Shown: positions 1 to 3,133 of the stretch, piece by piece | Layout: every line of letters begins with the position of its first letter | Position numbering within the stretch: position 1 is the first letter of the stretch | Assembly: GCF_057098645.1 (NCBI RefSeq) | Contig: NZ_JBXSPU010000007.1 | From: a plasmid | Length of the DNA stretch: 3,133 bases | Direction: 5' to 3' (one strand) | Made by a program: the position numbers and the translations under genes | Notes under the pieces: model-generated | Seen by the model: the letters and a program-made list of their open reading frames with translations, nothing else | Databases searched by the model: none | Told to the model about the DNA's origin: nothing

Positions 1-189
1 GATTGTATTGTTTATCGCATTACGCAGAGCAACCTCAATCATCTGGACAAGACAAAAAAAATCGCCAGACAGATCTTGGTAGGCAACGTATGCCCCAACC
101 TTTTCTTGATCAGTAGCGCACCCAAGAAATGTTTCATAGAAAGATAATCTTGGTACAGAAATTGAGCTAATTAAACTTGTTGTATCCAT
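1..189 (-). CDS. 5' portion (N-terminal 63 aa) of an Abi_2-family (AbiD/AbiF-like) abortive-infection protein; ORF runs off the left edge
   Basis: Hand translation of the minus strand from ATG at 189 gives MDTTSLISSISVPRLSFYETFLGCATDQEKVGAYVAYQDLSGDFFCLVQMIEVALRNAINNTI with no stop before position 1. An in-frame stop lies 3 codons upstream of this ATG. The motif IEVALRN matches the N-terminal 'iEvalR' block of Pfam Abi_2, recalled from memory. Not in the supplied ORF track because the ORF is open-ended. Confidence 0.5.
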   Translation of the reverse strand, partial: MDTTSLISSISVPRLSFYETFLGCATDQEKVGAYVAYQDLSGDFFCLVQMIEVALRNAINNTI

Positions 190-290
190 GAAAACTCACT
201 TATCTCTTTACTATGAATATTTTTCAGACTACCATTACAACATTCGAGGAGCAGGCGAACTACCGTTTTTCTGTGTACCTCTAGAGCGTA

Positions 291-338
291 AAATATAACA
301 AAAAAGCCCACTACAGAGTGGGCTTTTTTGTTATATTT
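291..338. terminator. Bidirectional rho-independent terminator: perfect 22-bp inverted repeat with 4-nt loop
   Basis: aaatataacaaaaaagcccact-acag-agtgggcttttttgttatattt. GC core gcccact/agtgggc flanked by an A-run on one side and a T-run on the other, so either strand yields stem plus U-tract. Confidence 0.75.
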
Positions 339-430
339 ATCTATATGAAACAACCAGTTATAGTTATTGTTTCATAATAAGAATTGAATACTCTTCACAA
401 TCCACAACATCAGAAAATACTTTGCTGCCA

Positions 431-458
431 ATTTACCATAACTCCCCTTACGCGCACC
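431..458 (-). other. cer-like Xer (XerC/XerD) multimer-resolution core site; accessory region probably extends to about 640
   Basis: The minus strand reads GGTGCGCGTAA-GGGGAG-TTATGGTAAAT. Compare the ColE1 cer arms GGTGCGTACAA / TTATGGTAAAT and the psi XerC arm GGTGCGCGCAA. A 14-bp palindrome tgcatagctatgca at 559-572, about 100 bp to the XerC side, could be an ArgR-box-like accessory element. Confidence 0.5.
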
Positions 459-647
459 GCTAAAACGCGCTGAACGCGATTCTGCCGCAAACACCGCAAA
501 AAGAGATGTTTTACCCAGTGAAAACCGGAAAAATGCGTCAGGACCGTTTTCAGCTCACTGCATAGCTATGCATGAAAGTGAATGGCGATCGGTTTGGGGC
601 CTTACGGCGTTCATACCGTCTGTTTTCGACAGTTTCTCTCCGGGAAG

Positions 648-971
648 CTAATCTGCCATAAGCCTGGATAACAGGGCCCGGTGATACTCCGTAATAGCGA
701 TCAGCACCTCCGCATACTCTCTGTCCCCGACACGCTTGCCGTCGATAAAGAGTTTTTTCTGTAACGCCCCCAGTCTCATAACTTCTTTCAGTACCCGATC
801 ATCAGTCAGTGAGTTAACTTTCTTACCGAGAGCTGCCGCCCGTAAAAAACCGGAAACGGTCTTGCCGCATTCAGCAGCCCTTTTTCTGATTTCCTGGTCT
901 TCTTCTGCCGTCAGACGAACAGGGCGACTGATAGCCCGCCTGCGCGTATTACTTCCACTTCGTTTTGTCAT
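648..971 (-). CDS. mbeC: MobC/MbeC-family ribbon-helix-helix mobilisation accessory protein (107 aa)
   Basis: The track ORF at 648..1061 contains RPVRLTAEEDQEIRKRAAECGKTVSGFLRAAAL, which fits the MobC-family signature RLT.eE..I..A..G.S.S..lR.AL. The likely start is ATG at 971 (MTKRSGSNTRRR...), with GGAG 9 nt upstream. The longer track ORF would run through the oriT inverted repeats. Stop is TAG at 648-650. Confidence 0.75.
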   Translation of the reverse strand: MTKRSGSNTRRRAISRPVRLTAEEDQEIRKRAAECGKTVSGFLRAAALGKKVNSLTDDRVLKEVMRLGALQKKLFIDGKRVGDREYAEVLIAITEYHRALLSRLMAD

Positions 972-994
972 AAAACATGGCTCCGTATCTGACA

Positions 995-1075
995 TGGGGT
1001 GTCGGGGCGAAGCCCTGACCAGGGTAATTGTAATAGCGCGCATGTATGCGCGGTATAACAATTACACATCCTGTC
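995..1075. other. ColE1-family oriT / bom (nic region) with inverted repeats
   Basis: ggggtgtcggggcgaagccctgaccagg closely matches the pBR322/ColE1 bom sequence gggtgtcggggcgcagccatgacccag. Imperfect inverted repeat gtcggggc-gaa-gccctgac. Hairpin cgcgca-tgta-tgcgcg at 1036-1051. Outer inverted repeat gtaattgt...acaattac. Lies immediately upstream of mbeC, the typical oriT-mobC arrangement. Confidence 0.6.
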
Positions 1076-1185
1076 CTGTCAGCAAGTTCGAATTACCGAC
1101 AAAGGCACGGCAGTTTTTTGGCAGTGACAGTATTGTCAGGCAGAAATGCCCGTCAAAGAGTCAGACGACAGAATACCGGCGGCAA

Positions 1186-1214
1186 AACTGTCGAAAAGTG
1201 GTACGCGATATAAT
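1186..1214 (+). promoter_or_regulatory. Candidate rop promoter: consensus -10 TATAAT at 1209-1214, weak -35
   Basis: gcgatataat with TATAAT at 1209-1214. Upstream hexamer is only a poor match (aactgt/ctgtcg). Position is appropriate for rop. Confidence 0.3.
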
Positions 1215-1255
1215 CACACGACGCAGATGACAGACAGAACGGAGAAAACAGAAAG

Positions 1256-1450
1256 ATGAACAAGCAGCAGCAAACCGCACTTAACATGGCAAAATTCATA
1301 AAAAGCCAGAGCCTGACGCTGCTCGAAAAACTGGACTCACTCGATGCTGATGCACAGGCCGCCATGTGTGAGAAACTGCACGAACTCGCAGAAGAACTCC
1401 AGAACAGCATACAGACACGCTTTGAATCGGAAAGTGGCACCGGGGAATAA
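1256..1450 (+). CDS. rop: Rop/Rom (repressor of primer; RNA I-RNA II pairing modulator), 64 aa
   Basis: MNKQQQTALNMAKFIKSQSLTLLEKLDSLDADAQAAMCEKLHELAEELQNSIQTRFESESGTGE aligns along its length with ColE1 Rop MTKQEKTALNMARFIRSQTLTLLEKLNELDADEQADICESLHDHADELYRSCLARF... Confidence 0.9.
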   Translation: MNKQQQTALNMAKFIKSQSLTLLEKLDSLDADAQAAMCEKLHELAEELQNSIQTRFESESGTGE

Positions 1451-2056
1451 CAGTGTTCCTACACCAGACAGGATGCAGAACGATATACCGGTGCGTAAGG
1501 AGAAAATACCACATAAGGCGCTCTTCCGCTTCCTCGCTCACTAACTCGCTACGCTCGGTCGTTCGGCTGCGGCGAGCGGTATCAGCTCACTCAAAGACGG
1601 TAATGAGGTTATCCACAGAATCAGGGGATAACGCCAAAAGAAACATGTGAGCAAAAAACAAGAACCCGAAAAAGGCCGCGCCGGTGGCGTTTTTCCATAG
1701 GCTCCGCCCCCCTGACGAGCATCACAAAAATCGACGCTCAAGTCAGAGGTGGCGAAACCCGACAGGACTATAAAGATACCAGGCGTTTCCCCCTGATGGC
1801 TCCCTCGTGCGCTCTCCTGTTCCTGCCTTTCGGTTTACCGGTGTCATTCCGCTGTTATGGCCGCGTTATCTCATTCCACGCCTGACACTCAGTTCCGGGT
1901 AGGCAGTTCGCTCCAAGCTGGACTGTATGCACGAACCCCCCGTTCAGTCCGACTACTGCGCCTTATCCGGTAACTATCGTCTTGAGTCCAACCCGGAAAG
2001 GCACGACTTATCGCCATTGGCAGCAGCCACTGGTAACTGATTTAGAGGAGTTAGTC

Positions 2057-2086
2057 TTGAAGTTACGTGCCAGTTAAGGCTAAACT
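2057..2086 (+). promoter_or_regulatory. RNA I promoter (-35 TTGAAG 2057-2062, -10 TAAACT 2081-2086)
   Basis: Corresponds position-for-position to the pBR322 ttgaag...ctacact and p15A ttgaag...ctaaact RNA I promoter. Confidence 0.55.
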
Positions 2087-2092
2087 GGAAGA

Positions 2093-2193
2093 ACAAGTTT
2101 TGGTGACTGCGCTCCTCTTAAGCCAGTTACCGAGGTTCAGAAACTTGCCGGTTGCTGAACCTTCGAAAAACCACCTTGCCGGGTGGTTTTTTC
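2093..2193 (+). ncRNA. RNA I (antisense copy-number control RNA)
   Basis: acaagttttggtgactgcgctcctcttaagccagttacc...aaccttcgaaaaaccaccttgccgggtggttttttcg parallels ColE1 RNA I ACAGUAUUUGGUAUCUGCGCUCUGCUGAAGCCAGUUACC...GGUGGUUUUUUUGUUU. Terminal hairpin ccacc-ttgccg-ggtgg followed by a U-tract. Confidence 0.75.
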
Positions 2194-2200
2194 GTTTTTA

Positions 2201-2229
2201 AGATTACGATGGGCGCGATATGAACTCAA
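2201..2229 (-). promoter_or_regulatory. RNA II promoter (-35 TTGAGT at 2229..2224, 17-bp spacer, -10 TAATCT at 2206..2201, minus strand)
   Basis: Matches pBR322 RNA II promoter ttgaga...gcgtaatct. Confidence 0.6.
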
Positions 2230-2299
2230 GGAAATCCGCAATTAAATTATAAAAGTTTGTGGATTAATGGAAAAACTGATGTGAATCAGCTATTTATCC

Positions 2300-2328
2300 T
2301 TAAGATTTGATGTCAGATATGGTATAAT
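2300..2328 (+). promoter_or_regulatory. Strong sigma70-type promoter with extended -10 (-35 TTAAGA 2300-2305, 17-bp spacer, TGgTATAAT 2320-2328), directed toward the Abi gene 3' end
   Basis: Consensus TATAAT preceded by TGn, with a 4/6 -35 at optimal spacing. Sits in an AT-rich tract divergent from the RNA II promoter. Predicted start about 2334-2336. Confidence 0.55.
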
Positions 2329-2401
2329 TAACCATTCAAATAGATGGAATAAAAAGTCAACGCTGCCATTAGAACGGCATAAGAAATAGAGGATTATGAA
2401 A

Positions 2402-2545
2402 ATGAATACTAAAGTTCTTTTTGTGAAAAAAGCCTTGAAATCAATTACTTGCGCAATTCTTTCGCTCTTACCGGCTTTAAGTCGCGCAGTAACAGAGTTA
2501 CGTAGCCTTTCGGCTGCGCGACTTAAAGCCGGTAAGAGCTTTTGA
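2402..2545 (+). CDS. Hypothetical small ORF (47 aa from ATG 2402; 49 aa from ATG 2396) running through the hairpin
   Basis: MNTKVLFVKKALKSITCAILSLLPALSRAVTELRSLSAARLKAGKSF. AGAGGA lies 8 nt upstream of ATG 2402. Against coding: the ORF contains both arms of a perfect 26-bp inverted repeat and its stop sits in the post-stem U-run. Confidence 0.2.
   Translation: MNTKVLFVKKALKSITCAILSLLPALSRAVTELRSLSAARLKAGKSF
2464..2539. repeat. Perfect 26-bp inverted repeat with 24-nt spacer (large hairpin/cruciform). Intrinsic terminator for the plus strand, and possible 3' stabiliser for Abi mRNA on the minus strand
   Basis: gctcttaccggctttaagtcgcgcag (2464-2489) is the exact reverse complement of ctgcgcgacttaaagccggtaagagc (2514-2539). 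The spacer taacagagttacgtagcctttcgg holds the mini-hairpin taac-aga-gtta and the palindrome tacgta. A U-run cttttgattg follows on the plus strand only. Confidence 0.9.
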
Positions 2546-2569
2546 TTGTATCACATTTTTCCTTAAAAG

Positions 2570-3133
2570 TCAACCGGCTACCTTAAGCTCCCTGCACTTA
2601 ATCCTCCCTATAATCCCCATAACATACTCTATCGTGCAGCGTTCATAAAAGCGCCTATCGTGCCCAATAAACTCAATAAGTTCCTTTTTCTCGTTAGAGA
2701 CGATACTCAAGGCATTCATTAAAAAATTGAACTCTTTCAACATATTATTTATGGCTTGACTATGCGACTTGCAGTGGTGTTTTTTCCAAATAGGCTCATG
2801 GTGAAAAAGTCGATTCCTAAACAAAAGAACTTTATGAAACTCGTCAAACAACGCTTTAACCTTCATATCCCCCCCACCCAAAGGATTCTTCGCATGAGGA
2901 AATGTTTTTGCCTTGTTCTCTGGAGTCCAGATGTAGCACGGCCTTTGCGTATCCCTATATGGGGCATCTAACATATAAACCCAAAAGCCAAAGGTTAGAC
3001 GGCAAATAACATCATCATCCGTATACCTTACGCCACACTCATCTAGCGCTTTTTGTTTCGCATTTAAAACAAGATCCTGAGATTTCTTTGTTTGAGGTAT
3101 AGAGTCGTACCAAGCAGGCCCATGATTAGCTTT
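2570..3133 (-). CDS. 3' portion (C-terminal 187 aa) of an Abi_2-family (AbiD/AbiF-like) abortive-infection protein; ORF open at the right edge
   Basis: The track ORF 2570..2974 extends in frame, with no stop found by hand translation, to 3133: ...KANHGPAWYDSIPQTKKSQDLVLNAKQKALDECGVRYTDDDVICRLTFGFWVYMLDAPY... It contains LTFGFW (Abi_2 middle motif 'lsFG') and LFRNRLFHHEPIW (Abi_2 C-terminal motif 'RN..AHH..lW'). Stop is TGA at 2570-2572. Confidence 0.7.
   Translation of the reverse strand, partial: KANHGPAWYDSIPQTKKSQDLVLNAKQKALDECGVRYTDDDVICRLTFGFWVYMLDAPYRDTQRPCYIWTPENKAKTFPHAKNPLGGGDMKVKALFDEFHKVLLFRNRLFHHEPIWKKHHCKSHSQAINNMLKEFNFLMNALSIVSNEKKELIEFIGHDRRFYERCTIEYVMGIIGRIKCRELKVAG

Follow-up and report, generated by a model that had tools for sequence, protein, structure and literature searches.

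The window, the whole analysed stretch of 3,133 nt, combines a ColE1-type plasmid backbone with a cargo segment in which the minus-strand gene abi is divided between the two ends of the sequence (Table 1). Apart from abi, the cargo segment of this 3.1-kb plasmid has no large ORF. Directly upstream of abi, on the opposite strand and 53 nt from its ATG, lies a predicted, conserved small RNA (sRNA), which is a new finding of this analysis and a more useful result than the circularity of the plasmid.

Table 1. Positions of genes and other features, in window coordinates
Feature	Position	Strand	Description
abi, 5' part	1..189	-	ATG 189..187, codons 1-63 (MDTTS...ALRNAINNTI); contiguous with 3133 in NZ_CP103519.1 and NZ_CP116992.1
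sRNA promoter	207..235	+	-35 TTTACT 207-212, 17-nt spacer, -10 TACCAT 230-235; promoter scan
sRNA	242..330	+	about 89 nt, predicted ends, transcribed away from abi
sRNA 5' hairpin	246-281	+	13 bp with conserved bulges; followed by single-stranded stretch UAGAGCGUAAA
sRNA terminator	stem 306-323, T-run 324-329	+
Palindromic terminator	291..338	both	22-nt perfect palindrome
mobA	648..971	-	NikA-like ribbon-helix-helix relaxosome accessory protein, 107 aa; PGAP annotation
rop (Rom)	1256..1450	+	RNAI/RNAII kissing-complex modulator; PF01815 113.9 bits vs 25, positions 1-57 of 57; also annotated
ColE1-type origin and RNAII primer template	1640..2200	-	approximate, from RNAI position and pBR322 layout
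RNAI	2095..2195	+	antisense copy-number regulator; Rfam RF00106 95.9 bits vs gathering 47, E 4.9e-18, full length
Family-specific segment	2300..2545	+	promoter-like site 2300-2328, 49-codon ORF 2396-2545
26-bp perfect inverted repeat	2464-2489 / 2514-2539		24-nt spacer, then TTTT
abi, 3' part	2570..3133	-	codons 64-250 and stop 2572..2570; HEPN motif R169-N-R-L-F-H174

Once rotated, the window matches NZ_CP116992.1 and NZ_CP103519.1 (3,133 bp each) exactly, with 0 mismatches; the latter is recorded as circular. Thus, as a rotation of circular 3,133-bp E. coli plasmids in GenBank, it lacks no base; it has no terminal direct repeat. The 120-nt sequence across the 3133/1 junction is internal to both records. 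Moreover, the window aligns, each time as two pieces and at 99.9–100% identity, with at least 12 PLSDB records of 3,133 bp, indicating that those records were linearized at other points. The window is therefore the entire, previously sequenced circular plasmid, opened within its sole large gene. The earlier note had taken the window for a circle whose numbering begins within a single gene on the minus strand, which is confirmed. In contrast, the short stretch that it supposed to be missing amounts to zero bases, and the abi protein is merely short (250 aa) for its family.

The left-edge frame (MDTTS...CLVQMIEVALRNAINNTI) runs off at position 1 after 63 complete codons, while the right-edge frame is open from 3133 to its stop codon over 188 codons including the stop (KANHGPAWYDS...RLTFGFWVYML...FRNRLFHHEPIWKK...VAG). 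Since the two pieces measure 189 and 564 nt, both multiples of 3, they join in phase and without a stop. Joining the ends, as proposed earlier, yields a single continuous reading frame of 250 codons (...AINNTI/KANHGPAWY...). Its translation is identical to that of one CDS in NZ_CP103519.1 (783..1535, WP_016249639.1), so that the two edge fragments are indeed the N- and C-terminal parts of one gene. That the window is an incomplete contig whose edges stem from two different Abi genes or from one disrupted gene has virtually no probability; nothing was found in its favour, given the exact rotation onto complete circular records and the single CDS annotated there; two separate or disrupted genes are refuted by the junction lying inside these records. 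WP_016249639.1 is labelled 'hypothetical protein' in every source. Public databases often carry the gene in pieces, as 'partial hypothetical proteins', since assemblers have opened the circle within it. That a circular plasmid should be cut open within a gene is nothing unusual, and the observation serves mainly as a warning for annotation.

The backbone (424..2214) matches at least 5,000 ColE1-type plasmids in megablast at 80–95% identity. The matches to RNAI (95.9 bits) and Rop (113.9 bits) bear out the ColE1-like replicon anticipated in the earlier note; RNAI, rop, and origin follow the pBR322 arrangement. In keeping with a ColE1-type replicon, no Rep initiator protein is apparent; only one ORF, of 37 codons and located within the origin, is annotated as 'replication initiation protein'. 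In contrast to ColE1, the plasmid carries neither a colicin or immunity gene nor the mobB/mobC/mobD relaxase set; it has no relaxase gene, and only the NikA-like MobA is present (NCBIfam MobA 112 bits, cutoff 80; Pfam NikA-like 65.5 bits). Near 1003 lies GGGTGTCGGGGCG, which we take to be a bom-like sequence, and the backbone probably carries a bom/oriT site.

The variable segment of the plasmid spans about 2215..3133 and 1..423. It had been proposed that the only cargo is the defence gene with a small-transcript module. abi is present, but the variable segment also includes the inverted-repeat/small-ORF segment. The latter is confined to this plasmid family and absent from plasmids with a 67%-identical abi. 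Its 49-codon ORF has no homologues outside the family, and the spacer of the inverted repeat is inverted in one locus (L182). Neither the downstream small ORF nor the 26-bp inverted repeat is an obligate partner of abi. The proposed small-transcript module stands insofar as a transcript travels with abi, yet this unit is the divergent sRNA and not the small ORF.

The joined abi protein does not give the full Abi_2 match expected for it. PF07751 is matched only partially, by residues 33–102 (spanning the junction) at model positions 37–118 of 184, and the score of 19.9 bits (E 9.8e-4) is below the cutoff of 25.6; either half alone gives no match to this model. Consequently, the family placement rests on other evidence. 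The PADLOC PD-T4-5 model PDLC04038 matches with 102.4 bits (E 6.6e-30), aligning residues 4–229 with model positions 8–255 of 309 and leaving the last ~54 positions unmatched. PF07751 is matched by 32 of the 44 aligned homologues (best E 1.4e-11), phmmer matches include an 'Abi family protein [Proteus mirabilis]' (2e-21), and hundreds of genes annotated as Abi family are linked to the protein by tblastn. Further, similarity to the fold of a solved family member, PbAbiF, was found at a sequence identity of only ~20%. The R-phi-x3-H motif of HEPN proteins is present as R169-N170-R-L-F-H174 and aligns with R210/H215 of PbAbiF; R169, N170, R171, and H174 are invariant in all 44 sequences. Together, these comparisons support assignment of the abi protein to the AbiD/AbiF HEPN group of the Abi_2 superfamily, where it scores as PD-T4-5. 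Defence-system models thus recognize the gene, though databases name it 'hypothetical'.

The sRNA accompanies abi in 12 loci, in which the proteins are only 44–67% identical. Its nucleotide conservation amounts to 72–85% where the proteins are 53–67% identical, and a covariance model matches the window at 242–333 with 95.6 bits. No Rfam family matches the sRNA, and a 151-nt query gave no match to the abiF family RF03085 even at E<=10. In 10 of the 12 loci, a sigma-70-like promoter is found on the sRNA strand. The -10 element ends 8–14 nt ahead of the conserved CGAGGAG in nine of these loci and 33 nt ahead of it in the truncated L172. On the abi strand, neither scan nor inspection revealed a sigma-70 consensus between terminator and ATG. 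In this plasmid, the palindromic terminator is bidirectional, ending the sRNA on the plus strand and insulating abi from mobA transcription on the minus strand; in three relatives (L173, L176, and L178), its T-run occurs on the sRNA strand only.

RNAalifold and pair counts show 99.2% of cells paired, with four compensatory pairs among 10 sequences, a covariation result for which the shuffle control is known to be generous with related sequences. Pairing depends on the strand: read as the sRNA, 129 of 130 cells pair, but read as the abi strand only 100 of 130 do, and 29 G·U cells form pairs solely in the sRNA sense. The sRNA is assigned to the strand opposite abi by its promoter, the G·U asymmetry, and the T-run of its terminator alike; sequence comparison shows its conservation, strand, and structure. 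These observations bear on the reading of the conserved block as a DNA-level control region for abi, with a promoter and an operator to which a regulator from host or plasmid would bind, and no RNA gene. In favour of it, an 8-bp palindrome (CTCTAGAG) lies in the block, as does TTTAC(G/A), which resembles a -35 box of the abi strand, but inspection found no -10 element at usable distance from TTTACG in any locus. Moreover, its two conserved parts are mutually complementary and separated by a linker of variable length that forms the loop. The compensatory changes at four pairs, the one-sided G·U pairing, and the promoter and T-run terminator conserved on that same strand make such a region very improbable.

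Conservation extends to unpaired positions of the sRNA. Its bulges and 3' single strand (GUA, UAGAnnGUAAA) are near-invariant among loci whose proteins differ as widely as noted above, which suggests recognition by a conserved partner. This conservation argues against a purely cis-acting sRNA that does not contact the protein and acts through base pairing in antisense or by interfering with transcription, as type I systems or CopA/RNAI do, since cis-antisense pairs are complementary by construction and impose no constraint on the sequence. Additionally, of the structural relatives that have been solved, the nearest is bound to a bulged RNA hairpin (8VZ6). Two cis routes are conceivable. Transcription from the sRNA promoter, 18 nt from the abi ATG, could occlude or collide with the abi promoter; the predicted abi transcription start must fall inside or beyond the sRNA promoter. 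Alternatively, abi mRNA initiated farther upstream, or produced by read-through from mobA, could base-pair with the sRNA, leading to cleavage or a translation block. In the three relatives mentioned above, a T-run is missing behind the hairpin on the abi strand; transcripts from the upstream gene should therefore enter abi and be fully complementary to the sRNA. The separate promoter and terminator likewise recall classical antisense regulators, unlike the co-transcribed antitoxins of type III systems (PMC12373285). Taken together, we consider an exclusively cis-acting sRNA possible but unlikely.

Most likely, abi and the sRNA form an RNA–protein toxin–antitoxin or abortive-infection module similar to AbiF–AbiFr but with a divergent RNA, in which the sRNA probably restrains the RNase. 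We assign a probability of roughly 0.7 to the overall reading, namely a whole ColE1-type plasmid whose PD-T4-5-scoring AbiD/AbiF HEPN gene and divergent sRNA constitute an RNA–protein module; for this module, we infer the mechanism, including RNase activity, toxicity, RNA–protein interaction, and anti-phage function. Members of the AbiD/F–Cas13 lineage are now regarded as HEPN RNases bound to RNA. In the proposed mechanism, the abi protein would be a dimeric HEPN RNase toxin that an abundant sRNA keeps inactive, most likely by binding of the conserved bulged hairpin to the protein, as AbiFr and RCd22 do for AbiF; this binding is our conjecture. The control may be strengthened by promoter occlusion or antisense overlap because the abi start codon is only 18 nt from the -35 box of the sRNA. 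Phage infection or plasmid loss would shift the balance between RNA and protein and so release the RNase, which would then abort the infection, with plasmid stabilization as a side effect.

Such stabilization might instead be the primary role, with abi serving as a plasmid-addiction (post-segregational killing) module, or the gene might be an inactive remnant, in either case without a function in phage defence. In favour of this, the plasmid is small and high in copy number and lacks a partition system, small E. coli plasmids often carry toxin–antitoxin systems of type III and other types (PMC6807383), and the protein is shorter than reference PD-T4-5 and 'hypothetical' throughout. However, the catalytic motif and 16 positions show no variation across the 44 homologues, and the abi coding sequence is almost constant among plasmid variants. 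The closest experimentally tested relative confers Abi defence against T4 (PMC9519451), and defence and addiction can coexist. We thus regard addiction or decay as improbable and retain the RNA-restrained defence module as the preferred reading.

More broadly, the short (230–260 aa) PD-T4-5-like HEPN Abi proteins of Proteobacteria may be two-component systems, in which a divergent, independently transcribed sRNA of an undescribed RNA family, with at least three sequence types in three protein sub-clades, acts as antitoxin or sensor for the RNase. We offer this generalization tentatively, at somewhat below even confidence. If true, it would add an architectural variant to RNA–protein (type III-like) toxin–antitoxin immunity, PD-T4-5 would not be a single-gene system, and an easily tested 1.1-kb E. 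coli module would be at hand for studying RNA restraint of an RNase and the phage signal that releases it. The finding also suggests that upstream non-coding DNA belongs in the cloning and modelling of 'single-gene' defence systems such as PD-T4-5.

Among known systems, type I toxin–antitoxin pairs employ a small hydrophobic peptide with an mRNA that overlaps the antisense RNA, whereas the candidate partner of the sRNA is a 250-aa soluble all-helical protein. ToxIN, one example of defence or toxin–antitoxin cargo on small ColE1-like plasmids, differs in that ToxI is a tandem array processed by its toxin, while the window contains no relevant tandem repeats, and the abi toxin candidate belongs to another fold family. 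The lactococcal AbiD/AbiD1/AbiF group (PF07751), with proteins of ~340–370 aa, likewise consists of plasmid-borne HEPN Abi proteins, but these come from Firmicutes, and the abi protein scores below the PF07751 gathering threshold. The lactococcal genes are weakly transcribed and are preceded by conserved non-coding DNA on which tolerance or function depends (PMC13064643).

PD-T4-5 is a plasmid-borne single-gene E. coli system, described as a distant AbiF/D relative, that provides abortive-infection defence (Vassallo et al, 2022, PMC9519451). Its cloned region comprised the ORF and 184 bp upstream, and the system is listed with one CDS. Here too, a single protein gene resides on a plasmid. The reference ORF (ECOR34, RCQ99930.1; 4695–5639, 945 bp) encodes ~314 aa (PMC9519451), however, while abi encodes 250 aa and thus 64 aa less. 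No RNA partner has been reported for PD-T4-5, whereas a predicted sRNA adjoins abi. Like AbiF–AbiFr, the locus has a predicted structured ncRNA gene next to its candidate toxin gene, on the upstream side. In AbiF–AbiFr and RCd22–AbiFCd, RNA and toxin are encoded on one strand and co-transcribed, with a terminator before the toxin ORF (PDB 8VZ6; PMC12373285; PMC12737573). In contrast, the RNA predicted here is encoded on the other strand between a promoter and a terminator of its own, and does not match RF03085. As it is opposite in strand to all characterized AbiF ncRNAs and without tandem repeats or an RF03085 match, homology with AbiFr is unsupported. If the RNA partner in the proteobacterial branch indeed has its own promoter on the other strand, the RNA–protein partnership would have been kept while the gene architecture changed.

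The two edges of the window carry parts of a single minus-strand abi gene. At the left edge, an ORF starts with an ATG at 189..187 and exits at position 1 after 63 whole codons (ending in ...QMIEVALRNAINNTI); at the right edge, a frame open at 3133 runs through 188 codons to a stop at 2572..2570, with the translation KANHGPAWYDS...RLTFGFWVYML...FRNRLFHHEPIWKK... up to the stop. Since both lengths are multiples of three, the join of 3133 to 1 yields one uninterrupted frame of 250 codons. PLSDB contains at least 12 records that are exactly 3,133 bp long and 99.9-100% identical to the window (megablast), each of which aligns in two pieces and thus represents the same circle opened at a different point. 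Rotated, the window matches NZ_CP116992.1 and NZ_CP103519.1 with 0 mismatches, and the 120-nt sequence across the junction is internal to both records; the window has no terminal repeat. In NZ_CP103519.1, abi is a single CDS (783..1535, WP_016249639.1, "hypothetical protein") whose translation equals the joined ORF. Owing to the exact rotation, the internal junction, and the one matching CDS, the plasmid is complete. The earlier note had correctly proposed a circular plasmid linearised inside the Abi gene, with both edge fragments belonging to one gene; the short missing stretch it expected amounts to zero bases.

Among complete E. coli genomes, 27 of 5,426 have the abi gene with its upstream segment, carried nearly always by a ~3.13-kb plasmid, several records of which are cut elsewhere within abi. 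The many "partial" entries in the abi protein cluster, which stem from ~3.2-kb contigs, are the same linearisation artefact. The plasmid sequence is public many times over and its type is ordinary. The blood isolate E. coli strain 44 (Houston; NZ_CM132951.1 3378384-3383049, locus L183) has the entire plasmid in its chromosome, between two directly oriented IS26 copies and beside a truncated wcaM, a setting that indicates an IS26-mediated cointegrate. In a 4,750-bp variant (NZ_CP148481.1, locus L181), a segment of the replicon is duplicated, so that rop, the ori ORF, and a 51-aa ORF each occur twice; partial dimerisation or faulty assembly may account for this.

By sequence comparison, we assign the abi protein to the AbiD/F-PD-T4-5 HEPN group, as a short member, and not to the curated Pfam Abi_2 matches. 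The joined ORF had been expected to give a full Abi_2 HMM match; what it gives is partial, weak, and sub-threshold (19.9 bits vs a cutoff of 25.6; residues 33-102, across the junction). Neither edge fragment alone has a Pfam match, and NCBIfam returned nothing for the protein. The PADLOC PD-T4-5 model matches residues 4-229 (6.6e-30). A homologue search yielded 63 relatives, several with PF07751 and among them an "Abi family protein [Proteus mirabilis]"; Abi_2 is matched by 32 of 44 aligned homologues. Moreover, tblastn finds hundreds of plasmid "Abi family protein" genes at 23-28% identity over ~90% of the abi protein length. A sequence profile search of the PDB gave only a marginal match to 8vz6 (E 0.08), and it took a fold search to relate the protein to PbAbiF. 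The HEPN motif R169-N-R-L-F-H174 is invariant in the 44-sequence alignment and is aligned with R210/H215 of PbAbiF, mutation of which inactivates that protein (PMC12373285). No accession ties the 314-aa homologue P0060 to RCQ99930.1, the PD-T4-5 reference. PD-T4-5 was described by Vassallo et al. as a plasmid-borne, distant relative of AbiF/D with Abi-type action (PMC9519451). Its reference ORF spans 945 bp (PMC9519451), whereas the protein studied here is shorter and is a new, short member of this known defence family.

The ColE1-like replicon named in the earlier note is borne out by the scores of RNAI and Rop (Table). The order rop, origin, RNAI, with RNAII transcribed leftwards, is the pBR322 layout. 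Within the ColE1 origin, PGAP labels a 37-codon ORF (1927-2040, +) as 'replication initiation protein' (WP_071790583.1); since replication of the ColE1 type works without a Rep protein, the label has probably been propagated in error. MOB-suite typing in PLSDB reads 'mobilizable, relaxase MOBF', yet only a NikA-like accessory protein is encoded; the relaxase gene is absent from the plasmid, and mobilisation would need a relaxase in trans.

Features of the 3,133-nt plasmid and of the conserved sRNA locus
Feature	Position	Strand	Basis or remark
sRNA promoter (sigma-70-like), TTTACT-17-TACCAT	207-235	+	promoter scan
Conserved start block of the sRNA, CGAGGAGCAGSCGAAC	after the promoter	opposite abi	12 loci
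Variable linker	after the CGAGGAGCAGSCGAAC block	opposite abi	12 loci
Second block, GUUUUnyUGUGUACCUyUAGArYGUAAA	after the linker	opposite abi	12 loci
Terminator, GC-rich hairpin + T-run	after the second block	opposite abi	12 loci
mobA	971..648	-	NikA-like RHH accessory protein
Rop	1256-1450	+	113.9 bits
RNAI	2095-2195	+	95.9 bits vs gathering score 47
Promoter-like site TTAAGA-17-TATAAT with TG	2300-2328	+	consensus match
49-codon ORF, ATG 2396, good SD ahead	within 2200-2572	+	WP_152918943.1, 47/49-aa 'hypothetical protein'
26-bp perfect inverted repeat, 24-nt spacer	2464-2539		
Promoter-like site TTGACT-17-TACAAT	2573..2545	-	overlaps abi stop codon, points into palindrome

Other small plasmids have only 424..2214 in common with the window (90-93% identity; megablast, PLSDB), so that the cargo segment, 1.35 kb in all, comprises about 2215..3133 and 1..423. 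Plasmids sharing the backbone (e.g. NZ_CP054944.1 and NZ_CP149224.1) have a NERD-domain gene or NYN and HTH genes instead, and the cargo position resembles a site where putative defence or nuclease genes are exchanged. In Enterobacteriaceae, ColE1 plasmids are known to capture genes of the Abi-like, restriction-modification, and toxin-antitoxin kinds (PMC5864857; PMC6807383). The family members L179 and L180 are 94.8-97% identical to the window overall and differ from it almost only in rop, ori, and the mobA-rop spacer (window 972-2197). Across plasmid variants, 52-108 sites differ in ori, 21-24 in rop, 2-3 in the abi CDS, and 0 in the sRNA and its promoter. With the differences in the backbone and a nearly invariant abi-sRNA cassette, the backbone is a mosaic, in which ColE1 replicons recombine around a fixed cargo.

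The cargo had been thought to consist solely of the defence gene and a small-transcript module. The module is upheld by the conserved upstream sRNA; the cargo is wider, as it also includes the segment at 2200-2572 downstream of abi. The layout of this segment (2200-2573) recalls a type I toxin-antitoxin or convergent-terminator unit. It is confined to this plasmid family, and plasmids with a 67%-identical abi are without it, a distance of 67 bp separating their abi stop from the end of RNAI. The metagenomic family member L182 (3063-3138) has the 24-nt spacer of the repeat inverted between 100% identical arms; since this inversion rewrites the protein sequence of the ORF, it argues that the ORF is non-coding. 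The repeat itself is a small palindrome of the invertible or flip-flop kind, or else it arose by template switching. We rejected the ORF and hairpin as a partner of abi, given their absence in loci L003-L006, the lack of homologues of the ORF outside the plasmid family, and the sequence change by inversion. The downstream segment is not an obligate abi partner.

Upstream of abi, the stretch 330..204 retains 72-85% nucleotide identity where identity between the Abi proteins is no more than 53-67%, and the loci compared come from different replicons (ColE1, Rep3, RepL, and a Lonepinella chromosome). The sRNA elements follow a constant order on the strand opposite abi across 12 loci (Table). A sigma-70-like promoter is present at this place in 10 of them; its -10 end precedes the conserved start by 8-14 nt in 9 loci and by 33 nt in the truncated L172. 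The T-run of the terminator is always good on the sRNA strand and only sometimes on the abi strand. The predicted sRNA extends over ~242-330 and contains no tandem repeats. The AT-rich spacer between its terminator and the backbone boundary (~424) holds a 7-bp stem-loop, GAAACAA-N13-TTGTTTC (346-372, -), not conserved in relatives. In most related small plasmids, a gene for a 92-97-aa protein with weak HTH_17/AlpA-like matches lies on the abi strand directly upstream of the sRNA/abi pair (L003 1659-1949, L173 1038-1325, L176 1076-1363, L178 859-1137), where the window has mobA.

Two conserved blocks of the sRNA, A and B (246-281), pair with each other to form a 5' hairpin with the linker as loop. 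Unguided RNAalifold recovers this hairpin together with the terminator. In the alignment, 99.2% of the hairpin cells are paired, falling to 45-70% in slid controls, and compensatory changes occur at 4 of 13 pairs. The hairpin has 29 G·U cells, two at invariant positions, because of which 129/130 cells pair on the + strand vs 100/130 on the abi strand. Folding energies are -10.4 to -13.7 kcal/mol on the sRNA strand vs -2.4 to -11.0 on the abi strand, and the whole sRNA fold has z = -8.2. Pairing of both blocks as an abi-strand RNA was rejected on this weaker pairing and MFE. A reading of the blocks as an abi-strand promoter (TTTACG-17-AAAACG, GTTCGG-n-TAnnnT) was also rejected, since they offer no usable -10 and their spacing is inconsistent. 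Coding explanations were likewise dismissed: no start codon follows GAGGAG in the sRNA, and an overlapping 36-codon + strand ORF (188-298), for which Pfam gives no match, lacks conservation and begins ahead of the point where transcription is predicted to start.

Rfam has no match to the upstream RNA, abiF (RF03085) included (window, E<=1; 151-nt sub-window, E<=10); matches to the region are sub-threshold, attenuator- or miRNA-like only, and terminator-driven. Since gathering scans of 20 distant loci give no abiF match either, the absence of RF03085 says little. A pattern search of viral_contigs returned 0 further sRNA copies, blastn against PLSDB found this plasmid family only, plus one 32-nt chance match, and the sRNA covariance model, run on 100 loci, matches only beside the close protein clade. 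As far as Rfam and the literature searched show, this divergent sRNA partner is previously undescribed.

The same build, with different upstream sequences, is seen in two protein sub-clades further removed from the abi protein (about 29-36% identity). Upstream nucleotide identity reaches 74-83% vs 64-68% in the coding region of the marine/Vibrio clade; the freshwater clade follows the same trend more weakly (64-76% vs 62-68%), with one closely related pair reversed. These sub-clades have a consensus promoter on the opposite strand, which reads TTGACA-18-CATAAT in 5/5 loci of one of them, and a structured RNA follows the promoter. The freshwater clade has its terminator T-run on the opposite strand; that of the marine/Vibrio clade is interrupted (ACUUGUUU) and less convincing. 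In each sub-clade (L113, L115-L118; L010, L096-L105), a divergent small-RNA gene of its own is conserved, and in L113 and L115-L118 it lies some 60-150 nt upstream of the abi homologue; one example shows TTGACA-18-CATAAT, then a ~65-nt RNA, UAAGCUUUUAGAGAUCCGUGAAAGCGCCUCU..., then a terminator. These RNA sequences are unrelated to the window sRNA.

Most likely, the sRNA would act as an antitoxin or regulator of a putative HEPN RNase encoded by abi. The main rival is a purely cis-acting role. The abi ATG lies 18 nt from the -35 box of the sRNA promoter and no sigma-70 consensus was found on the abi strand; promoter occlusion or antisense overlap can therefore hardly be avoided, which gives the cis-acting role its weight. 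However, near-invariant unpaired nucleotides of the sRNA favour recognition by the Abi protein. An anti-phage function is plausible, as is stabilisation of the plasmid, and neither rules out the other. The AbiD/F group is now seen as a protein paired with a short RNA encoded upstream of it; in the type III toxin-antitoxin system of AbiF, a bulged ncRNA hairpin blocks the active site of this HEPN RNase toxin, and in lactococci upstream identity exceeds gene identity (PMC12373285; PMC12737573; PMC13064643). The module described here combines the same ingredients, but with its RNA on the other strand and under its own promoter.

Follow-up and report, generated by a model that had tools for sequence, protein, structure and literature searches.

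PD-T4-5, a plasmid-borne relative of AbiF/D in E. coli, acts as an abortive-infection defence (Vassallo et al. 2022, Nat Microbiol; PMC9519451). AbiF systems themselves belong to the type III toxin-antitoxins: a neighbouring non-coding RNA binds the protein and blocks its HEPN site (PMC12373285, PMC12737573, PMC13064643). Both in PbAbiF-AbiFr (PDB 8VZ6) and in the AbiF-RCd22 system of C. difficile, this RNA lies on the same strand as abiF and is co-transcribed, with read-through into the gene. For the AbiD/F group, conservation has been reported to be higher in the non-coding DNA upstream than in the gene itself (PMC13064643), and the same holds among the relatives of the locus described here. 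Lactococcal AbiD, AbiD1 and AbiF (Pfam Abi_2, PF07751) share their superfamily and HEPN motif with our protein, from which their host, replicon and RNA orientation all differ.

The stretch that we analysed (3,133 nucleotides, hereafter the window) is a complete circular ColE1-type plasmid of E. coli of 3.1 kb. It has already been sequenced, and 12 PLSDB records, each of 3133 bp, are 99.9-100% identical to it. The plasmid is a mosaic (Table 1): GC content is 37.5% in the cargo (2234-3133 plus 1-424) and 50.9% in the backbone (425-2233; chi-square p = 1e-13), while the stretch 2234-2569 has 34.5%. This agrees with the preliminary description, which had read the plasmid as a compositional mosaic carrying a low-GC AbiD/F-superfamily gene as its cargo. 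The cargo slot, flanked by the RNAII promoter and the XerD arm of cer, holds a low-GC module of two parts.

Table 1 Features of the plasmid (positions in the window)
Feature	Position	Strand	Details
abi, 5' part	1-189	-	start codon is the complement of 187-189; ORF crosses the window ends
Small RNA, predicted sigma-70 promoter	207-235	+	-35 TTTACT 207-212, 17-nt spacer, -10 TACCAT 230-235
Small-RNA gene, unannotated, ~95 nt	242-338	+	covariance model 93.5 bits at 242-331
Small RNA, conserved 5' hairpin	246-281	+	followed by linker AGAGCGUAAAAU
Small RNA, intrinsic terminator	291-338	+	GC core 306-312 / 317-323, U-tract from 324
AT-rich spacer, cargo remainder adjoining cer	339-430		10-bp hairpin 344-353 / 367-376 (inverted repeat)
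cer-type Xer core	431-458	-	pattern match: GGTGCGCGTAA (XerC arm), GGGGAG, TTATGGTAAAT (XerD arm)
NikA-like ribbon-helix-helix mobilisation accessory protein ("MobA", 107 aa)	648-971	-	Pfam NikA-like 2.8e-18
oriT/bom-like region	1003-1070		20-nt inverted repeat 1024-1043 / 1046-1065, 90% complementary
rop (Rom) gene	1256-1450	+	Pfam Rop 3e-33, full length
RNAI, antisense copy-number regulator	2095-2195	+	Rfam RF00106 95.9 bits, gathering score 47
RNAII	from ~2197 towards ~1650	-	
RNAII promoter	2201-2229	-	TTGAGT, 17 nt, TAATCT; read from sequence; right-hand backbone limit
Cargo sub-module	2300-2573		promoter scan, inverted repeat, fold z-score -6.4
Predicted promoter	2300-2328	+	followed by SD and 49-aa ORF 2396-2545
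26-bp perfect inverted repeat, putative terminator	2464-2489 / 2514-2539	+	
Predicted facing promoter	2573-2545	-	promoter scan
abi, 3' part	2570-3133	-	stop codon 2570-2572; HEPN motif R169-N-R-L-F-H174 (FRNRLFHHEPIW)

Read on the minus strand from 189 to 1 and then from 3133 to 2570, the two abi fragments form one ORF of 250 aa. They had been presumed to belong together, and in NZ_CP019897.1 the same ORF is unbroken and 100% identical. The N-terminus of the protein aligns with its homologues, in whose alignment R169, N170, R171 and H174 are invariant, and the AlphaFold model (pLDDT 95.8) displays the AbiF fold. The profile matches were uneven. Pfam Abi_2, matched by 31 of 42 relatives, aligned only with the N-terminal part at 19.9 bits, under the cut-off of 25.6, so the protein formally fell short of the family to which the preliminary description had assigned it. 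The PADLOC AbiD model reached only E = 0.003, and the model of PD-T4-5 (PDLC04038) matched residues 4-229 at 6.6e-30 (102 bits). We are highly confident that Abi is a HEPN protein of the AbiF superfamily; its kinship to the anti-T4 gene PD-T4-5 of E. coli and to lactococcal AbiD/AbiF is distant.

Homologues were found on 962 PLSDB plasmids, among them 86 of Escherichia and 294 of Klebsiella. A member of the PD-T4-5 family (444 bits with the PADLOC model) is encoded by CP056281.1, a Rop/RNAI plasmid, where it also sits in a ColE1-type cargo slot broken at the same cer edge. The two proteins are only 25% identical and differ in length (304 aa in CP056281.1 and 250 aa in the window, against ~314 aa for PD-T4-5). 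In addition, the CP056281.1 gene has no R1-type small RNA such as the one described below, and begins 72 nt past RNAI, in the same orientation. An AbiF-like gene on E. coli plasmids is therefore of a kind already reported, and its presence on an enterobacterial ColE1 replicon is not the notable case that had been suggested.

Opposite abi, the window encodes a predicted small RNA in a stretch where the NCBI annotation shows nothing. Its minimum free energy is -42.2 kcal/mol (z = -7.7). The Rfam search matched no family, and the abiF motif RF03085 gave no match even at E <= 10. The palindrome that forms its terminator is a perfect one, as previously described; each arm has 22 nt and the loop 4 nt. 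The promoter is weak in the window (8 of 12 matches, below the scan cut-off); nevertheless, 10 of the 11 loci that have the full RNA gene show a promoter-like pair at a constant distance from the hairpin, usually as TTTACN, 16-19 nt and TAnnnT, and several have TATAAT or TATGAT as -10. Lying on the opposite strand with a predicted promoter of its own, this RNA is unlike every characterised AbiF non-coding RNA. It contains one 36-nt hairpin, where AbiF RNAs have one or two abiF motifs of 33-37 nt, and its protein is shorter than AbiF (~300 aa or more).

The RNA element lies upstream of abi in all 11 distinct loci examined, whose Abi proteins are 44-67% identical to that of the window and less well conserved than the RNA stretch. 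The RNAalifold consensus has 13 + 6 pairs, eight of them with compensatory changes. Paired cells amount to 99.5%; shuffles gave 89.7%, and sliding the 3' partners gave 41-61%. The covariation score, computed from 11 mutually related sequences, was 0.407 against 0.196 in shuffles (reached by 0 of 500). The hairpin cells pair in 142 of 143 cases on the plus strand and in 109 of 143 on the abi-sense strand; this difference, due to 33 G·U cells, fixes the strand of the RNA. A covariance-model search recovered the RNA from each group-A locus, in all cases opposite abi, and from none of ~80 more distant Abi loci or of the ColE1 plasmids with other cargo. The more distant groups (32-43% identical) display an analogous promoter, RNA and terminator on the opposite strand and share an AGCG(A/U) motif before the terminator. 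In a Lonepinella chromosome, the insert between a DjlA-like gene and dus comprises exactly the RNA and abi. These patterns make it very likely that the plus strand carries a genuine small-RNA gene, whose product is probably the RNA partner of Abi.

The terminator palindrome had also been taken for the edge of the cargo. As a conserved part of the small RNA, and thus of the Abi module, it is not a module boundary, and the cargo runs 92 bp further, to 430. The true junction, at 430/431, coincides with the XerD arm's outer edge. This same base is the break point in six other ColE1-type plasmids whose cargo is unrelated (seven plasmids with the window), and homology to ColE1-type plasmids with other cargo begins at 424-431 and ends on the right at 2197-2214. 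The stretch 339-430 accordingly falls outside the backbone common to such plasmids. Most relatives have a co-directional AlpA/HTH_17-like gene ahead of abi; the window lacks it, and 339-430 has no similarity to the AlpA-like gene found at that position. The Xer core pattern, based on an arm consensus which we take to be that of the published dif/cer/psi sites, matched once in the window and never in 200 shuffles. ColE1-family plasmids, such as the small qnrB19 plasmids, swap cargo at Xer sites. These have the same set of RNAI/RNAII, rop, oriT and cer, with a resistance gene where the window carries a defence or toxin module; in the window, however, only one junction is an Xer site, and the other lies at the RNAII promoter, the ColE1 form of which is presumably TTGAGA-17-TAATCT.

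The backbone, 90-93% identical to that of the nearest plasmids with other cargo, consists of RNAI/RNAII, rop (its product annotated as Rop family protein in NZ_CP116992.1), oriT, a NikA-like accessory gene and cer, without a relaxase. Of the backbone parts named in the preliminary description, rop, the origin (through RNAI) and a cer-type core are confirmed. The name mbeC for the 107-aa gene is to be dropped: besides NikA-like, the protein matched the NCBIfam equivalog for MobA at 113 bits (cut-off 80), and the searches reported none of the MobC/MbeC families. The oriT region presumably resembles the bom sequence of pBR322. No ORF of relaxase length is in the ORF list of the window, nor does one follow the 107-aa gene; the plasmid would be mobilisable, as had been stated, only with a relaxase supplied in trans. 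Meanwhile, the sub-module at the other end of the cargo, both its DNA and its 49-aa ORF, occurs only in the family of this plasmid. In one copy (L188), the 24-nt loop of the 26-bp inverted repeat is inverted.

The cargo might consist of abi alone, with the palindrome as an insulating bidirectional terminator and the conserved upstream DNA as promoter or operator. For PD-T4-5, a single gene was indeed cloned and scored (PMC9519451), the palindrome of the window is symmetrical and terminator-like both ways, and the empty annotation fits. Yet compensatory changes and strand-specific G·U pairs are unexpected for a protein-binding DNA site, the order and spacing of promoter, hairpin and terminator are maintained across 11 loci, the cargo extends past the palindrome, and in Lonepinella the RNA was inserted jointly with abi. 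We regard this reading as highly improbable. It is less improbable, though still unlikely, that the RNA is a cis-antisense regulator in the style of type I toxin-antitoxins or copy control, repressing abi expression with no protein binding. It would then pair with abi transcripts that begin upstream and run on past the terminator, or its promoter would occlude that of abi. The RNA gene does occupy, on the opposite strand, the interval from the upstream gene or terminator to the start of abi, and with just 17 nt separating its -35 from the abi ATG, every abi 5' UTR of more than ~20 nt would overlap it. The promoter scan detected no convincing abi promoter. Furthermore, nearly every locus has a good U-tract on the RNA side, and that of the other side is poorer in L173, L176, L177 and L179; with a co-directional gene upstream in most relatives, this weakness would allow read-through transcripts antisense to the RNA. 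A purely antisense RNA, however, needs no conservation of primary sequence, because target and regulator change together, and here 34 columns are invariant, unpaired bulges and linker included, with variation in the length and sequence of the apical loop. The AGCG(A/U) motif shared by distant groups, the AbiF fold of Abi (AbiF binds its RNA) and the retention of the RNA and an intact abi in the window, where the upstream gene is absent, also speak against it.

Another question is what such a toxin-RNA pair is for. Type III toxin-antitoxins can stabilise plasmids, and the pair might be mainly a module for addiction (post-segregational killing) or competition, with phage defence secondary or absent. 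Nearly all close homologues are found on very small replicons (ColE1, Rep3, RepL) or on small contigs that bear an integrase, and the cargo is ~99% conserved while backbones recombine around it. On the other hand, a high-copy ColE1 plasmid that has cer seldom requires a killing system, a copy is chromosomal in Lonepinella, and the nearest tested relative came from a selection for phage resistance and acts by abortive infection (PMC9519451). We consider addiction or competition an improbable main role and lean towards phage defence, a phenotype extrapolated far given the 25% identity to the PD-T4-5-family protein of CP056281.1 and the lack of such an RNA there.

Based on these findings, we postulate a two-part module of a HEPN toxin and a divergent RNA, related to the AbiF type III toxin-antitoxins (probability roughly 0.55). 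Abi would dimerise into an Rx4H RNase with toxic activity. In uninfected cells, the small RNA would hold it in check through binding of the protein, as the AbiFr and RCd22 RNAs act on AbiF, possibly assisted by interference with abi expression, by antisense or at the promoter. An infecting phage would disturb this equilibrium, whereupon RNA would be cleaved and the infection aborted. That the RNA restrains Abi in some way is likely; that it does so by binding the protein is a tentative proposal, made by analogy with AbiF. The new part of this locus is a conserved, unannotated small-RNA gene that invariably accompanies this Abi gene.

The abi gene encodes a 250-aa protein that NCBI annotates as hypothetical and for which an NCBIfam search returned no match. 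Its earlier placement in the Abi_2 family holds in essence through homologues, motif and fold, although the protein itself matches Pfam Abi_2 (PF07751) over residues 33-102 only, with 19.9 bits (E = 9.8e-4), below the gathering cut-off of 25.6. A database search recovered 63 relatives, several with a precomputed PF07751 hit. Abi_2 was matched independently by 31 of 42 aligned homologues (best 1.4e-11), and tblastn against plasmid proteins annotated as Abi family reached E = 2e-24. The HEPN Rx4H motif R169-N-R-L-F-H174 is invariant among the 42 aligned sequences, as are E52, R56 and N57, and it aligns with the RNxxxHH of PDB entry 8vz6, whose catalytic residues are R210 and H215 (PMC12373285). 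Searching PDB sequences with the family profile gave 8vz6 only marginally (E = 0.067), so that the relationship had to be established by comparing folds; the AlphaFold model built from the homologue alignment (pLDDT 95.8) predicts the AbiF three-dimensional fold. The close subfamily is rare: a search of 1.84 billion representatives gave 55 clusters at E <= 1e-30, and 3883 at the looser threshold of E <= 1e-3. One plasmid copy (CP042624.1) has a 1-bp deletion in abi beside a C-run (window position 2876) and no annotated Abi CDS, representing either a pseudogene or a sequencing error; its small-RNA gene is intact (93.5 bits on R1, the covariance model of this RNA).

The PADLOC model PD-T4-5 also matches the window protein (E = 6.6e-30, 102 bits). 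PD-T4-5 was selected from E. coli ECOR34, is plasmid-borne and Abi-like, was described as 'a distant relative of AbiF/D', and acts by abortive infection; such protection against T4-like phages was shown for the ECOR34 gene only (Vassallo et al. 2022, PMC9519451). A full-length gene of this family, scoring 444 bits on the same model, is carried by the 4074-bp Rop/RNAI plasmid CP056281.1 of E. coli, and the window protein is 25% identical to it. By sequence, then, the window gene is a distant cousin of PD-T4-5, and any phage-defence phenotype is putative. Together, the published system and the CP056281.1 gene mean that the pairing of an AbiD/F-type gene with an enterobacterial ColE1 plasmid was already known, which removes the notability that the preliminary description had attached to it. 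In CP056281.1 (2203-2374) a gap of 72 nt separates the RNAI terminator from the start of the gene, which shares the strand of RNAI. Vassallo et al. cloned 184 nt of upstream DNA together with PD-T4-5 (PMC9519451); if the ECOR34 locus has the layout of CP056281.1, most of these 184 nt would be RNAI.

The comparison of upstream DNA covered abi loci whose proteins are 44-67% identical to that of the window (group A). These loci share a terminator hairpin, next to which lies a stretch of about 50 nt that is conserved better than the proteins themselves. RNAalifold, applied to 11 distinct sequences, returned a structure consisting of a hairpin followed by the terminator. Standard pairs made up 99.5% of the 209 pair cells, against 89.7% in shuffled alignments and 41-61% with the partners slid. 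Compensatory changes occurred at eight pairs, and the covariation score of 0.407 (0.196 in shuffles) was reached by none of 500 shuffles. The window RNA folds with -42.2 kcal/mol (z = -7.7). With 33 G·U cells, the hairpin pairs at 142 of 143 cells on the + strand and at 109 of 143 on the abi-sense strand; every sequence of the set folds better on the + strand, and the U-tract is good on the RNA side throughout and poorer on the opposite side in four loci. We placed the RNA on the strand opposite abi because of the G·U pairs, the side of the U-tract and the position of the promoter. On this comparative evidence, a predicted structured non-coding RNA gene directly adjoins the toxin gene and is conserved with it.

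Features of the window and of related loci (L-numbers denote the loci compared; contig L002 has, among the other abi homologues on ColE1 plasmids, the closest one)
Feature	Position	Strand	Details
Small-RNA promoter (predicted)	TTTACT 207-212, TACCAT 230-235	+	usual form TTTACN, 16-19 nt, TAnnnT
Small-RNA predicted start	near 242	+	
13-bp hairpin with fixed bulges	246-281	+	
Conserved linker AGAGCGUAAA	between hairpin and terminator	+	
Intrinsic terminator (palindrome)	291-338	+	
cer-type XerC/XerD core GGTGCGCGTAA-GGGGAG-TTATGGTAAAT	458-431	-	one match; 0 in 200 shuffles; chance expectation 0
Ribbon-helix-helix protein, 107 aa	971-648	-	Pfam NikA-like; NCBIfam MobA equivalog
Inverted repeat, 20 nt	1024-1065		within oriT/bom-like stretch
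Rop	1256-1450		Pfam 3e-33
RNAI	2095-2195	+	Rfam 95.9 bits
RNAII promoter TTGAGT-17-TAATCT	2229-2201	-	read from sequence
Promoter TTAAGA-17-TATAAT with TG, then SD and 49-aa ORF (2396-2545)	in 2235-2570	+	
26-bp perfect inverted repeat	2464-2539		ends the 49-aa ORF; acts as + strand terminator
Strong promoter TTGACT-17-TACAAT	facing the 26-bp repeat	-	
abi ORF, 250 aa	189->1 then 3133->2570	-	ends joined; unbroken in NZ_CP019897.1
AlpA-like gene	L002 1659-1949; L173 1824-2111; L177 1893-2180; L179 859-1137; L180 69-341; L091 about 2150-2290		
CTATG repeats	L180 about 440-500; L091 about 2440-2500; also L173, L177, L179		

The R1 model found the element in every group-A locus with enough upstream DNA (74-93 bits), always opposite abi and just upstream of it. 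In a chromosome of Lonepinella, the RNA and abi exactly make up the insert that separates a DjlA-like gene from a dus gene. Roughly 80 loci of Abi relatives at greater distance gave no R1 match, and the same was true of the ColE1 plasmids that carry other cargo, the PD-T4-5-family plasmid among them. Rfam 15 holds no family for this RNA: the abiF motif (RF03085) had no match at E <= 1 in the whole window or at E <= 10 in 195-350, and matches at permissive thresholds (Thr, Trp and Phe leaders, miRNAs) were terminator-driven noise. By inspection and folding only, relatives with 32-43% identity have different RNAs, with promoters and terminators of their own, in an analogous placement on the opposite strand, and AGCG(A/U) before the terminator is common to the window-type RNA and these distant groups. 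In one of them, group C, the strand preference by folding energy was inconsistent. A search of viral contigs with the conserved 14-mer TCTAGAGGTACACA gave 60 hits, which we judged to be chance matches because all were without the second conserved block and the downstream HEPN motif.

AbiF systems are type III toxin-antitoxins: an ncRNA of about 100 nt, ending in a terminator, is encoded next to the toxin gene and obstructs the RNase site of the HEPN dimer by binding to it. In lactococcal AbiD/F the upstream region is conserved better than the gene (PMC12373285, PMC12737573, PMC13064643). The window module resembles them in its predicted fold, its motif and its obligate RNA neighbour. Meanwhile, the AbiF RNA lies upstream on the same strand and is co-transcribed through a leaky terminator, whereas the window RNA is encoded on the other strand from a promoter of its own and contains no abiF motif. 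Given these three likenesses and two differences, we regard the locus as probably working like an AbiF-type toxin-RNA pair rather than as a canonical member. We propose that the small RNA would bind the toxin and neutralise its RNase activity, by analogy with AbiF ncRNAs.

The main alternative is repression in cis: the small RNA would silence abi as an antisense transcript or by occlusion of the abi promoter. The -35 element of the RNA gene lies only 17 nt from the abi ATG, and abi has no independent promoter that we could find: a sigma-70 search of the - strand at 190-430 gave nothing convincing, and the candidate TTGTAA-17-TTCATA was rejected as a poor match that is not conserved in relatives. 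Against pure cis repression, the unpaired positions of the RNA are strongly conserved in primary sequence while the apical loop varies freely, a pattern that leans towards protein recognition. Both mechanisms may be at work, and the module may serve phage defence, plasmid addiction or both. We tentatively postulate, with a probability of about 0.4, that the ~95-nt RNA is an RNA partner (antitoxin) of a class not yet described for compact, PD-T4-5-like HEPN RNases, divergently encoded from its own promoter in an old partnership.

Most close relatives also display a conserved AlpA/HTH_17-like gene of 90-96 aa (…DFPRPFKIGRAYKWKDTEIMDWLETKRV) just upstream of abi on the same strand, and this gene and the small RNA converge on one shared terminator. 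No trace of it was found in the window, where a local tblastn search for a remnant at 339-430 gave noise only (best E = 0.06, 700-nt database). It may be a third, dispensable component. The relatives with this gene carry two to five CTATG repeats, 10-11 nt apart, between the RNA promoter and the abi ATG, the last of which gives the abi start codon; these repeats are absent from the window and may be regulator binding sites.

The window is the whole circular plasmid, opened within abi. Twelve PLSDB records match its length of 3133 bp and are 99.9-100% identical to it; their hosts are E. coli and Salmonella, with humans, swine, poultry and water as sources. Another 10 records of 3125-3131 bp show 94.7-97.3% identity. 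Of 5426 complete E. coli genomes, 27 have abi, almost invariably on this plasmid; two of 31 places matching the 3' part of the gene are chromosomal, possibly by integration or misassembly. In NZ_CP148481.1 (4750 bp) the ori/rop segment is present twice around a single abi, as a partial dimer or an assembly artefact. The RNAI/RNAII antisense pair and Rop identify a ColE1-type replicon. Such a replicon needs no Rep protein, so the 37-aa 'replication initiation protein' that RefSeq annotates inside the RNAII/ori region (WP_071790583.1, 1927-2040, + strand) looks like an annotation artefact. The stretch around the 20-nt inverted repeat is oriT/bom-like, with a probable resemblance to the bom of pBR322. 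Apart from abi no ORF exceeds 164 aa, and the ORF list holds no relaxase gene; transfer would therefore need a relaxase in trans. PLSDB (MOB-suite) types the plasmid as 'MOBF', for which the window holds no matching gene. The plasmid had been called mobilisable; it encodes the accessory NikA-like protein but no relaxase of its own, and the label 'mbeC' was wrong for that protein, whose hits were NikA-like and MobA, with no MobC/MbeC family reported in the Pfam and NCBIfam searches.

The proposed compositional mosaic is real: the cargo (2234-3133 plus 1-424) has 37.5% GC and the backbone (425-2233) 50.9% (chi-square p = 1e-13). GC3 of abi is 40.6%, and abi homologues lay below the surrounding GC in 10 of 10 other loci examined. 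Among plasmid variants, substitutions concentrate in the backbone at 1100-1900 while the cargo differs by about 1%, indicating that the same cargo is carried by recombining backbones. Alignments to ColE1-type plasmids with other cargo end at 2197-2214 and start at 424-431, past the palindrome that had been taken as the cargo boundary. In other respects the preliminary description was largely right, its boundary, 'mbeC' label and claim to notability aside.

Seven plasmids with different cargo were compared at the junctions, namely the window, contig L002 and five ColE1-type plasmids of 3.6-4.1 kb, which encode a NERD-domain protein (L189), NYN and HTH proteins (L190), a hypothetical protein (L191), the PD-T4-5-family protein (CP056281.1) and a 220-aa Abi-like protein (L184). 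All seven lose similarity at one and the same base, which marks the outer edge of the XerD arm (ATTTACCATAA, + strand, window 431), and beyond it the sequences are unrelated in every pair. The second junction falls immediately beyond the terminator of RNAI and the promoter of RNAII. The cargo slot is therefore shared, and one of its edges is the Xer crossover site; the common break points to Xer-site recombination as the way in which such cargo genes are shuffled among these very common plasmids. Small ColE1 plasmids look like a shared vehicle for cargo of one or two genes, and much of this cargo is nuclease- or Abi-like.

The rest of the cargo, 2235-2570, is confined to this plasmid family together with its 49-aa ORF, which has no family match in Pfam or NCBIfam. 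L002 lacks this stretch, its abi ending about 65 nt from RNAI; the stretch is thus not an obligate part of the Abi module. In a metagenomic copy with a 100% identical Abi (L188, 3069-3144), the 24-nt loop of the large inverted repeat is exactly reverse-complemented, altering nine residues of the 49-aa ORF while its frame stays open; this could be a flip-flop inversion or an assembly ambiguity. The same kind of inversion occurs in the loop of the small-RNA terminator (window 313-316), where ACAG is inverted to CTGT in some otherwise identical copies (L088 and L089 versus L090). A second promoter-like site, TTTCCA-16-TATAAT (2246-2273, - strand), lies inside the cargo about 40 bp upstream of the RNAII promoter and on its strand, and could feed transcription into the replication primer.

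The combination as first described is ordinary: dozens of sequences of this plasmid exist, and the literature already has an AbiF/D relative on a plasmid of E. coli. What the present analysis adds is a small-RNA partner, conserved and divergently encoded, and a cargo slot with one edge at a Xer site; the cargo genes in this slot are unrelated, and several have nuclease-type or Abi-type domains (NERD, NYN, PD-T4-5, Abi). An unannotated, structurally supported small-RNA gene, divergently encoded and distinct from the Rfam abiF motif, goes with this Abi subfamily in every place where the subfamily was found. Defence catalogues (PADLOC, NCBI) treat the locus as a single hypothetical protein, and cloning or scoring the abi ORF alone could yield toxicity or no phenotype. 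If our reading is true, some 'single-gene' Abi and PD systems would really be two-component, and the analogous RNAs beside the 32-43%-identical relatives would show that the partnership is old. The AbiF-ncRNA principle, the proposed root of Cas13, would then reach a lineage of proteobacterial plasmids in which the architecture of the RNA differs, and an antitoxin role for this RNA would widen the range of HEPN-RNA partnerships related to the origin of Cas13.

Follow-up and report, generated by a model that had tools for sequence, protein, structure and literature searches.

The plasmid analyzed here is very probably a complete member of the ColE1-type NikA-oriT family, which carries an R64/IncI1-type origin of transfer (oriT) together with its own NikA and borrows the relaxase NikB from an I-complex plasmid. 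The window, i.e., the whole stretch of 3133 bp that was analyzed, proved to be a complete circular plasmid of E. coli, and 12 identical circular records of 3133 bp were found in the databases. Since the window is the entire replicon, no unseen part is left to hold a relaxase gene, a case for which the original prediction had allowed.

Replicon and Family Membership

The replication functions and the cargo gene were located as follows.

1256..1450, plus strand: rop (Pfam Rop, 114 bits), transcribed divergently from nikA
2095..2195, plus strand: RNAI (Rfam RF00106, 95.9 bits), ColE1-type replication control
2570..3133, minus strand: 3' part of the cargo gene (250 aa), encoding a PD-T4-5-like/Abi_2-like candidate phage-defence protein; the gene spans the window ends
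1..189, minus strand: 5' part of the cargo gene, with the ATG at 189-187

The replicon is of the ColE1 type, with RNAI/RNAII and rop, and its ori region shares 84% DNA identity with ColE1. The segment 428-2197 was collinear with seven other family plasmids, the conserved backbone reaching its limit near RNAI at about 2197-2214, and the cargo beyond the Xer core was unrelated among them. Judged by this backbone and its genes, the plasmid is a member of the known NikA-oriT ColE1-like group with pCERC7, NTP16 and pU302S, a group whose definition goes back to Moran & Hall 2017 (Plasmid 89:42), as cited in PMC9282650. It resembles these plasmids in NikA, in oriT (20-nt inverted repeat and nick core), in the rop replicon, in the junction from nikA to the Xer site, in the absence of nikB and in the variable cargo that abuts the Xer core. 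It differs from them in the cargo itself, which is a PD-T4-5-like gene here and aph(3')-Ia, NERD, NYN or other genes elsewhere. Plasmid pMUT1 of E. coli Nissle 1917 evidently belongs to the group as well; its deposited record (3173 bp) matched the nikA-oriT module at 98.3%. With at least 80% query coverage, the module was present in 263 of 5426 complete E. coli genomes, and its carriers were small plasmids in every case among the records listed. The plasmid and its transfer module are ordinary and already known, the family having been described in 2017 with experimental support.

Accessory Protein

The predicted ORF of 107 aa was found on the minus strand (971..648). It lies directly downstream of an oriT with repeat and nick core, as in R64-type NikA systems.

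648..971, minus strand: nikA; product of 107 aa, a ribbon-helix-helix accessory protein of the relaxosome (WP_000166966.1; PGAP name 'MobA')

According to profile, structure and alignment matches, its product is a NikA-type accessory protein, not MbeC/MobC. It scored 66 bits on the Pfam NikA-like model (PF21983; cutoff 27) and 113 bits on the NCBIfam MobA model (NF041264; cutoff 80), and it matched PDB entry 2BA3, the N-terminal domain of R64 NikA, with an E value of 2.4e-5. Identity to NikA of IncI1 and IncB/O plasmids amounted to 52-54% by alignment and 53-55% by tblastn. The divergence was uneven, with 60-61% identity in the C-terminal half and 42-48% in the N-terminal half. WP_000166966.1 is annotated on the record of an identical plasmid and as NikA of pU302S, and the protein is 99% identical to the 12-kDa protein of NTP16 (Q03449).

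In the original prediction, the module had been taken for a decayed ColE1 (MOB-HEN) region, in which bom/oriT and mbeC were left after deletion of mbeA/B/D and MbeA would come from a co-resident ColE1-family plasmid. Such an origin is extremely improbable and was already refuted at the sequence level, although the plasmid has several traits in common with the bom/oriT-mbeC-mbeA(BD) region of ColE1 (MOB-P5/HEN). The replicon is of the ColE1 type, the module adjoins rop, and a ribbon-helix-helix accessory gene occupies the position of mbeC, divergent from rop, and encodes 107 aa, exactly the length of MbeC. ColE1 MbeC also reached 35 bits on the Pfam NikA-like model; thus, NikA and MbeC are distant relatives. 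However, BLASTP of NikA against ColE1 MbeC returned no alignment at E <= 100. The Pfam MobC model (PF05713) matched ColE1 MbeC with 46.5 bits, whereas NikA gave no match to it at E <= 0.1, so that by HMM the ORF is not of the MobC family and the name MbeC/MobC does not apply.

Origin of Transfer

Upstream of nikA, the inverted repeats of the original prediction were recovered as parts of a longer region.

991..1098, plus strand (nicked strand): whole R64-type oriT, aligning to the region upstream of nikA of IncI1 and IncB/O
1001-1008/1012-1019, no strand: inverted repeat of 8 bp, GTCGGGGC gaa GCCCTGAC, part of the block 997-1020
1024-1043/1046-1065, no strand: 20-nt inverted repeat
1066..1080, plus strand: nick region ACATCCTG|TCCTGTC, predicted nick at 1073/1074, 8 nt from the repeat

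Going by its alignment and its nick motif ACATCCTG|T, oriT is of the R64/IncI1 type, not of the ColE1 type. Over 991-1080, identity was 80% to IncI1, 77% to IncB/O and 89-100% to six other family members. As in the oriT of R64 (IncI1) and IncB/O/K/Z plasmids, an 8-bp repeat and a long repeat are followed, at a distance of 8 nt, by the nick core. The repeat of R64 is 17 nt long, whereas the one found here has 20 nt and carries base changes; a few positions of the repeat arm differ from IncI1 and IncB/O. When folded as single-stranded DNA, the inverted-repeat region was more stable than its shuffles (z = -7). The nick core CACATCCTGTCCTGT was identical in the IncI1 comparator and in 6/6 family members in which oriT was found, and one base differed in the IncB/O comparator. 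By analogy with R64/RP4, the nick is presumably placed between 1073 and 1074. The nick-proximal arm (1046-1065) corresponds to repeat A of R64 and is predicted to be bound by NikA, by analogy with the R64 work of Furuya & Komano. In published comparisons, the family oriT is about 78% identical to that of R64 (PMC9282650).

The homology to ColE1 bom on which the original prediction had relied is real and short: 23 of the 24 bases of 997-1020 match, and this 24-nt block, GGGTGTCGGGGCG.AGCCCTGACC, occurs in both plasmids. It is, however, equally part of the IncI1 and IncB/O oriT and does not speak for a ColE1 descent. In contrast to the ColE1 region, the nick region is of the IncI1/IncP type. The ColE1 nick motif TACTGG|CTTA had no relevant match in the plasmid at up to 3 mismatches, and it was also absent from the segment between rop and ori, i.e., the position of bom in ColE1. 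The module thus differs from the ColE1 region as a whole in its nick motif, in an accessory protein that lacks a MobC domain and shows no similarity to MbeC by BLASTP, and in the lack of relaxase, MbeB and MbeD.

Absence of a Relaxase Gene

As predicted, no mbeA-like relaxase gene was found. A tblastn search of the circularized plasmid with ColE1 MbeA, MbeB and MbeD and with NikB of IncI1 and IncB/O yielded chance-level matches only (best E 0.06), so remnants of mbeA/B/D were not seen, and a megablast search of plasmids with ColE1 mbeA added nothing further. On the minus strand between 354 and 647, the longest ORF comprised 40 aa, within a stop-to-stop frame of 60 codons, in agreement with the original statement that no long ORF is present there. 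The sole other long ORF of the plasmid encodes the Abi_2/PD-T4-5-like protein. The module shares with the R64/I-complex module the fold family of NikA and the position of nikA beside oriT, but it lacks nikB and resides on a 3-kb multicopy ColE1-type replicon.

The gene nikA has no co-operonic nikB; past its stop at 648, the sequence is cer-like. A MAFFT match of the sequence after the stop to the nikB junction was rejected as an artefact, since in local alignment of the 87 nt past the stop with the IncI1 nikA-nikB junction 1313 of 2000 shuffles scored as well. Therefore, a deletion breakpoint cannot be located. In the comparison with related plasmids, which had been proposed for finding it, the junction from nikA to the Xer site was the same in 7/7 family members compared. 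Across the family, codon differences in nikA were synonymous in 32 cases and non-synonymous in 1, an excess that indicates purifying selection and thus a gene that is not decaying. The constant junction, the lack of a nikB remnant and the 32 versus 1 codon differences speak against the view that the module is truncated or decayed. According to a published review, pCERC7, the founding family member, took up the oriT region of R64 (PMC11389934).

Purifying selection reveals that nikA has a function, not which one. It is highly doubtful that the gene is kept for a role outside transfer, as a repressor, antitoxin-like protein or maintenance factor, with oriT as a relic. Ribbon-helix-helix proteins often are repressors or antitoxins, NikA gave weak sub-threshold matches to TacA1 and RelB-antitoxin models, and many hosts are without a helper. 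On the other hand, conservation in the family extends from nikA to the oriT elements, with an invariant nick core, and no toxin gene adjoins nikA, the Xer site coming directly after it. Moreover, family members were mobilized (PMC8623487), and pMUT1 lost no stability when its nikA was deleted; its stability was even extended (PMC10859263). The latter result also weakens the proposal that the module was retained for overlapping other functions.

Xer Site and Terminator-Like Hairpin

Beyond the nikA stop, an Xer site and then a terminator-like hairpin were found, in the order predicted.

459..645, minus strand: cer-like accessory sequence between nikA stop and Xer core, aligned to ColE1 cer
431..458, minus strand: Xer core, GGTGCGCGTAA-GGGGAG-TTATGGTAAAT
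448-458, minus strand: XerC arm GGTGCGCGTAA
442-447, minus strand: central region GGGGAG, 6 bp
431-441, minus strand: XerD arm TTATGGTAAAT, identical to the XerD arm of ColE1 cer
293..336, no strand: bidirectional terminator-like hairpin, 13-bp perfect stem 300-312/317-329 flanked by A and T runs

In cer-like sites, accessory sequence of about 180 bp with an ArgR box lies upstream of the XerC arm. Here, the palindrome TGCATAGCTATGCA (559-572), which resembles an ArgR box, aligned to the corresponding position of ColE1 cer. The alignment of 410-700 with ColE1 cer, which included this position, had a mean column identity of 72% overall. Established knowledge of cer leads us to assume that ArgR and PepA act at the accessory sequence. 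The central region comprises 6 bp here as compared to 8 bp in ColE1 cer and 7 or 8 bp in the members compared, and its length was 6, 7 or 8 bp across the family. The conserved backbone stops at this central region, and beyond the XerD arm the DNA of the family members is unrelated. The Xer site would resolve multimers, and it forms the junction to cargo segments that are unrelated from one family member to the next. It is conceivable, if rather improbable, that the variable central region at the boundary of backbone and cargo is a trace of Xer-mediated shuffling, by which ColE1-like plasmids exchange cargo modules such as defence genes.

The hairpin is situated in the variable cargo segment, beyond the Xer core and downstream of the region in which the cargo gene starts. 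Sub-threshold Rfam matches at about 217-385 (Thr, Phe and Trp leaders, miRNAs) merely reflect this hairpin and were discarded.

Helper Plasmid

With oriT and nikA and without a relaxase gene, the plasmid can be mobile only if a relaxase is supplied in trans. To this extent the original prediction held; its choice of ColE1 MbeA as the enzyme did not. Since the module is of the NikA type and its nick core is that of IncI1, the helper enzyme is predicted to be NikB of an I-complex plasmid. By analogy with R64, NikA would bind the nick-proximal repeat arm (1046-1065) and bend the DNA, and the bent DNA would present the nick site to the NikB of an I-complex plasmid (IncI1, probably also B/O/K/Z) that either resides in the same cell or enters it. 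NikB would then cleave near 1073|1074, and export of the strand would rely on the helper, which supplies both the coupling protein and a type IV secretion system. NikA is presumably required for nicking, as the biochemistry of R64 implies. The half of NikA that binds DNA, at the N terminus, and the repeat have diverged together, while the nick core on which NikB would act is the same as in the IncI1 comparator. This pattern would explain why the plasmid kept its own nikA and dispensed with nikB.

Mobilization of family members by IncI1 is known from the literature. Plasmid pU302S, which possesses nikA and oriT only, was mobilized by IncI1, not by IncX plasmids (PMC8623487), and NTP16 was mobilized by R64, as cited in PMC9282650. 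For the family, IncI1 was effective as a helper, and IncX and IncP were not (PMC8623487, PMC9282650). The F plasmid mobilized pU302S at low frequency, and a better-matched, unidentified helper was considered possible (PMC9282650).

It is conceivable, if unlikely, that oriT is a real transfer origin whose main natural helper is not IncI1, so that a relaxase would be recruited from another conjugative family, known or not yet identified, or promiscuously from several families. Apart from the F-dependent transfer of pU302S and the helper raised in that study, the moderate identity to IncI1 (NikA about 53%, oriT about 80%) and to the I complex in general (53-55% and 77-80%, respectively) would agree with such a helper. 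In three hosts of the identical plasmid, no co-resident plasmid typed as IncI1 or B/O/K/Z was found among those listed via neighbouring accession numbers, a list that may be incomplete; three hosts are too few for a co-occurrence statistic. An IncI2 plasmid in one of these hosts was rejected as an obvious helper: its oriT is unrelated, and the identity of its MobC amounts to 27% over a stretch of 66 residues.

Database searches, the identical nick core of the IncI1 comparator and the mobilization experiments with IncI1, IncX and IncP stand against a main helper other than IncI1. In a tblastn search of the 72,556 plasmids of PLSDB, NikA matched at >=95% on small plasmids and at <=55% on conjugative plasmids, apart from 7 records at 60-80%; among the other records, no closer conjugative relative was found. 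A query with the 64%-identical protein P0032 did not retrieve the PLSDB records at 60-80%. In a search of 5.8 billion proteins, all NikA relatives with more than 60% identity were encoded on contigs of less than 8 kb, so no closer conjugative relative was seen there, and a scan of GTDB genomes for a closer NikA returned contaminant-like small contigs only.

A broader proposal, separate from the shuffling of cargo at the Xer site, has NikA acting as an adaptor that recruits relaxases of more than one conjugative family, or of a not-yet-identified helper group, rather than strictly those of IncI1. This idea, which we consider rather improbable, would agree with the weak mobilization by F, with an identity to R64 that is no more than moderate and with the three hosts, in which no I-complex plasmid was found among those listed. 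Borrowing of NikB from an I-complex plasmid is the preferred reading.

Annotation and Related Mobile Elements

For the gene, nikA is the appropriate name, since it is an accessory gene of the I-complex type of relaxosome; it should be called neither mbeC/mobC nor a relaxase gene. The plasmid should be listed as one without a relaxase, dependent on a helper for both relaxase and mating apparatus, and the 'MOBF relaxase' call of MOB-suite for the NikA-oriT family is misleading. The sequence has been deposited at least 12 times and holds little new biology; the value of the analysis lies in annotation.

Relaxase-less 'pOriT' plasmids and hitcher elements, e.g., pBuzz, are alike in that the relaxase is supplied in trans and in that transfer rests on an oriT which mimics a conjugative plasmid's oriT or descends from it (Ares-Arroyo et al. 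2023, PMC10123127; PMC11389934). In contrast to them, the NikA-oriT family additionally retains its own accessory protein and can thus be regarded as intermediate between oriT-only and relaxase-encoding mobilizable plasmids. With regard to its cargo, the plasmid represents a further very small mobilizable plasmid that carries a candidate anti-phage gene as its only cargo.

A Complete Plasmid without a Relaxase Gene

A megablast search of PLSDB returned 12 records, each exactly 3133 bp long and with 99.9–100% identity over the full length of the window; they originated from E. coli and one Salmonella, with human, pig, chicken, turkey and water as sources. Ten more plasmids, of 3125–3131 bp, showed 94.7–97.3% identity. 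The start of the window is rotated by 557 bp relative to the identical record NZ_CP116992.1. Given the 12 full-length matches, the window is a complete small circular plasmid, and therefore there is no unseen part of the replicon in which a relaxase gene could be hidden.

The circularised window was searched by tblastn with MbeA, MbeB and MbeD of ColE1 and with NikB, the I-complex relaxase, from IncI1-type and IncB/O plasmids. These queries gave no match beyond chance (best E = 0.06 in a tiny database); NikA of IncI1 gave E = 9e-34 in the same search. The sole long ORF besides nikA (250 aa, 189..1 plus 3133..2570, wrapping the window ends) encodes an Abi_2/PD-T4-5-like protein and not a relaxase. 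On the minus strand, the interval 354–647 contains ORFs of at most 40 aa. Thus, the predicted absence of a relaxase gene, and of a long minus-strand ORF in this interval, was confirmed for the whole circle. MOB-suite typing (via PLSDB) labels NZ_CP116992.1, NC_006815.1, NC_002090.1 and others as "mobilizable; relaxase MOBF". Since these plasmids lack a relaxase, the label probably reflects mis-scored NikA.

The Mobilisation Module Is of the I-Complex Type

The module comprises the following features:

971..648, minus strand: nikA ORF, 107 aa
1001-1008/1012-1019: 8-bp inverted repeat upstream of nikA
1024-1043/1046-1065: 20-nt inverted repeat upstream of nikA

The 107-aa ORF, which the original prediction had described as an MbeC/MobC accessory gene, is real, but its family is a different one. 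Its product scored 66 bits with Pfam NikA-like (cutoff 27) and 113 bits with the NCBIfam model "MobA" NF041264 (cutoff 80), and matched PDB 2BA3, the structure of the R64 NikA ribbon-helix-helix domain at the N-terminus (E 2.4e-5). With Pfam MobC, no match was obtained at E ≤ 0.1, and MobC membership by HMM thus fails, an outcome that the original prediction itself had named as refuting. In contrast, MbeC of ColE1 scored 46.5 bits with Pfam MobC and just 35 bits with NikA-like, and BLASTP detected no similarity between MbeC and the window protein. Therefore, the two are at most distant members of an extended ribbon-helix-helix accessory superfamily.

When PLSDB was searched by tblastn with NikA, identities fell on two levels. 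At least 95% identity was observed for 382 records, the matches listed among them all being small plasmids of a few kb, and less than 60% for about 3700 records, topped by IncI1 and IncI1/B/O conjugative plasmids (53–55%), in which the gene is annotated nikA and followed by nikB. Leaving aside 7 PLSDB records at 60–80% identity, a conjugative plasmid with a closer NikA was not found in PLSDB, a collection of 5.8 billion proteins or GTDB genomes. Very small GTDB contigs (L017-L027), some with very low coverage, carry the same NikA (98–100% identity) in assemblies labelled Agrobacterium, Nocardiopsis, Hymenobacter, Clostridium, Streptococcus, Bacillus and Oscillospiraceae MAG; these copies most likely stem from small plasmids of enterobacteria that contaminated the assemblies.

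The inverted repeats expected upstream of the ORF were both found, and single-stranded DNA of this region folded far better than shuffles (z = -7). Positions 991-1080 shared 80% identity with the DNA upstream of nikA in the IncI1-type plasmid and 77% in the IncB/O plasmid, and the order of elements is the same: the short (8-bp) inverted repeat comes first, the long one second, and the nick motif follows 8 nt further on. This motif is of the IncI/IncP type (ACATCCTG|T; YATCCTGY match at 1067-1074), and its core CACATCCTGTCCTGT is shared without change by the IncI1 comparator and all family members where an oriT was found. By analogy with the R64 work of Furuya and Komano, we take the nick to lie between 1073 and 1074 and the nick-proximal repeat arm to be the NikA site. 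The ColE1 nick motif TACTGG|CTTA was absent from the window. Thus, alignment and nick motif identify an IncI-type and not a ColE1-type oriT. The bom homology noted before is real, with 23 of 24 bases of 997-1020 matching ColE1 bom (1498-1521 of the ColE1 record), but it is not diagnostic of a ColE1-type oriT, since the block of about 24 nt with the 8-bp inverted repeat (GGGTGTCGGGGCG.AGCCCTGACC) is common to ColE1 bom and the IncI1 and IncB/O oriTs, although nick sites and relaxases differ between them. A second exact YATCCTGY match (CATCCTGT) lies on the minus strand at 1468-1475, in the segment that separates rop from the replication origin. This match adjoins no inverted repeat, at least two matches occurred in 4 of 200 shuffles, and it is probably due to chance.

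The original prediction had correctly spotted an orphan oriT and accessory gene without a relaxase next to an Xer site; its ColE1/MbeC/MbeA assignment was wrong. The module is an I-complex-type NikA-oriT on helper-dependent small plasmids.

A Known Plasmid Family and Its Mobilisation

In PMC9282650, Moran & Hall (Plasmid 2017, 89:42) are credited with defining a group of ColE1-like small plasmids, among them pCERC7, pU302S and NTP16. The NikA of these plasmids is the same throughout (53% identity to R64 NikA), their oriT is highly conserved and contains inverted repeats of 20 bp, and all of them lack NikB. The oriT of pU302S is about 78% identical to that of R64 (PMC9282650), and a review described pCERC7, the founding member, as a plasmid that took up the oriT region of R64 (PMC11389934). 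Every feature listed for the group is present in the window plasmid. RefSeq protein WP_000166966.1 occurs on the identical record and on pU302S alike, and the "12 kDa protein" of NTP16 is 99% identical to the window NikA. Of 5426 complete E. coli genomes, 263 carried the nikA-oriT module (at least 80% query coverage); among the records are 3173-bp plasmids (ATCC 25922 and others), a Nissle 1917 plasmid record and 3306-bp plasmids of O157:H7 strains. The family is already known, widespread and experimentally characterised.

With nikA and oriT only, pU302S was mobilised by IncI1 but not by IncX plasmids (PMC8623487); IncP tra genes gave no mobilisation, and F only about 1e-6 (PMC9282650). R64 mobilises NTP16, as cited in PMC9282650. 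Compared with IncI1 NikA, the window protein showed 42–48% identity in the N-terminal DNA-binding half and 60–61% in the C-terminal half, and the nick-adjacent repeat arm differs from the IncI1 repeat at a few positions, next to an identical nick core. The simplest reading would be a two-step scheme: the plasmid-encoded NikA may recognise the plasmid's own diverged repeat, and the conserved C-terminal half together with the unchanged nick core would provide compatibility with the helper's NikB, which would make the cut and then lead the strand through the secretion system of the helper. Experimental support for this scheme is the IncI1-dependent mobilisation of plasmids with the same NikA.

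For three hosts that carry the identical 3133-bp plasmid, co-resident plasmids were listed via neighbouring accession numbers; the replicons found in this way were IncF, IncN, IncX1, IncY, IncI2, IncR/X1 and Col-type, with no IncI1/B/O/K/Z among them. The accessory protein and oriT of the co-resident IncI2 plasmid are unrelated to those of the window. Evidently, the plasmid persists without a helper. Three hosts are far too few to judge IncI1 as the main natural helper, about which doubt was likewise raised in PMC9282650.

The nikA-Xer Junction Is Maintained

The sequence directly after the nikA stop aligns to ColE1 cer, and the predicted Xer site and terminator do follow the ORF:

431-458, minus-strand reading GGTGCGCGTAA-GGGGAG-TTATGGTAAAT: Xer core, ending the cer-like sequence
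293-336: strong hairpin with flanking A/T runs

This arrangement had been interpreted as a truncated or decayed mob region. In seven family members compared with the window, the backbone was collinear over a stretch that begins at the Xer core (window 428/431/453) and ends shortly after RNAI (2197-2214), with 90–92% overall DNA identity. In six members, nikA could be aligned over its full length; relative to the window copy, these genes showed 32 synonymous codon differences and one non-synonymous difference (V to I), counts that are not phylogenetically independent. NTP16 nikA has a one-codon deletion. This pattern points to purifying selection on nikA. Neither the nikA-nikB junction nor the 5' end of nikB resembled the 87 nt after the stop, for which scores as good were reached by 1313 of 2000 shuffles. 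Because of the collinear backbone, the codon pattern and the lack of nikB similarity, the junction is, judged from these comparisons, old and fixed and not a recent truncation. Retention through an overlapping maintenance function had been offered as an alternative; deletion of nikA from pMUT1 did not impair stability but actually extended it (PMC10859263), which counts against this explanation.

The accessory sequence was common to all eight plasmids compared, as was the XerD arm TTATGGTAAAT; the XerC arm GGTGCGCGTAA was present in seven, p19A14_1 having GGTGCGTACAA. Among the otherwise collinear backbones, the central region (window 442-447) varied in sequence and length: it has 6 bp in the window, 8 bp in pMS6192D and p19A14_1, and 7 bp in the remaining five plasmids, which include pU302S and NTP16. 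ColE1 cer has 8 bp in contrast to the 6 bp of the window; dif and psi have 6-bp central regions. Past the XerD arm, the DNA is unrelated among the plasmids compared. Such a pattern would be compatible with an exchange of cargo through recombination at the Xer core. Between terminator and Xer core, the variable segment contains a 10-bp perfect inverted repeat (TATGAAACAA / TTGTTTCATA, 344-376) with a 13-nt spacer.

Cargo Gene and Variable Segment

2570-3133 plus 1-189, minus strand: cargo gene, 250 aa, wrapping the ends; sole cargo gene

The cargo protein matched PADLOC PD-T4-5 (E 6.6e-30) and, weakly, Pfam Abi_2 and PADLOC AbiD, and its sequence includes an R-x4-H motif (RNRLFH) as known from HEPN nucleases. 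Since its homologues were mostly located on 1–7 kb contigs, it looks like a gene of small plasmids, with a candidate anti-phage role. Convergent with it is a plus-strand unit at 2300-2545, in which a promoter-like site (TTAAGA-17-TATAAT, 2300-2328) precedes a 26-nt perfect inverted repeat (2464-2489/2514-2539, 24-nt spacer). An annotated ORF of 47–49 aa (2396-2545) without a family match overlaps this repeat. The unit may represent a terminator or encode a small RNA or small protein.

Follow-up and report, generated by a model that had tools for sequence, protein, structure and literature searches.

A putative lineage-specific sense/antisense mini-cassette with a perfect 26-bp hairpin beside the Abi gene of a 3.1-kb ColE1-type plasmid

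The window, that is, the whole stretch of 3,133 nucleotides analysed here, is a complete circular plasmid of the ColE1 type, identical to whole circular records of 3133 bp. The replicon features present are the RNAI/RNAII pair (RNAI matches Rfam RF00106 with 95.9 bits at 2095-2195 on the plus strand), an annotated Rop and a XerC/D core at 431-458; the hexamers of the RNAII promoter at 2201-2229 are presumably those of the pBR322 RNAII promoter. Members of this plasmid family, of which pMB7536_6 of E. coli (NZ_CP103602.1) is an example, come from human, pig, poultry, cattle, dog and water isolates. A hairpin unit to which an earlier note on this DNA had drawn attention fills the space from the RNAII promoter to the stop codon of an Abi gene, both on the minus strand. 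The left end given there, 2226, falls within the -35 of the RNAII promoter. The features relevant to the analysis are the following.

2201-2229, minus strand: RNAII replication-primer promoter, TTGAGT-17-TAATCT, a pattern match; left boundary of the unit, given for context and no part of it
2272-2290, minus strand: weak terminator-like hairpin in the minimum-free-energy fold, GCUGAU-UCAC-AUCAGU and then a U-run
2300-2328, plus strand: P(+), extended -10 promoter, TTAAGA-17-TGgTATAAT, a consensus match with a predicted start near 2335
2389-2393, plus strand: Shine-Dalgarno sequence GAGGA, with spacings of 8 nt to ATG 2402 and 2 nt to ATG 2396
2396/2402-2545, plus strand: small ORF of 49 codons (47 from ATG 2402), which crosses both hairpin arms and has its TGA (2543-2545) inside the U-tract
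2464-2539, both strands: perfect inverted repeat of 26 bp with a 24-nt loop, arms 2464-2489 and 2514-2539, 100% complementary
2540-2549, plus strand: U-rich tail UUUUGAUUGU, UUUU at 2540-2543 and then GAUUGU, with 7 U in 10 nt; it holds the TGA at 2543-2545
2545-2573, minus strand: P(-), promoter TTGACT-17-TGaTACAAT, a consensus match with a predicted start near 2538, the first hairpin base
2570-3133, minus strand: 3' part of the Abi gene (250 aa, WP_016249639.1), which crosses the record origin
1-189, minus strand: 5' part of the Abi gene, with its ATG at 189-187
244-291, minus strand: conserved 48-nt motif upstream of Abi, TTACGCTCTAGAGGTACACAGAAAAAC..GTTCGCCTGCTCCTCGA, shared across homologues
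291-338, both strands: perfect 22-bp hairpin with a 4-nt loop and A6/T6 flanks, immediately 5' of the 48-nt motif

The earlier note had described an extended -10 promoter directed toward the 3' end of the Abi gene. Indeed, TGGTATAAT occupies exactly positions 2320-2328, and it is accompanied by the -35 TTAAGA. Overlooked at that time was the minus-strand promoter P(-), which is as strong by consensus as P(+). Its -35 overlaps the Abi stop codon, and it is directed into the hairpin, opposite P(+) and approximately 200 bp away from it. These two are the sole matches of at least 10 of 12 positions plus TG in the whole plasmid, two such promoters were found in 0 of 1000 shuffles of the region, and the hexamers of both are invariant across 7 plasmid variants. 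Downstream of P(-) there is no minus-strand ORF of at least 15 aa. As predicted from the sequence, the locus would thus have the cis-encoded antisense RNA with its own promoter, overlapping the toxin mRNA, that characterises type I systems. The hairpin at 2272-2290 is possibly the end of this antisense RNA, which would then be approximately 265 nt long.

The perfect 26-bp inverted repeat with its 24-nt loop and subsequent U-run, also part of the earlier description, was found in full and lies far above chance: in 100 dinucleotide shuffles of the whole window, the longest such repeat measured 8.3 bp on average and 11 bp at most. The hairpin begins approximately 129 nt from the start near 2335, in agreement with the 130 nt stated before. 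Its predicted folding energy is -55.4 kcal/mol for the plus-strand RNA (z = -9.7) and -56.8 kcal/mol for the minus strand, and the loop itself folds into two mini-hairpins, which are clearest on the minus strand (GCC-GAAA-GGC and GUAAC-UCU-GUUAC). On the plus strand the G+C-containing 26-bp stem is followed by the U-tract UUUUGAUUGU, as in an intrinsic terminator. The corresponding tail on the minus strand, GAAAGAAUUG, contains no U-tract, and an intrinsic terminator is not recognised there. Both the stem and the 24-nt loop are much bigger than usual for intrinsic terminators, and the hairpin was outside the range of our terminator scan, which admitted loops of 3-8 nt only. From the hairpin to the Abi stop codon (2570-2572, minus strand) there are 30 nt, and from the stop codon of the small ORF 24 nt. 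An Rfam search of the unit gave only spurious microRNA-type hairpin matches, all below the gathering scores, and a known RNA family was rejected on these grounds. A repeated element of the MITE, REP or ERIC-like kind was also rejected, as the unit is present in single copy and in this plasmid lineage only, and so was a cer/Rcd identity, because the Xer core lies elsewhere (431-458).

The position of the hairpin raises the question of whether it is a transcriptional insulator that, together with the opposing promoter, shields the RNAII promoter and copy-number control from transcription of the cargo. The unit does sit exactly at the junction of cargo and replicon, and what looks like a terminator hairpin with a perfect 22-bp stem is found at the opposite end of the cargo. 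However, for transcription in the Abi and RNAII direction the 26-bp hairpin has no U-tract, P(-) is itself directed toward RNAII, and no hairpin of at least 9 bp is present at the junction in the plasmids with Abi homologues of 67% and 55% identity or in 4 related ColE1 plasmids with other cargo. We therefore regard a role as insulator as improbable. A junction terminator as a general trait of ColE1 plasmids was rejected, as it is missing in the 4 related plasmids and in the other Abi plasmids.

The Shine-Dalgarno sequence and the ORF of 47 or 49 codons that runs through the hairpin had gone unnoticed in the earlier note. NCBI PGAP annotates the ORF in most records, with ATG 2402 as its start, and the combination of a Shine-Dalgarno sequence, an ATG and an ORF of like size occurs in 0.3% of shuffles. 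The predicted 47-aa peptide is basic, with a net charge of +8, and its Kyte-Doolittle maximum over 19 residues is 1.65 (VLFVKKALKSITCAILSLL), which is borderline for a membrane helix; among six known type I toxins taken for comparison, five score 2.2-2.5 and LdrD scores 1.67. No relatives of the ORF were found beyond near-identical copies from this plasmid in 5.8 billion clusters and 1.84 billion protein representatives, its product has no match in Pfam or PADLOC at E up to 1, and it has no homology to described type I toxin families (Hok, Ldr, Ibs, TisB, ShoB, Fst, TxpA and others). The pN/pS ratio is approximately 0.6-0.9 on 9 real changes, so that no purifying selection on the peptide is evident, and in one metagenome contig (L020) a 13-nt loop deletion shifts the reading frame. 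Two variant small proteins, one from a fold-back chimeric contig (P0068) and one from a low-quality contig (P0067), were uninformative and were set aside. A lipoprotein or signal peptide reading of the ORF was dismissed by eye, as a matter of judgement only, for want of a lipobox and because of a weak hydrophobic core.

An ORF that traverses a terminator is reminiscent of the E. coli pyrBI leader, in which a leader ORF of similar size (44 codons, compared with 47-49 here) also runs through an intrinsic terminator hairpin; with such an arrangement a closely following ribosome would suppress termination. The unit might by analogy be an attenuator, in which a translating ribosome blocks the terminator and the antisense read-through into Abi tracks the translation status. 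Here the ORF covers the whole terminator and ends within its U-tract, the Shine-Dalgarno sequence is strong, U-rich runs precede the hairpin, and a pN/pS near 1 would suit an ORF whose translation, and not its sequence, matters. Unlike pyrBI, however, the unit has no downstream sense gene to regulate, the plus strand beyond it being antisense to Abi only, its stem is far longer and perfect, and a link to nucleotide pools is not evident. The arrangement is not conserved at any other Abi locus and the proposal derives from geometry alone, and we consider it very unlikely. Equally doubtful is its extension, in which the unit would be a lineage-specific controller where ribosome-gated read-through from P(+) silences the HEPN Abi gene in healthy cells and phage shutoff of host transcription or translation lifts the block; if true, this would be a new coupling of an abortive-infection gene to the state of the host expression machinery.

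The unit is limited to one plasmid lineage, represented by 23 PLSDB records and found in 27 of 5426 complete E. coli genomes, and neither a second copy nor a related element was detected in the phages, viral contigs or other plasmids searched. Within the lineage it is kept by every plasmid, across hosts and continents, and always together with Abi; this holds also for derivatives with an IS91 insertion and for one copy that is flanked by IS26 in a chromosome record. Approximately 4% of its sites vary, compared with 0.8% in the Abi gene, making the unit about 5 times more variable and equal in this respect to the non-essential backbone. One stretch of 119 nt (2315-2433), containing promoter hexamers, the 5' UTR, the Shine-Dalgarno sequence and the first 12 codons, is invariant. 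The stem arms do not vary in any good sequence except for one change, an A to G in a natural variant (L172) that preserves a G.U pair in the plus-strand RNA; there are too few changes for covariation to have power, and with so few substitutions we do not take the invariance of the arms to be significant.

These data bear on the possibility that the unit is a gene for a small non-coding RNA or a relic without function, with an incidental ORF and a palindrome that arose recently as a neutral or near-neutral template-switch product. The lack of relatives of the ORF anywhere searched, its pN/pS, the backbone-like variability and the non-significant arm invariance are all consistent with this, as are variants with loop deletion and fold-back, which indicate a palindrome prone to rearrangement or at least to misassembly. 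On the other hand, two strong promoters and an ORF linked to a Shine-Dalgarno sequence are jointly very improbable by chance, the stretch from promoter to codon 12 is invariant, and the unit is retained throughout the lineage. On balance, we find this explanation unlikely, if still worth serious consideration.

In two metagenome contigs (L019 and L093) the loop is the exact reverse complement. When the inverted version served as query against the 27 complete E. coli genomes that bear the unit, identity never exceeded 93.4%, and the loop orientation is identical in 27 of 27. A flip/flop inversion of the loop, by hairpin-primed replication or as an invertible switch, was rejected for this reason, and the inverted loops most likely reflect misassembled short reads or a rare event. 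The uniform orientation also argues against an element that acts at the DNA level, with the hairpin extruded in single-stranded or supercoiled DNA, for example as a priming signal once the plasmid has been mobilised, or as a cruciform bound by proteins. In favour of such an element, folding of the perfect 26-bp arms is equally good on both strands, and the plasmid is typed as mobilisable, has an annotated mobA/NikA-like gene and carries at approximately 1000-1070 what we take, by eye and by its likeness to ColE1, to be a bom-type oriT. However, the stem has no promoter-like or known priming motif, second copies and related elements are missing, and the flanking transcription signals suggest a role as RNA; the L172 variant, which keeps the G.U pair in RNA and breaks the pairing in DNA, leans the same way. 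We give this explanation very little credence.

The neighbouring Abi protein matches PADLOC PD-T4-5 with E = 6.6e-30 over residues 4-229, and Pfam Abi_2 with 19.9 bits, below the cutoff of 25.6. Its HEPN R-x4-H motif (R169-N-R-L-F-H174) is invariant in 38 homologues, and its sole match in the PDB, albeit a weak one (E = 0.39), is the AbiF structure 8VZ6. By sequence comparison it is a distant relative of AbiF/AbiD. The earlier note held that Abi_2 proteins have no known RNA partners, a view since superseded: a ncRNA encoded in cis, RCd22 in C. difficile and AbiFr with PbAbiF (PDB 8VZ6), neutralises AbiF, and this ncRNA lies upstream and is co-directional with the gene (PMC12373285, PMC12737573). 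It is encoded on the same strand and co-transcribed (PMC12373285).

On this background, the plus-strand RNA could be a cis-antisense regulator or antidote of Abi, acting through a 3' overlap with Abi mRNA that enters the hairpin, as the earlier note had proposed. The unit is indeed strongly promoted, structured, convergent with Abi and abutting it at a distance of just 24-30 nt, the missing minus-strand U-tract means that Abi transcripts probably read into or through the hairpin, and unit and Abi always co-occur in the lineage. The homologous loci, however, speak against such a partnership. The downstream element that the note had suggested looking for is missing beside the Abi homologues with 67% (L009-L015) and 55% (L095) identity, which have the same ColE1 position and orientation and whose stop codon lies approximately 30-40 nt from the RNAII promoter. 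Likewise, no comparable hairpin or small convergent ORF was found beside three homologues of 53-56% identity (L173-L176) or at approximately 100 more distant Abi loci. The experimentally validated relative PD-T4-5 works as a single gene; its cloned fragment had just 184 and 46 nt of flanking sequence, which leaves no room for such a unit. Also against it are the fivefold higher variability of the unit and the fact that the known RNA partners of AbiF lie upstream, where a conserved motif is found here, too. Since the unit is confined to one lineage, is missing at homologous Abi loci and PD-T4-5 works alone, it is not a conserved component of the Abi defence gene, and the data do not support it as an RNA partner of the Abi system. 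A role as Abi regulator appears rather unlikely; a lineage-specific effect on Abi via 3' overlap or read-through may nevertheless exist. For phage defence the negative result is useful in itself, as it suggests that a PD-T4-5-like Abi gene has no need for the unit.

The explanation that we favour, tentatively and with a probability of roughly 40%, is that the unit (2232-2569) forms a sense/antisense mini-cassette, self-contained and specific to the lineage, which the 3.1-kb ColE1 family carries as additional cargo. P(+) would transcribe an mRNA of approximately 210 nt, from which the good Shine-Dalgarno sequence would drive translation of a 47-aa, strongly basic and moderately hydrophobic peptide, and transcription would terminate at the 26-bp hairpin and U-tract, which lie within the second half of the ORF. 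The untranslated RNA from P(-) would begin at the first hairpin base, giving it a protected 5' stem, and would then run antisense across the ORF, the Shine-Dalgarno sequence and P(+). With RNAs and polymerases thus opposed, antisense pairing and transcriptional interference would be expected, and the logic would be that of a type I toxin-antitoxin locus or of an antisense-controlled small gene. The convergent, type I-like layout recognised in the earlier note is thus real, whereas the antisense partner that the sequence suggests is the unit's own P(-) transcript and not the Abi mRNA.

The sequence elements themselves, their rarity in shuffles, their limitation to one lineage and their lack at other Abi loci are direct results, and from the sequence we infer the firing of both promoters, the RNA ends, the translation of the ORF and any function of the peptide. 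Pointing to a mini-cassette are the facing promoters (at least 10 of 12 plus TG), the linked Shine-Dalgarno sequence and ORF, the U-tract on the plus strand only, the lack of a minus-strand ORF, the invariance of 2315-2433, the G.U pair kept in the plus-strand RNA of L172, and a peptide that is short and basic. The ORF lacks relatives, which is common among type I toxins, and the unit is independent of Abi, being missing beside the 67% and 55% homologues and approximately 110 other loci. Against this stand several points: the promoters are consensus matches only, the peptide is less hydrophobic than most of the type I toxins compared, pN/pS is approximately 0.6-0.9 with a frameshift in L020, and a perfect 26-bp stem, a probable RNase III substrate, is odd in a coding region. 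Moreover, P(+) and P(-) appear to be equal in strength, and an excess of antitoxin RNA is usual in classical type I systems.

Among known systems, the mini-cassette invites comparison with the type I loci par/Fst of pAD1 and txpA/RatA and bsrG/SR4 of Bacillus subtilis. Like these, it has a promoter dedicated to an ORF of fewer than 60 codons, an untranslated RNA encoded in cis (here predicted) from a facing promoter and a common stem-loop where the transcripts meet, and it is plasmid-borne and without detectable relatives. Unlike these, its peptide is borderline hydrophobic with a net charge of +8 and the ORF has no homology to known toxin families, toxicity being only putative; the hairpin is the sense terminator but the 5' end of the antisense RNA, not its terminator, and the predicted antisense RNA spans the entire ORF and the sense promoter. 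Strong facing promoters approximately 200 bp apart, where interference and antisense RNA are expected, also occur in prgQ/prgX of pCF10 and pR/pL of phage 186, but those control large operons and a regulator gene, whereas the promoters here enclose no more than a 47-codon ORF. Compared with AbiF and its ncRNA antitoxin, the neighbouring gene is a distant relative of a family that is RNA-regulated, but the known ncRNA lies upstream and contains the abiF motif (RF03085), whereas the unit is downstream and convergent, has no RF03085 match (E up to 1) and is missing at homologous loci. If the mini-cassette is a working antisense-controlled small-peptide module, it would represent an undescribed, homology-invisible family among the type-I-like loci of enterobacterial plasmids, carried by a widespread 3.1-kb ColE1 plasmid.

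A more promising lead for an RNA partner of the Abi gene is the conserved 48-nt motif upstream of it, together with the adjacent 22-bp hairpin, which looks like a bidirectional terminator and has a counterpart at the equivalent position of homologous loci. Judged by its sequence, the motif at 244-291 is a better candidate than the hairpin unit for the regulatory or RNA partner of this Abi family. Motif and hairpin parallel the AbiF-ncRNA (type III-like) arrangement, which is thought to be ancestral to Cas13, yet they are not recognised by the Rfam abiF model: RF03085 gave no match in the whole window (E up to 1), in 150-460 (E up to 10) or in 12 homologous loci (E up to 0.1). More than 120 viral-contig matches to a loose pattern of the motif were discarded, being at chance level for 15 specified bases. 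Within the motif there is a conserved GTTCG block, and its stems co-vary across clades, as judged by eye only (CCGG/CCGG, TCGG/CCGA, CCAT/ATGG and CAG/CTG).

The window is a complete circular ColE1-type plasmid of 3133 bp. Twelve E. coli and Salmonella records, each of 3133 bp, match it over the full length at 99.9–100% identity, and about ten further records of 3125–3131 bp match at 95–97%. All of the plasmid from 2232 round to approximately 430 is cargo, which comprises an Abi gene and, beside its 3' end, the unit under study (2232–2569). Because the Abi gene spans the point at which the record starts, a linear read shows it truncated. The relevant features are:

189 across the record origin to 2570 (2570–3133 plus 1–189), minus strand: Abi gene, 250 aa, WP_016249639.1
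291–244, minus strand: 48-nt motif, TTACGCTCTAGAGGTACACAGAAAAAC..GTTCGCCTGCTCCTCGA
431–458, minus strand: cer-like XerC/XerD core, GGTGCGCGTAA-GGGGAG-TTATGGTAAAT
648–971, minus strand: small mobA/NikA-like gene
approximately 1000–1070: sequence that, by eye only, we take to be a bom-type oriT
1256–1450: rop
2095–2195, plus strand: RNAI, in the origin (Rfam, 95.9 bits)
2201–2229, minus strand: RNAII primer promoter, TTGAGT-17-TAATCT
2389–2393, plus strand: Shine-Dalgarno (SD) sequence GAGGA
2396 or 2402 (alternative ATGs) to TGA at 2543–2545, plus strand: small ORF of 49 or 47 codons
2573–2545, minus strand: promoter P(-), TTGACT-17-TACAAT preceded by TG

The earlier note had described the unit as a promoter followed by a long hairpin, and all the elements it claimed are where it placed them; the small ORF with its SD, the facing promoter P(-) and the structure within the loop go beyond what it described. 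The inverted repeat is a perfect 26 bp with a 24-nt gap (arms 2464–2489 and 2514–2539, 26/26 complementary), whereas perfect inverted repeats in shuffled windows never exceeded 11 pairs, and the predicted RNA fold reaches −55 to −57 kcal/mol on either strand (z approximately −9 to −10). The extended −10 element of the plus-strand promoter, P(+), is TGGTATAAT at exactly 2320–2328, with TTAAGA 17 nt upstream, and UUUU follows directly 3' of the stem on the plus strand.

The note's interpretation, namely that the unit is an RNA partner of Abi, is not supported by comparative sequence evidence. It had started from the premise that Abi_2 proteins lack RNA partners, which is out of date, since AbiF has a neutralising ncRNA encoded in cis, RCd22 or AbiFr, that lies upstream, is co-transcribed and bears the abiF motif RF03085 (PMC12373285, PMC12737573). 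The unit, in contrast, lies downstream and on the other strand, and no RF03085 match was found in it. When other Abi_2 loci were searched for the downstream element, it occurred only in this lineage and was missing from homologous loci. All carriers of the 338-bp unit belong to one plasmid lineage, represented by 23 PLSDB records and by 27 of 5426 complete E. coli genomes; among them are derivatives with an IS91 insertion and, in a chromosome record, a copy flanked by IS26. The unit was absent from the phage records and viral contigs searched. The closest Abi homologues (loci L009–L015, 67%; L095, 55%) likewise belong to ColE1 plasmids, where they fill the same slot and point the same way, and there the Abi stop codon lies approximately 30–40 nt from the RNAII promoter with no unit-like element between. 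Homologues of 53–56% identity on other replicons have ordinary genes downstream. Across approximately 100 further genome and metagenome loci the small convergent ORF did not recur, and in the 350 nt downstream of Abi the longest perfect inverted repeat measured 5–10 bp, apart from two loci with repeats of 14 bp (10-nt loop) and 20 bp (4-nt loop) that look like ordinary terminators. Control of Abi by the unit through 3' overlap of their transcripts, as the note had proposed, thus seems quite unlikely, while a lineage-specific effect on Abi is conceivable.

The Abi protein itself matches the PADLOC model of PD-T4-5 (E = 6.6e-30) and scores 19.9 bits against Pfam Abi_2, under the 25.6-bit threshold. 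Its homologues form 63 clusters with identity down to 26%, and the HEPN motif R-N-R-L-F-H is invariant in 38 homologues. The single PDB relative, a weak match, is an AbiF-ncRNA complex (8VZ6). PD-T4-5 is a single-gene, plasmid-borne abortive-infection relative of AbiF/D (Vassallo et al., PMC9519451), and the validated clone carries flanks of only 184 and 46 nt, which also speaks against a partner role for the unit.

A better candidate partner for this Abi than the unit, and the more valuable lead, is the 48-nt motif, a conserved non-coding element of this Abi family that lies upstream of the Abi ATG, right after a perfect 22-bp hairpin (338–291). Its pieces (TTACRYTCTAGAGGTACAC..AAAAC..GTTCG..GCTCCTCGA) are almost invariant in L009–L015, L095, Aeromonas L173, L174 and L175/L176, on unrelated replicons and at 47–67% protein identity (L009 1410–1457; L095 1352–1406; L173 1873–1921; L174 1901–1947; L175 1892–1939), and Arsukibacterium L023 has two tandem copies (2254–2301 and 2305–2352). 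The distance to the ATG ranges from approximately 55 nt in the window to approximately 200 nt in L023. A covariance model recovered the copies from which it had been built at 63–74 bits, always upstream and on the Abi strand, and gave one weak match (E = 0.1) in the right place in a 34% homologue. RNAalifold proposed a GAGG/CCUC stem plus an inner stem in which some substitutions are compensatory and some pairs are broken. Leaders peculiar to the marine-gamma and beta-proteobacterial clades are likewise conserved, carry a hairpin at the equivalent place and share pieces such as TCGCT(T)ACC and AAAAC..GTTCGCC. The Rfam abiF model recognised neither the motif nor these leaders. The motif could be an AbiFr-like ncRNA or a DNA operator of the PD-T4-5-like family.

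As for the unit, we favour, tentatively and with a probability of roughly 0.4, a self-contained sense/antisense cassette whose logic would match that of type I toxin-antitoxin loci or convergent-promoter switches. The strong P(+) would direct a transcript with a 60-nt leader, the SD and the ORF, which would encode a peptide of 47 aa and whose 3' half contains the terminator. The facing P(-) would produce an untranslated antisense RNA. P(+) and P(-) are the only sites in the plasmid that match at least 10/12 positions and have the TG, and 1000 shuffles of the 369-bp region never yielded two; an SD-linked ORF of equal length arose in 0.3% of region shuffles. This joint improbability argues for the cassette. 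P(-) is predicted to start at approximately 2538, the hairpin's first base, and since no minus-strand ORF of at least 15 aa lies downstream, it would yield an untranslated transcript complementary to the ORF, SD and P(+), which a weak hairpin and U-run at 2290–2272 (minus strand) could end at approximately 265 nt. In the minus-strand fold the 24-nt loop makes two tidy mini-hairpins, of which one bears a GAAA tetraloop. That the unit insulates the RNAII promoter is rather improbable, because the hairpin lacks a U-tract in the RNAII direction, P(-) is aimed at RNAII and the junction hairpin is missing from six comparable plasmids.

Variation within the lineage bears on the cassette in both directions. 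The segment 2315–2433 (−10 box, leader, SD and first 12 codons) is invariant in an otherwise variable unit, and a natural arm variant retains G.U pairing in the plus-strand RNA, both of which favour it; that the hairpin acts as DNA is hardly probable at all. The ORF spans both arms, with its TGA within the U-tract. A pyrBI-like attenuator in which translation gates antisense transcription into Abi is very unlikely. Counting against the cassette are the borderline hydrophobicity of the peptide (Kyte-Doolittle maximum 1.65; net charge +8), a pN/pS of approximately 0.6 (0.9 uncorrected) with no purifying selection evident, and a frameshifting loop deletion in one metagenome contig. The ratio rests on 3 synonymous and 6 non-synonymous changes left after loop-inversion pseudo-substitutions were discarded. 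That the unit is instead a gene for a non-coding RNA, or a relic close to neutral, is somewhat unlikely. The ORF is annotated as a hypothetical protein by NCBI PGAP in most records, and neither a word search of 5.8 billion clusters nor an exhaustive HMMER scan of 1.84 billion representatives yielded relatives beyond near-identical copies. As an antisense-faced small-ORF cassette the unit is of a kind already known, this one being uncharacterised.

Among the plasmid variants, approximately 0.8% of sites vary in the Abi gene and upstream region (2570–3133 plus 1–300; two synonymous and two non-synonymous changes inside the gene) versus approximately 4% in the unit (2232–2569) and more in the rop/origin backbone (1000–2000), which suggests that the Abi module is a later arrival in the lineage or has been exchanged not long ago. 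The difference between unit and Abi is a further point against their being partners.

Several contigs indicate that assemblers are misled by the palindrome. Two metagenome assemblies (L019 3073–3150; L093, at approximately 1939) show the exact reverse complement of the loop, which occurs in none of the 27 complete genomes bearing the unit, draft contig L021 (1–480) is a fold-back chimera reversing at the hairpin, and the 484-nt contig L022 is error-rich; we do not take these as evidence of biology. Protein variants P0067–P0069 in the public protein collection are spurious and stem from these contigs. In the only contig with the 13-nt loop deletion (CGTAGCCTTTCGG gone; L020 576–640), a metagenome contig of 768 bp, the perfect stem is 30 bp long around a loop of 3 nt, and the frameshifted ORF runs to 77 aa.

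Some minor observations concern the surroundings. The P(+) −10 box lies within a small palindrome (ATGGT-ATAATTA-ACCAT, 2319–2335), which would form a hairpin in the predicted antisense RNA and may serve as an operator or be fortuitous. Another site, the third that resembles a promoter (TTTCCA-16-TATAAT, 2246–2273, minus strand; 10/12, without TG), just upstream of the RNAII promoter and directed into it, may be chance in AT-rich DNA. RefSeq places a 37-aa 'replication initiation protein' (WP_071790583.1) at 1927–2040 (plus strand), within the RNAII/origin region; as ColE1 replication, to our knowledge, requires no plasmid Rep protein, the name is probably an annotation artefact. The cer-like core forms the other border of the cargo region, and close ColE1 backbones hold other cargo in the same slot (L297, NZ_CP054944.1; L298, NZ_CP149224.1; L300, NZ_CP065608.1), defence-like in two cases (a NERD-domain gene; an NYN-domain and HTH gene pair). 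On related backbones the replicon-adjacent cargo gene is always transcribed toward RNAII, and from these sequences the region bounded by the RNAII promoter and cer resembles a bay for exchangeable cargo.

Follow-up and report, generated by a model that had tools for sequence, protein, structure and literature searches.

A short open reading frame through a perfect inverted repeat on a ColE1-type plasmid is probably an incidental frame in a lineage-specific hairpin unit

Downstream of the abi gene of a small plasmid, an open reading frame of 47 codons (ORF47) is read straight through both arms of a perfect inverted repeat. The question raised by this arrangement is whether the locus works through a peptide – conceivably a partner of the Abi protein – or through RNA, and whether it works at all. 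The window, by which we mean the whole stretch of DNA that was analyzed, is a complete ColE1-type plasmid of 3,133 bp from E. coli/Salmonella. Annotation of the plasmid covers mobA, rop, ORF47, abi and an origin ORF of 37 aa labelled by PGAP as a replication initiation protein, and nothing else. The features that matter for the argument are the following.

2236-2569, no strand: lineage-specific orphan block of 334 bp, an insert that separates the abi stop codon from the ColE1 RNA II promoter
2300-2328, plus strand: sigma-70 promoter-like site (TTAAGA, 17 nt, TATAAT, extended −10 TG), predicted start at ~2335-2336
2336-2401, plus strand: AU-rich leader with the Shine-Dalgarno AGAGGA (2388-2393), as read from the sequence
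2402-2545, plus strand: ORF47, 47 codons, ATG at 2402-2404 and TGA at 2543-2545, annotated as a hypothetical protein
2464-2539, no strand: perfect inverted repeat, 26-bp arms (2464-2489 and 2514-2539) around an invertible 24-nt spacer (2490-2513)
2540-2548, plus strand: U-run TTTTGATTG, directly 3′ of the stem; with the hairpin, a putative intrinsic terminator
2545-2573, minus strand: promoter-like site on the abi strand (TTGACT, 17 nt, TACAAT with TG), overlapping the abi stop codon
2570-3133, minus strand: 3′ part of abi, which encodes a 250-aa protein and wraps the circular origin
1-189, minus strand: 5′ part of abi, ATG at 189-187; a single CDS (WP_016249639.1) in identical plasmids
~207-337, plus strand: sRNA gene for an RNA of ~90 nt, divergent from abi and separate from the hairpin/ORF unit

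The anatomy described in the earlier note holds in every particular: the ORF begins at 2402, with an AGAGGA Shine-Dalgarno 8 nt before its ATG, spans both arms of the inverted repeat and terminates inside the U-run, its TGA sharing a T with the TTTT run at 2540-2543. An alternative in-frame ATG at 2396 would give 49 aa. The 47-aa peptide is basic (+8) and partly hydrophobic, and PGAP calls it as hypothetical protein WP_152918943.1. An open frame of this size is, however, no more than chance would give, judged from frame counts: 13 ORFs, mostly spurious, reach 47 aa or more in the 3.1-kb window, and across the hairpin each strand has one open frame out of three.

The hairpin far exceeds what chance would give. 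As RNA it folds at −55.4 kcal/mol (z = −10.3 against shuffles); the stem is followed by UUUUGAUUG. In its very stable stem and ensuing U-run, with a sigma-70-type promoter upstream and the stop codon of a short ORF embedded in the putative terminator, the arrangement is like the intrinsic terminators of short transcription units. It is unlike typical ones in its 26 perfect bp, its 24-nt loop, a stem of RNase III length and a short U-run (UUUU and then GAUUG). A consensus terminator scan, which counts up to 20 stem pairs, admits loops of 3-8 nt and requires five or more T among the 8 bases that follow the stem, makes no call at 2464-2548 because the loop is 24 nt long and the stem exceeds the counted pairs. 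Among complete plasmids the arms show substitutions at 0 of 52 positions, which is not significant (~2 would be expected). Changes are seen in two variants, each a single short contig of uncertain quality: one (L061) has four uncompensated changes in one arm, the other (L060) a 13-nt loop deletion that shifts the frame and leaves the arms intact.

The spacer occurs in two orientations. On at least four haplotype backgrounds it is flipped, as in L024, in L059 and in a peptide cluster (P0061/P0068-P0072), and each flip rewrites 9 of the 47 residues of ORF47 while the arms remain intact. Flipped spacers are found in ~17 of ~970 contigs, a frequency taken from assemblies; all 27 complete E. coli records have the orientation of the window. 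The first case was a metagenome contig, and a pure assembly artefact was considered; it was rejected, as the flipped peptide is present in RefSeq isolate assemblies on those same backgrounds. The length of the hairpin (76 nt), below that of typical reads, also counts against an artefact. A switch operated by a site-specific invertase was rejected as well: the plasmid has no recombinase gene and the spacer is only 24 bp. Moreover the loop of a second, unrelated hairpin, the small terminator at 297-335, is also flipped in some relatives, which argues for template switching rather than an invertase. Where template switching occurs between short inverted repeats, the arms become homogenised and the spacer inverted (PMC8604942; for E. 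coli quasipalindromes, PMC7202029), and perfect arms can persist in this way with no need for selection (PMC8604942). Our analysis of the variants makes template switching the most likely reading of both the perfect arms and the spacer flips. The locus is like the known products of this process in its identical arms, its two spacer orientations on several haplotypes and the second flipping hairpin; it is unlike them in that the inversions alter the reading of an annotated ORF, and do so on a naturally occurring high-copy plasmid.

Upstream of the ORF, the plus-strand promoter-like site has 10 of 12 consensus matches plus the TG in a consensus scan, and its hexamers are invariant in all variants. 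The leader that follows has no more structure than its shuffles (z = +1.0), and a structured leader RNA was rejected on this ground. Beyond the hairpin the plus strand is antisense to abi, with no co-directional gene downstream. Pairing of the plus transcript in trans with abi mRNA was rejected, 82% of shuffles beating the best duplex.

On balance we favor the view that the unit is lineage-specific and convergently transcribed, giving a ~210-nt RNA that ends at a hairpin terminator, with ORF47 as an unconstrained by-product and any role being cis-acting and at the level of RNA. Under this model the sigma-70-type promoter at 2300-2328 would send the ~210-nt transcript toward the 3′ end of abi, and the transcript would terminate at the 26-bp hairpin and U-run (2464-2548). 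The perfect arms and the two-orientation spacer would be products of template switching during replication, with no evidence of selection on the peptide. The role of the unit, if it has one, would be to stop the plus transcript and to set a convergent-transcription dsRNA barrier between abi read-through and the RNA II primer promoter. We infer transcription, termination at the hairpin and the barrier role alike, and such a barrier would be dispensable, since sister plasmids manage without any.

The history of the block bears on whether it has a function. Besides ORF47, its leader, the inverted repeat and the U-run, block 2236-2569 carries a promoter-like site on each strand; there are no tandem repeats in it. 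A 12-nt imperfect inverted repeat (2264-2275 / 2556-2567), examined as possible mobile-element ends, matches at only 10 of 12 positions and lies in AT-rich DNA. A cer site was considered for the block and rejected. The plasmid has a cer-like Xer core elsewhere, at ~430-460. Neither distant blastn (plasmids, E. coli genomes and phages) nor exact-pattern scans of viral contigs matched the DNA of the block beyond the ~3.1-kb plasmid family. It is absent beside the Abi homologues L045-L050 (67% identity), L052/L026 (56%) and L051 (53%); in L045 and L052 the promoter of RNA II and the terminator of RNA I follow directly on the abi stop. Where present, the block diverges ~10 times faster than abi, with 12 of 334 sites variable (3.6%) against 3 of 753 (0.4%) in abi and 2.2% in cer and mob, although all variation of the unit lies within ~97% identity and the counts are accordingly small.

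These observations also suit a neutral relic, that is, leftover recombination DNA in which promoter-like site, ORF and hairpin are all functionless and the arms are kept identical by template switching alone. In its favor are the orphan status of the block, a divergence above that of the cer and mob backbone and the absence of the block from sister plasmids; homogenisation of the arms, besides, requires no selection (PMC8604942). Two facts hold us back. The block is retained in ~1,000 contigs (E. coli, Salmonella and metagenomes, worldwide), though 3.1-kb plasmids tend to lose dispensable DNA and long perfect palindromes; and a stretch of 119 nt (2315-2433), comprising the −10 box, the leader and the first 10 codons of ORF47, is free of substitutions (P ~0.025). 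The latter hints at some constraint, possibly on the N-terminus of the peptide as well as on RNA. We regard a relic as unlikely, while giving it more weight than any of the alternatives below.

Is there, then, evidence for a protein? The ORF47 peptide matched only variants from its own family in searches of 1.84e9 representative proteins and 5.8e9 clusters and in a plasmid tblastn at E <= 10. Substitutions in ORF47 comprise 5 non-synonymous and 2 synonymous events, where the neutral expectation is 75% non-synonymous, and 3.5% of its sites are variable, where abi has 0.4% and the cer region 2.2%; at these small counts no purifying selection on ORF47 was detected. Within the family, residue 19 may be I, T, S, A or N and residue 16 T, A or S. 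The doubt that the earlier note expressed about a protein function is thus borne out by an orphan peptide, a neutral-looking ratio, fast divergence, and by spacer flips and a frame-breaking loop deletion that leave the stem intact. The comparison it proposed, of conserved amino acids against conserved base-pairing, is limited to micro-variants because the unit has no diverged homologue. As far as the variants tell, ORF47 is an incidental frame with no detectable protein-level constraint and is probably not selected as a protein.

Some translation of ORF47 is nonetheless plausible and may occur, given the Shine-Dalgarno, an open AU-rich leader, a strong predicted promoter and the PGAP call. The same features, together with good spacing of the Shine-Dalgarno, would be expected of a genuine small protein of recent origin, whose N-terminus may resemble a signal peptide and which acts alone or modulates Abi. 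Codons 1-10 never vary, and both spacer orientations leave the frame open, as such a protein would also predict. Nevertheless we consider it distinctly improbable. It would have to be a protein that lacks homologues outside the plasmid family, shows a neutral-looking substitution ratio and diverges ~10 times as fast as abi, tolerates the rewriting of nine residues on at least four backgrounds, and is missing beside all diverged Abi homologues. Its best 19-residue Kyte-Doolittle window reaches only 1.65, with three lysines inside.

A small basic ORF on a high-copy plasmid, with promoter-like sites that converge on a hairpin, also recalls type I toxin–antitoxin (TA) systems. In par/Fst of pAD1 and in txpA/RatA, the two convergent RNAs either have a common terminator or overlap by their 3′ ends, and a perfect 26-bp RNA duplex would be a substrate of RNase III. 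A maintenance module of this kind, with ORF47 as the toxic peptide and an antisense RNA from 2573-2545 (minus strand) overlapping its 3′ hairpin, would share with these systems the small ORF, the long 3′ stem-loop, whose duplex would suit RNase III, and a candidate antisense promoter aimed at the hairpin. The peptide, however, is of the wrong kind: it has no transmembrane-type, uninterrupted hydrophobic helix (its longest uncharged run is ~13 residues), it is unconstrained, and hydrophobic residue 19 is freely swapped for T, S, A or N. Nor does the module occur in any other context, unlike typical mobile TA loci. The antisense RNA is a consensus match only: the minus-strand site has 10 of 12 matches in the consensus scan and an RNA from it would start at the base of the hairpin, but the match may be due to chance, as the region contains four such sites where 2.3 are expected, and no terminator is predicted for that RNA on the minus strand. 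A type I module is accordingly very improbable.

The earlier note had also suggested that the peptide could be a small partner or antitoxin-like protein of Abi. The Abi protein matches the PADLOC model of PD-T4-5 (6.6e-30) and Pfam Abi_2 (1e-3), and carries an invariant RNRLFH, the Rx4H motif. Its AF2 model (pLDDT 93) has 8VZ6 (PbAbiF) as top fold match in the PDB, and the modelled fold is AbiF-like; the link to 8VZ6 comes from fold comparison only, a PDB profile search with the Abi alignment having found nothing. In ten Abi lineages of 45-67% identity no comparable hairpin or ORF lies downstream. The suggestion fails on this distribution: these lineages lack the whole unit, and all of them with upstream DNA carry a different, covarying sRNA. 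By this comparison the hairpin/ORF47 unit is not the antitoxin or an obligate partner of the AbiF-like protein.

The sRNA gene at ~207-337 comprises a −35 (TTTACT, 207-212), a −10 (TACCAT, 230-235), motif helices at 246-281 and a terminator at 298-331 followed by a U-run. A covariance model matches 240-293 with 73 bits, and wherever a homologue of 45% identity or more has upstream DNA, one match lies next to abi. Of the motif cells, 103 of 104 are paired; there are invariant G-U pairs, and the terminator covaries. Placement of this Abi-linked motif on the abi strand was rejected by strand comparison, the consensus folding at −23.1 kcal/mol on the plus strand against −1.7 on the abi strand; it belongs on the strand opposite abi. 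Rfam searches of the whole window (E <= 1) and of 190-345 (E <= 10) returned only RNA I and chance matches (miRNA and any-hairpin leader models), with no abiF motif. The sequence comparisons make this sRNA a candidate RNA partner of Abi and a sensible candidate for its antitoxin.

The locus can be set against known systems on this basis. It is like the AbiF/AbiFr and RCd22 type III TA systems (PMC12373285, PMC12737573, PMC13064643) in having next to it a protein of AbiF-like fold that carries an Rx4H motif and matches 8VZ6, and in that a structured RNA adjoining the gene is more conserved than the gene. It is unlike them in the placing of the hairpin/ORF unit, which lies downstream and converges on the gene, and in that this unit is free of tandem repeats and of the abiF motif and is not conserved with the protein; the conserved sRNA at 207-337, for its part, is divergently transcribed from abi and unmatched by Rfam RF03085. 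In PD-T4-5 (Vassallo et al. 2022, PMC9519451), a distant relation of AbiF/D that is carried on a plasmid, a single protein provides a TA-like defence by abortive infection. The Abi protein, which the PD-T4-5 model detects, is only distantly related to it, with 250 aa against the 314 aa of the ECOR34 protein (RCQ99930.1), and nothing resembling ORF47 or the hairpin is described for PD-T4-5 (PMC9519451).

With some small probability the hairpin transcript provides this lineage with a second means of regulating the AbiF-like toxin, either as a translation-sensing antisense switch or as an RNase decoy, with the flips giving two RNA/peptide forms. Taken singly, each version fares worse. In a translation-sensing attenuator and antisense regulator, ORF47 translation would melt the terminator, as the earlier note had suggested, and antisense read-through would repress abi; shut-off of translation by a phage would restore termination and free Abi. 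In its favor, the stop codon lies 4 nt past the stem, where a terminating ribosome would keep the 3′ arm open, the unit converges on abi, and Abi systems need tight repression (PMC12373285, PMC13064643). The anatomy that leader-peptide attenuators call for is nevertheless lacking: there is no co-directional target gene, and no mutually exclusive folds or antiterminator structure are predicted, only a single dominant hairpin behind an unstructured leader. Codon content is unconstrained, and homologues repress Abi without the hairpin unit; we would put little faith in such a switch. Least probable of all is the decoy, in which the hairpin RNA, peculiar to this lineage, would help to inhibit the AbiF-like RNase or act as its decoy, so that the high-copy plasmid would have a second antitoxin made of RNA. 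[quoted passage not shown] Yet the unit is not co-conserved with Abi, the block matches neither the Rfam abiF motif RF03085 (window, E <= 1) nor the covariance model of the Abi-linked sRNA, and the AbiF active site is blocked by a type of single-stranded bulge (PMC12737573) that a perfect 26-bp duplex lacks.

For annotation, the consequence is that a PGAP ORF present in hundreds of records (WP_152918943.1, WP_016249640.1 and relatives) behaves as non-coding sequence, and that databases come to hold peptide 'variants' of 81% identity through template switching at a perfect inverted repeat. We advise against treating ORF47 as the partner of a phage-defence toxin. Should the low-probability regulatory reading of the hairpin be true, this would be a defence toxin gaining a second layer of RNA control. 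Attention is redirected to the covarying ~90-nt sRNA, which is not in Rfam and is a candidate for the missing antitoxin of the single-gene, 'TA-like' AbiF/PD-T4-5-like family.

The 47-codon open reading frame ORF47 (2402–2545, + strand) has the anatomy attributed to it by the earlier note. Its ATG at 2402 is preceded, 8 nt upstream, by the Shine-Dalgarno sequence AGAGGA (2388–2393), with a second in-frame ATG at 2396; the frame passes through both 26-bp arms of a perfect inverted repeat (2464–2489 and 2514–2539, separated by a 24-nt spacer) and ends inside the U-run, its TGA (2543–2545) sitting in TTTTGA after 47 codons. Folded as RNA, the hairpin has an energy of −55.4 kcal/mol (z = −10.3), and UUUUGAUUG directly follows this very stable structure. 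Upstream lie a promoter-like site of strong consensus (TTAAGA-17-TGgTATAAT, 2300–2328) and an AU-rich, open leader (z = +1.0). ORF47 carries a PGAP annotation. Thirteen ORFs of at least 47 aa occur within the window, most of them spurious, and one in three frames is open through the hairpin on either strand: the length of ORF47 is therefore of no evidential weight.

This hairpin/ORF unit lies in a 334-bp block (2236–2569) of a complete circular ColE1-type plasmid of 3,133 bases, with identical records in NZ_CP047017, NZ_CP103602 and other E. coli and Salmonella entries. Its main features are:

rop, 1256–1450
RNA I, 2095–2195, + strand
mobA, minus strand
abi, minus strand, from the ATG at 189 to 1 and then from 3133 to the stop at 2570, spanning the circular origin; 250 aa

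The plasmid is mosaic in structure. Family members whose abi differs by 0.4% are 13–17% apart in rop and the origin (1062–2235), a contrast in sequence divergence that indicates replicon exchange through recombination with other ColE1-type plasmids. At about 430–460, in minus-strand orientation, is GGTGCGCGTAA-GGGGAG-TTATGGTAAAT, which we take to be a cer-like Xer recombination core (recognised by eye against the ColE1 cer consensus); the multimer-resolution site would thus lie outside the hairpin block. PGAP also places a 37-aa 'replication initiation protein', WP_071790583.1 (1927–2040, +), in the RNA II/origin region of the ColE1 replicon; this ORF is almost certainly spurious. In one E. 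coli chromosome (NZ_CM132959, 3376872–3385092; L058) the entire plasmid is integrated beside nfsB, with a copy of IS26 on each side.

Searches for relatives of ORF47 beyond the plasmid family returned none. HMMER, run exhaustively over 1.84 billion representatives, gave three variants from the family and a single spurious repeat protein, a word-indexed search of 5.8 billion clusters matched seven family variants, and tblastn against 72,556 plasmids (E ≤ 10) found the plasmid family and one chance match, nothing else. DNA of the block was not found outside the family in plasmids, 5,426 E. coli genomes or 50,697 phage records, and exact patterns from it are absent in viral contigs. The contexts of Abi homologues were compared at identities of 67% (L045–L050), 57% (L063), 56% (L052/L026, L064), 54% (L065), 53% (L051), 52% (L066), 48% (L002) and 45% (L067), together with about 35 of greater distance; no downstream hairpin or small-ORF unit comparable to that of ORF47 was found in any of them, and the proposal that ORF47 encodes a partner or antitoxin of Abi thus finds no support. 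In L045 and L052, which represent the two sister families of ColE1 plasmids, the stop codon of abi sits immediately next to the RNA I terminator and RNA II promoter. Given this junction, and the missing unit beside Abi homologues, the block would most simply be an insertion specific to the lineage of the window plasmid.

Variable sites in the window aligned with three diverged complete relatives
abi: 3 of 753
5′ region of abi, including a conserved motif: 0 of 107
cer region: 7 of 312 (2.2%)
mob: 9 of 414 (2.2%)
Block 2236–2569: 12 of 334 (3.6%)
ORF47, within the block: 5 of 144

ORF47 is under no detectable protein-level constraint. With additional contigs included, five events are non-synonymous and two synonymous (71%; random substitution expectation 75%), and its database peptides have T, A or S at residue 16 and I, T, S, A or N at residue 19. 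The quasi-palindrome AC-TTGCGCAA-TT (2447–2458) is a substitution hot spot in which positions 2447, 2448 and 2457 all vary, some in several ways; in the 2448G/2457C haplotype (L054, L060) it becomes a perfect palindrome of 12 bp, AGTTGCGCAACT. The pattern suggests correction by template switching, not selection on codons 16 and 19. The hairpin arms show no substitution at 52 positions among complete plasmids, which, with about two expected, is not significant. The sole hint of constraint in the unit is a substitution-free stretch of 119 nt (2315–2433; permutation P about 0.025) that takes in the −10 box, the leader and the first 10 codons, and it does not separate RNA from peptide.

The comparison put forward in the earlier note, applied to natural variants, shows the stem kept while the peptide is repeatedly rewritten, a result in which perfection of the stem is by itself no proof of selection on RNA. 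Two contigs from metagenomes (L024, L059) carry the 24-nt spacer in reverse orientation between intact arms. The flipped-spacer peptide, …SRA-AERLRNSVT-ARLKAGKSF (81% identity), is represented in the databases by a separate cluster, 6 sequences from about 17 contigs, RefSeq-accessioned E. coli isolates among them; the standard orientation accounts for 54 sequences and about 950 contigs. Flipped forms occur on four residue-16/19 backgrounds (T/I, T/T, A/T and S/T), each with an unflipped counterpart, and spacer inversion is thus recurrent. The same kind of flip affects the 6-nt loop (loop 313–316) of the unrelated small bidirectional terminator hairpin at 297–335: TACAGA and TCTGTA are its two orientations, and the inverted one occurs in L023 and L024 as well as in NZ_CP148472, a complete plasmid. 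Flipping of loops at perfect inverted repeats is thus general to mutation in this plasmid, and not peculiar to the large hairpin. In L060 a 13-nt loop deletion leaves both arms intact and shifts the frame, giving a 77-aa product. Two further contigs are short and of doubtful quality: L061 has four uncompensated changes within one arm, and L062 (GCA_001893935.1, contig MOJD01000138), with the 63-aa chimeric 'protein' P0060, folds back at the large hairpin; either the inverted repeat caused an assembly artefact or the contig comes from a head-to-head dimer of the plasmid.

The Abi protein hits the PADLOC model PD-T4-5 with 6.6e-30; its matches to PADLOC AbiD and Pfam Abi_2 are weak. PD-T4-5 itself, however, is a 314-aa ECOR34 protein, of which the 250-aa window protein is a distant relative from a different gene. 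The RNRLFH motif (Rx4H) is invariant over 30 Abi homologues. The best PDB fold match of the AlphaFold model (pLDDT 93) is 8VZ6, 'PbAbiF dimer bound to ncRNA' (probability 1.00, TM 0.54; second match TM 0.23), from which the neighbour of the unit is predicted to be an AbiF/D-like HEPN protein.

For the ORF47 region as a whole RNA or structure is favoured over protein, and as a small-protein gene ORF47 is most likely not a real feature. On balance we lean towards an orphan insert producing an RNA of about 210 nt, which would start from the + promoter at 2300–2328 and end at the hairpin. Transcription of abi meets no terminator of its own ahead of the hairpin, and the abi-strand stem has no U-run after it, so the convergent unit may act in cis, separating abi read-through from the primer promoter of RNA II (putatively TTGAGT…TAATCT, about 2201–2229, minus strand, placed from the position of RNA I) through colliding transcription, double-stranded RNA, or both. 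A perfect duplex of 26 bp has the length needed for cleavage by RNase III. The sister plasmids do without any such element and the cis role would therefore be dispensable. That the block is a neutral relic is unlikely, yet deserves weight. It is distinctly improbable that ORF47, for all its Shine-Dalgarno sequence and annotation, is a genuine young small protein. Very unlikely is a type I TA-like module that relies on the minus-strand site TTGACT-17-TGaTACAAT (2573–2545), a promoter-like sequence which overlaps the abi stop codon and is directed into the hairpin; its RNA would start exactly at the stem base, and no terminator is predicted for it. The translation-sensitive attenuator of the earlier note, as an antisense regulator of abi, lacks anatomical support and is less likely still. 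Least probable is a hairpin decoy inhibiting the AbiF-like RNase, a reading prompted by the reported inhibition of AbiF by the unrelated sk1 cos hairpin (PMC13064643).

Adjoining abi, a motif of about 50 nt shows stronger conservation than the Abi protein. It is present in every Abi homologue of at least 45% identity with upstream DNA (including L045, L026, L051 and L063–L067), in L002 as two tandem copies; the covariance model picks out a single copy in the window (240–293, 73 bits), none in the block and none beside Abi homologues of 32–39%. Initial modelling on the abi strand paired 90% of cells, with five compensatory pairs and a score reached by 0 of 500 shuffles, the exceptions being nearly all A-C or C-A. 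That placement was dropped, the fold being far better on the + strand (consensus −23.1 kcal/mol versus −1.7 on the abi strand), where 103 of 104 cells pair, two invariant G-U pairs among them. Directly 3′ is a covarying 13–15-bp terminator, then a U-run, and a promoter-like pair, TTTAC(N)…TAnnAT, is kept about 35 nt upstream. Judged by these comparative patterns, 207–337 (+) holds a discrete sRNA gene, about 90 nt long, that reads divergently from abi and matches no Rfam entry:

207–212, + strand, −35 TTTACT of the promoter-like pair
230–235, + strand, −10 TACCAT of the promoter-like pair
246–281, + strand, three-helix motif with compensatory changes and invariant G-U pairs
298–331, + strand, covarying terminator

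Described AbiF ncRNAs are co-directional with the toxin gene, whereas the window sRNA would be transcribed away from abi. In Vibrio and Rheinheimera (L004, L007; Abi identity 35–37%) a different shared block, GTGAGCCACC…GGTGGCTCTTAAACTCGCTACCTGTTGTCAATACT…GAGGACAGGGCTATCACAAC, lies about 150 nt upstream of the Abi genes, which suggests that each Abi subclade may have its own associated non-coding element. In the AbiD/F group an adjacent RNA, conserved better than the gene, is the antitoxin (PMC13064643, PMC12373285, PMC12737573); by analogy the sRNA at 207–337, rather than ORF47 or the hairpin, is the candidate partner of Abi, a putative RNA antitoxin of the PD-T4-5/AbiF-like clade. Though incidental, this conserved sRNA beside a PD-T4-5/AbiF-like gene is the more valuable result.
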